A stretch of 61,885 bases of DNA, filler included, from Choristocarpus tenellus KU-1152 (lineage: Eukaryota; Protista; Phaeophyceae), in NCBI GenBank assembly GCA_964200185.2. It is 11 parts of 11 records of this genome, joined end to end, with 100 filler letters (N's around TTAATTAATTAA, not from the genome) between each part and the next. Parts side by side here need not be neighbours in the genome. Positions count along the whole stretch, not along the records: positions 50,390 to 58,051 come from CAXNAD020005792.1; 10 more parts are not named here. The stretch is one strand, 5' to 3'. Shown here in pieces: positions 1-61,885 of this stretch. Under the pieces are notes generated by a model, which made no database searches, had not been told where the DNA came from, and saw only the letters and a program-made list of their open reading frames with translations. Each line of letters opens with the position of its first letter. Position 1 is the stretch's first letter. The position numbers were made by a program, and so were the translations under genes.

Positions 1-73
1 ACCAAAAAAGTGAAAATCGAAAAAACGGTGAAAAACGGACGCCGACACCCCCACCCCCAAGATACTTTGACCC
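1..73 (-). mobile_element. MITE family B terminus
   Basis: Ends in AGATACTTTGACCC. The reverse complement matches 28019-28091 and the start of the copy at 2722. Confidence 0.75.
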
Positions 74-316
74 ATCTGCTGACTGTGAGCTTGAATTCCT
101 GAGGGGGGATGTGTGGCATGCTGGTTCCAGCGGTTGCGTCGAGGCCCAGGCGTTTGCTCCTTGTCCACACTGACTCCGGTGGCGCGCTAAGGCTAACGAA
201 GAGCTTTCCCTCCCTTGGTGTGCCTCATTTGGAGTTATAATCGTATTACTCGTTGGGAAACCCACATACAGATAGATGGTCGTTACCGTATATACTAGAT
301 AAAGAAGATATGAAAA

Positions 317-388
317 CTCCCTCGCCGGGAGTCGAACCTGGGTCTCCTGAGTGAGAGTCAGATATCCTAACCGTTGGACTACGAGGGA
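317..388 (-). tRNA. tRNA-Glu (anticodon CTC)
   Basis: Reverse complement TCCCTCGTAGTCCAACGGTTAGGATATCTGACTCTCACTCAGGAGACCCAGGTTCGACTCCCGGCGAGGGAG folds as a cloverleaf: acceptor TCCCTCG/CGAGGGA, anticodon loop CTCTCAC, TTCGA T-loop. TTTT Pol III terminator follows (313-316). One A-C mismatch in the T-stem. Confidence 0.93.
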
Positions 389-442
389 ATATGTACACCT
401 TTATTGATATCAACATTATCAAGATTGTTATTACGCTGTATG

Positions 443-551
443 CGGAAAGCATGCTTGTCTGTTTGTCATACCGTTATTGCCGTATGATATATACCGTTAT
501 TATATTGTACCGATTGAGTTTCCTTGTCAAGCATCCATGATTCCACTGGCG
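443..551 (-). repeat. Dispersed repeat shared with 24073-24180
   Basis: Reverse complement aligns by eye with 24073-24180 (shared ACGGCAATAACGGTAT and CATGCTTTCC blocks). Confidence 0.7.
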
Positions 552-881
552 GACCTTCCGTCAGAATGAAACCATGGAATCTCTTCACGAGACCAATCCC
601 ACAGACTTGGGACAGCTCGTCATTCAGAGTTGTCACACATGGAAGATCCACTTTGTTCTCACGTCTTGACTTGTGGTGATGAAGCCCCATCTTTGAAGTT
701 GCTCATCACTCCTTAATTTGCACCTGTTTAAACCTTAAACTCGTACCCTCGGGTACGGTTTGTCTTTGTTCGTCTGGTCCCTCTTACCCAATGATGATTC
801 TCTTCGCTACCCTTGGCTGAGTGAACCACATTGCCACAGAATCACAGGATTCACATGTATATATATTCATTTAATGACAAA

Positions 882-1112
882 GGGTCAAAGTATCTGAGGG
901 GGGGTGGCGGCTGTCCATTTGGGGTCAATTTTTTCATGTCGCAATTATTGTGTGATTTGGTTGCACACGTTGGATGGATAATGTAAGTGGATTTTTCCTG
1001 GTTATGATCCAAATGGACACCATGGTGTAACACCCCCCCCCCCCCCCCCCACACACCCCACTTTTAGTAGCCTTTTATTTTNNNNNNNNNNCCCCCCCAG
1101 ATACTTTGGGTC
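882..1112 (-). mobile_element. MITE family A copy
   Basis: GGGTCAAAGTATCTGAGGGG...CCCCAGATACTTTGGGTC inverted termini flanked by AAA/AAA. Contains a short N gap. Confidence 0.8.
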
Positions 1113-1255
1113 AAAGTCCTTTTTTTTTTTTTTTGCAATCTTGCCATTTTGCCTCTGTAAAGATTCCTCTTAACCTCACACAATCCCAAGTCACCTTACT
1201 AATATGATATTTTAACTTGCTACAGTTGAACATACAAATTGAAACAGGTGCGGTA

Positions 1256-2174
1256 GGTGATCCTCATCTGACCGGATTTTCAGGTCAGCAAGTTCGATTT
1301 TACTGGTGAGAGTGGTGATTGGTACAACCTGGTTTCTGATGGAGAGGTTACAATCAACATGCGATTGACTGCTCCATTACCAGGTCTTCCAATCATCACA
1401 TACATCACAAGACTAGGCAGTGGCGCCCCTGGCTTGGAGGGTAAGATTCACACCATTGAAATCATGGATAAGGACACCGACAGGATGGAATCCTCATGGC
1501 CTTCTGATAAGGTACCTTGCCTCGCTGATGGTGCTCTTACTGTTTATCTGAACAACATGGAAGTGACAGCTCCTGGCCAGCACCCTGTAGGCATTATAGT
1601 AAATATCTCTGTAGCAAATCTTCCTGGGGAGTGTACATCATTTGGGGTTTCAAAAATACTGGCAGAGAAAAGTGCTAGAGGCGGAGGGAATACAATACCT
1701 CAGAATTAGGCATCAAGCTGGAAGCTGCGGTCTGTAGTAGACATGGACGACTGGATTCTCCGTGGCTTCGCCAAAGCCAATCCTAATGAGTGCAGGGCAT
1801 ACGTCAAAAAAGCTGTACAGGAAGGCACACTTTTTCATCACCAGTCAGACCACCTTTCGTTCCAAGTTGTTACTCCCACTTTGATGTTGTGCTTAAACCA
1901 TGGCAAGCTTCACCACGTAGCAATGCCAGACCTTTCAGGACGTTTTGACCCCCCAGATCACCTTGCGTACCAGATGGATCTAGGGTTTGTGGATGGGGAC
2001 TTCGGGTCCGTTCCAAAAAGGCACTTTCGGTGAGACTACTGTTGTGAACCTGGCCGAGAACGGAACTTCCGTCCTAGAAGGAACTGGGGCAATCCGTGGT
2101 ACACAAGAGGAATACTGAGAGTGCAGGGTGCCCTAGAGACAGACTTCAAGCGACTTCATTTGTACCACTCATGA
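1256..2174 (+). pseudogene. Pseudogenised GDPH-motif (VWD/root-cap-like) extracellular domain typical of brown algal secreted proteins
   Basis: Reads GDPHLTGFSGQ, then after a +1 frameshift KFDFTGESGDWYNLVSDGEVTINMRLTAPLPGLPIITYIT. In-frame TAG at 1707-1709, with MDDWILRGF continuing in the same frame. Further frameshifts near 2018 and 2116. Confidence 0.7.
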
Positions 2175-2721
2175 AGTATCATTTTCCCGATCGTCCTACA
2201 GAGGTGTTGATTGAAGTGAAAAAACTCGAATGTTCGTCGTCCCACAGATATTGCTCAGGAAAGAAGTGAGAGATAGGGTGGGGTACGCTGAACATTCGTT
2301 GACAATCTCAAAGTAGCATGTGATTGATCCCCATTATTATTGGTTGTGATCAGTCACAATAGAAAGCATGATCCCTCATCTTTCCCAGTTTGAATCCATC
2401 ATCTCAGGGATACCGCGAGAGAGTCGTGCGTCTGCCTCATACAACATCACCTTTACCAAGTTCAATACAAACAGTTGACGCACAAACTGAATGTCACTAC
2501 ATCGCTACATTGTTGTCTTGTATATATATTATTATGCCCTCTGTCATTTTGCAGATGTGTCAGGGGAAAAACTAATGAGAAGCAAATTCAATATCATCAG
2601 GACCCCTGAAAAAGTAACGGTTGTGGTAAATGTAAAAGATAATTTCTATCACCTATTTACTATTTGAGCACCACCAGCTATGCTACACCACTCCCCTCGT
2701 ATGCCTCCAACTTAGCTTATA

Positions 2722-3290
2722 GTATCTGGGGGGGGGGTGCCGGCATCCGTTTTTCACCCTTTTTTCGATTTTTACTTTTTGGTGTGATTTGGTCTCACGT
2801 GTCGGATTGGAAATGTGGGGAAAAAAAAGAAGACAGTTGGTTATGTTCCCTTCTGTCCTTGCGTACGCAAGAGGAACGGGAATATATGCCACCATTTATT
2901 TGGACTTGGTCCGGAGTTTCGACGTTTATATGTACCGGATTTCGAATGTGTTCAAACAGGCTTATGTCGACGTGTATGTTGGTTACACAGTTAGGATGAA
3001 GAACGAGAGATATGCCATTGGTTGTTTCAGGGCTAGTTATTGGTTTGTTTGCTTGTATGAGGGGGATTTGCTTAGCACATAAAGAGGGCTGTCGGTTATG
3101 GTGTGCTTTCCCAGTGTTAGCACGAGGAACTGAGAAAAAGACCATGTACTGTTTCGAGGTTAGTTTTTTCGTTTATTAGCTTGCATGAGTCGTGTATGGT
3201 ATGCACACAAAGAGGACTGTCAGTTAGGGCCTGTTGTCCTGGTGTGTGCGCGAGAAATAAAACAACAATCCATGTACTGTTTTAAATTTA
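2722..3290 (+). mobile_element. Longer family B element with internal direct repeats
   Basis: Start matches 28019-28091 (GTATCTGGGGGGG...CCGTTTTTCACCCTTTTTTCGATTTT). Internal block ending CCATGTACTGTTT occurs twice (about 3080-3155 and 3210-3282). Right end not located. Confidence 0.55.
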
Positions 3291-3997
3291 GTATTGGTTT
3301 ATTTGCTTACATGTGTTGGATTTAGTATGTACACAAACGGGGTTGTCGCTCAGAGTCTTAGGGTTAAAGTTGTTGGCATGAAGGAAGAGAAAAGGGTCAG
3401 GTTTTACTTTCGGGTTAGTGAAGTGTTTCTTTGATGTAGTGTGTCGACGGATTCTGGATGTGTTCACAAAAGACTTATTGGTCAAGGCCTATTGTCGTAC
3501 GTTTCGCTGGAAGTATCTCAAGATATACAACCGCTGATTCTGGGTTAGGGTTAGTGGGTTGAATAAGTCCTGATGAGGTAGGGCTGGTTTGGTGTAATAA
3601 GGGTCGATGACGACACTGGTACGTAATTCAGGTAAGACTCTTGTCTATTTTAGGTTGGCACGGGATGCAGATGGGCTCAGTGTAATTGTTAGGGTAAGGA
3701 TATGGCTAGTGTCGATGTGCGAGGGTGGCGATCCAGGACATTCGTCGAGTTCATGGCACATGTTTGGGGGAGGCTCACGGTTGGTGTTATGGTTAGGAGA
3801 ATCAGGCGTGGACTTCGGTATATGATCGTTCAAGATTTGAAGAAGGACGAGATCGGTCCTCATTTGTCGACACTTGGACAAAGCATGAGATGGTGCATAG
3901 AGCATTGAGAAGCAGGGGGGAGGTAGGTAGTAGGGTCTACATCAGGGTGTCCATTTGGGTCAAATCAGGAAAAGTGCATTTACGTTATCCATCCGAC

Positions 3998-4097
3998 NNN
4001 NNNNNNNNNNNNNNNNNNNNNNNNNNNNNNNNNNNNNNNNNTTAATTAATTAANNNNNNNNNNNNNNNNNNNNNNNNNNNNNNNNNNNNNNNNNNNN
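3998..4097. other. Artificial contig linker N-run/TTAATTAATTAA/N-run (recurs near 7743, 11247, 15183, 19414, 23973, 28092, 36341, 50290 and 58052)
   Basis: Identical 100-nt structure carrying stop codons in all six frames. Confidence 0.95.
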
Positions 4098-7000
4098 CCC
4101 TTCCCTCTAGCTTTGGACTTCATATTGGCCTTGGCCCTGGCTGTTGTAGGTCTCACTCCCCCTCCTCCCTTCGCTGCAGTACCCCTGCCATGCTTTGTTG
4201 TTTGCAAGACCTTGCGCTTCCCTGAAGAACCTGAACCTGAACCTGAACCTGAACCTGCAGAGCCCCTGCCTGTGCCTACGTATGACCCATAGTACGACGA
4301 GTGCCCCCCCCCTCCCTGCCAGTGCCCTCCCCCTCCTCCCCCCTCGCCATCACTTCCATGACCATCCTGTTCTTCCTCCTCATGCTCCTCCACCATTTCC
4401 CTACCCCCTTCAGTCTCTTCAACCATCCCATCCTCCTGATTCTGCCCGTCATCCTCCTCCTCCTCCTCCTCCTCTTCCTCTTCCTCTTCCTCTTCCTCTT
4501 CCTCCTCCTCCTCCTCTTCCTCTTCCTCCCTTTCCACATCACGGTCCCCTCGATCTCCGCGATTCCTATGTCCGCTTGCTATTGGGCCTCGTCCTCCCCC
4601 CTCCCCTCCCCCGCCCCCTCCCCCCGTGGAGTGCCTTGATCTTGATGAAGGCCGCCGCGAGCCTGAAGAAGAGGTTGAGGGTGCCAGGGCCTTCGCTGCA
4701 AGCTCAGCAAGCATTGCCGCCTGGGCTGTCCGCTTGGAACTCCCCCGTGTACGGGTATTGGACACAGAACTACTGTTGGGAGCTCCGGCATGAGTCACGT
4801 TCTGAAAGGTGTGTAAGGGAGCGACACAGAAAAGGAGGGGGGCGGGGGGGGGTAGAAAGGTGACAAGGGGGATATGGGGAACGGACTTGATATTCATAAA
4901 ATGAGGATTGAAGCAGAGGAGAGGCGCTGAGTGTGTGTAGGAAGTGAGGCAAAGGAAGGTGTGCAGATGGTGGGGAGGGGGATGGAAGAGACAGAGAGAG
5001 GAGGGCAGGTGGAGGAAGGGGGGCTCGGTGGGAGGGAGGAACCTTGGGTTCACCGGATTTTTGTTACTGTGAGAAGTTGAAGTCCTATGGGGTCTTCCAT
5101 CAGTGCGCAGTACTGAAGTATTTGATGAGAAGGTTACCACAAGGTTTGCACAGCCAAATGTTCAAACAAGGAAAGGGTGTCGCCATGTGCCCATTCCCGA
5201 GAAGTGGGAGAGGACCCGTTACATACTAAATGTACACAAAAACAACAAAAAAAAGAAGAGGAACTCCTTCCCCCGCCAAGAACACACCATTACAGCATAT
5301 CACCACTTGTGTCTGTCCCTTTGTAAACGTGACCAAAATTTCCCCCACAAGAACAGAGCAAAACAGGACAATGTGAAGCAGAAAAAACCACATATTTTCA
5401 CAATTCCGCTTGAGCTCCTCATTTCAGAGTCGATCCTTGAGGGAATTTCAGGACTTGACCCAAAAACCCAAGTGCTTGATCCAAAACAGATTGACATAAC
5501 ACTTGTTGAACCCCCCCCCGCCCCCCATCCCCCATCCCCCATCCCCCATCCCCCAAACACACACAATTCCCGTCCCAACTCACCTCAGGGTCAATAGTGT
5601 TCATGTGAACCTCAATATCCATGAGATCCATCGTTCCGTCCTCGCTGTCAATACCCCCGCCACGTATACCCCCCACATTAACCCCCACTGCAGCAGCTTT
5701 CTGCAGCTTCTGAAAGTACTTCTGCGCATGAGTACGAGTCTGAACCACAGTTCGGGTACGAACCATGCTCGCCACCCGCTTCCACTCCTTCCCAAACTTT
5801 TTCAAGGCCTGTTGGCACAAGCAGACAAGGAGAGGAGGGGTGACCCGCAAGCAAGGGCAATGGACCAGGGGAGGCGTAGAGAGTCACCATACATCTATAT
5901 ACCGGCAAGGTACCGAACACGCCTCACAGTGGGTGGACACAAGACCTTTTTGTCTTACCAAAAAAATATATATAAATAAGGCATTCATAGTCCCTCCAGC
6001 CGACAGGACATCCACAACCTAGGAAGTACTCAGTACATGGTAATATATATTTTTTAATTTGCACGTATAATAGTAGAAAAGGTACGTGACACAAAAAGGT
6101 ACTGACAGTACTGAGCAATTGTCCCCTTTGCGATCAAAGGGTTAGGGGGTGGCTAAGGGCGGAAGTGTTGTGTCCCTTGGGGTTCAAATTTCACACATCT
6201 CACACACCTCAACATGTTCTCAGAAGTATGATCAATATTTCATTCAAGGGACGAGTTGCTGTTCACATTTACAGCATACCTCGTCACAAACACATGTGGG
6301 AAAAATGATGCCTTTCCACATCCTCTGCAAAACACACACACACACACACACACATAAACACACAAATCAGCAATATCGCACAACTAGAAACCACACAGCA
6401 AGGGAACACATGTGGTCTCTACTTCTAAACTGCACTCCTCCCCCCCCCGCCCTCCTCATGAACCGCATTCTTGGGGATACAAACCGAGAAGCCTGGTGCT
6501 ATCAATTCAAAGGTTTGATGAGCATATATTAATTCGACTAAAAAAGGTTGCAATGTGATCATTAAGAATCAAGTTTTGCGTGTGGTGTATGAAGCAAGCC
6601 GCCCAAAGAGCTACAGCAGAACCTCCAGCCTAGCAGACAAGAGCTTATACGCATTTGCTTGCACATACCCCATCGAATCTAACTCCTCCACTCTTTTTTT
6701 AATGTCTCTTGTCCAAGATACAATCGAACCGCATCAATTCTATTACTTAATAGTTTGCAACACTGGAAACGTATAGCTTAATGGGTGTGACATATGCGTA
6801 TGAATCCTAAGGCAAAGGTGGTGACCCCTGGAATCTGTGAGACATCCCTGATAAGTGAAGTCAAAGCATACAGACAATGCGTTGCAGTAATCGTACAACA
6901 GAGGTTGCCTGGACACATAAGTCCAAGGCATCACATGCTGTGCAAAGCTTTTTCTTTAGCTGGGCACGGATCCACTGCTTGGGGTCCACATGAATACAAA

Positions 7001-7742
7001 CAATTCTACATCTTAAGTTCTTCCCCTTCCTCTCCCCCCTCCAGGTCAAGAAGGAGTTCAAGGGTTTGTGCATCAGAAGCTTTGGACTGAGCACCTATTC
7101 TACTACAACAGGGGATGACATGATGAATAACAAAAAAAGAGTAACTCTCAAGGCGTCTTGTGTTGACACAGTGACAAAGAACATTTCAACAAATACTAGA
7201 AGTGAAGAGGCAGGAGCACAAAGCCCATACTGGTGCTGTCCACAAACAAATCACCATGAAATCATCTCCGCAAGGACCTCAACCCCTCCTCAAACACACA
7301 GGAGCAAAAAATTCAAACAAGGGGCACATCCTGCAAGGCATTTTCATAGGCAACCAAGCGCAACAGAGATTCACAAGAAAATAGCAGCAGGCAACAGACT
7401 CGAGGGCATAGAAGCAGGGGGCAGGGAGCAACTAAAAAAGAAAAAAAAAGGAAAGAAAAAAGGAAAGAAAAAAGGGACAACTCATAGCTCACTCACTATT
7501 CTATCCCCCCCCCCCCTCACCCAACTCACTTTCAGGAAAAGGTCATGCTCATCTTTAGTCCACCGACCAGTCTGCTCAGTCCCCGGCGGGCACACCTTCC
7601 CATGTTGCCCCCCACCTCCTTCCCCCCCACCTCGTCCGCCCTCATCGCTCCCACCACTCCCTCCACCATCACCCCCGCCGTCACTCCCCCCCCTCCCTCC
7701 GACCCCACCCATCCCCCCTCCTCTTGAACCCCCTCCACCCCT
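4098..7742 (-). CDS. SHAQKYF-class single-repeat MYB transcription factor (partial, both ends in gaps)
   Basis: Exons 7742-7530 (TGRWTKDEHDLFLK), 5808-5584 (ALKKFGKEWKRVASMVRTRTVVQTRTHAQKYFQK) and 4801-4098 (Gly/Ser/poly-Glu low complexity). Both introns are GT-AG, phase 0. Confidence 0.92.
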
Positions 7743-8101
7743 NNNNNNNNNNNNNNNNNNNNNNNNNNNNNNNNNNNNNNNNNNNNTTAATTAATTAANN
7801 NNNNNNNNNNNNNNNNNNNNNNNNNNNNNNNNNNNNNNNNNNGGGGGGGGGGTATCACCGAGCAAAGATATATTTTTTGCAAAGAAAGTTAGATGCGGCT
7901 AGTAAATGTTGCGGTATACAATATATTCTTCCGTTTTTGTGCTGGTACAAGCAAAAAGAACAGAAGAGGCTATCCTGCCTGGTAAGATGTTGGTACAATC
8001 AACTTTATTTCAGGGCAGTGTAGTTGGCATAGCCAGGACTGCCAAATCAGCATCTATAATGAGTCAGAAGTCTGTATAGTGGGGCAATGCATGAGTCTGG
8101 T

Positions 8102-8364
8102 GAGCCAATGTATCTTAGAGGGTACAGTCGCGTCCATTTGGGGACCAAAATCCGATGTTGCAATTTTGATGTAATTTTGACTATCATGCTTGTTAGGTAG
8201 GAGATGTCAATATCCTTGTCTGGATACTCCTTTTCATAACGTATACATTTTAACTACTCCGAAACATTTTGGAGTAGGTAAAATGTCATTTAAAATCCAT
8301 GGGAAGCCAACCCCCACATGGACAAACAGGACAAAACTCGTACCCTCCAAGATACTTTTACTCT
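8102..8364 (+). mobile_element. MITE family C copy (~260 bp)
   Basis: Termini GAGCCAATGTATCTTAGAGGGTA...TACCCTCCAAGATACTTT. Closely similar to 45907-46166. Confidence 0.8.
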
Positions 8365-11103
8365 GGCATGAATCAGCACATCGTAAGGTTCTAAAGCTCA
8401 AAGGAAAAATGAATAAATCACTATATGTTTCGGAAACCATAGATGAATACAGGCACTGTGCTCCATTGGCAGTGAAGGGATGAGCAATGGCCTATGGCTT
8501 GCACGTATAATAGTCAATAATTTTCATGTAGTAAATTCTCGCATATACATGTAAATGTGTGTGTGTGTCCACTCATAAACTGCTGAGTTATGAATATCTT
8601 TGAATGTTATGATACTTCCCAGCGTGGCAGTCAAGAGCAATATGGTATAGTGACAGGCTCTGATCACATGCTAATTCAATCAACCAATTACCACCCTCTG
8701 CAACGCCTTGCTTGCACTCGAGCACAATAACTCTGTAAAGCATACTAAAGAAACCTGAGAGAGATTATTGCACACCTGTTCCCCATCCCTGCCCACAGAT
8801 AGTAGCTAGAATACTTTTCCTACTATCCTTGACATTCAACCACAACTTTCTGATTTACACAAGCTTGCAGATAAAAATGTTTTTTGTGTGTGAGCAAAGT
8901 GCCCTCAGCACTTCAACTGGCTTGTACAAACTTATAGCAGAGAAGAAGATTGAGTAAAAAAAATCAACTTCCTCTAAGCTGGCATGTACTGGTTACCTGA
9001 GGTGATGGTGATGGTGCTATTTCCTGAGACATAGGTTCAAATGGACAAGTACCGATAATGACTTGTACCTCTCATTAAACTTTCATTCTGCTCATTTTTC
9101 ATTTACCCTCTCTTCCTCTGGTATAGGTAATGGGATCCTCTCTAATAATGCACAAGTTTGCAACATCCAGGGGGGATTCATCAACAGAATGGTCACGTGT
9201 AGAGGATGGGGTGAGGGACACAAGAATAGGATAGACCGCAGACTGGGGAGCCACGGTTGAAGCAAGGACTGGAATAGGGACAGGGTTAGGCCTGTTAGTG
9301 AAGGGGAAAGTGAATAGTAAGGGGTGCAGGAACGACCTATCTCAGTGACAAAGGCCATGTTAGAGATTCAATTGGCAAAGGGAATCTCTATAATCCATGA
9401 CAAACACCGAGCATTTAGGGCTAGGGCTAGGGACAAGTATTTTGCTTTTAATTTGAGCAATGCCACAACACATTGACAATGCCACTGCCTCTTCATTAGC
9501 AAATGCAATAGTGTTCTAGGTACTTACCTCTCATCCGATCGGTTGTGTACAACTTCAATAACAGATTTTCCTTTTCTGTCTGACATGCAGTTGGTTAGGA
9601 TCACTTCCTCTATATTGGTGCTGATTGAGCAGTATGCTCAACATCAACGTTGAACTCATTGAGAATGAGAGGTCAATGGAAGGGAGGCGGCTTATGTAGT
9701 ATGAACGAGAAGGTTACACCAGTATATATTTACCATCACTGTATCTTGCTCTAAAGGGTTATTCAATTGAACATTGAATAATATTTCGAGGATCAACATT
9801 TAAAACACCTTTAGTGGTTGATGTGCACTCCACATATGAATGAACAGGTGTTCAGGTATAACGTTAACCTTGTGTTTTGCCATATGGTGACCGAATTGTG
9901 CAGGCAGATCAAGATCTTGTGACTGGGGCTCGTAGTACAGCGGGGATGGCAGTGGGCAGGCCAGTCGCAGTGAGTTTGAGGGGCGCGAACGTGATAAGGG
10001 CCAAGCATACCGGAAGATGGGTAATTCTCAACAAGGTATAGTTGATAGACTGCATCTCGTGGGGGGAAAGCAGCAGCAGTCTTGCCCCTTTGGTATTGAG
10101 GATTGGGAAGGTATTTGATCAATAGTTGTGTAGAAAGACCAATGAGTCAGAGGATTCTTGGATATGACAATAAAATGCGTATTGACACCCAAGCGATTTA
10201 TGCCTGGGTTGCATACAAAGGTGGAGGATTTGATGATAGACTTCATCAGAGTTTATGGCAGTATCTGGTGTGTTTGTTCTGTTGTTGAGTCGGAAAATAT
10301 TGATTACACATTATGATGAGTTCCTTCTATTGAGGACCACAAATCTTGGGAGGAGAGCTTTCTCACCTCTTGGCTTATTACAACCCTGTAGTGGGACTTC
10401 TAAGAGCTTCCAGTCATTTTTCGCCCAACAACTACAGGTATGAAGTTAGCTGGCAGGAACACCTACCACCTCGAAATGTGGAGAGCCCAGCTGCTAATGC
10501 TGAAGTTATGGGCATAGACACACAATATTCCTTGTACACATATTCCTGACCATAAAATACAATCTTTAGTTGAGAGAACTGCAATTTGGATATGGAGAAT
10601 GTACTGACTCTTACGATTTTTTATTGCTCTTTACATTACTGTTTTACTTCTGTGGGCTTAACAAAAGATTGGAGTGAGATACATTAGATGAACTGGGACT
10701 GGTCGTACATTTTTTCAATGAGTCTGCATACAGGTGTTTTTGTAAACTAATCTACCTCTTTGCATGTAACTCTTCTGAACCCGTTCACTCCTGTGTGAAG
10801 CTTTCCTGTACCTGTCTATATCTATACCAACTTTGGTTTTGTTGAGGGTTACTCCCACACAATATTATGTTTCATTGATTATGCCCTTTGCAACTGCCAA
10901 ATATTCAGAGTTCTGACTGTTTAGGCACTCGGTGGTCCTGAGCTAGAGTTTGGAAGACTTGGCTGGTTGGGGAAGCTTGAATTAACAATGAAGCTGGTAT
11001 GTCTTTAGCTGAGAATCCTTTTTGCATAGGGTTCCCATACCCTGAATAGGTGCGATTGTTTTAACATAGCCCATCACCAGCCTGTCTCTTTAAACTTGTT
11101 CAT

Positions 11104-11246
11104 GACCCAAAGTATCTGGGGGGGGCGGGGGTCTACACCAGGGTGTCCATTTGGCCCAAAATCAGAAGAAGTGCACTTATATTATCCATCCAATGTACGC
11201 AACCAAATCACCCAAAAATCGTGACATGAAAAAATTGACCCCAAAT
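11104..11246 (+). mobile_element. MITE family A copy (truncated by gap)
   Basis: Starts GACCCAAAGTATCTGGGGGG; same internal sequence as 24427-24607. Confidence 0.8.
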
Positions 11247-13125
11247 NNNNNNNNNNNNNNNNNNNNNNNNNNNNNNNNNNNNNNNNNNNNTTAATTAATT
11301 AANNNNNNNNNNNNNNNNNNNNNNNNNNNNNNNNNNNNNNNNNNNNCAGTGTTGACTGGTGGAACTGTATCGTATCAAGGAAGAAACAGATGAGTAGCTT
11401 ATGTTTTATCATAAGTTGTCTTTTAGAGGAGGTCAATGCTCCCAACCATCCCCATTGTCATCATGGGTAACTTTTGTCAAGATTCCAACTCTCAGATCGA
11501 GTAGTAACAACGTATCCTTGTCAGACCTTAGCAAATGGGATTGTAGTACAAAGGAAAGTTCTAAGATGGATAGTTGTCAGACTAAGTAACAAAACAGAAG
11601 AAATGAACAGCTTTACCTTTCTACAGTTGGATGTTATCATGCCTTCTAGGACCTTCGCAACACAAGACCATGCCCAACTAATATTCCCACCCAAGAACAA
11701 CTCTTGCCCTGATAGGATCTGTTACGTCTCTTCCCTATAAGTACTAGTGTCAAACATTATGGAAGGATGAAAGCGGAAGAGATCGACAGGACACAGGGTC
11801 CAGTTTTTGAGTTCAAGTCACTCCACTGGAGGGTACGGTTGAAGGATCGAGGTAAGAAGGAGGAATTCACCAGGATAGAGATGATTGACTCCTCCAGAAA
11901 ACCTCCCAGCAGGTAACAGTTGTATGCCTGAAGGATAAGGTGAGGTTCATTCGGTACATGCTAGAACAAGAGATTAAAGCAATGATAATCATAGCCACTG
12001 AAAGGAACATGAGACAGCAAAAGTCAAAATGAAGAAACTGCCCACATTAGACCATACAGTAATACATATATGGGTTGTATAGACTAAAGTCCTTAGAAAA
12101 TATATACACCGAACTCATTACTTTTTTTAAAAATTATTTATTATTTTCCTCTTTTCTATGTTGTAACTTCTCTCTGTGATCTTGAATTTTCTATTTTTGT
12201 ATAGTATCTTCTTTATCTCACTTCTGTTCTTCTAATATTTATTTATTTATTTTTAGTTCTAATCTCATCATCCCTTGATTTTTAATTTCATTTTTTTCAT
12301 AGTTGTTACTCTCCTTACTTTTTTTTCTTCTCCTTTCTTTTTTTGTTCTTCCTTTTTTATTTTTTATTTTATTTGTTATTGTTTATTCAGTTTCCACTTG
12401 GCTACCCTCATCATCCACATACAATTTTTCTTTCCGTTCTATTTATTACTCCTTTAACTTTATCCTTTTTTCTCTCTTTTATTTATTATTATTATTTGTT
12501 GCTCTCATTGGCCCTTCTTTATTTATTTTTTTAATTAAAAAAAAATGTCATTCCCTGTTTTGCGCATTAACGGCAAGAGTATGTTTTGTGCTTGGAGGGC
12601 ATCAGACAGACAATAATCAGATGTCAAGCAGGTCATGAATCCCGTCGAGTATGTCTAATCCCTGATAGCACTTGGGTATATAACTGGGAAGATTGGAACG
12701 GAAGGTGTGTGAATTATAGGTCTAATCAGAGCTATGTACTTCGTAACTTTTTTGAAGGTCCAGTTCAGAAGAAACAAGTGCATACTCGGATTAGCCTAGA
12801 CACAATTTGACGGAGATTGTATTGTGTGACCTTATGGACACCTTGAAGGGAACATGAATAAATTAATCACATTTGTGATTAGTGAGATCGGAACTGTGAA
12901 CCAATTCATTTTAGGCCTTGTCAGATATATATCGCAAATTTTGAAGGTGTGTTTCAGAAAGAGCAAATGTATACTCAGACTAGACCAGGGGAAATCTGAC
13001 TCTGATGGTATTCTGTGACCCTTGGGAAAGATCTTCCCAAGGAAAACAAGGACAATTGTTGACCTGGTTTGGTCCTAGTTAAACTAGGGGATTTGTTGAT
13101 CATTGTTGGAATCCATGGGTTAATT

Positions 13126-13250
13126 TGGAACTGGAGTTCCTATGTTGGAAACAACTGGCAGAGTCGGAACTTGATTCCCTATGTTGGAAACAACTGGCAG
13201 AGTTGGAACTGGAGTCCTTATGTTGGAAACAACTGGCAGAGTCGGAACTG
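13126..13250. repeat. 39-bp minisatellite, about 3 copies
   Basis: Unit approximately GGAACTGGAGTTCCTATGTTGGAAACAACTGGCAGAGTC. Confidence 0.85.
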
Positions 13251-13507
13251 AAGCCCCTATGTTACCAAATGGCAATTATGCATGCCGCCGCAACAGGATC
13301 TAAGGTGATGGATGATATTTATTATCCAGATCAATGATTATCGCCTGCGGTAAGCGTGAAACAGGTAGTCCATGCATGAGACGTAGGATAGCAGAAGTTG
13401 GACCATGAAGTAACTCACATCAGAACAAATAGAAATTTAAATAAGATGTCTTATTTTTGTTTTTTGTCATATAGTGTTTTAATTATTTTTTCTTTGTATA
13501 TCAGGTA

Positions 13508-15182
13508 CAGTAGGTTACCCTATTTTGGGCCAGATATTATGAACCAAATTCAAAATATTCAATTCTGCACTGCTTTTTTTCGACATACCCCAAAAAATAG
13601 GCATTTGTACCGCAATGCTCATATTCGGGCGATTTGGCACAAAATACCACAGATATTCATGCGAGAGTGGCGAGCGAAAAAAATTGTCGCGAAAAGTGCC
13701 TTTCTTCCTGGGTTATGCTACTATACTGCAGTAGATTACGTTGCTGGTAGGGGAATAAAGTGGAAGCCATGCCTTGTGCAGCGGGAAACCTCTGCAAGAT
13801 GCCTTCAAACACACTGGGTCCGCCTTTCTACACAATCCACAAGTGCCGTAAGTGTGGTGAGCCATGGAACAAAGCGGTCCAACTTTACATTGAACACGAA
13901 ATCAGAAGTGCTTGACCACCTCAAGAACAAGAAGCTGAAAGTAACTTTCGTTGCAGAAAAATTCAACATTGCCGAAAGGACAGTGAGGAAAATCCGGGCT
14001 GAAGAAAAGAAAATCGTGGGGCAACTCCATTCGAGACCGGGGGCAGGGAAAGCAAAGTATCTCAAAGGGCTCAAGTTTCCCGAGGTGACTTTGTAGTACT
14101 TTTGTATCATGCAGCTTCTAAGCTGTGCGACTGTGATCTTTAAGTTTTTGGTCGTGATGTTGAATCGATGTATGGAGCGAACTGCTCTTTTCTAGTCTGC
14201 GTTCCGTGAAGAACAGTGTGTCGCAAACTCTCGCTGACATGCATGCCCCAATGTCATCTCCATGTCACTTGTGAAAGGTCAACAAAAAGCTCTCACGCTT
14301 TTAGAAGAAGTGGGGGCTGCAAAGCTTCCATCCAATCGAGCTACCCTCCAGATGCTAGGACGGAAGGCAAGAGATCAGCTCCTCAGCAGTGTGAAGTCCG
14401 ACGAAGAACACCAGCGGCTCAGTGAATTCAACGCAAGCGATCACTGGGTAACAAATGTTGTCATCCGCAACAATCTCAAAATAATGTTTCTCCACGGTGA
14501 AGCGGAGAGCGTCGACAAAGAAGCTATTGCAGATGAAATTGCGATTGTCCGCAAAGAGTGCGAAAATTACGACCTGGATATCTTCACCGTGGATGAGACA
14601 GGACTGTTCTACCGGGTGCTCCCCCGGCGAACCTACCTCACGCCTGGCGAGCACGGCAAGACAACGAGAGGTGTGAAGGGTATGAAGGTGAAGAAACGCC
14701 TTACGGCCTACATTTGTGTCAACGTCAGTGGTACTGCAAAAATGCCACTGGCCTTCAAATGAACGGCCGCGAATCCTAGATGCTTCAGCGCAGGCAAAAG
14801 ACTGCTGCCAAAAGACAATTATTACCTGAACCAGGCGCGTGCATGGTCAGACACCCGCACTTTCGGTCTTTGGTTCAGGACCTTCCTATGCGACATTCGC
14901 AAAATGACGTCGAAGCCCGTTCTGCTTTTCATGGACAACCATAGCAGCCATGCCAGCCTGGAAGACCCCAACAAGCAGGTGAAAGTAATGGAATATCCAC
15001 CCAATTGTACAAGTAAACATCATCCAGCAGATGCGGGCATCATCCAGGCATGGAAAACTCTCTACAAACCGGCGCTCTTGTCCGAGCGGGTAGATATCAT
15101 GGTGGAGGCCCCACGGCTGCGCCAGGAGGCAAAAAAACTAAAAATGAGAATGGGTACGTTGGGGTTGGCGCAGGGCCACCAG
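13508..15182 (+). mobile_element. pogo/Tigger-like (CENP-B HTH + DDE_1) DNA transposon, inactivated, 3' end in gap
   Basis: TA|CAGTAGG left end. HTH region KRSNFTLNTKSEVLDHL...VAEKFNIAERTVRKI. Motifs LHGE, IFTVDETGLFYR, RLTAYICVN, VLLFMDNHSSH and PPNCTSKHHPADAGII. In-frame TGA at 14760-14762. Confidence 0.9.
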
Positions 15183-15899
15183 NNNNNNNNNNNNNNNNNN
15201 NNNNNNNNNNNNNNNNNNNNNNNNNNTTAATTAATTAANNNNNNNNNNNNNNNNNNNNNNNNNNNNNNNNNNNNNNNNNNNNATCAGTGGTGTCTGCATT
15301 TCCTAATCTACTCCACCGATGGTGTCTATAGTGTATCAGCAGCACTATCTACGAACAACCGGTTCTTCCCCTCTAAAACGTATTGAAAACAAAGTTGTAG
15401 CTGTCTGAAGAACCAATGTTCTATGGGTTGTTAAAACTCTGTTCTTACCTGGACCTGCACTTGGTCCAATCACAGTCGAAATTTCTGGCTCAAAACGTTT
15501 TTTGTTTTCAAGGTAGCTGGCATAGTCCTGGCCTGGGATCATTTCATTGTGTCTATTCATTAACTAGGAACAGGCACACACCCCTGTCACTCCTGGTGTC
15601 ACTGGAGTGCCATGGCTGGTAGTGGGTCGAGTCTCTCCTCCTTTTCGATCCTAGCTTTGAGGACCGATGTTTCATCCAGCTTGCTCAGTGCATCAAAAGT
15701 CACCCATCCCTTATGACCTTGACCCAAGCAGTTGGTCTTCTTTCTGTTTCTATATTTTTCAAGGGCCTGGAGGTGTTTACTTCTTAACTTCCAAATATGA
15801 CTTCAGCGCTGCATACTATTTCGAAAGGCATAAGGTTTTCATCGTCTGATGTCTTTGTGGCCATTTCACTTATACCTCTACTCTTCCACACATGCATAG

Positions 15900-18800
15900 T
15901 GAAGGAGCCGGTTGAAGGGATGTTTTATCACTGGATGGTTAATCCGGATAGGGGAGAAGAGTTCTCCCTGGAAGGTAGCACTATTTCGACTGTCTTCAAG
16001 GCCTTGGATTGGCACACTGTAAAGGTTGACGAGGTTAGTGAGACAAAAATGGTGGATTCTTGTGTGCCTCACGACAGCTGAGGACTGTAATTTCCTTGAG
16101 CAAGGGGGACTTGAGGGAAATGTGGTTTGATAGGGGATGATAAATGGTTGGCAACTAATATGCGATCTACATAGCGTAAGAATTGATGTGAGAAGAGGCA
16201 TTTACGTCTTCTCCTGTTGACCAGTCACCCCCACCAAGCTGTTGTAGCTTAGAGGGAGGTGTCGTTAAGTATTTGGGGTCACTGTGACTACCATCTGGTA
16301 CATGAACTTCTAGATCTCTGAAGGGCATTTTTGTGCTTATGTGGATGAATATTTTCCACACTTCTACAACCGCGGGCTCCTACTAGAGAAGGCAGCTACA
16401 TTTCAGGCATAGGAAAGATGTGTCAGGCAGTAGGTATAAAGGAAACAAAATACTTCGAAGGGGCTATGTAGACCTTTCTAATATGGGATGACTATAAATA
16501 CCCATCCGTGACAAGGGGTCATCTATCTTCTCGTGCACAGGTGAATTTACAGGGCAAGATCACCCGGTCTTTGGAGCAGAGGATTTTGTCCAAGTATGTG
16601 AGAAGGGAAATCAGGAGGCTTACTGATGAGGACACTCAAGCGGTCAGTGCTCGTGAATGTATGTTTATGTGTATGTGCATCTGTGTTGGGGGGAGTGCTG
16701 GGTTGTCATTTTCCTGGTGGAGTTTGGTGTTGGTGTGTTTGTGAGAGTTTGTAGACGGAATTGGAAGAGGGAAAACTATCTCTTTGCTTATCTCATACGT
16801 CAGTACTATTATTGATCTATTCTGATTTTTGGTTATGGACTTGTTGGCGAGTGTGTGATGCATAATTGGGTCAGCGTGTAAACCTGAGGAGTGACATGTT
16901 GAAAAGATCGGATGCAGTGGGAGCTTTAGTGCAGAAACTGTGATGGAAGCACTTCATTTTAATCTGTTGTCCATAGTCTTGTGATTTTTGGTGGTGTTTG
17001 GTGTTATCTTTGGAGATCTTGTGGTGTGCCTGAAGACAAGATTGGTGTTGGTGTTTTTGTACTATTTTGTGCAGAGGGGAGGGAGGCATGGCAAATCCGT
17101 TTTTTTCAGACTTAAGCACCTACCATAGCTTTGAGGTATGCACAATGGTAGGCTAATTACCCCATGTGCTGTGTTTCCCACCAATGATCTTCTGTACTGA
17201 AACCCTCCCGAACATATCATACTACTTACACGAGCAGTGGACATAAAGTATGACACGGACTTGATACGTTATCTGAGATGCTTCATTTTCACCTTTTCAT
17301 TAGAGGCATCATTGTTCCTTTCTGACCATTCTCGATTTGAGTATTTTCAGTGTTGTACCAAAACATGGTTAGTAGAACTATGCTCTATATTGTAACTGTA
17401 AAGAGACTCGATTAATGATTTTTCCTCTATGTTCGAATGTATTCTTGAATGGTTCACTGTATGAGACGAAGTGGGTGTAGGGCGAGAGTTAGGTGGTGGC
17501 AAAGTAGGCTGTTATGATTACTTGAAATAAGCACTTCCACACCTAGAGTATGATGAAAGTTTTTGCAGTCGAGGTACATAGTCCATGTTGACATGAATAG
17601 GGTTTTGATCCTATCAATTTTGGCTCCACTTGAGCTCTTGACCGTGTGCCTCAAATCTTGAGATGTGACATGTATCTTTTGTGGTGTGAAAGTGCACTTT
17701 TCATATTTCTTTGTTAGGTTAGTACCAATTGTGCTCCGATCCTGGTCAAGATGTGCATCTAGAACAGTACACTTTTTTCTGTACGGCACAATTTTTCGGC
17801 ACCCTTTTGTTTTTTCTGTATTTTTGAATTTCAAAAATTGGATCTTTTATTCGGAGTCCAATGAATAGCCCAAGGAGAAAAGATAGTCGAACATTGATAT
17901 GCGAGCAAGAGAAATCCAGAATATTTGAGGAATGCGATACATATCAAGTTACATTACATGTGCCATTGTAGTAACAATGATGCAATGCTCAAGGAGACTG
18001 ATTATTCCAGTTCTGTAATCCCTTGCTTAGCCAACAAAGGTAATGCCCACAGAAGGGGAAAGCTTTCAAAATATCATGTGAAACTTTTGCGCCACCCTGT
18101 AAGTGATGTGGATCTATGAATTTTACATCTGTACCTCCTGATAGATAGGCTCTGCAATGGACCAACAGCCTCCCTCTATTGTGTTAATTCCTTTGTTTCC
18201 CATTTCACTATAATTCTCCCTTTCTTGGCACTAAACGGGAAAGTTGCAGGATGCATTGATTGCATTGATTGCATTGATTGCACCTTTTTCAGGAGTGCCC
18301 CCCGTTTTCTCGCTTTGTTGCTGGAAATTCTGAACCGCACCTGTTGACGATCATGTACCACCGTATTAAGGGTGGAGTTTACCTAGGTTGATTCAATGCA
18401 AGATGCAATACATGATACGACTATCACTGCAATCAATTTTTTGATAAAAAAGAGAATCACCAGTCTGACCCCTCCTTCTCAACCATGTAATTGCACGTAC
18501 CTCCACCCACTTTGTATTTATATTTATATATATATATATCTCCATCCACTCAGTATTTCCCCTTGGGTCCCATCCTCCCACACAGCTGATGGATGCCATG
18601 CATATCCTGTGGACGGTGAAGATCAATGCCGGCAAGGAGATTTATGGAGAGGACTACTTAGACATATACACCATCAACGAGCTTCACCAGGCATGTTGCA
18701 ATTGGTGCAGCACATACCAAAGTATTGGGATATGCACTTTAGGAACCCAATCCAAAATAGTACATTAGGTACAAGCTAGGACAACACGTTTGACGGAAAT

Positions 18801-19304
18801 TTCCCTCGGCAGTTGCTTGGGAGATGTGAATTGCAGCAAGCATAATGCCCACTTCTTGTACACTCAGTGAAAGTCTTGTTCCTCTTATTTTATTGTGCTG
18901 TGACTCAGTTCTTCTGCCTACAAATGATTTGGTTTACCTACAAATGATTTGGTTTACCTACAAATGATTTGGTTTGCCTACAAATGATTTGGTTTACCTA
19001 CAAATGATTTGGTTTGCCTACAAATGATTTGGTTTACCTACAAATGATTTGGTTTACCTACAAATGATTTGGTTTACCTACAAATGATTTGGTTTACCAT
19101 TGTCAGGCGGCTGCTTCTGATCAAGAGTGTGATCACTTCCATGAGGGACTGGGATTTGTGACAACACACTCTGCTTTGACCTTGCTCTTCGAGCAGAGCC
19201 TGCAGTTAGTAAACCCTAAGATGGCCATGCACTACTGGGACTACACAATTGACTCCCACCTGGTTCAAACCACCGGAGGAAATGACTTTGACCTCCTTGC
19301 TCGG
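15900..19304 (+). CDS. Tyrosinase-like (type-3 di-copper) protein, partial
   Basis: Exons 15900-16033, 16541-16642 (KYVRREIRRLTDEDTQA), 18586-18690 (LMDAMHILW...INELHQ) and 19107-19304 (AAASDQECDHFHEGLGFVTTHSALTLLFEQSLQLVNPKMAMHYWDYT). Three CuA-type His plus the YWD motif. Phases consistent. Confidence 0.88.
18917..19098. repeat. 20-bp minisatellite, about 9 copies
   Basis: CCTACAAATGATTTGGTTT(A/G) tandem units ending just before the splice acceptor at 19105-19106. Confidence 0.92.
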
Positions 19305-19513
19305 GTGAGAGCAGTGTCTGTGTAAATATGGTCCGTTTTTAACATGTACATGGGTGAGAGGGTTGATATAGGAGGTGGGGACAAATGGGGATGCCAGGGG
19401 GTCAAAGTATCTGNNNNNNNNNNNNNNNNNNNNNNNNNNNNNNNNNNNNNNNNNNNNTTAATTAATTAANNNNNNNNNNNNNNNNNNNNNNNNNNNNNNN
19501 NNNNNNNNNNNNN

Positions 19514-20900
19514 AAGTTAGATGGCATGGTTGATGTGAAGAGCCGCCTTTGTCAAGACCCAGGATGTGCTCGCATATCTTCCTTTGGTAATGAGGGGGGC
19601 AGGAAGGTCATGTACTGCTCCGCACATAAACTTGATGGGATGGTGAAGGTGAATAGCCGCGTTTGCCATGAACCAGGATGTGCACGCAGGGCTAACTTTG
19701 GTCATGAGAGGGACAGGAAGGCCATGTACTGCTCTGCACACAAGTTGGATGGCATGGTCAATGTGACGATCCGACTTTGTCATCACACAGGATGTGCCCG
19801 CCATCCCATCTATGGTGATGAGAGGGACAGGAAGGCCATGTACTGCTCTGCACATAAGTTAGATGGCATGGTTGATGTGAAGAGCCGCCTTTGTCATCAC
19901 CCAGGGTGTGCCCGCCATGTTGTGTATGGATATGAGGGGGACAGGAAGGCCATGTACTGCTCTGCACACAAGTTAGATGGCATGGTCAATGTGAAGAGCC
20001 GACTTTGTCATCACCTAGAATGTTCCCGCAGGGCTAACTTTGGTGATGAGAGAGACAAGAAGGCACTTTGCTGCTCTGAGCACAAGTTGGATGGGATGGT
20101 GAAGGTAAAGAGCCAATGATGCCATCACCCAGGATTTGCTCGCTGCCCCAGCTTTGGTCATGAGAGAGACAGAAAAGCCATGCATGTACTGCTTTGAGCA
20201 CAAGCTTGATGGGATGGTGGATGGAAGGAGCTATCAATGCTTTCTCTTGGAATGTGCCTTCTACACTATCTTTGGTCATGAGAGGGACAGGAAGGCACAG
20301 TACTGCTCTGAGCACAAGCTGGAAGGCATGGTAAATGTGAAGACTAGCAAGTGTCATCGCCCAGAATGTGCTCTCTGCCCCAGCTTTGGTCATGAGAGAG
20401 ACAAGAAGGCGTTGTACTGCTCCAAGCATAAGCTGGATGGTGTGGTAGATGTCAAGAGCCGTCAATTCCTTTTCCTGGAATGTCCCCACTATGCTATTTC
20501 TGGTCATGAGAGGGACAGGAAGGTCATGTACTGCTCTGAGCACAAGCTAGATGGCATGGTGAATGTTTGGAGCCCCTGGTGCCATCAACCAGAGTGTGCT
20601 TGCAATCCTAGCTTTGGGTGTGAGGGGGTCAGGAAGTCCATGTACTGTGCTGCACATAACTTTGATGGCATGGTGAATCTGAAAAACACCCAATGCCATC
20701 ACCCAGAATGTGCCTGCAAATCAAAGTTGGGTTAGGAAATGGACAGGTAGACCATGTATTGATACCCACATTGGGTGGATGGCATGGTGGACATGAAGAG
20801 GTCCTAATATCGTAGCCCGTAATTTTCCTGGTCTCGTTGCTTTGGTCATGAGGGGGGCTGGAAGATGGGGTACTGCTCTGTACATCAGCTAAAGAGCAGG
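19514..20900 (+). pseudogene. EsV-1-7-type cysteine-rich repeat array (34-aa units), disrupted
   Basis: About 12-13 units of CxxPGCxRxxxFGxExDRKAMYCSAHKLDGMVxVKSR. TGA at 20117-20119 followed by frameshifts. 5' end in gap. Confidence 0.85.
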
Positions 20901-21168
20901 TTGGACATACGAAGGCAGTCTGCTGCAATAACCTAGAGTCCGCCTCTTGTGGAGATGTGGTGACGATTATTGAGTTAGGTTGTTTCTTGTGTTGTGTATG
21001 GGGGGAGGTTTTGTCTCTCTTCAAGATGGTATCGTTGGCAAGAATTCACTTAGTGTTTTTTTGTGTTGCTGACTATAGGTGTTTGGTTAGGACCCTTCCC
21101 GTAGGTAAGTGTTAATAAGTAATATTGCAGCAGAAAATTTGCATTTACACTCCAGCATTTTAACTTCT

Positions 21169-21427
21169 GACCCAAAACATTTAAGAGGGTAGGTGGTTTA
21201 CCCTGTTTGTCTGTTCGGGGCTTGGCTTCCCACGGGTTTCATGTGCCCTATTTCGGTTTTCTGTGTGAAAACAGTTACCTAAAATGTATACAACTGTGAA
21301 AGGTATGTCCAGAGCAAGGATATTGACACTTGCTAACAAATATGATGGTCAAAGTTTCATCATAATCAGAACATTGGATTTTGGAGCCCAAACGGACACA
21401 TCCTTACCCTCTAAATTGCTTTGACTC
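21169..21427 (-). mobile_element. MITE family C copy
   Basis: Inverted termini containing AGAGGGTA/TACCCTCT, flanked by TCT/TCT. Homologous to 49372-49626. Confidence 0.8.
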
Positions 21428-22762
21428 TCTCCTTGAAGAGTATCACCTTTTCCTCTTGAGGTGTCTAACATGGATCTTTCTGCATCCCAAAAATGACACC
21501 CACACGAAGAGGGGTTGTCCAATTAAATCTTTTTGGCTGCACTTGAGTACCAACTGAACTAGCCTACCCCATGGTCTCTAGGAATAGCTTCAGCTACAAT
21601 CGTTTGTTCCTTGCTTCTTGCACCTTGAAATTCATCGACCCACCCCTCATTGACCTCGTCCCCCTTGCGCCACTCTCTACCATAATCAGCAGCATGTGTG
21701 TGTGTGTGTTTGGTGTGTTGAAATGTGTCACACTAATAGTGGTAGTAGGCACTGAGATAGAAATGCTAGCAACAATTACAACAAACTTCAAAATGTAAAA
21801 TAAAATTAATCATAGCAATAAACACAACGATCTTATTTATAGCATTTTCAAAGTACATTAACAACAGCAGGAGCAGTAATAGCATCCAAGGTATAATGAT
21901 ATACTTCAAAGCAGTAGAAAAAATAACATCGTGAATGAAAATAGTAAAATAATATCAAAAACGGTTTGTTGAACGACATGTCCATGAACATCAATCATGG
22001 CAGGGATCGGGTAGGCAGATGGAGGGGAGAAAAATAGAGAGGCTGCTGTACAAGCAGAACATGAGCAAGATTAAACAAAAATAAAAGGAAAGGTAGAGCA
22101 CGATGGAAAGAAACACCAAGATATATGGAGGTGGTATGTTGCAGGGAAAATGAATCTAACATTCCCATTGAGCAAGTAGTATAAAAATAAACGTGTATGA
22201 AGTCATCATACCTTGTAACATCGAATCATCCTTCCACGATCTCTTGTGGCAGCCCACCATATCATGCATTAGCTTTTACACCATGATATATATAAATCTC
22301 TGCTAGCCAATCAGGACACACGCACAGGGGCTGATAGACTCCCTGTGAGTCTCCTTTTCCATGAACACTCTCTAGAGCTCTAGAGTGCTATCGTGGTGCT
22401 ACAGAACTCGCAACTAGTACTCACATGAACAAGAAACAAATGTATGGTCACGGCCTGTGATGGCTACTCTATGTCACACCAAAGTAGCATCTAAGGTTGC
22501 CCGGGCCACCACCCCCACCACTACTGTCTAGTGAATGTTATTTTATACTTCTTGGAATGTTTTCTCTTGCATCCTTCATACGTTTCTCTTTTCTTTTCTT
22601 CCCTCCTCACTTTTTTGAGTTAACGGTGTTTTTGTTCTCCTACAGGGTTCTGTTCTTCCTTTTCTTCCCTACTTCTGAACTTTTGTGGGTGTATATATTT
22701 TTATATTAATGTACACATATCGTACACCATGTATACACAATACATCAGAATCAATAGCATCG

Positions 22763-22860
22763 AACAGCCGATTTCAAAAATTGAGGATGGAGCTTTTCAA
22801 TTTCGGGTCAAGCCCATCCTCAATGAAAAGCTCCATCCTCAATTTTTGAAATCGGCTGTT
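22763..22860. mobile_element. MITE family D (AACAG termini, 4-bp TSD)
   Basis: Perfect TIR AACAGCCGATTTCAAAAATTGAGGATGG flanked by ATCG/ATCG. Confidence 0.88.
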
Positions 22861-23315
22861 ATCGGTACTCTGCTCCAGAGAGTCTCATGGCCAACATCTG
22901 ATAGCTATAGAGCTCCTCCATACACACACGCTGGCATGCATTCAAAAGAGAAGCTGCAAATATCACCAACAACCAATCCATGAAATAACTATACTGTACT
23001 GGAACAAGTCCATAAACCAGTATCAACTCTGAACACCTATCTGTCAGTTTGAGTACGCCTTCCCAAGTTCAGTGGTTGAGACACACCCTCCACATGCACA
23101 AAACGCTCCCAAGTATTTCCACTGGGTGTAGATAGATAAATATATACACAACCTACGAAAGACAACTTCCTGTTAAAAAATAACAACACTGAACATCGTA
23201 GGACTTTAAACAGTTTCCTCTCGCAGATGTATCTCCACCACGATAAAAAAAAAGAAAGCATAACAAATAAAAAAGGTAACTGATTATTCCACTCTCCAAA
23301 ACCCCGCAGAATCAC

Positions 23316-23519
23316 CTCATCCGCCCTTGACTCCACTGATGCTAGCCTCCCTCCAAAGCCCTGGCTGCTGGCGGCCACGACTGCTCTCTCTCTCCCTTCT
23401 GTATCTGTCTTCGCCCTCTCTGCATTACACAAACACGCCTCCAAAGATACCAGAGCACTCTTTGCTGCAGAGAGTTGATCTTTGAGACTCATCACTTCCT
23501 GTTTCAAAGACTTGCTCAC
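23316..23519 (-). CDS. Internal exon of a coiled-coil protein of unknown function
   Basis: Bounded by CAG|GTG...GAG|GTGAT, 204 nt open, VSKSLKQEVMSLKDQLSAAKSALVSLEACL heptad pattern. Smaller candidate exons near 22212-22245 and 21568-21680. Confidence 0.55.
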
Positions 23520-24189
23520 CTGCCAAGGGTTGGGAAGGACCATCACATAAGCTAAACAAAAAGATGTACTGTGATATGGTGTGCATGTGTGGAGGAGATA
23601 GTATGTTTGTATGCACACGTCCCTTTACCAGTAACACCACTATCTTAGACTGATGTCCACAAAACTCAAACGCACTTCATGTGGTACAAGGGAGAGAACA
23701 CGCCTGCTTGGAAGGAAAAACATTTTGTTCCCAATACTAGGGCGATCTTTCTGTCTGTTGTCAAGCCAATTCACATCCTTGGATGGGCTCAATGGAAGGG
23801 CATACATATATATATATATATTCAAACTCACTTAACCACTGTCAGCAATGTGGTGATAATGAGACAGGAAATGGTAATGACTCTTGTAGGGCCTTTGTGT
23901 GAAGTGAGCTCAAGCCCAATTTGTGCAGGTAATGGAGATTTGAAAGGTATTGGGTTAGGGTGGCAGGGGGGGNNNNNNNNNNNNNNNNNNNNNNNNNNNN
24001 NNNNNNNNNNNNNNNNTTAATTAATTAANNNNNNNNNNNNNNNNNNNNNNNNNNNNNNNNNNNNNNNNNNNNCGTCAGTGAAACCATGGACTCTTGACCG
24101 GGAACCTCACTCGGTACGACGGTATAACGGTATATGGCCAACGGCAATAACGGTATAATAACATACAAACATGCTTTCCACTGTAGTGA

Positions 24190-25839
24190 TTTTGTATAAG
24201 CTTCGGGGAACGGGAGCTATGTCCCGATCAAATAATGGAAAAAACGCGGGGGAATATCTCCGGCGCAATTTTGAGGGTCGCGACTTCAAGAGATACGAAA
24301 ATGAAGTGGTTGGCTGACCTCCTTATTACAGAAAGCTAGTTCGGGATATCTCGCTGCCAAGTTTGACTTGCGGCCCTATCGAAGAAAATTTCAAGATTTC
24401 CCGACATCATTTTAACGACTTTTGCAGACCCAAAGTATCTGGGGGGGTGGGGGAGGTCTACACGAGGGTGTCCATTTGGACCAAAATCGGGAAAAGTGCT
24501 TTTGGATTATCCATCCGACGTATGGCAGCCAAATCACCCAAAAATCGTGATATGAAGAAATTGACCCCATATGGACAGCCGCCACTCCCTCCGAGATACT
24601 TTGAGACGCAGTCTTTCTGTGAGGACACACACACTTGACTTACACAACAATATGAACCACGGCGGTGAGACAAGGAGGGTTGCTATGACCACTCTGCCCT
24701 CTGGATCTACCCTCGGTACCTTCTCTGTCGAGAGGGGCCGGAAAAAAAAGCACCGTGTGACACTCAGGGCGATGTGATGTGAGGTAACGAGAAAGTGGGA
24801 GTAGTGTGGCGGAGCAGCATGATCAAGTTGTGAAATAGACCACGCAGTTGCGACACTGACGCTGAGAGAAGATGCATTGAAAGCATTACCATACAAACGC
24901 AGTTGGGTCTTCAACCACGTCGGAGAACTGCTCTGCAGTCTCTGCCGCCTCGGGAAAGCAGGAAGAGAGCAGCGAGTCCATCACCAGGAGGTAGAGTGAT
25001 GAAGTCTGTGGGGAAGACTGGTCACGGCGGGCGAAGGAAGAACCAGAGTGACCAGCCGAAGGGAAGGTTAGGGAGGAGAGCAGTGCGACTACGTGCCATT
25101 GGGCTCAGGAAATGCCTAAGCAAAAACTCGACTGTAGAATATCTTAGTAGTCGTCAGTTGCAGCAGGCCCTGGCTGTTTGGAAGCCATGTGAGCCAGAGT
25201 GGCTTAGGAAACGAGAAAGAAGGTGTTAGGGTTGGGCTACAAGGGCTCTGAAGCCCGAAAGAAGGTATCTTATTTCCGGTGCTCAACGAGGAAATGTGAT
25301 AGTAAAGGCTCTAACACCGTGAATCTTGTACCTGTGTACGAACGACGGGATAGACCATCAAATGGCGCTCGAGATGGCAACAGGATATGCGACATCGTGA
25401 TGGTCAAGTCGGAAACTGTGAGTAAATGGGAGAGAGACTTCCTAACCAAGGGCCATATCAAGGTGTCGGAGCAAGGGCGCTATGAGAGGCTTTTCGTTCT
25501 GGGTTTCGACGAGGACGTCCTTACCGAGGTCAAAGAGTGGGTGCGCGAACACACAGGAAGAAAGGGTGGGAAGTTTTTTCTCCCAAACAAACCCTATACT
25601 TCAATCAAGTGATAGTGTATCTGTTCCCACTATTGGTGACCTACAATCCAGGGTTCGAATCCCAATATGAGTGCTCTTTCTTCAAAAAAAGAAAAAAATG
25701 GTGAAAAAGATAAACGAACCCCTTACTCTGAGGGGCCTTGTGATGGGCATCACGAATATGCTCTTATTTTTTATATCCAATGTCTACATCAAAAGTTATG
25801 ACGGGACAACTCCAGAGGGCGAAGCTACTAGTACCACTA
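24190..25839 (+). mobile_element. TIR DNA transposon relic, copy 1
   Basis: Colinear with 25840-27818. Ends CAGAGGGCGAAGCTACTAGTACCACTA. ORF relic TVSKWERDFLTKGHIKVSEQGRYER...DEDVLTEVKEWVREH. Confidence 0.75.
24427..24607 (+). mobile_element. MITE family A copy nested in the TIR element
   Basis: Full length, flanked by GCA/GCA. The paralogous site at 26211-26220 is empty. Confidence 0.92.
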
Positions 25840-27818
25840 TACCAGTAGGTTCGCCCTCTGTGGCAATCGTAGGTTGTTTCACCAAAACGCCAAATTTTTT
25901 GTAGAACAATGTATATATCGAATGAAAGGGCATGAAAAGAGCTTTTGAAGGTTTGTATCCATGAATGTCCAAGCCTTAGGGAGCAGAAGTTATGTCCCGA
26001 TCAAATAATGGAAAAAAACGCGAGGAATATCTCCGATGCAATTTTGAACGTCACAACTTCAAAACGAACAAAAATGAAGTGGTCGAGTCAACTCCTTGCA
26101 AACACCTGGTCCGGGGTACCTCGCTGTCCAAGTTTGACCGGTGTGGTGATACCGAGAAAAAAAACAAGATTTCTATACATCTTTTTATCCGGACATCATT
26201 TTAACGCCTTTTGCAGTCTTTCCGTGAGGACACACACGTGTGACTTACACAGCAACATGAGCCAAGGCGGTGAGAAAAGGAGAGCCACTGAGGCCACTCT
26301 GCCCCGTGGATCTACCCTCGGCACCTTCTCTGTCGAGAGGCGACGGAAAAGCAAGTACCGTGTGGTACAAAGTGCGATGTTAGGTGACGAGAAAGTGGGA
26401 GTAGCGTGGTGCAGCAGCATAGTCAATTCGCGAAATGGATCATGAGGCCGCGACGCTGATGCTGAGAGAAGATGCATTGAAAGCATTACCACACAAACGT
26501 GGTTGGGTCTTCAACCACGTCGGAGCATTGCTCTGCAGTCTCTGCAACCTCGGGAAAACAGGAAGAGAGCGGTGAGTCCATCACCAGGAGGTAGAGTGAC
26601 GAAATCTGTGGGGAAGCCTGGTCGCGGCGGGCAAGGGGAGAACCGGGGTGGCCGCCAAAAGGGAAGATTGAGGAAGAGAGCAACGTGACTGTGTGCCATT
26701 GGGCTCAGGGAACGCCTAAGCAAAAACCCGGGTGTGTAGAATATCTTAGTAGTCGACAGTTCCAGTAGGCCCTGGATGTCTGGAAGCTGTACGAGCCAGG
26801 GTGGCTTAAGGAAACGAGAAATAATGTGCTAAAGTTGGGCTAGAAGGACTTTGAAGCCCGAAAGGAAGTCGAAAGGCCTCGCAAGGTGAAGGAGAAAGCG
26901 ATCTTAACAAAGGTAGTCTTGGAGACTTTTCGATACCACCAAATCCTTTCCTTAGAAGAGGGTCGCGAAGAAGATGGAGGTAGCCAAGGACAAGGACGCT
27001 AGGGAATAAGAGGTGAGATTGAGACTATTTGCACACCGATGGTTTGGTGTCTCCCACTTCTTGCAAGATGTCGTACATTCTTTTTAGCTCGTGGACCTAG
27101 GGTTGGACGTATAAATTTGATTAAGCCTTTCTCTCAGCCTGCGTTCATTCGAGAAATCAACACAACTTTCGATCAACTCAAGTCTGTTCTCCCTCGCCCT
27201 TGTGCCTTGATGATAAAATATCACCCATCCAGGAAACATGGACGATGCCCATTCCCTGCACTCACGAGGAAATGTGATGGTAAAGGCTCTAACACTGTGA
27301 ATCCTGTACGTGTGTATGAATGATGGGAAAGACCATCAAATGGCGCTCGAGATGGCAACAGGATATGCGATGGTCAGGGTGGAAACTGTGAGTAAATGGG
27401 AGAGAGACTTCCTATCTAAGGGCCATATCAAGGTGTCGGAGCAAGGGCACTATGAGAGGCGTTTCGTCCTGAGCCTTGACGAGGACATCCCTGCCGAGGT
27501 CCAAGAGTGGGTGCGCAAACACACAGGAAGAAAGGGTGGGGAGACTTTTTTCCCAACTAAACCCTATACTTTAATCAAGTAATAGTGCTTATGTTGCCAC
27601 TCTTGGTGACCTACAATCCAGGGTTCGAACCCCAATATGAGTGCTCTTTCTTCAAAAAAGGAAAAAATGACGGAAAAAAATGACGGAAAAAATAACGAAG
27701 CCCGTGCTCTGGAGGGCCTTGTGGCGGGCATCACGAATATGCTTTTTAAAAAAATCCGATGTCTAAATCAAAAGTTATGACGGGACAACCTCAGAGGGCG
27801 AAGCTACTGGTACCACTA
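25840..27818 (+). mobile_element. TIR DNA transposon relic, copy 2
   Basis: Starts TACCAGTAGGTTCGCCCTCTG, the near-perfect inverse of its right end CAGAGGGCGAAGCTACTGGTA(CCACTA). Confidence 0.8.
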
Positions 27819-28018
27819 AAGTGTTTTTCATTACCATATCTAATGAAAATTCTCATTTATAGTTCGAAACAATAGTGAAAAGTATAGTGGTCTCGGTAAG
27901 GCCCTCGGGGTAACACTCGGTGGTTTGATGATCTCATAGAGGAAAGATCCAATCGATGCGACCAATTCGCATTTGGTTTAGCCAACCAAAATGCTACAAT
28001 AGCTGCATTGTACAAGGA

Positions 28019-28091
28019 GGGTCAAAGTATCTGGGGGGGGGTGTCGGCGTCCGTTTTTCACCCTTTTTTCGATTTTCACTCTTTTGGTGTG
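28019..28091 (+). mobile_element. MITE family B terminus (truncated by gap)
   Basis: GGGTCAAAGTATCTGGGGGGGG start; matches 1-73 in reverse. Confidence 0.75.
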
Positions 28092-28191
28092 NNNNNNNNN
28101 NNNNNNNNNNNNNNNNNNNNNNNNNNNNNNNNNNNTTAATTAATTAANNNNNNNNNNNNNNNNNNNNNNNNNNNNNNNNNNNNNNNNNNNN

Positions 28192-30507
28192 TGCTGCCAT
28201 GGCCGCACCCCCCGCACCGACAACCAGTGCTATCCCATTTGAATGCTGCAAATCATCCTTTGGTAAAGGCCACTTGCCAGAGGCCTCGAGTCGTGCCCTC
28301 ACAGGCCGTAGGATCCCTAGCCAGTCTGTATTATCCCCATGTAGCTGTCGCTCCCCAGTCTCAGGGTCGACGGTTACAATAACAGTGTTGACAGCACCTA
28401 TCTTTGCTGCTGCCTCACTGACCTCATCCATGTATGGCAAGATATTTTGCTTGTGAGGGATGGTTACAGAGGCCCCACCAAAGTCGTTCCTGGCTAGGGC
28501 TCCTGACATTATCTCTGGATCTTCACCCTCGCAAAGAGAGTACTGATGTGGCAGTCCACATTGGCGGAAACCTGCGTTGTGCATGTTTGGGCTGGGTGAT
28601 GCGGAAATGGGGGAGCCAAAGAGGAAGAAACTGCGGGCTGGTGTGATGTCAAGTTCCTCACGAAACTTCATGATCTCTGCAGAGGACAACTGTCCTGGAG
28701 CTGCAACAAAAGGAAGCTTCTCGTGGGTGACTGGGGTGAAGCAGGAATTAAGGACACGGCTCAGCTTTCCCGTTGGTGTCAGGCACAAGCCAATGTATGG
28801 CACAGGAAGATTAAGGGACTGTGCAGCAGCATGTACACGAAAGCTATCCTCAGGCTCCAAAGCTGTTGTGACCACCTTGTGTCCGTCCGTAGGGGAGGGT
28901 GAGAAAAAGCTCTTAGCTGGCATGATCACCAAGGCAGGATGGATGCAACAGTACAGCAAAAACTCAAGATTGTGTGTGCTATGTCTACCCCTGTCACTGT
29001 TGAGCTCTTTAGCATACCACAAATCCAGGTTTTGATATAATGAACCCTTCTGAGGAAAGTCACCATAAGAATCATAGCGATAGATGTGCATTCTACAGGT
29101 AATCTTGATACCCTGAGAAAGAGTACTTAAAGTCAAAACATGCTCTCCACACATCCCATGCCCCTTACCTTGACTGCATCCACCTTGCCGTTGTGGTAGC
29201 ACTCCAGGAACAGATTCCTAGCTTGCTCCTGGGTGGTTTTCTGTCCGACCACATGATACGATCCTACCAGCATAGTGCCAGGGTACTTGTCCCGTGCCTC
29301 ATTTATGAGATCTTCCCTATACTTAAGTGGCCAGTTAGCCTCTACATCTAGCACCTCAGCTCCTGCACGCAGTCCCCATCGAGCCAGGCGGAAGAGGGCA
29401 TCCGCGTCATCTTGGAACGCCCCACACTGTCCCTTCGATCGCACTGTGAATACCACAGGCATGTTGCCCGTGTGGCGGCGCAGAGTGGATAGTTGTTCGA
29501 CGACGGAGTAAGGGTCATGATTGGCCAAGAGGTCGACCCGCAGCTCCATGGCGTCTACTCCCTCCGTCAGCTCCGGCAGGAGTTCGATGTGAGGCGTAAA
29601 ATCTGGAAAGGTGAGAGACAGAAAAAAGGTATCCTTGCCCATGTCAAGTCTCACGTCCTCGCTGGAAACTAGAGGTCTCCTGGCGAAGGCTATCAGCCTC
29701 GACAGGTCAGACTTGGCGGCCGATATGTCCTTCGCAACCACCACCGTGTATCTTGTCGCCAGCTTGCATCTTTCCCGTAGCTCTCCCTCGTCACCCCCCC
29801 CCCCATTCAATGATACCACGTGGATTGCCAGTGGTTGTGCTTTCACTAGCTCGCGCACTTCTGGGTGGTTCAGACATATATTGGGAGTGCAAATAAACAC
29901 CTCATCAGATCTTCCCCGTGCCAAGATATCCTCAACACCCCGCGATCCATCTGACTTCGCGATATCGCTCAAGTCTGTAATAGCAGAAGACACAGAAGTC
30001 GCACACCCTGCCATTTCTCTTAGTACTTCAATGTCCGAGCCCACCAACACGACTGATGCATACACCCTTTCCCGAGTTGTTGTGTCCGAGGTGCTCTTCA
30101 CACGAGGATGACTGATTATCTCCTGTTTAGTATCCCCAGTCATACTCATAGAACATCCACGGGTTCCTCCTCCAGAGGGCACTGCTTGGACTGATGCCCT
30201 GCTCAATCACAATGGGAGATATACGAATGTGGTCAAGTAAAAGCATAGGAAACACACAGGGAACAATCAAACTGCATGAACAAGTCTACGAAAGGGATTT
30301 CCACCTATCGTATATGCTTTCCTCTCCCCCACTGTAAACTATCCTCGAAGCAAGAACATGACGCTGTGAGAATGAAGGGTGGTGTGCCAGCGATTTGGAA
30401 GATAGCACTGGAGAACCCACCAACCACGCTTTGACACTCGCGGTTGGCGAACCTATCAATGATACCAAGACTGAGGCAAGAGCGAGCGCTAAGCAACGAC
30501 TGGTCAT
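28192..30507 (-). CDS. Plastid-targeted bifunctional type I 3-dehydroquinate dehydratase / shikimate dehydrogenase (3' end in gap)
   Basis: Exons 30507-30305 (signal peptide ending VKA/W plus Ser-rich transit-like region), 30198-29169 (FFLSLTFPD, DAMELRVDLL, VVFTVRSKGQCGAF, GSYH) and 28875-28192 (GKLSRVLN, AAPGQLS, SPSPNMHN, GASVTIPHK, IGAVNT, GDNTDWLG, VVGAGGAA). Splice phases consistent. Confidence 0.93.
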
Positions 30508-30956
30508 GCCGACGTCTTGCAGCATCTATCCATTCCTATTGACTCAATTTGAGTTGAAAACAGATCAATCTGCTAAATTGGGTTTCTATACCCTTGGATG
30601 AAATGTCGGAGACGAATTTTTGTGTCGTTGTGGAAGACCCTATTAGGGAAAGGAACCACAGAAGGGCTGTGGTGGAAGGTGAGACGCAAGAGAAGATTTA
30701 ATGCCCTATCGAAAAGATATACTAGATCAATCTTTCCACCAAGTCGGTTTTGTCCATTGCCAATAGATCTGGCGGTCTTTACCTACATCTACCCCCTCTT
30801 TACATACACCTACCCACAGTGAAGGCGGTATTATCACAACTATGTTTGCGTATAAAGTGGGATTGTGGGGGGACTCGGATCGACTGTGGATGCAATTTTT
30901 AAGTTAAATAGGTTCTGACCATATTCGTATGCATTTTCCCCCCTGATATCAACAGT

Positions 30957-32750
30957 ATGGCGGCTATGGCGACGGCAATCCCACCAGTGCAAGGAAAGGC
31001 TGAAGCTGTGGATGCTGCTCTTGTCTATGCAGAGGAGGAGGCCAAGCGGAAGCGACTTGAGTGTCGCTTCTACGAGGCACAATATCCTGAGATTGAGGAG
31101 GTGGTGATGGTTAATGTTCGAAATATTGCAGAGATGGGAGCTTATGTGGTACTTCTCGAGTACAACAACATCGAAGGCATGATCCTTTTGTCGGAGTTGT
31201 CTCGACGGCGCATTCGCTCCATCAATAAGCTTATTCGCGTTAACCGTAATGAGGTGGCAATGGTATTGCGTGTGGATAAAGAAAAGGTGGGGAACGCAAA
31301 CGTGGGCAGAGTCTTCACGTGTTTCGGATCGTAGGAGTTGACTTGTGTGGTGCAATTTTGTCAGGTTCTTGAGCCTTGCCTGCTTGATACATATGCGAGA
31401 TTATTTCTTCTTCTTCTAAGGTTGGTTGCTAGCTTGTATGACCATGAATGTCTTAGTGGGTTGTTAATCTCTTGGATGTTCTCCTTGTGAGATAGCATCG
31501 CTGTCCCTGAAATTTTCCCTCGCCTCCTCCATTGCAACCCCAAGAATATCCTAACAAACATCGAGGTGTGTGTGTGTGTATGGATTATTGTACTTCTACT
31601 CTCAAAGGGATACATAGACTTGTCGAAGCGGAGGGTGAGTCCGGAGGATGTGGCAAAGTGTGAAGACCGTTACAACAAGGCAAAGGCTGTGCACAGCGTT
31701 TTGCGACATGTGGCCGACTTGAGGGGCCTTATCCTGGAAGACCTCAGCAAAAAGGTGTCTTGGCCCCTGTATAAGAAGTATGGGCATGCATTTGATGCCT
31801 TCAAGCTTACACTTCAGGATGAGGAGGATGTGTTTGTGGGGCTTGACATTGATGCTGAGACCAAGGAGTCACTTATCACACACATCAAGCGTCGCCTGGC
31901 TCCACAGCCCATCAAGGTGCGCACTGATGTGGAAGTCACATGCTACACCTATGAGGGCATTGATGCTGTCAAGGAGGCACTTATTGCTGGCAAGCATGTC
32001 GGGGATGACAAGACTCCCATCCAGATCAAGCTCATTGCACCCCCTCGCTACGTGATGGACACCATGACACTGGACAAGGATTTGGGCAAGGCTGCGCTGG
32101 AGCGAGCGATTGAGATTGTGACAGAAAAGATCACAGAAAAGGGGGGAAAGCTGGAGGTAAGAAGTACACTGTGAATTGATTATTTGTATGGCCACAGGAA
32201 AGGAGTTTGTTCTGGGCATGGGAGATAAGCAGAACATTGACGAAGGATAAGAAATTAAGCTCTCAGTTCAGGCACACATTGGTGCTTCTTGCAGTGTTAC
32301 ACTGTTGTCCTCTTTTTTGCCCATTGATGCTTTTCCAGCTTTGTTGTTATCCCTCTTGCTGTTCAGTAATATAGGTGAAACTGAATTTGGTTGTTGAGCT
32401 TTCCGGGTTTAGTACCTCTAATTAATGACGTTGTGCTGCAAGTTAAAACCTCTATTCAGCAAAACAAGCTCCAGCTAATGTGCGGTGCGAGAGGCTGTCT
32501 ACTTATGTTGTTCTGACAGCATCAACTTTATGCCCTTTTAAGCCTATCTTCATTATCTGTTCCAATCTACACATCAGTACTACACCGAGCACTAAGTATG
32601 ACAATATTTTTGTGTACGGTTTCCTACTTACAGGTGAAGATGGCGCCCAAGGCTGTAAGCCAAAGGGAAGAGACTGAGCTTCAGGCCATGCTTGAGCGAC
32701 TAGCACTCGAGAATGAAGAAATTGATGGCGATGCTCTAGAGGATGTTTAG
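30957..32750 (+). CDS. EIF2S1: Eukaryotic translation initiation factor 2 subunit alpha
   Basis: Exons 30957-31286, 31608-32156 and 32634-32750, 331 aa. Motifs [28 protein letters not shown] (phospho-Ser motif), [16 protein letters not shown] and IKLIAPPRY. Confidence 0.97.
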
Positions 32751-35385
32751 CTTAGTGGGAGTTGAGAATGTCCTCTTCTGTTGCTATTTTGTATTGTTCC
32801 ATGTTCTGATACTGACTGTGCTGCTTGGATACAAGATAGCTCAATGGCCTTCTGTGGCAAGGGGGGGGTGATGAGTCCCTGGTTTCTTCCTGCCATAGGC
32901 GGGGATTAGGTTGGGTGGCTAGTGATGGAGCTCCAAGTTGGCAAGCACATGGAATTATACCTACTAAAATCACAAGATATTGTTCTGGGTGGGAAGCGCA
33001 GGCTCACAGACCAAAGAATGATGTGTTAATCCTCAGTGCTCATATTAGACTGAAGGATAACAACAGGAGATTGGTTGTGTCACCCTAGTTTTAGGGGTGC
33101 AATACCCCAAGCCCCCAATTTCATGAATGCACAAGAGTAAAGGACAGGTTATGCCACAATTTATGCTGTTTACTCCTGCCACCCTGGGTAGCTCTTGTGA
33201 CACAGCCTCCCTTTAGCCCCTTACTGAAAAAGACATGGATAATTAACCCCCCCCATTATTGCAGATGCGTATCATTCTCATATTTTGCCAACTGACTGTC
33301 GTCATATTTGCCATACTCCCCATTAATTAGAATTTCATGTACATATTGCTTACTCTATATGTCAGGGACAGGTTCCTTTTTTGGGATCTCCGACACACAC
33401 ACTTGTGCATAAGACGCGCGGTCATATACAATTGCGCGCGCCAACCACGTCATTTGAGGTCATCCATACCGACCAGTCCTATAAACCAACATCCATAAGA
33501 TCCGGATTTGACCAAACAGCCAAAATGAACCGTCAGATCGAAGAACCATTCCGATTCTGACTTATCCATTTATTTGCTGTGACATTGCTCAGTCATTCGG
33601 GAAAATCTGTTGCGTTTTGAGGTTTTTGTTCTGTGCTCGATTTCCTCAACAGACTTTGAGATGTTGGGCTAAGACCTTTGATGCTCGGTCTCATCCTCTG
33701 AGGTGGAAGAGTTCACTCCGGTGATTGTGATTGCCCCCTTCAGCAGAGAACTTGGCACTTTTGACACTTCCACATATAGTATTGAAACAAACTTGTAAGT
33801 GCTGACCAGTTGCTTCCTGGTTGACCAAGGTGACACTGATGTAAGGGCGACAAATATACATGCCACCCATCCATGTCCTCACTGTTGAATTTACAAAGAG
33901 ATGCATTTTTGAGAGAGGGGTTGAATAGTCAAGGGAGATGTCACTCATTATCCATCGGCAGTCAGTGTGAGCCTTCAGAGTGGAACTTTTGTGTCCTTTT
34001 GGGAGAGTTTAATAAAATTAAATGTCTAAAGGTAAGACACTCTCATGCGAGGAACAGTACATATATTAGTACAGTCAATTCTGATACTCTCTATTTCGAC
34101 TTGGACCAAATCAGGAATTTTATGCTTGGTTGTGTTGATGGTATGGCAGTGACAGAAGCTGTAGATTTTTGAATGTCTTATTTGTCTTGCACCACCGTGC
34201 TGTCCCTGCCAATTACTAACAATTCATGGTTGCTCTCACTTGAATCTACACTACTTGCTGTAGTGTGACCAACACTGTAGCACCACCGATCTACCATGCT
34301 TCAAGTGATATTTTTACAAGGAGTTTCTGGAGGTAAAAAGTGGTCGAGAATGCTCGATTATTTGGATATTTGTGACCAGGTTTGAGGTGTATTTTTCTGG
34401 TAGTTGGCACAAGTGCATGAATATCAAACAAAGCAAGGAGACGTGATGAAGCTTTCAAGGCGATGTTATCTTTTGATTCGCCTGCAAATATAGTGGAGGT
34501 AGGTCATCTGAATGAGATGTATATGTTCTACAATGTCATTCGACCCTCCCAGCTTGTTCCAGGCCTGGTCACACGAAAAAAACAAGAGAGTTTGGCTGTT
34601 TCTTCAGTGCTTGGTCCGAACAATATGGGTGTGCATCTGTTTTTGCTAGGAAGATACGTCATCCATTCTTTGGCGTTTGTGAACCACCCACTTCTGTAAG
34701 AATGTTACATATCTGTCTTTCCTTGCGAACCTTGCTCATTTCCGGTGGTGATGTTCATATCACTTCAGACAGGATAAAATTTGCACATCCATGTCTCATT
34801 GTGAGCAAGTATGTCAATCGCCGTTGCCTAGATGCCGAAAGTTGCAAGTGTGCATATGATGTTGAGATGGGTGAGATTCATGGAGACAGATGCATTCACG
34901 TGATATGGGCTACACATGCCAACTATTCACTTGTTGCCTTGCCGCTGGTCCCGTAGCTGTAAGGCTGGTGCCCCATGTAATGTGGCCTCTTCTCTTTCGC
35001 AAGTGTTTGGCGGACGTGTTTTATACTTCGAAGACATTGTGTGAGTTCATGTCTATACCCCTAAAACAGAAGAATAGCGAGAACTGTTTAAGAATAAATA
35101 GAACTACCATGAAGCAAGAAGGAGGTGCCTCCATCCAGGGTCAAAGTCATTGCACCATCACTTGACAAGTGCAAAGAGCTGTTCGAATTGCGAAGGCATG
35201 GGTGAGAGGAAAAGAGTGTCACCAAGAAACCACATCACACACACTACAAAGTCATGCATGGTTTCACTTTTTTATTGTAAACTTGTCCGTGAAACTTTAG
35301 TTGTTTTTGCCTCTACACTTGTAAGCTTAATTCATTTATGGTCGAAAACTAGGAGACTCCAACAACCGTATCAAGATGATGTTTC

Positions 35386-36078
35386 TTACAGTGGAAACAT
35401 CCCTTCCTTAACCGAAAATGCATCCGCAGTACTGAACACCTCTGGAATTTTCGGAGATCCTGTCTCATCGTTCATGGCCTTGGTCCAAGCACGGCCGACC
35501 TGAGCACCCCACGGTGATCCAAGCCCAAACGAGCCCACAGCAGCATTTCTCGGCATGAAGTGCTCTGCTCTCAACACCTGGAGAGCCCCCAATGCCTCTC
35601 CCATACGTGCAACACTACCTTCTACCTGGGGCAAAACTATTTCATGCATGTGGTCTATCGCAGCGAATAGTGCCTCGAGTTGTTGGGCATTCTTGGAGAG
35701 TCGTGGAATAATTTCACTTGACAACATTTCAGCCTGAGCTTCAAGTAGCGAAGCTTCTTGTTGCGACACCTTTAAGCTACCCTGTGCCTCTGCTACAAAT
35801 GCATCTAAAGATGCGTCAGGTTGCGAACTGTTTCCACTTCTCCCAATTTCCTCGACAACTCCTTCCCTTGCCAATAAATCTGAGGACTGATCAACTGAAT
35901 GGGGGGTCCATCCCTCTGATCGTGACTTGTCCTCTTTTCCCCCTTCTCTAAAACTCCTGTTTATGAAAACGCGGGCGAGGGAGTAGCAAAATTCTCGAAA
36001 TTCGTCGTTAAGTTCCCTATCCGCTTCGCGATCAACTTCAGATGTCGTCTTCCCCGGTCCTGGACCAGGCTCAGCCAT
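35386..36078 (-). CDS. Probable BLOC-1 subunit 4 (cappuccino)-like coiled-coil protein
   Basis: Single 230-aa ORF. IIPRLSKNAQQLEALFAAIDHM...VEGSVARM and C-terminal PEVFSTADAF resemble cappuccino-family patterns recalled from memory. Confidence 0.6.
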   Translation of the reverse strand: MAEPGPGPGKTTSEVDREADRELNDEFREFCYSLARVFINRSFREGGKEDKSRSEGWTPHSVDQSSDLLAREGVVEEIGRSGNSSQPDASLDAFVAEAQGSLKVSQQEASLLEAQAEMLSSEIIPRLSKNAQQLEALFAAIDHMHEIVLPQVEGSVARMGEALGALQVLRAEHFMPRNAAVGSFGLGSPWGAQVGRAWTKAMNDETGSPKIPEVFSTADAFSVKEGMFPL

Positions 36079-36440
36079 CTATCTCTCGTCCCTCTTAATA
36101 TCCCCTTTCGCACTAAATTGACCTTTTACTTGAGTATTGCAATGTCACTGTAGTACGATTTGTTTAAAAATGGTGTGTATCATTCACTACTGTTGGTCGG
36201 AATTCCTCCGCATATGACTCTTCGGATTATTACATATCATGAATTTCATCAATACGAATATAAATAACCCCACTTGTGTGAATCGTGTGATTCTGTGGCG
36301 GCGTGGTTCACTCAGGCAAGGGTGGCGAAGAGAATCACCGNNNNNNNNNNNNNNNNNNNNNNNNNNNNNNNNNNNNNNNNNNNNTTAATTAATTAANNNN
36401 NNNNNNNNNNNNNNNNNNNNNNNNNNNNNNNNNNNNNNNN

Positions 36441-39400
36441 CCACTGACTGGTATTAGAGGACCAACCAAGACCTCTGCCAAGACCCCCTGTCCCCCCGTG
36501 ACCTCCCCCAGAGCCACCATAGTCTCCAAAGTCTCCGGCCCCTTGCCCAGACTGGGTTGAGGGAGGAGCAGAAGATACATAACTGGGTGGATGTTCAACA
36601 GTACAAGTCCATAAATTATAGCCTAAGGAGAAGGATGTCTACTGATTTTAAACTATGTTCCATGCGCCAAACACAAATTGTCAGCAGATGTTGTTTTTGA
36701 ATAGCACAGGATCAGTGCCCAAGACAATTAATGGCGATTCACACTTTTTCTCCTTGGAATTTTGTGTCTTGGTAGTTGTTGTACTCTGCTGACCTTACAC
36801 TTACCCCCTCCATGGCATGCCAGTGCCCATCTAGTGGCTATTCCATATCCCTTCATCGCTCCTACTGAAGATGAGTCACTTTTCGTTCTCATTTTCTCAC
36901 CTGGGACTCTTCCCCCCTTCCACTGCACGAAAGGGTTGCTGTAGCGTTGATCTCGATCTTGTTCTCCACATTGATAAGTCCTCTAGAGGCCTTAACAGAC
37001 GAATGGAGGGAGCCCAAGAGGGACTTGCATGAAAGGGTCAGGTCCCCAGTAACGTCCATTGTTCCACCAGTCTGAAGGATGGCGGCCCCATCTGAGACCT
37101 TGAGAAGATCAGAAGGTGTATAAATGATGCAAACCAAGAGGAATCACGTTTGAGGGATGGGGAGATGTGTGGATCAGTGGTAAAGAGGGTGTGAAGTTGA
37201 CCCAAAGTATCTGGGGGGGGGAAGGGGTATCTACATAAGGGTGTCCATTTGGGCCAAAACCAGGAAAGGTGCACTTATCCATCCGACATATGAAACCAAA
37301 TCACCCAAAAATCGCGACATGAAAAAATTGACCCCAAACTGACAGCCGCCACCCCCCCCCAGATACTTTGAGCCGTTTCGTAAAAAAAAATCAACAAAAA
37401 AATCAACAAATGCAATGATCATAAATAAAGCAGATGATGTTTATGCCTTCATTTTAAAAAGATCGGAAATCCTTCTTAAATGATCAACATAATTTGAAAA
37501 TGATGAGCTAGCAATGTGCAGCTGAATACATTGGGGGCCAAAGGAAGGAGTTAGTGGGCGAGACACCAACCACAGTACTTTGATTGTGCTCTGGAACACC
37601 CTGAAGTACTCTCAGATCAATAGGAGCTCAATGCTGTAGTGGCAGCACGGGGCTAGATGTGGTTCCTACAATCACTCCGTTTCTACTTTTGAGAGAGGAG
37701 GGAGTATGAGATGAGGAATACTGTACTTTGTCTAGCAGAAAATATCATTCACCGTAAGATTGAGTCCCCGTAGTCTTGCCACCGTGATTGACCCTTCCTG
37801 GACAATCTGCAAGCCTTCCTGGAGGGTGATGACGGCAGTGTTGGTACCATCATCGCCAGATGATGGCTCCAGTGCCAGCTTGCCTCCGCTTGATACAAGG
37901 ATAGACCTAGCTGTGAGTGTCAGCGGTCCTGAGGAAAGGGCTGTTACCTCTCCCCCTTTGACCTTAATGGGTGAAGGGGTATGTACAATATGGTATGCAA
38001 GGTGGAGGCTGTGAAAGACAGAGTAATGGGTCTAATTCTACAGATTGGTTGGACAAGCATTGAAAAAAAATTCGCAAACAAATAAAAAACTGATAACTAA
38101 CTCACTGATAAGTTTGCATGAGGCTACTCTATGCCCACTGTCTGAGTACAGTATAGTATACCCTTCACCGCTCTGCATGCATCATAGTTGACATACATCT
38201 GTCAAAGCAACACGCACCTGAATCTCCATGCCCTCCTCCACTACAGCACCAGGAAGGTTGTGGGCAGCACCAATCACAGCCAGAAATGACACAGTCCCAT
38301 TCCCTGAGATTACTGACCCCCCTAGGCAATACCCGTCGTATTCAAGCCCCTTCCCACCCAGGGCTAATTCTCCTCCCATTTCCACCACAAAACTGGCCCC
38401 ATCATATGCTTCCCCTTTCAATATGGGAGTGGACGAATGAGGGGTGGGGGTGAGGGTATGACAAGATTCCAAGGTTCAGGAGGGGGCTAATGTCATACTT
38501 TCAGGAGGAGAAAAATGAGCTCAAGAAGTTGTGCCCCATCAAGAGAATGTAAAACACAACTCAGTCGTGTCCAAAAATCAGAAAAATGCATAGATTTCTA
38601 GATTTCAGAACAGTTGTAGTTTATCATGGCAATCAAGGGGATCGCTGGAACGTTGAATACATATCTTGACAGCAGTATTGCTTTAGTCTGAGAGAAGATG
38701 AAGATGCTCAGAAGATAACAATGTACGTCATGGTGGGTTCAGAGAAGTGGGAAGGGGTCTCCTCTATAAGGCATATAGTTGTACACATCCAGCACAGGCA
38801 TTAACATCCAATGCACACCCCTCACCACCAGCAGCAAGTATGAGTGTTGATCCTGTGGGTACCTCCACCGTGCCATTGCTGTCAAAGGGAATTCCTATGG
38901 ATACATTTATGCCTTTAGGGATATTGATGGTGGCATTGGGGGCATTGGAGAACCTCGGCAGTGGATGGGTCCAGTTATCTATCAACTCGTAGTAGGTGAA
39001 AGGATGTGGTGTTGAGCTGTCCTCAACAAGCGATATGCCTGGACGGGTGGCAGAGTGGCGTAGAAGGACACATGTTCCCGCATGATCCTCAAAACCAAAT
39101 GCTTCACAAGCAACCTCATTGGTGGTCCAGGTTCTTACTGTCCCCACCGGCGTAGAGACACTCAGTCCCCCACTGCCATGGTCAGAGAGGAAAGTATTGC
39201 AGCAAAAAGGAGACACACTCAGATATGTAGATATACTTCAAATGGCAAGTGCATGCTTAGGGGTTTAAGCAAGAAATACGTTGTGGTTGATAGTACCATC
39301 CTTCATTGTACAGCACTGACCCTAGGAATCAACAAGAAAAGAGTCTCGTTCCCTACTCTCTCACTTGAAGCCTGTTCTCCTGCCAAACGTTTCCCTGTCC

Positions 39401-42400
39401 ATATCCCAAAGCTCTACTTGGGACGTCTCCACTCCTGTAATGTAACCCCACCCCTCTGTTCATCTCTACGTAATCCCCACCTCTTACACAGTGTTGCACA
39501 GTTTAACAAGGTGGTCTGGGAAACATAAACCAGGGCTGGCCATGCTCCACCCCCCACTAAGGTTGCATTTGCAGAACTCTGAAAGTTGAGGAGGGCATTT
39601 CCATCCTCCCAGTAGCCTCTGCTGCCCTGCCCTGCCCCTGGTGTGAAGTTTCCAAGATTTAAGAATTCAGCACCCTGCTCAGGCGGAAAGACCGAAGAGG
39701 GCAAAGGGTCCATTGTACTGCATGGTGAGCAGGAAGAATACAATGAGATGTGAGAGTCGAAATAATCCCTCTCACGAGGAAGAGGGGAGTTGGGGATGAG
39801 TGATACAAACGTATGATGTTGAGTTGAGGTTGTCGATGATGAGCTAGGGACACCACACTAGACTCATTTATAAACCAGTCCCATGTAAGGTAATACTTGG
39901 TCAAAAGAAAGGCTACACAGTAGTGTCTACTATGTGGGCAGCATCACCAGCCTTTCCTCTGCCAAAGCACCTAGGCATATTGATTCAGTGCAGTCATGGA
40001 GGCGGAAAATTGTAGCAAGGCAAAACAAACTACTGCTTGTCATCTGTTTACACCCAACCAAAAAATACCCAATACAACATTTCACACAATGCAGTATTTC
40101 CCTCTAACCTGTGTGCTGGTTATATTGCCGGACTCCCAGAGGCCTAGCCCTGCATTCACAAGCATTGCCCCGTCCTGCAATATTTTCTCCCCCTCGCCTA
40201 GTATCCTGAGTAACTTGAGGCATTTAACTTCACCACCCCCTGTCAGAGTTCCACCCTGACGATCATACGATTTTCACAAGGATGAATGGTGTGGGTGTAG
40301 AGGAGCAAAACAAAGGGGGCATGGGGCTCAAATTTTGTGAGACAGAAACATGTCTTAGGGGGGTACTTTGGAAGGGGAACAGAGAGGATGAAATCTAACA
40401 AGCAGGCAATTCTTCTTTTCTATGGTTGGGGTAATATAGATGTCACTCCACTATTTCTTTCGTTACAGCATCACTGTGACAAGACCATGAGGGACATTAC
40501 ACCACATATGCAACAAGGGTGTAAGAGCTTACAGACCACTCCATTTGCTTGGTAGTGATTGTGGCTCCTGCAACCAAGTCCACAACACCCCCAGACAGGT
40601 ACAAATCGCTGTTGATGTCGAGGGAAGCTTCAGCCCCCATCTCTACTGCTCCTCCAGACAACACGAGCACTGGCACTGATGCGTATGTTGTGAGCTGAAT
40701 AGTCCCTCCCTCGACTACAAGGGAGAGGTTTGGGCTAATGGCACCTGTATAGGATTCAAAAGACAACTCAGAAATCAACCTATGCAAATGGTGACCAATC
40801 GATTTTATTGTGTCTCATCATGTGTGCATAACCACATATTGTCCAGCATGAACATTGTCAGGGATTGTAGTATCATCTTCAACATAAGTGCCTGAAGGGC
40901 AGGGTGTCAATTTAGATTAAGCGAGGAAGGGGACTTCACAACAGTTGACACGGCTTGAAAAAGCAGGTTTGGAGGGCACAAGATAGAAGATCAGGTGAGA
41001 GGATCACTAGTGCACCGTTCTTTGTTGTAAGCAGATACTTCACAACTTTATGTGAAGATAAATTTATCACATATCAAATCCAGAAATCGAAGGATCGTGG
41101 TGCAGCAACTCAACAAAGGACGTGGATGCTATGTGGGCATTTCCTCCAATTAGAAGGCGTAAGAAGTTGTGTAGTCAGTAGTGGCTGCGACCGTGGGTAG
41201 GCATAGTCTCTACACTAAATTGAAAGAAAAAGTATAATATAACCCATATGTAATGAGAAGTAGCCAGAACAAACACTAGTCTTCTCACCAGCTTGGGCTG
41301 GCAAGTTCGAAAGCCCAATGTTTGACCACAAGATTTCTCCACCCCATCCCCCAATCAGCATAGCACTAGGATCAAAGGAAAAGCTCCCTCCCATAAACGC
41401 TAGTGTAGTGTTGGCCCCTGATACGTTCATGGTTGCTTCTGCTGTAGCAGTCCCCCCTGCCATCACCCTGAGTGTTGCATTGGCTGAAACAATATTTGCA
41501 TAGCACTCTGCTCCACCTGCTTCTCCAATAGTGAGTGGAACCTCAAAGGATGCTGTTGTCCCATTCCCAATGTCCAGCTTTGCCCCATCATGCAATGAGA
41601 AGGTGCTGAGGCTAGTACCACCACTGCTGTCAGATGAGGTTATGGAAGCAATAACAGCATCAGTGCTTCCATTGTCTGTGGTATGAGTCACCCCAAGCCT
41701 GGCAGCAGGACCCTGAAGGGACATGGTAGTTCCAACTGTCAAGTCAAGGTCTCCTCCCAACCAATTCACCTGGCCCAGGATGACAAGATCCATCGAGGAA
41801 ATAGCAACAACCCCTTCCCTGTTACCTTCCCCACGCTGGATGATTACAACACAAGAAGACGACACATAAAGGGTGACATTGTGTGTGCCAGAAGAGGAGA
41901 GAGTGGCCCCTGCCAAATTGAGGTGTGCAGCATTTACAGTGGTATTTGCTAGACCACCTGTCGCCAAGGAAGTGCTCACCAGCATCCTGGACCCTGAATT
42001 CAGTGAAATATTTTCTGCTGACAGTATGATGTCACCTTCACCACTAACGAGGCTTAGAACACCTCCTGAATTAACCTCTATATTTTGGAAGATGTGTGTC
42101 CCTTGTGTCCCTCCCCCCCATCCAGCTCTGCTGCGCTTATAATTCGTGGTTGAGTTGTTGTGAAGGGTGAGCATGCCCCTGGAGCCAATGCTCATCCATT
42201 TATCTCCCCCAACAAGAGTTCCGTTTGATATTACCATCAGTGTCAAGGAGGTGAGGTTGACCTGCGGGGGTAGGGTCATGACTCCCCCCGACATTACCTG
42301 GATTGCTCCTGTCCCATCTCCAGCAATAGCCTCTGTCACATTTAAGTAAGCCCCAGTGCGTTCAATCAAGAATAATGCACTTCCACCAATGTGTACCTTT

Positions 42401-45400
42401 GCAATGGACCGGGGGAACATGGATCAGGTCCTGTGTAAGGGCAGCAGTAGCAGTGGGACTTACAGTGGCAAGGGTAACACTTACAGCCACGAACACAAAC
42501 AGTATGGAAATCGGTTGATGGAGTACTACATAATTACTACTCTCATCTCCTCACTGTGGTAGCAAGTAAAGTCCAGGTTTCACCCTAAGCCTACCTTGAG
42601 AAGATGCATACAGGGCATATATTTTACATCCTTTGAAGGGGGGGTGGGGGAGGGGGGTTAGAGCATCTGGATGGCGTTTTGGAAATATTTGATCTCTTGT
42701 ACAAGGTAGATAGTGTTGCCCTCAACCTAGCACTGACTCCCTGATAAGAGGTGGAGACGTGGTCAATATCCTTCCTTTATCTTTGACACTAGCCCCATAC
42801 TCATTTTTTTGTTGTCAGTCCCAGAAAGTCCTTGCAGCTCAGAGGACAAAGGTCAGTGTTCCCTTGCAGCAATGTGGATTTGAGACCACTGAATGCCAGA
42901 CTTTAAGAGAAGTCTTGCATACAATTATCCCAAGTCCACATTCCAAGAATACGGATTGTACACCCGTACTACGCTACCCGTTGTTAACACACAAAAACGC
43001 GGAAAACTGAAAGGAGGTGGCAAGGCTTCATTTCTGAGCAACACCGAGCCAAGAGGTGCACAAGATTTGAGAACAGTGACAGACCAACAAGTGGTGGGAT
43101 CGCTGAACCCCACGTGGAAGAAGTAAGGCATGAAGAGAGCCAGTGCAATTGGGTGCAGTGAAACAGTGATAATTTTGCTTTACTTCAAAGTAGTTAGTAA
43201 GAGAAGAATTAGTGTAGCATGTAGTTTGTGCCTCCAAACCATGGGCTGGGATAGCTTCCAGGTCAAGGTGAAGGCGACAAATCGAAAATTGAGCCCAAGA
43301 TCGAATCGAACCCTAGATACCACCCCAGACACTGTTACAGGTTTTGACTTTCAGCACGCACCTGCGAAATACTCTGGATCTGACTTGTTCTGTCTTGTTT
43401 TGGAATTAAAGGCGTTCCATCACCTCCATCTTGACCGTTGTTATCAACAATGAGTTGATCTGTAGCGGTGTCCATCTGTCCATGACCGAAACAAGAAGAG
43501 GATAGGGTCATCTGGTGGTGTGCCAAGTACCAGATACTCCACTACTTCAAAGAGCCAAATTTTACTGCACATGTATAAAATTTACTTTGGAGTTAGTACT
43601 GTCCTATGCTTTGAACTATGGACAGAAAATTATATTTCCAGAGTATCTGCCCAACTTGTATTGCGACCTTCCTTCCCTCACTGCCATTGGCATTGAGATA
43701 ATCCAAGTTTTTGTGTGCATGGTTTGCCAGCCTGACCTTGCATCGGTTTTGTCAAATTCAACAAATCTCGCCTCACCCATGCCCTTCCTTCTCCTTCCAG
43801 GTCTCTCCTTACAGACCTCCAGCCACGACTTGTTGGCCTACACAAAAAACTATTTATTTCTTGAGCAATTCGCAGGTGTTTTTTCTCATGGCTGTCACGA
43901 AATGGTCTGTGTTGAGTTTGTGGTTGAGTTATAAATGAATAAGCAGGCCCTTTACTACCAGGATTGGTCCCGAGCTATGTTGTTTAGCAAATCAGTGGCA
44001 AAACCAGTCCTCCCCATTCCTACTCTCCTGATTGAAAGTCCCCCCTACATCTTTCTGCACACTTCAAACTACAATGATAAAGAAAGCCGTTGTTGTGGAC
44101 TGACCAAGGCAATGCCCAACTCATGCCAACTAAGTGTAGGTCCGGTTGATCATAACAAATTGAGATGATAAAGATTTCAACAAGTCCTTTCTCTTGAGTC
44201 TCTCATGTCGTGGTGTATCAGGATAAAGGGGTAGCCCCTCTACAGAGCGCTAGATGAAATCAGCACAGTCTTAGATATTCCAACTCCTGCCCCTCACCTC
44301 TCCCAGGTAGATAGTGCCTGCCGCAGCACGGGTGGAAGAGTGTCGAGTATGCATGGCCTGCCAGCCCCCAAAGGCAGTCACATTCCCTGAATACTCAGAC
44401 ATTGAGTTATGGTTGTTGAAGAGCAATGCAACCGCCCACACAGCACCGCACGCCACACGCCCAACCCACACCAGCACACCCGCCCACCCCCNNNNNNNNN
44501 TCCCCCCACCCCCACCTCCTCCAGACAACCAGCCTCCTGGGTAACCACCACTGCCGCCATTGGCCTGATGATGAACTCAAGGTTGGGGAAGGAAAAGGAA
44601 CAGAATAAGGAACATACATAGTATATGCATCATTTGTTATTGACGAAATCATGCCTAAGCAATGGTTAATGCCCGCTTTGTGAAATAACAATGAGGACAA
44701 ACGGCCTTCTTCTTCTTCCTCCCCATCCATATGTCGTTACTACTAGCTCTCAGTCTAAGCAGCTCGGTGGAGAAAGTAGGGGTATACCAATGAGTTTTGT
44801 GCCACTGGTAGCAGGAGTTTGCTATGATTACACTTTGTATTTTTCTTTACAACCTAATAAAGAGTAAACTCACAGAAATTGCTCCAACGCCACTGATCTG
44901 TCCTGTAATGTTCAGGAGAATACTTCCACCCGATCCTCCACCACCTGCATTCTGATTGGCATCCCCTCCATTGGCTGAGATGCTTCCATCAAGGACTATG
45001 GTGGTCGCATGAATAGCCACATGTCCTGTAAGCGCAGGTGAAGGAGTTATTGCTGGTAAGAGGACCGTCTAAAGAGAAGAGGGGAAGGAAGGGATTGGGG
45101 CACAATAGCAATCAGTGACACCTTATGACAAGTATCTCAAACCACCAAACTGCCAAACAGCCCGGGCTTGCCCTATTTCTAGAGGTGTTCGACAGATGAT
45201 AAAGGGATTTGCAGTATGGTGAATTACTCTAGTACAATGTGAATGGAAAAATGGAGCTGACACAAAAGGACTTGTTGTGTGTCTGTAGCGAGTAGACGCA
45301 TGCTTTGAAGCACTGAGAAATTAATATCAAGTATCGTGCAGCACATGTGCATCGATTCTGCAAACCTCACTCCCACCCCAAATATACTCTCAATCACGCA

Positions 45401-48400
45401 TCCACAACCTTCTTTTCCAGAGCAGGTAATGACATTGATACAGATATGTATATATATATATATAGAGAGAGCGATATCAAGAAGGCCAAGAACATCTACC
45501 AACATGAACAAGACCCACTTTGTTATCAATAGTAATAACGTTTCATGTCACTCTGGTCCATCTCACCTCCCCCAGCTCCTCCAGAACCGTAGTCACTGCT
45601 CCCTCCCCCACTGCCCCATTCTACAGGCAAGAAGAGGTCACCATAGGCTTCCCCCCCGATTGCATATTGACTATGTCCACCCCTTCCAGCATGTCCCCCA
45701 CCTGCTCCCCCTGTCGAGCCTGTCCCACCTGCTCCAGGGCCACCCTCTGCTGGGTAGCCTTCAGCAGATGAGTCAATCACTGAACCTGTTCTCACAGAGA
45801 GCGCTTTGACAACCATCCGGAGGGTAGATACCTGCAGAGGAAAAAAAATGTAATTACTCTGGAATGCGTCCCTTGAAGCAGAAAGATACTAAACAACCTT
45901 GTTGAAGAGCCAAAGTATCTTAGAGGGTAGAGTCGTGTCCATATGCGGACCAAAATCCAATGTTGCGATTTTGATGTAATTTTGGCTATCATGTTTGTTA
46001 GGGAGTGCTAATATCCTTGTTCCGGACATACCTTTTCATAACGTATACATTTTACCAACTCCGAAACATTTTGAAGTAGGAAAATGTCATCAAAACCCTC
46101 ATGGGAAGCCAAGCCCTAAACGGATAAACAGGGCAAAACTCATACCCTCTAAGATACTTTCACTCTGAAATCATGACCATATGAAGATAATCTCCTCCTC
46201 AGCCAGACAAGGAGAAGACTAAGATTTGGGTGAAACTTATGCATGGTGGGAGGATGGACAAGCTATAAGGTGAGTTTTCTAAGCTCTTGAAATTTTGGGG
46301 CATTACTCCACAAACTCTATTGCATTTTCGTCAAATTCCCTTCTCCCTCTTCACTCTCCCCGACCCCATCCCCCATTCCTCATCCCCCATTCCCACCCTT
46401 TGGTACCCATATCTGTCACCTCAAGAGTAGATTTCCCCTCCAAACCCACTGCTGCAGCTGTGACAGTGCCATTGCCCAAGCTAAGGGTAGATGCCCCATC
46501 CAGGTACACCATTCCGTGGTCAAGAGACAAGAAAACCTCCCCCCCCTCATCTCCTGTCATTCCTGTTCCCAAGACCACTGAAGCTCCTCCTCTAAGTACT
46601 AAGGATAGGGAGTTTGTGCCTTCAGTGCTTATCTTCCGCATGGGTATATAGGCTGGGAGTGTATGCGCCCCTCCAACAAATGCGAGTGTTCCGTAACCAC
46701 CAACAACTGCACCCTGTGGTTAAGGGCACCAATGTATTTTTAGGGCACAGGGACCGTAGAATAATATCAAAGGGGGATTTGGGGGAATTGAGTCCTGACT
46801 AGCACTGAATTGGAGGACTTTACAGTGGAGGTTAGGTTTGGTAAGAAGGCAGAGAGGCTCAAGATAAAGACTCAGTAAAGGCAGAGTAAGTTATATGGGT
46901 ATACATGGAGCTGTCCTTGGAGATTGAGGAAACTGGGAAAAGGCAGGGTGGGGCACTACACCACTTCGTGGCTCCTGTGGGATGCAGAAGGGTCATCTCT
47001 CAAATGAAACCTTACAACATCAACAGGGTCATTTGCACTGGTGAATGTCTAGAGCCTTACAAAAGTCCTTGACACACCAATTGCCATGGGTATTGGCGAT
47101 CTATGGTATATGGGCTCATCACCAAACTGGGAAAAAGTATGAGTTAGATAGACCCCTAGTGTCAGTATACAGTGTCTGAATTTCTTCCTCGCCTCATGCA
47201 TGTCAAAGTCCTTGCTTGAGATTGTAATGTTAGCTCCATCATGTAGCTGGAGGGATGATCCATAGCCCAAGGAACCTCCCCAGCGGACAGTGAGATTTGC
47301 TCCAACCACCTCCACGGAGGACATGCCTTCCACTGTCAATGCTGCATGAAGGTAAACCAATGCCCCTTCAACCACCCTCAACAATCCCCCTGCTGTTACA
47401 TTGATCACTGTGTAATTGTTCAGGGACAAAGGTAGGTGCAAAGAGAGATCGATCAAGCCACTGCCTTGAATTCTCTGGAGGCTTTTCTAAATACATTTCA
47501 CAAGTAGCGACAGGGGAGCATAGAGGAGGGGCTATTCAGTACTGTTAGAAAACAAGCTCAGTGGGAGGAAGTTTCATGCGCCACCTTATGACTGGGATAA
47601 CAAGGAAAGTATATGCAATATGTGCTGGTTATTGCCTTAAGTTGTTAGGAGCTCAGGGCTCTAGTAACTACTCCAGAGTATTTGTTTCAGTGGGTAGGGA
47701 CCCACCTGTATAAACTAGACAGTTTCTCCTACCCATTTAAGTCGGGTCACAAATGCACTGTGAGGGGAATAGTAGACTGCTTCTCTTACCCAATTCATTT
47801 TGGTTATGCACGCACATGGAGGGTAGATATTGTTCTGATCAGTACTCTTCTCATAGTGGCTGAAAGCTCCTGCGTCAACAGTCAAGAGTCCCCCAACCTA
47901 GAGGTGGTGCAATGGTGGTTATTGGAATACAAAACGGTTTCAAGGAAAAGGATTGGGAGGATTAATGGGAAGTGAGACTTGGTGAAAGTATTTACACTGA
48001 GTTTTTGTGTTGGTCTAGGTGGATGAAGGCAGCAATAATTTGGCAAAGAACCCAGAGTCATTTTGCCTTTACTCTTTAGCAATGCTGCGCCACCCATGGC
48101 CCGAAGTATATGGGGGGGGGGGTGGGGGTCTACACCAGGGTGTCCATTTTGGTCCGAAACCAGGAAAAGTGCACTTTCATTATCCAGCTGACGTATGGAA
48201 CCAAATCATTCGAAAGTCGTGACATGAAAAGATTGACCCCAAATGGACAGCCGCCACCTCCCCCAGATACTTTGAGCCCCATACCTGCAAGGGCAGAAGT
48301 AGAAAAAAAAATTCTGAGTGTTTCAACCAAACCCAGCAAACAATCAAGAAAATAGAAAAATTGTGCTGGGTTCTGCTATGCCCACCTGGTCAGACGAGAG

Positions 48401-50030
48401 CTCACTGAGAAGACACGATAATGTTGAGGGGTTGTGATCAAAGCTTGAGCACACAGCATTAATGTCGCACAGTGATGCACACTCCTCCAGTGAAGTCCCT
48501 GCCCAAGGGGAGGATTCCAATATATCAATGGGGTTCTATGGGGTGTTTCAGCGTGACCTTTTCCTGTTGGGGAGGCTCAATGTGGAATGTTGGATATGTT
48601 TGTGGACAGGGCACAAATTGTTCTTTTCCATATAGAGCTCTAGTACCATCTTCTAACCTGTCTATCGATTTATACTATTTGTTTGTATCATCATTTTGTT
48701 TATCAATATATGTTTTACTTTGTAAGTATTATTTTTTTCAGTAATGCTACCGAGATAGCTGGTATTGATCTTGACACAAGAGTGGAAGCATTGGATACAT
48801 GCTCTCCTGAAGCACAAAGGTGACTCTCTGCCTTAACGTCATGCTTCTGTAACTGCACAAAAGGTTTCGTCTCTCAAGGGAAGAGATGACAATAGATTGC
48901 CAGTGGGTTCACTATGGATGAGCCTTTCTTTGCTGTCATATGCGGCAGACAAATAAAAAATGTGGAAGAAATCTTTCTGCTAATAGAAAGAACTTGTACT
49001 CATCCTTTTCTCACAGAAAGAATTGCAATTACCCAGGTTTGATGCGCCACTCGGGATTCTAAAAAAAACTGAAGATGAGATGGTACTATTGACTACAACA
49101 GCAACCTCCCTGATGTACCTTTATGAATAGCGACAATTTAAACTGTAAATATTTCAAGTACCCCACCAGTGGACTCTAGTGAGCGGTGTGCAGGGCCTTG
49201 AACTAGATTCAGGGCACTCTTTCTCACCAACATGTCATCAACAACCCCGAGGCAGCTACCAATCGTGGGGTTTGAATACCAAAAATAGAAGGGGCATGTT
49301 TTCAACTGGATTCCACAGTAGTATGCAGTGTGACCTCAACGGGTGCTACAACCATAGTGCCTTGTGTGTGTGAGTCGAAGTATTTAAGAGGGTAGGGCCA
49401 TGTCTGTTGGGGGTCATAATCCAATGTAGCGATTTTGATGAAATTTGGCTATCACGTTGTTAGCACGTGTCAATATCCTTGCTCCATACATACCATTCAT
49501 AGTTGTGTACATTTTAGGTAACTGTGTTCACGCAAAAAAACGAAAAAGGGCATAAAAAATCATAGGAACCCAAGCCCCAAATGGACAAACAGGATCAAGC
49601 TCCTACCCTCTTAAATGCTTTGGATCTGTATAGTACAATACTGGAATGGATCCGGCAATGTTTGATAGTGATGGATTTCCGCTTTTACCTTCTCCAATAA
49701 GGGTGTTATCCAACGTGCTGTGGAGGGGAGCATGCACACCTTAATTTTTTTAAAGTGAGGATCTGTTGCAGCATCTGAGTCAACACAACCGAGAGGGGGG
49801 GGTGCCACTGAGTTTTAATGACCTCTTTGACTTTCTAGTGTCACATGTATTTGGAGCACTAGGTCCACACCTGTCATGTGCATTTTGACAGTTTCATAAT
49901 TACTTTCAGTTTTCCAGAAGCAAGTTAACCTTATCGTCATCCCCCTTCGAATGTCTTTGAACAAAGCTAAGAACCCCTTAAAACTCAAAACAGCCAAAAT
50001 ACTCACCTCTCTTGATTACTTGGACTCATC
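36441..50030 (-). CDS. Very large multi-exon extracellular protein with Gly-rich beta-solenoid-like repeats and PAN/Apple domains (partial)
   Basis: Many AG/GT-bounded open exons, e.g. near 48386-48497 (TSLEECASLCDINAVCSSFDHNPSTLSCLLS), 47180-47460, 46390-46700, 45570-45830 (GAGGGHAGRGG...YGDLFLPVEWGSGGG), 44870-45027 (NAGGGGSGGSILL), 41290-42430, 38770-39190 and 36900-37100. Exon boundaries approximate. Confidence 0.8.
37199..37374 (+). mobile_element. MITE family A copy (intronic)
   Basis: Full length, flanked by GTT/GTT. Confidence 0.88.
45907..46166 (+). mobile_element. MITE family C copy (intronic)
   Basis: AAAGTATCTTAGAGGGTA...TACCCTCTAAGATACTTT TIRs, probable GAA/GAA duplication. Confidence 0.82.
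48098..48279 (+). mobile_element. MITE family A copy (intronic)
   Basis: Full-length homologue of 24427-24607, probable CAT duplication. Confidence 0.82.
49372..49626 (+). mobile_element. MITE family C copy
   Basis: TTTAAGAGGGTAGG...CCTACCCTCTTAAA TIRs flanked by TGT/TGT. Confidence 0.8.
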
Positions 50031-50137
50031 TTAAAATGTATTAATCTTCTCTTCTACCCCACCCCCAAAAGGAGGTTGAACAGGATTACAGAGCGATTCA
50101 TCTCTTTTTGTGGCCACTACTTTCCTGTTGGAATGTA

Positions 50138-50289
50138 GGCTCAAAGTATCTAGGGTGGGGGTGGCGGCTGTCCATTCGGGGCCCATTTTTCCATGTCTCA
50201 ATTTTTGGGTGATTTGGTTGCATGTGTCGAATGGATAATGTAAGTGCACTTCTCCTGGTCAGGGTCTGAATGGACACCCTGGTGTAGAC
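50138..50289 (-). mobile_element. MITE family A copy (truncated by gap)
   Basis: Starts GGCTCAAAGTATCTAGGG; colinear with the copy at 882. Confidence 0.8.
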
Positions 50290-50927
50290 NNNNNNNNNNN
50301 NNNNNNNNNNNNNNNNNNNNNNNNNNNNNNNNNTTAATTAATTAANNNNNNNNNNNNNNNNNNNNNNNNNNNNNNNNNNNNNNNNNNNNGAGAGGCTGTT
50401 CTTTGAAGTACTTACTATGTACGCATCATGCCACACAACACACGTTCCAAGTGCAAATATCTTAGTAATTCCTACTTCATGCGACATCCATATTTTCTTA
50501 ATGGGGCAATGTAGACAGTAAGCTGTCTATCCACAAATAAATGCACTCACAAAGAGTAAACCACTGTATTGTATACTCTGTTTAAGTAGCATCTGAGTAA
50601 AAGTGCAGTGCATTTGGCACCCTCTCAGTAAAGGGAGTGAAGAGAGATCAATTTTTAAATATATATATATATATCTGGGTTGGAAAAAAGCGCGAATGAA
50701 TCATCACCACTATCAAAAATATGCGGAAGACCAGTCGTACTTCCAAACTAAGGTATACGATATTAGAGGGGCATGTTGTTGAGTAATTGGGCCCCAGAGA
50801 CTGCCATCAAATGCATTTGCTCCTAGAATCTAAAGAGCAGTATTTCGCTGCTTCTTTTATGAACAAGCCACTGTCCTATATTCTACTACAGTCAGATCTT
50901 CCTAAGAGGAGTTGGCTGCATTCACAC

Positions 50928-51037
50928 AACAGCCGATTTCAAAAATTGAGGATGGGCTTGACCCAAAATTGACTGGGATAAAGTGTCGATATTAATTTTT
51001 TTTAAAGCTCCATCCTCAATTTTTGAAATCGGCTGTT
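50928..51037. mobile_element. MITE family D (AACAG termini, 4-bp TSD)
   Basis: Same 28-bp TIR as 22763-22860, flanked by ACAC/ACAC. Confidence 0.88.
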
Positions 51038-51805
51038 ACACGTGGGAATGGAATATCAGTTAAGTGCTCAAAAAGGTCAAAATAGATCCCCCTCTAAGAT
51101 AGGATGGCTCACCCTTGATCAGTGAGCGCTCAAGAAGGTTATTCCCACCTTGGCTGCTGGTACCAGCACATAATGCCCAGGATGATCAGACACACACCGC
51201 GTCTTATATCATACTCGTCTTAGTTATTCATAAATTTTGTGTGTTTGGTGCTATGTTCTTCATTTGTTACTCTGAAACAAGAAGCAAAACAGATTCCCAT
51301 GACACCAGCAAAAATCTCTCTCCACAGGATTTCCCTTCATTTCCACGAATGGCAGAAAAACCAACCTGTGCACTGCAAGAACTTACATGTAAGGACCTAT
51401 ATGTACTAGACGTCAGCAGAAGATTTTTTTTCCAGATCTTCAGCAATAGCAAAGTCCACACTGACAACGATTCTTCGTTGCCAATCTCCTAGTGTAGCAC
51501 AAAAGCACACTAGTATCAACTACACCCATCCCATGTAGTGTGGGGGTCACACACACTACACCCACAACCATATACATTGTCTTCTCACACCTCTCCACCC
51601 AGATACAGCACAGCAGCCTTCCTGATATCCTCCAACCCCCCCCAGCAATACAGACTGACAACCCTCTCTGAAAATTTGCTAGTGAAGCATCCACTCTATG
51701 CACAGGTAGGTGTCTGGTTGCACCACCAAAACATCCGGTCCAATTGCCTTGGCAATAACAACTTCTGATCTACTCAGCCCTGGACCATAATCAAGTCAAG
51801 GCATG

Positions 51806-54800
51806 TTACAGGTGGTGATCTTTGTATGCCTTCAGCATGGTCGATCGCACTCCTTCTGCAAATTCCATCACCACCTCCCCAGGTGGGTTGGAGGTGAAAG
51901 GCACACGAACAGGTTTGCAACAGATAATCACTGTAGACACTCCACCCTTGATTTTACGTCCTACAGCATGCCCTGCCACAAGCGATGTTAACTTGCTCAA
52001 TCCCTCTTTTGCTGGTTCTTCCTTTGCCAGGATTGTCACACAGGGTGTCACATCAGCTCCATGTTGCATGGCCAACACAACACTGTTAGCCAAGGAGGCA
52101 GCAGAAGGCACCTTACACAGATAGTCCATTGCATCTACTGCAGGAAGGGTGGACGCTGGTGTCAACAATTTCTCCTTCCCCACCTCAGGCAATTTCACCT
52201 CCAAGCTGGCACTGTCACCCCGCTCAAGTGCAGCCGCTGCCCCCATCTTCTGGGAGGGCACACCCAGTAGGGAGAGGAAGCCTCTCAGCATGGGGGAGAA
52301 TATCGGCAGTGGAAAGGGCTTCAAGAAGGTTGGGCGAACAGGGTGACCAAAGGTAGCAGGTGCTGCCTGTAGTGGTGTGTACATGGCAAGAGGGAATTGT
52401 TAAATGGGAATGTGATGGAAGGAAAACATATTATATTGGGGATAGTTTGGGCGTAGCGGTCACCATCAAGGTCAAATTTTGGTGGGTGAAGCCATTTGTG
52501 TGAACAGGAATCAACATTATTACTAGGATTGCAACACCCTGCCAATAGTAGCACCACAAATGTAGGGAGTGTCTGGAAACCAGTGAATTTCTTGTCGCTT
52601 CCAGCAAATTGAGTATCTCCCACTTTAGTGCCAACAACAAAATTCAACATTTAATGCCAAAAACTCACCGAAGCCAGCAGGAGCTGTGATATCGGTCCAT
52701 GATCAACCCCTAGGAACAGATGAGGCTTTGTAGGGTCAGGTTTTCCCTCTACGACAATGTGAAGGCCAAACTCCTTGAGAAGGGCTGAGCGAAGAAGAGA
52801 GTACCTTCCAGCAGGGGGGAAACGCACAAGGGCTACCAAGCACAATAGTATTGGGTAAAGCCAGAACAAAAAAAAGGAATGAGTAAAAGGGCATGGGAGA
52901 GCACAGAGTATGGACAGAAAGAGTGAGAAAGAAACCATGGTAGAACTCTTCAAGGTATACCAGGGTTGTGCATTGCGTAAGGAACAAATTTGAAGAACAG
53001 AAGAAAATGTTCAGTATGGAGGACAATCCAACAAGCTCCCCTCTCAGAAATGAATAGGTTTATAAGGTCTACATGATGCATTTTGGTAGAGGTCCTTTAT
53101 GGACACAGGGCAGAGACCACACACACCATTGTCAGTCAGATGTGTAATGACACCAACGAGCCCAATAATGATGACTGACAGCACAACTGGGAGCTTCCAG
53201 AGGCAGATAAAGACTGTGACAGGAATAAGGACCTCAGTAAGAAGTGCTGCCGTGACAAACACCTTGACCTGACGTGTCTCAGCAGGAGTCTTGGGCACCT
53301 TTAGAAGCAGTGGGGAAGACAGAGGAGTGGTCAGTTTAGGGGTAAAGTATTTTCGATTTTCTAGCTGGGAGTAGAAAGCTTTCAGAATCCAAGGTTTCAA
53401 GGTGTTTGAGGTATTTTCACATGGTGCAGAGATCCCTTACGGATTGGCAATGCAGTTTTATTTCTTCAAACCATGCTTATGTCCCTTAGCTGAACAGTAA
53501 CAGAACACGCAAGAGAAGACTCCCAACTGCAAATCAAATTCAAGAAAAAGCCACAAACAGCCACAGACTTTGTGGTTTGAAAGATTAAAAATTTGTTGCA
53601 TGAAAGATTATGGCGCCAATTTCAAACCTACTGCGCATCACATATCCATGTGTAGGCAAGATGGCAAGGTGATGGTATACAAAAGTGCTATCCAAGGTTT
53701 ATACATAGCCATCAGCTCATGTAGGCATGAGATGGGAAGATGCCTTATTCCAAAATGACTCAAGTCGACTTTAATGCAGCAGAGCATAGGCAGCTGGCAT
53801 CAAATTCAAATTAGATCCTTATCTGGCACTTTGTACCGTGTTTGTTTGTCATCCACTTATAGACATGTATGAATGTATGGATATGAGTTTCTTTTACACT
53901 GGAGGATCTACTCCTGAACCTCATTAAGCTTTGCGTCCATTATTCAAACATGTGTACACCCCAATTCAGAACAAGAGCCCCAGGAAAAGACATGATCTGT
54001 ACCATCTATAATTGCAGGAGCACAAGAGTGCATTTTAACAGCAGAGCAACGTTTGAAGCGTACCGTGCTGGTGAATAGGTCTGGATTGAATTTCCCAGTG
54101 CTCAGGGATGTCTTAACAGAACATTGAGTAACCAGTTTGGTGCGCACAGTCTCCACTGCCTCCATGGTCAGGTGAGCTTTTGGAGGTCCTGTCGCCTCCT
54201 CAAGAGCGGCTAGTTCCCCACAGTTGATGGCCATGGCCCTAGAGGCACACAAAGAAGGGTAGTAAGAAATAAAATAGAACAATCGCATTGGTAATGAAAT
54301 TTATAACATAAACGAATAGCACCTAGTAACCCAAAAATTAGCATTCCCCACAGTTAATGGTAAGGCCCTAACAAGCACACAAAAGGAGGGTGAAAAAAAA
54401 ACAGTTAAGCATTTTCAGAAATAGAAGAAGGGAACAGCTAATAACATGCATGTACAGCATATAGGGATCTGAACAGAGCATGAGCAAAACCAAAACATTG
54501 TATTTGAGAGCATACTATACAAATGTCCTCACAAATTCTGGTACTATGACGATGCGCCTGAAGGTTGTCATAGCCCCATGCTTACACTGTATCTATGAGC
54601 ACTCACTGGAGACCAAACGACCTGTTGCAGTCTCCACCCCCTTCTGCCATCTCACCTATCAGGTACATGCCCCCCTGACTTGATAACGGGTGCCAGGTCC
54701 CTGATACAGATACCGTCTTCAGCCAGCAGTTCTTCCGGTATCTTTCCCTTGAGCTGCATGGAACAGCACATTTTGAAATAGAAGAAAAGGAAACATTTTC

Positions 54801-57800
54801 TGTAATGGTGTGGACAGGTACACTAGGAAGCAGTAACCAAGACTGAATGGACAATGCATAGCTGGAAGCTACTGCATATCGCTTCATTTTGTATATAGCA
54901 GTGGACAAAGGAAGTGGAGTGGAACAGATAGTTCAACCACCTGAAATATAGTATAGACCCTTGCCTGAATGCATTCCAGGCTCTGGTTCAATTTGCCCAA
55001 TAATGCAAAGGACTTGATGACGAGTAAGAGGGTCTCCTTTGCATAACTGGCGTCCACAGATCATACTAGGGTTGCAGCTTTGCCTTCATTTGGTCTATGT
55101 CCAATGGTTACACTCAATGCACACTGCATGCATGGTACAGATGATTATATCTCAGCTCTTTGTGCTATATTTTCATCTGTCATGCACAGTGATCAATATT
55201 AAATGCATTTCATCCTCACCCCAAACCTCTCCTCCAACAAGGATACAAGCTGAATCCCCTCCATGCTGTCCAGGCCAAGATCCACAAGAGCTACATCCTG
55301 ATGAAGGCATAATAATGGGAACACAGGATTTGGTTGGTGGGAGGAGTGGAATCAAACAAAGAGTGTGGTTTGTCGAGACAGAAAAAAAAAAATATTGTTG
55401 AGCAGCAAAAGCCAGCCAGAAAGAACAATGTTCCGCAAGGCAATTAAGGGTACACCAGTAAAAAATTATAACATTGACAATAGTTTCTACCCCACTCGCT
55501 GCTGCCATTACACACCTCAACAAGACACAAGACACAAGACACAAGACACAAGACACAAGACACAAGACACATGCCCACCCACCCCTTGCTGCTCATATCA
55601 AAATATGAACAGACACCTGAACTAAGGTGTGCTAAATGCTCTTTTCCAAAGTGGCGAAATTGGAAAGTAATCAAAGTAATGTTCAATTTGAGAACAATAT
55701 CCACGGCGAGAACAAATCATTCAGAAAAATCTTACAAGATTTCTACGCCAGAGGCAGAAGAAGGAGAGTGCACACTATTCTCCTCTATTTGTCATAACAT
55801 CAGAATAATTTGACCAGAATATGAGTGAGCACTGGCACAATTCAAAAGTATCATTCCAATATAAAACGGTGAAGTCATTGTACAACCTGCCGGGGTTTTT
55901 TAATGGACCTGTCATGTTCGGTGGCATAATCTTCATCCCCCATCGTCCACAAAAAAAAACAAGTTTTCTGGTTTGACTGTCGTAAGTATTTATTTGTGTG
56001 CTAAGGAATGGAACACGATGTGTACCCCCCACCTTGCCTGAAACCATAGGGGGTGTACCACGCATGAATGTTTCGAAATGGTGGAACATTATAAGAAGAT
56101 CAAAGACATTGAAAAAAGGAGACCATCCATCCAACCAAGACTTGTCTCTTGTCTGCACAAAAAGCATGGTGGACTCATTTTCAAAAAAAAAAAAATCAAC
56201 TCAATAAACACCAGGAGAACCACCCAATACCACAATGCTTGGAATATAAAACCCTTGAAACTACTTTTAATGAATAAATGTGAACTAGGAGTCATGGAAG
56301 GAGAAGAAGGGGTTCTACAGTACCAAGCAGTGAGAGACAGACACCCACCGAAGGAATGTTCGATGGGTTGACCTTGGTAATCTTGGATACCTCCTCTTGC
56401 ATACCCAACACAACCTCCTCGATGGTCATGGTGGTGGCATCATCTGGACTATCCCTCACCACAGCATTCCCCTCTGGTCGTTGCCCCTCACCATTGACAT
56501 CGTTTTGTCCAGCCGACCAGCACTGGAAAACAGTTGGAACCATTTTAGGGGGGAAAGCCAAGCTGAGTTGGATTACACTCCATATATAGTTAGGAGTGGA
56601 AGGATATATGGAGGAAGAGGAAGCCCACACCAACAATATATATATATACATACATGTTATTGTGTTTAACTTGGAGTACAATGGTGGGACTTTCCATGTG
56701 AGCCACTGCGTTCTAAAGAGCCTGCCATATGTGCGTGGAAGTGCCGATGTTGTCAGCACCAAGATGATGGTCTCTATATACACAGACAAGCAGCATATCA
56801 ACCTGTCCCACCCCTGTCAGACTCCATTCATTCACAATAGAAAAAAGGTTGCACAAAAATGCTCATTTCTATTTTCCAGCACGAAGGAGAGCACTTGGTA
56901 CTTTATATTCAATATTTATATTCAATCTTTACATTCAATCTTCTCCTCCTCCTACACATGCACCTACTGCTTGAGAAAAAGCACCCTTAATTTGTGACAA
57001 ACTAACAAGGACAGCACAAAAACGACATTACACAGAGTTTGGGAATCCAATTGCCCGAACCTCGACAAAAGCAACTCTCCTTGCCCCCCCTAGGACGACA
57101 GCAGGATAGCGCACTTGGCTACAACAGACCAAGACATTGATTGGGGATGGGAAGTCTCACCCTCTCGTAATCAGCAGTGGCAAGTGAGGCAGCAGCCGAC
57201 CTATCCTCGCGCCATAGATACAAGGTATCTGAGAGAGTGTCTTCCAGGTGACCACGCTTGCACCACGCCCTGGCTATCTTCCCCGATGTGGTCTTGGGCA
57301 CAGTCCTTGCATTCAACATCAAACGATCAAGGATTGACTAGATATGAGTGAGGAAATAAGGGCCTGGGACACCGGACTTCACGAACTCTTCATTGGATTG
57401 AACTATCATGTCAGAAGTCTTAGGGTCAACACGATGAAGTGATTCACATCTCAATAATAGCACTCCTAACAAAGGAAAAACCTCTCTTGAGGAGTGTTGC
57501 ATATTCAACTGCGTCCAAGGACACTTGTCTTTGACTATACTTTGGCCTTTTGCTACATTCAAGATCTTGGATTGTTGGGAAAACATGAAGCTGACTGTTG
57601 GGGTACACAAGGCATACTACTGCAGCAGTAAGTCAGGACTCCATGTGCAGGGCATGGACAAAGGGATCAGAAGAGCGGAATTGCAGCGAATTGGACAATA
57701 GAGACCAATCAGAAAGGGACAACCAAGGACTGCATAAGCACAGGAACAGCTCAACACCTACTCTGAACCAATCTATGTATTTTTCCTTGGGACCAAACCG

Positions 57801-58034
57801 TCACCAACAGAACCGCATTCGCTACTATCCTAACTCACAGATTCCTCACCTCGGCTTGAGCAGTCTGACAGCAGAAAGGGACACACCATGTGCCCCCGTC
57901 ACAGCCTTCCTGATCTCTGTGACTAGAGCTTCCCAATCGCCGAAAGCAGGGTCAACGACCTCCGCCACTAGGGCCAGACCTTCCCCCCCTCCTAAACTAG
58001 GGACCGAAAATGCGGCGCTGCAACCCCCACGAAG
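51806..58034 (-). CDS. Fatty acyl-AMP ligase-like / acyl carrier protein / DGAT2-like acyltransferase fusion protein (5' part lost in gap)
   Basis: Exons 58034-57850, 57305-57161, 56522-56349, 55297-55220, 54753-54656, 54238-54064, 53298-53127, 52832-52669 and 52366-51806. All introns GT-AG with matching phases (2,0,0,0,2,0,1,0). Motifs: LRGGCSAAFSV, PKTTSGKIAR, LVDLGLDSMEG, a hydrophobic hairpin, DPTKPHLFLGVDHG, LAMQHGADVTP and KPVRVPFTSNP. Confidence 0.85.
55520..55570. repeat. (GACACAA)n heptamer microsatellite, intronic
   Basis: About 7 tandem copies. Confidence 0.9.
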
Positions 58035-61000
58035 CTGAATCGCAGGGAGGGNNNNNNNNNNNNNNNNNNNNNNNNNNNNNNNNNNNNNNNNNNNNTTAAT
58101 TAATTAANNNNNNNNNNNNNNNNNNNNNNNNNNNNNNNNNNNNNNNNNNNNGCGGATACTTTTGAATATGTCCTTTCTACTATATCTGAGCCAAGGTAAA
58201 CGAGGGTGGGGGTTGGGGGGGGAGGGTGCTGCGGATTGTTCACGTCCCCTCTGACTTGCTGGTCATAAGTGGTTTTGGACTGCTCTGTGGTGGACAGGTG
58301 TGGAATGTACTTTGGCTGATTTTTCTTTTTAGTACATTGAATTTGCACTTGGTTTGCAGAAGCCAGTCATCATTAATTATCCTTTATCAACGACCTTTTT
58401 TTCGAAACGCCTTCCCTATCTTTTTTTATATAATCAGGATTCGTAGCCCCTTCAAAATCTCGGAGCAGCCAACAGACCTACCTCTCTCTTTGTGTACTTT
58501 GACTCTCTACTTGTGCTGTTTACAGACAATCTGCATCAAGTGGCATTGTGTTGGTGATATAATTTGAAAGGGTTGGTTTGTACGAATGAAATCAGCTGTA
58601 AGACTCTGTATACTGGACTATTCATAGGATTGAACTGTGTCCAATGTTTGCCCATAGCGAGGGGTGCAAGGCCCTGAGAGGCTTGGGGGCACATGGAGGA
58701 AATTCCAGCAAAGCGTGCCCCTAAGGTTTCCAAGATGGTGCCAAGATTGAGGACAGGAGGCAGGGGAGATTTCTGAGGTTTTAGTGGAGTGTTGTTTGTG
58801 TTGACTTTGTGTGGTACTGTTTTGAAAGTAGTAGTAAAATAGCAGCTCTTGATATGTAATTTAGTTTGGAGTTGATAGAAATTGATAGAAACAGCACGGA
58901 AAGTGCAAGAAAAACCATACTGTGCTGTCCTAGCCTGTCACCGTACCTAGTCATATATGGATATATTCTATATTGTATGTTGTGTGTTTTACTTTGATTG
59001 TGTAAGTAATGGGAATACCATAGCTTACCTGGTGGGAAGTAGATCCGTTCCTCCACGAACATTGTGGGATCGAATCCCCCTGATGTCCGTTTTTTTTTCA
59101 TGGAAATCTGGTTTCAATTTTTTGAAGTCCACTTGACAAGCAATACGGATCGTACATCTAAGGCATCCTATCTGTCACATACCACGAAGAATGCCGGACC
59201 AAGTAGGAAATGGCAAGGCTTCATTGAAGCAGGTCCAGTACAAGATTCGAGGACACTCTTTGTTGAAACTATGGAACCACTCCAGCTCTCAAAATGTTTG
59301 CATACCTTCTTACTGTGTTTTTTTATGAGAGTTTACTATCGCTATATTGTACAATTTATGTAGTGGTAGATTGCACTGTAGTTGAATATATATATATATA
59401 CTGTACTGTACTTTATTGTCCTTTTTTTTTGGCAGTAGTCCGTAACGTACAGTGTTTTTTTTTTTAAGACCGCTACAGCACTGTATTTTTATAAAATGGT
59501 ATACTGTACCACATTGTACTTGTACTGTGGTTTGTATTCGAAATTTTCTCTTCTTGAACCGAGGTGTGAAATCACTGCTGTGATGCACGCCTTACTTCTT
59601 TTTAACTCCCCTGGTGTATTCCGTCAAGTGCAAAGTTTTTTTTGTTTTTTTTTCAGCCCACTAAGGAGTTGTCCCATGACAAGAGCGTTCGAGCCATGAT
59701 CATCCAGCAAGGCGGATTGATAAATCTAAGTGATGATCCCAATCCTGATTGAACCCACCGTGCAGTACCTCACCTGGTCAGGGCTCTCTATTTGTGGAAA
59801 TCCCGTTGATGTGCTTTTGAAACTATATGTACTCGTAGGCATGCCCACGCAGGTAGCATCGCCATGTATGGTGCTCTAATTTATTGGAAGGCGAAGCACA
59901 GCCCTCATCAAAAATGCCTGAGCAAAAGTGTGTTTTTTAGGGGCCAGGGAGGAGCAAAAAAAGCGAGACATTGTTTGGGTTTGATTGAACCTCTTGCTCA
60001 GTTATTTTTTTAAGTGCGCAATTCTAGTGTAACTTGGAAATGCCAATGTTTCTGGCTGACTGTATTGGTAGTGGTGATCATTTTCGTGCGTTCTATTTCT
60101 ATTGTGCGTTTGTGTGCAGCACTTAAAAAAAAAAAACTATTTGGTCGTAAGGACAAGAGAAAAAAAAATAGCACTTTTTTGTACTTTTAGTTAATAATAC
60201 AGAGTGAGCATCAGTCATCCAAGACTCGTGCATCCGTCCGAGGTAGTATTTTTTTTTTGCACATTTTTTTTTTTCTGATGCGGTTTTTAAACTGTGAAAC
60301 AAACGGCTTGGCTTTCAAGGGTTAGGGTTAGGACTGTTTCGACAATGGTTCACCTCGTGAGTGCTAAGACTTGTCTGTCAGTGTCCCTTGTTGCTGGTGT
60401 CTGCCGCATTAAGTCAACAACATCAACAAAAGGTATTCAACAGGGCTTTACACCAGACTGGCCATTCATCAGGCTGGCACAGGGGGTCTGGGCCACAGAC
60501 TGGCCCATGGACTGGTCCCTGAACTTTTTTAAAGGCCCTGGCCAGGACCTGTGAAAGGATATCTTACCCGGACTGGTAGAAAGCCTGTTTATTTATGTTT
60601 GTTTGGTAACCCTAACCCTAACCCTAACTTCTTCTGTCGCACCCCCTGGCCCCTGCTGGGCTTCCCTCCCCCCCGTGCCATACCCTGAGGTATTTCTAAT
60701 CAGATGGTGAATTTTACTCAAACCCCAAGAAGGGCAACGGCTTTCTAAAACTTGCAGGTTGAGCTAACACAATTGTTTTTGTCCTGAGAGTGAATCTGAC
60801 TTTCTTTTTTTTTTCTTTTTTCTTTTTTAATTCCATGTTCTGGCTGTGCCAGGAGGTACACTGCAGATGTCCTTGTAGTGGGGGCCGGAGATGAAGGTAG
60901 TGGGGGAGAGGTGACCCTGTGGTTGCAGCATGGCCCGGTGGAGGGAGATCCTCTAGAAAGATCAAGGTATTGATAAATGATGGCAACAGAGCTGAACATA

Positions 61001-61668
61001 CTTGCTCGATTGTTTGTATGCCTTGGTAAGGTCAGGTCATCTGGGAGTGATAGAGGTGTTGATGGGGTTGTGACATGGGATTGATTGGATTTGGGATGGC
61101 GATTGGCTTGTGGGTGGGTGGGTCAAGTGCACACACAAAGGTGTGATTATGAGTTTGTGTTGATGTTTTGGTGTGTGGATTTGTTGCAGTCCTAGTAATT
61201 TGTTGTTGATTGGGTTGAAACATGCCTAATGTAGAAGCAGGTTGGTTTGACTACGTTTGAATATTGATTTTCTTGTTGATATGCGAATCTCCTCCTGCTG
61301 TTGCAACTGACGTACTTTTTTTCTTTCTGATGTACACATTTGTAATAACTCCAACACCTACTCTCTTTAGTGCATTTATCATGAAATGTCTGCATTATCT
61401 ACCTGTATTTTATAAGTCTAGTGAATATTTTTATACAACATAGGAATGAAATGCATTACTCACTCACATTATTTCCATGCTAATCTAAACGTAACTCCAC
61501 CTCATTCCAAATTTCCATTTTACCCCATAGCTCCACTGAGCCTTGCTCAGGTTGCCCTTATTAAGCTATATGTGCCATCAGAAATCATGATGTTCTAAGA
61601 ATGGTCACAATATTCCCCTCTTCCCATTATGATATTTTTTCTATTTAATTTGAATATATATATATATA

Positions 61669-61708
61669 TGGAATGTGCTACATGTGGAATGTGCTACATG
61701 TGGAATGT
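61669..61708. repeat. 16-bp tandem repeat
   Basis: TGGAATGTGCTACATG, about 2.5 copies. Confidence 0.75.
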
Positions 61709-61885
61709 TCTCAGTGTATTATTTGAACGTACTTTTATCTAAGGCTATGTTCTTGCTTGTTGGGGAAGTCACAGTTACCGTGTCGATGTTTTCATTAATG
61801 GACTCTCCATAAGGTGAGGGCCAGGGCTGGGGCCAGGGCTTGGGTTGGTGATGCTCACCAAGGTCTTTCCTCTTGTGATAGCCAT

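Follow-up and report, generated by a model that had tools for sequence, protein, structure and literature searches.

A gene in the brown alga Choristocarpus tenellus joins a putative fatty acyl-AMP ligase, a carrier domain and a DGAT2-like domain in one reading frame

The DNA analysed here (the window, 61,885 nucleotides of Choristocarpus tenellus KU-1152) contains the 3′ two-thirds of a nuclear gene that links the end of an adenylating enzyme to a carrier domain, a hydrophobic hairpin and an acyltransferase-like domain; the N-terminal adenylation part lies off the contig. The architecture is real and expressed, is apparently undescribed, and appears to be uncharacterised in eukaryotes. We estimate a probability of roughly 0.5 that the product is a single membrane-anchored polypeptide in which a fatty acyl-AMP ligase (FAAL), an in-cis carrier, a linker with hairpin, and a diverged DGAT2-like domain together transfer acyl chains independently of CoA.

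The gene is encoded on the minus strand of contig CAXNAD020005792.1 (7,662 bases). Its nine exons, translated from that strand, are all in phase and form one open frame, and the introns are GT..AG in every case. Splicing was checked by placing contigs from three public runs on positions 52051-58050. Run X3, which is not on record as RNA, is RNA-like by depth (~350-1900 in exon bins, mostly 0.3-40 in intron-only bins). Eight X3 joints matched the proposed boundaries exactly, with per-joint depths of 1146-1919. Joints were found for E1/E2 at 57304/57849 (cut +1; depth 1559), E2/E3 at 56522/57161, E3/E4 at 55296/56348 (cut +1), E4/E5 at 54753/55220 (depth 1919), E5/E6 at 54237/54655 (cut +1), E6/E7 at 53296/54062 (cut +2) and E7/E8 at 52832/53127. 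The E2/E3 and E3/E4 joints lay on a single 399-nt contig (depth 1545). Exon 8 had X3 joints on both flanks (depth 1674), and record 17 of the run (1357 nt, depth 1249) started at the exon 9 acceptor, its first 317 nt corresponding to 52367-52051 and the remainder extending past the positions on which contigs were placed. The nine in-phase exons of one transcript claimed in the earlier note are thus confirmed, with all of the quoted peptides present. The frame ends at a stop codon at 51808-51806, followed by a probable 3′ UTR at 51011-51805, as judged solely from the length of the RNA-like contig. At the other end, exon 1 is preceded by an acceptor AG at 58036-58035. A ninth junction, at 58034, was seen as an X3 loose end at 58035, where the off-contig upstream exon reads ...RTAEGEESIR/LRGGC in frame; all exons upstream of exon 1 are off the contig.

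The public annotation has only E5-E9 as a gene. This model (CAM9561148.1, 395 aa, here P0001) joins these exons identically and omits E1-E4. Such a model would be expected if the fusion were an artefact, made from a neighbouring FAAL-ACP gene and a small membrane acyltransferase gene by read-through or by RNA-contig assembly, and contigs cannot prove one molecule spanning all exons. We nevertheless consider an artefact very improbable: consecutive in-phase joints connect each exon to the next at comparable depth (1146-1919), E4-E5, E5-E6 and E6-E7 among them; the parts are separated by no stop codon or start context; the start in the annotation is an ATG within an intron; and collinear in-frame exon series with kept intron positions are present in related loci. 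The analysis corrects the public annotation, in which the deposited model begins within an intron and conceals the regions coding for FAAL and carrier.

Homologues of E1-E6, E8 and E9 were found collinear on one strand in two related loci, L001 and L002, with partial sets in L004, L007 and L008. L001-L008 are unannotated Logan/ENA contigs with a GC content of 49-60% and kept intron positions, for which reasons they are likely to come from other brown algae. As read from these sequences, the order FAAL-carrier-hairpin-DGAT2-like is kept in the related loci under purifying selection.

Exon 1 (58034-57850; LRGGCSAAFSV...LLKP, ending in phase 2) and exon 2 (57305-57161) are read as the C-terminal subdomain of an adenylating enzyme. 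Exon 2 carries the A10 motif PKTxSGKxxR as (R)TVPKTTSGKIAR, with the catalytic-type Lys encoded at 57280-57278, and then the adenylation-domain tail. The top family matches of the two exons were FadD32-like or FAAL models (E from 6e-4 to 0.036). The best match of exon 1, a weak one, was the NCBIfam FadD32-like FAAL (E 6e-4, profile positions 531-591 of 614), and exon 2, aligning to the final 24 positions of FAAL models, gave a similarly weak match to a fatty acyl-AMP ligase model (E 0.0036, positions 587-610 of 612). A search of exon 1 against PDB sequences was uninformative. Exon 1 is 60% identical to positions 5950-6138 of L001, and exon 2 is 50% identical to its L001 homologue. Upstream, L001 has a complete FAAL-class domain that starts at a Met, is without a signal peptide, and has exons collinear along FAAL models from position ~12 to 593 and along Pfam AMP-binding, with FAAL models leading on most of these adenylation exons. 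Most solved FAALs gave 51-69 bits with the L001 A8 exon (FadD32, Legionella FAAL, E. coli FAAL) and FadD23 gave 45 bits, but no CoA ligase exceeded 33 bits. FAALs are marked out by an N-terminal-domain insertion and by a CoA pocket that is blocked (PMC8460268). The weak matches and the relative L001 together suggest that the C. tenellus gene is of the FAAL class, in line with the adenylation C-terminus of FAAL type that had been proposed for it.

A carrier domain split across exons 3-5 is supported, as the earlier note had described. Exon 3 (56522-56349) encodes a low-complexity linker and then a probable first carrier helix, MTIEEVVLGMQEEVSKITKVNPSNIPS; the 78-nt exon 4 (55297-55220) encodes the predicted core, DVALVDLGLDSMEGIQLVSLLEERFG; and exon 5 (54753-54656, ending in phase 2) encodes the putative C-terminal helices, LKGKIPEELLAEDGICIRDLAPVIKSGGHVPD. 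Exon 4 alone passed Pfam PF00550 PP-binding (25.0 bits vs a cut-off of 20.8, E 2.3e-5, positions 22-46 of 67), making it the sole exon above a family threshold by itself in exon-by-exon Pfam and NCBIfam scans; ACP models in the NCBIfam scan also matched it, and the L001 homologue reached 27.2 bits on PF00550. The reported absence of this exon from the ORF track holds only at the default cut-off, as it is listed as a 41-aa ORF at a minimum of 25 aa. The phosphopantetheine-attachment Ser of LGLDS is encoded at 55267-55265. This Ser is unchanged in L001, L002, L004, L007 and L008, all of which keep the pattern LGLDSME..QL..LLE.RF. The exons flanking E4 are conserved and of the right length for a carrier domain. 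In tblastn, exon 3 gave weak, collinear matches to L001, L002 and L004 (E ~4e-4 to 8e-4), while exon 5 is 41-45% identical to four relatives (dN/dS 0-0.07).

Within the gene, constraint is strongest in the carrier exons, with dN/dS ~0-0.1 in most pairs and a maximum of 0.28. This constraint and the invariant attachment Ser argue against an ordinary acyl-CoA synthetase whose acyl-CoA is used by the adjacent DGAT2-like domain, that is, a CoA-dependent fused ACS-DGAT with a vestigial or regulatory carrier, as does the far better fit of the L001 adenylation exons to FAAL models and solved FAALs than to CoA ligases. Acyl-CoA is the usual DGAT2 substrate, and the N-terminal FAAL-insertion region of the C. 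tenellus gene is outside the contig, both of which favour such an arrangement; on balance we regard it as unlikely.

The carrier is followed by a conserved linker in exon 6 (54238-54064), AMAINCGELAALEEATGPPK...STGKFNPDLFTST, which is 46-52% identical to L001, L004, L007 and L008 (dN/dS 0.08-0.25). No family (Pfam/NCBIfam), Atlas-feature or informative structure match was obtained for exon 6, nor any usable match for the E5-E6 linker in the Atlas. Exon 7 (53298-53127) encodes ~45 hydrophobic residues, VKVFVTAALLTEVLIPVTVFICLW K LPVVLSVIIIGLVGVITHL, which we read as a membrane hairpin. The Kyte-Doolittle 19-residue mean was at least 1.6 at centres 117-148 of P0001, bearing out the hydrophobic stretch noted earlier, and a hydrophobic ORF stretch occupies the equivalent position in L001 (8955-9254). 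The gene shares with the DGAT2/MGAT family (PF03982) this hydrophobic hairpin directly N-terminal to the catalytic fold.

Exon 8 (52832-52669; RFPPAG...EFGLHIVVEGK...HLFLGVDHGPISQLLLAS) begins the LPLAT/DGAT2-like domain and exon 9 (52366-51809; ...LAMQHGADVTPC...KPVRVPFTSNPPGEVVMEFAEGVR...) encodes the remainder. The fold was modelled by AF2 on residues 150-395 of P0001 with a 29-row alignment (pLDDT 75, pTM 0.72), superseding a single-sequence AF2 model of P0001 that was unusable (pLDDT 45). In VIA-align the best solved structures were PlsC (Z 11.3, 173 aligned, rmsd 4.5), PatA (8.6-9.9), LpxM (8.0) and GPAT (7-7.7). PlsC, PatA, LpxM and GPATs filled the top 13 rows, and the remaining row was chain T of 7zkq, a complex-I assembly intermediate, which we take to be tafazzin. 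Foldseek gave probabilities of 0.96-0.99 for GPAT and PlsC. The nearest Atlas clusters were DAGAT clusters (TM 0.63-0.71, with features at 0.92 for the 0.71 cluster), and Atlas TM values for the alpha/beta acyltransferase fold were 0.59-0.63. On this model exons 8-9 have an LPLAT-superfamily acyltransferase fold, nearest to the DAGAT clusters, which is the outcome that the earlier note had looked for in the C-terminal domain.

The DGAT2 assignment is good at the level of fold only. Pfam and NCBIfam scans of E6, E7, E8 and E9 gave nothing significant, and Pfam DAGAT (PF03982) did not match P0001, E8 or E9 at E ≤ 10. The best relative on this family, P0003, scored 16.7 bits vs a cut-off of 22, at the right profile position (232-267 of 297). 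At E ≤ 10, the family profile found nothing among PDB sequences and, among scored database candidates, no DGAT2 and no annotated protein; it did retrieve 22 more fragments. Direct homologue searches with P0001 and with E9, restricted by shared words and by length, gave the query itself at most. Published DGAT2 signatures are YFP (essential in yeast DGAT2), HPHG (EPHS in plants) and motif 3, RxGFx(K/R)xAxxxGxxx(L/V)VPxxxFG(E/Q) (PMC3075658). YFP, the position of which was located by eye against the published motif, is absent in C. tenellus, where the collinear site reads K-EFG-LHIV; relatives have (K/R)(H/Y)(L/I)(G/T)(V/L)R. Motif 3 is mostly absent: the core A-MQH-G-AD-V-T-P (A-x3-G-A-x-V-x-P) is kept and the R, GF, K and FG(E/Q) are missing, as they are from the family consensus LAPAVALAMRxGAQIVPC. 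At the HPHG site C. tenellus has VDHG, the second His being kept as His199 (codon 52701-52699). The HX4D catalytic motif of the LPLAT/GPAT-AGPAT superfamily is also absent, the site reading H199-G-P-I-S-Q with no acidic residue at +5 and an Asp before the His; relatives have L-G-A-A-E-Q. The DAGAT-family-like domain of the earlier note therefore stands as an LPLAT fold nearest DAGAT clusters, and fails on the Pfam family, on YFP and on most of motif 3.

In the relatives, the HPHG site reads VGLG, VGLA or GGLT, and the His is absent in all five with a readable exon 8 (L004, L006, L008, L001 and L007). As that residue is essential, acyl transfer by the DGAT2-like domain is something that we infer rather than observe. 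The missing His is also a point in favour of a FAAL-carrier loading didomain, in which the DGAT2-like fold would be a non-catalytic remnant that anchors the protein to a membrane, the ER or a lipid droplet, or that binds lipid, and the acyl-S-carrier would be used by a separate enzyme (e.g. an acyltransferase or polyketide synthase) or otherwise released. FAAL-ACP didomains that supply other enzymes with acyl chains are well documented (HapA, NocH; PMC11837247). Further points in favour of a remnant are the absence of YFP and RxGFxK in C. tenellus too, a 27-residue segment of the C. tenellus core that is missing in relatives, and a dN/dS of ~0.2 for exons 8-9 in relatives, indicating purifying selection such as is expected of a structural or binding role. 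Against it, Choristocarpus keeps an Asp-His at the catalytic site and has the fuller core, and the hairpin puts the fold on the membrane side where the carrier lies. Furthermore, many residues lining the conserved motifs AM..GA..VPC, P.RVP and VME.AE are invariant across 24 sequences, seemingly beyond the need of an anchor. We regard a non-catalytic remnant as possible but rather doubtful.

The usual view is that the acyltransferases of glycerolipid and neutral-lipid synthesis in eukaryotes use acyl-CoA, or free acyl-ACP in plastids. In the CoA-independent assembly line that we favour, and which is plausible as a mechanism, the FAAL would adenylate a free fatty acid and load the acyl chain on its own carrier domain, at the phosphopantetheine arm, instead of on CoA. 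The hairpin would bring the chain back to the same membrane face, so that the carrier could reach the DGAT2-like domain, and this domain would acylate a membrane lipid or other hydroxyl acceptor, with His199 of VDHG as the base in C. tenellus. Transfer to the lipid acceptor is the weakest step; because the His is missing in most relatives, their domain may only bind or anchor. A broader and more tentative proposal is that brown algae possess a self-contained CoA-independent acylation machine, with a cytosol-facing FAAL that loads its in-cis carrier and a membrane-embedded DGAT2-fold domain that makes neutral or membrane lipid with acyl groups taken straight from this carrier. Choristocarpus would have the ancestral catalytic form of the machine, the active site having been remodelled in later brown algae, and the domain would be the first eukaryotic fold of DGAT2 type shown with a covalently tethered acyl donor.

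The closest precedents are ElbD and E. coli Aas, ElbD being the nearest bacterial analogue. ElbD, from ether-lipid biosynthesis in Myxococcus xanthus (Lorenzen et al. 2014 in PMC9131029), has like the C. tenellus gene an acyl-activating (ACS/FAAL-type) domain, an ACP and a glycerolipid acyltransferase fold in the same order and in one polypeptide. It is arranged FAR-ACS-ACP-AGPAT; in vitro, its ACS and ACP activities could be demonstrated but acyltransferase activity could not (PMC9131029). However, ElbD is a soluble bacterial protein with a further FAR-like reductase domain at its N-terminus. It lacks a hairpin between carrier and transferase, and its acyltransferase is AGPAT/PlsC-type (PF01553), not DGAT2-like. 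Aas sits in the membrane, activates free fatty acid independently of CoA and keeps it as acyl-ACP, which no acyltransferase other than its own LPLAT-fold domain uses (PMC6167442). Channelling of this kind is the mechanism proposed here for the C. tenellus protein. Unlike that protein, Aas is bacterial, has the reversed order (acyltransferase N-terminal), a separate ACP protein and a PlsC-type transferase, and acts on a known acceptor (2-acyl-lysophospholipid).

Other known systems share single features. DGAT2/MGAT enzymes resemble the domain collinearly around EFGLHIVVEGK...HLFLGVDHGPIS and LAMQHGADVTP and are its nearest predicted-structure clusters (DAGAT), but they stand alone and take acyl-CoA, whereas the C. 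tenellus domain sits behind a FAAL and an ACP and falls below the Pfam threshold. In bacterial FAAL-ACP didomains the FAAL is likewise fused to its cognate carrier (PMC11837247), and Patil et al. note that in bacteria FAAL-like domains also occur fused to lysophospholipid acyltransferases, a use independent of PKS/NRPS (PMC8460268). Such fusions are prokaryotic, with the acyltransferase fusions uncharacterised, whereas the C. tenellus gene is eukaryotic, intron-rich and has a DGAT2-like rather than a PlsC-like partner. DIP2 (PMC9342972) offers a eukaryotic FAAL-like domain tied to neutral-lipid metabolism and DAG homeostasis; it consists of a DMAP1-binding domain and two FAAL-like domains, has no carrier, hairpin or acyltransferase fold, and is no architectural relative.

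A literature search found no description of a FAAL, ACP and DGAT2 fusion, nor of a DGAT with AMP-binding and phosphopantetheine domains in an alga, and the supplements of PMC8460268 list no FAAL architectures from stramenopiles or brown algae. The novelty that the earlier note suggested, subject to a search, thus holds to the extent that the literature searched has no characterised protein of such architecture, and is qualified by the bacterial precedents ElbD, Aas and the FAAL-lysophospholipid acyltransferase fusions. Among 1.84 billion representative proteins there was no annotated full-length member, and the search with E9 gave 5 matches; the ~23 relatives are all unannotated fragments. If the fused FAAL-carrier-DGAT2-like enzyme works as proposed, it would convert free fatty acid to lipid along a private, channelled path outside the CoA pool. 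The enzyme would be a parallel to Aas and ElbD of bacteria, constructed however with a DGAT2-type fold of eukaryotic kind. The family also constitutes a natural experiment on the catalytic needs of the DGAT2 fold, since C. tenellus keeps the His that its relatives have lost under continued selection.

The gene lies on the minus strand of one whole contig of 7,662 bases (window 50390-58051), whose sole database protein is the brown-algal NCBI entry CAM9561148.1, 'unnamed protein product [Choristocarpus tenellus]', here called P0001. Minus-strand translation gave nine exons that join in phase across introns which are all GT..AG: E1 (58034-57850, phase 2 at its end), E2 (57305-57161), E3 (56522-56349), E4 (55297-55220), E5 (54753-54656, phase 2 at its end), E6 (54238-54064), E7 (53298-53127, phase 1 at its end), E8 (52832-52669) and E9 (52366-51809, stop codon 51808-51806). 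These coordinates are identical to those of the nine-exon, in-phase model proposed in the earlier note. P0001 starts at an ATG in intron 4 (54753-54771), reads MCCSMQ and then continues into exon 5. Exons 1-4 are left out, so the public annotation conceals the FAAL and carrier-serine parts of the protein.

Contigs from three public runs of one study were placed on 52051-58050. Two runs (X1 and X2) showed even depth and zero joints, and look like genomic DNA. The third (X3), whose library type is unrecorded, behaves like RNA, with a depth of ~350-1900 in exon-containing bins versus mostly 0.3-40 in intron-only bins. All eight junctions of the model were matched in the spliced contigs of X3: its eight 'skip' joints equal the predicted introns to the base, allowing for the tool's +1/+2 ambiguity, and each has CT..AC ends in plus-strand reading, hence GT..AG in the direction of the gene. 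Depth per joint was 1146-1919. In a minor alternative joint (54753/54965), a GC donor within intron 4 is spliced to the acceptor of exon 5, at a depth of 23 compared with 1919 for the main joint.

X3 also had a loose end at 58035, where another upstream exon is spliced onto 58034. If the genomic g at 58035 agrees by chance with that exon's final base, the junction reads ...RTAEGEESIR followed by LRGGCSAAF, open and in frame. The upstream part matches the ...VERTAEAAVTG region of a relative, just after the A8 motif (GRIKDLVIVRGRNHYPQD), indicating that the messenger extends upstream into the adenylation domain, whose exons N-terminal to E1 lie outside the window. From this upstream exon through the stop codon, every exon is linked by splicing at similar depth, the evidence being that of contigs rather than single molecules.

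Family searches were made exon by exon, with P0001, the database's own join of E5-E9, representing the C-terminal half. The best NCBIfam matches of E1 and E2 were FadD32-like/FAAL models, at profile positions 531-591 and 587-610 of ~612; the E-values were weak (6e-4 to 0.036) because the pieces are short. E2 contains the A10 motif VPKTTSGKIAR. E4, in which LGLDS is located, exceeded the Pfam PP-binding threshold by itself (25.0 bits versus 20.8), and the carrier domain spans E3-E5, its flanking helices coming from E3 and E5. The carrier exons had dN/dS of ~0-0.1 in most pairs, with a maximum of 0.28 (Nei-Gojobori), a stronger constraint than that on E8-E9. A CoA-dependent ACS-DGAT is unlikely, being a poor fit with so strongly conserved a carrier serine.

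Among 1.84 billion representative proteins, E9 had only four relatives beyond itself, and a profile search raised the number to 22, all of them short ORF fragments on Logan/ENA contigs that carry no annotation. The exon translations were then compared by tblastn with eight loci of these relatives. Homologues of E1, E2, E3, E4, E5, E6, E8 and E9 occur in two loci (L001 and L002), where they are collinear and all on a single strand, and their exon ends coincide with those of the Choristocarpus gene; in L001 a hydrophobic ORF stretch occupies the place expected for E7. Upstream of the E1 homologues, exons follow the AMP-binding and FAAL profiles collinearly, starting at position ~12, the first FAAL-class exon having a Met start and no hydrophobic leader. 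Among solved structures, the A8 exon of L001 gave 51-69 bits with most FAALs (FadD32, Legionella FAAL, E. coli FAAL) and 45 bits with FadD23, compared with 33 bits or less for CoA ligases. The full FAAL-carrier-linker-hairpin-DGAT2-like architecture is thus that of a conserved gene family. That the gene is a mis-joined pair of genes is highly improbable, since such an origin sits badly with joints that are in phase and with collinearity that is conserved. The GC content, the richness of the proteins in alanine and the intron positions in common make brown algae the most likely source of the family.

The linker of ~58 residues between carrier domain and hairpin is encoded by E6 (54064-54238, minus strand), with counterparts at 8243-8392 of L001 and 1583-1732 of locus L004. 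Identity between loci is 46-52% and dN/dS 0.08-0.25, and the linker had no family (Pfam, NCBIfam), Atlas-feature or informative structure match. E7, which follows, is hydrophobic across ~45 residues. Within intron 5, a degenerate 40-nt copy of the intron 5/exon 6 boundary (54344-54383 versus 54214-54253, 78% identity) sits 130 nt upstream of that boundary on the gene strand; the start of exon 6 seems to have been duplicated here and to have decayed (ALPLTVGNANFW versus AMAINCGELAAL).

For the C-terminal domain (E8-E9), Pfam DAGAT gave zero matches on E8, E9 or P0001 even at E<=10; a family profile had no match to solved-structure sequences, and none of the database candidates that it scored was a DGAT2 at E<=10. 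One relative, P0003, had a DAGAT match that was below threshold but correctly placed on the profile (232-267 of 297). With 29 aligned rows, AF2 modelled P0001:150-395 at pLDDT 75 and pTM 0.72. The model's top solved-structure matches were LPLAT-superfamily acyltransferases: PlsC (Z 11.3, 173 residues aligned, rmsd 4.5), PatA (Z 8.6-9.9), LpxM (Z 8.0), plastidial GPATs (Z 7-7.7) and a chain of a complex-I assembly intermediate (Z 8.0) which we take to be tafazzin. The nearest ESM Atlas clusters were DAGAT families (TM 0.63 with the AF2 model, 0.71 with that of the Atlas itself; features 0.92), followed closely by PlsC-type families. The DGAT2-like assignment of the earlier note therefore holds by fold, but not by sequence family.

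DGAT2 has three signature motifs, YFP, HPHG and RxGFx(K/R)xAxxxGxxx(L/V)VPxxxFG(E/Q) (Liu et al. 2011, PMC3075658), and the comparison was made with these published patterns, not with an aligned DGAT2 set. YFP is replaced by EFG, which is not conserved in relatives. HPHG is VDHG, retaining the essential second His as His199; all five relatives with a readable exon 8 lack a histidine at this position (VGLG, VGLA or GGLT). Of the third motif only AMQHGADVTP is found, the relatives having LAPAVALAMRxGAQIVPC. Together, fold and altered motifs mark the domain as an LPLAT fold of DGAT2 flavour whose active-site region is largely rewritten. A 27-residue segment of the Choristocarpus exon 9 (KLPEVGKEKLLTPASTLPAVDAMDYLC...; P0001 residues ~268-296, window ~52192-52106), just before the AM..GA..VPC motif, is missing from 23 of 23 aligned relatives.

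Despite lacking the histidine and this segment, E8 and E9 of the relatives are under purifying selection (Nei-Gojobori dN/dS 0.13-0.34 across pairs, 0.19-0.26 for two close pairs), and many positions are invariant across the 24 aligned sequences. The DGAT2-like domain is clearly required in the family, though its role need not be that of a canonical His-dependent transferase. The Choristocarpus genome has been described as among the most divergent of the brown algae (10.1101/2024.02.19.579948), and its domain, which keeps the Asp-His and a fuller core, may be the ancestral, catalytically competent form.

Most likely, with a probability of about one half, the protein is an acylation module that is anchored in the membrane and self-contained. 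In it, the FAAL would make acyl-AMP and load its own phosphopantetheinyl arm, the hairpin would hold carrier and transferase on the same membrane face, and the DGAT2-like domain would off-load the acyl group to a lipid acceptor. Acyl-AMP formation and self-loading are proposed from family knowledge of FAAL-ACP didomains (PMC8460268, PMC11837247), and off-loading from the fold and the one retained histidine. In the main rival reading, a tentative but serious one, the DGAT2-like fold would have no catalytic role, persisting as an anchor or lipid-binding remnant, and the acyl-carrier would be used by another enzyme.

The two characterised systems nearest to such an acylation module are both bacterial. 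ElbD of Myxococcus is a FAR-ACS-ACP-AGPAT, for which ACS and ACP activities were demonstrated and acyltransferase activity was never detected (PMC9131029). E. coli Aas joins an LPLAT to an acyl-ACP synthetase, and only its own transferase domain can use its acyl-ACP (PMC6167442). Uncharacterised bacterial FAAL-lysophospholipid acyltransferase fusions are mentioned by Patil et al. (PMC8460268). The parallel with DIP2 drawn in the earlier note extends to the FAAL-like domain, the sole part in common. That note also knew of no characterised enzyme with this architecture; the literature searched likewise held no description of a eukaryotic FAAL-carrier-DGAT2-like protein, and the main text of the Phaeoexplorer paper does not mention acyl-AMP, AMP-binding or acyltransferase. 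The logic is already known from bacteria; the novelty lies in the eukaryotic form, with its DGAT2 fold and hairpin link.

A perfect 28-nt inverted repeat (50928-50955 and 51010-51037, 54-nt spacer) sits ~770 nt beyond the stop codon, near the point where the RNA-like contig beginning at the exon 9 acceptor is expected to end, and could represent either a MITE-like element or a hairpin at the 3' end. Intron 3 contains a microsatellite, (ACAAGAC) x7.4, at 55520-55571, where short high-depth contigs of the DNA-like runs pile up in numbers, indicating that this repeat is common in the genome.
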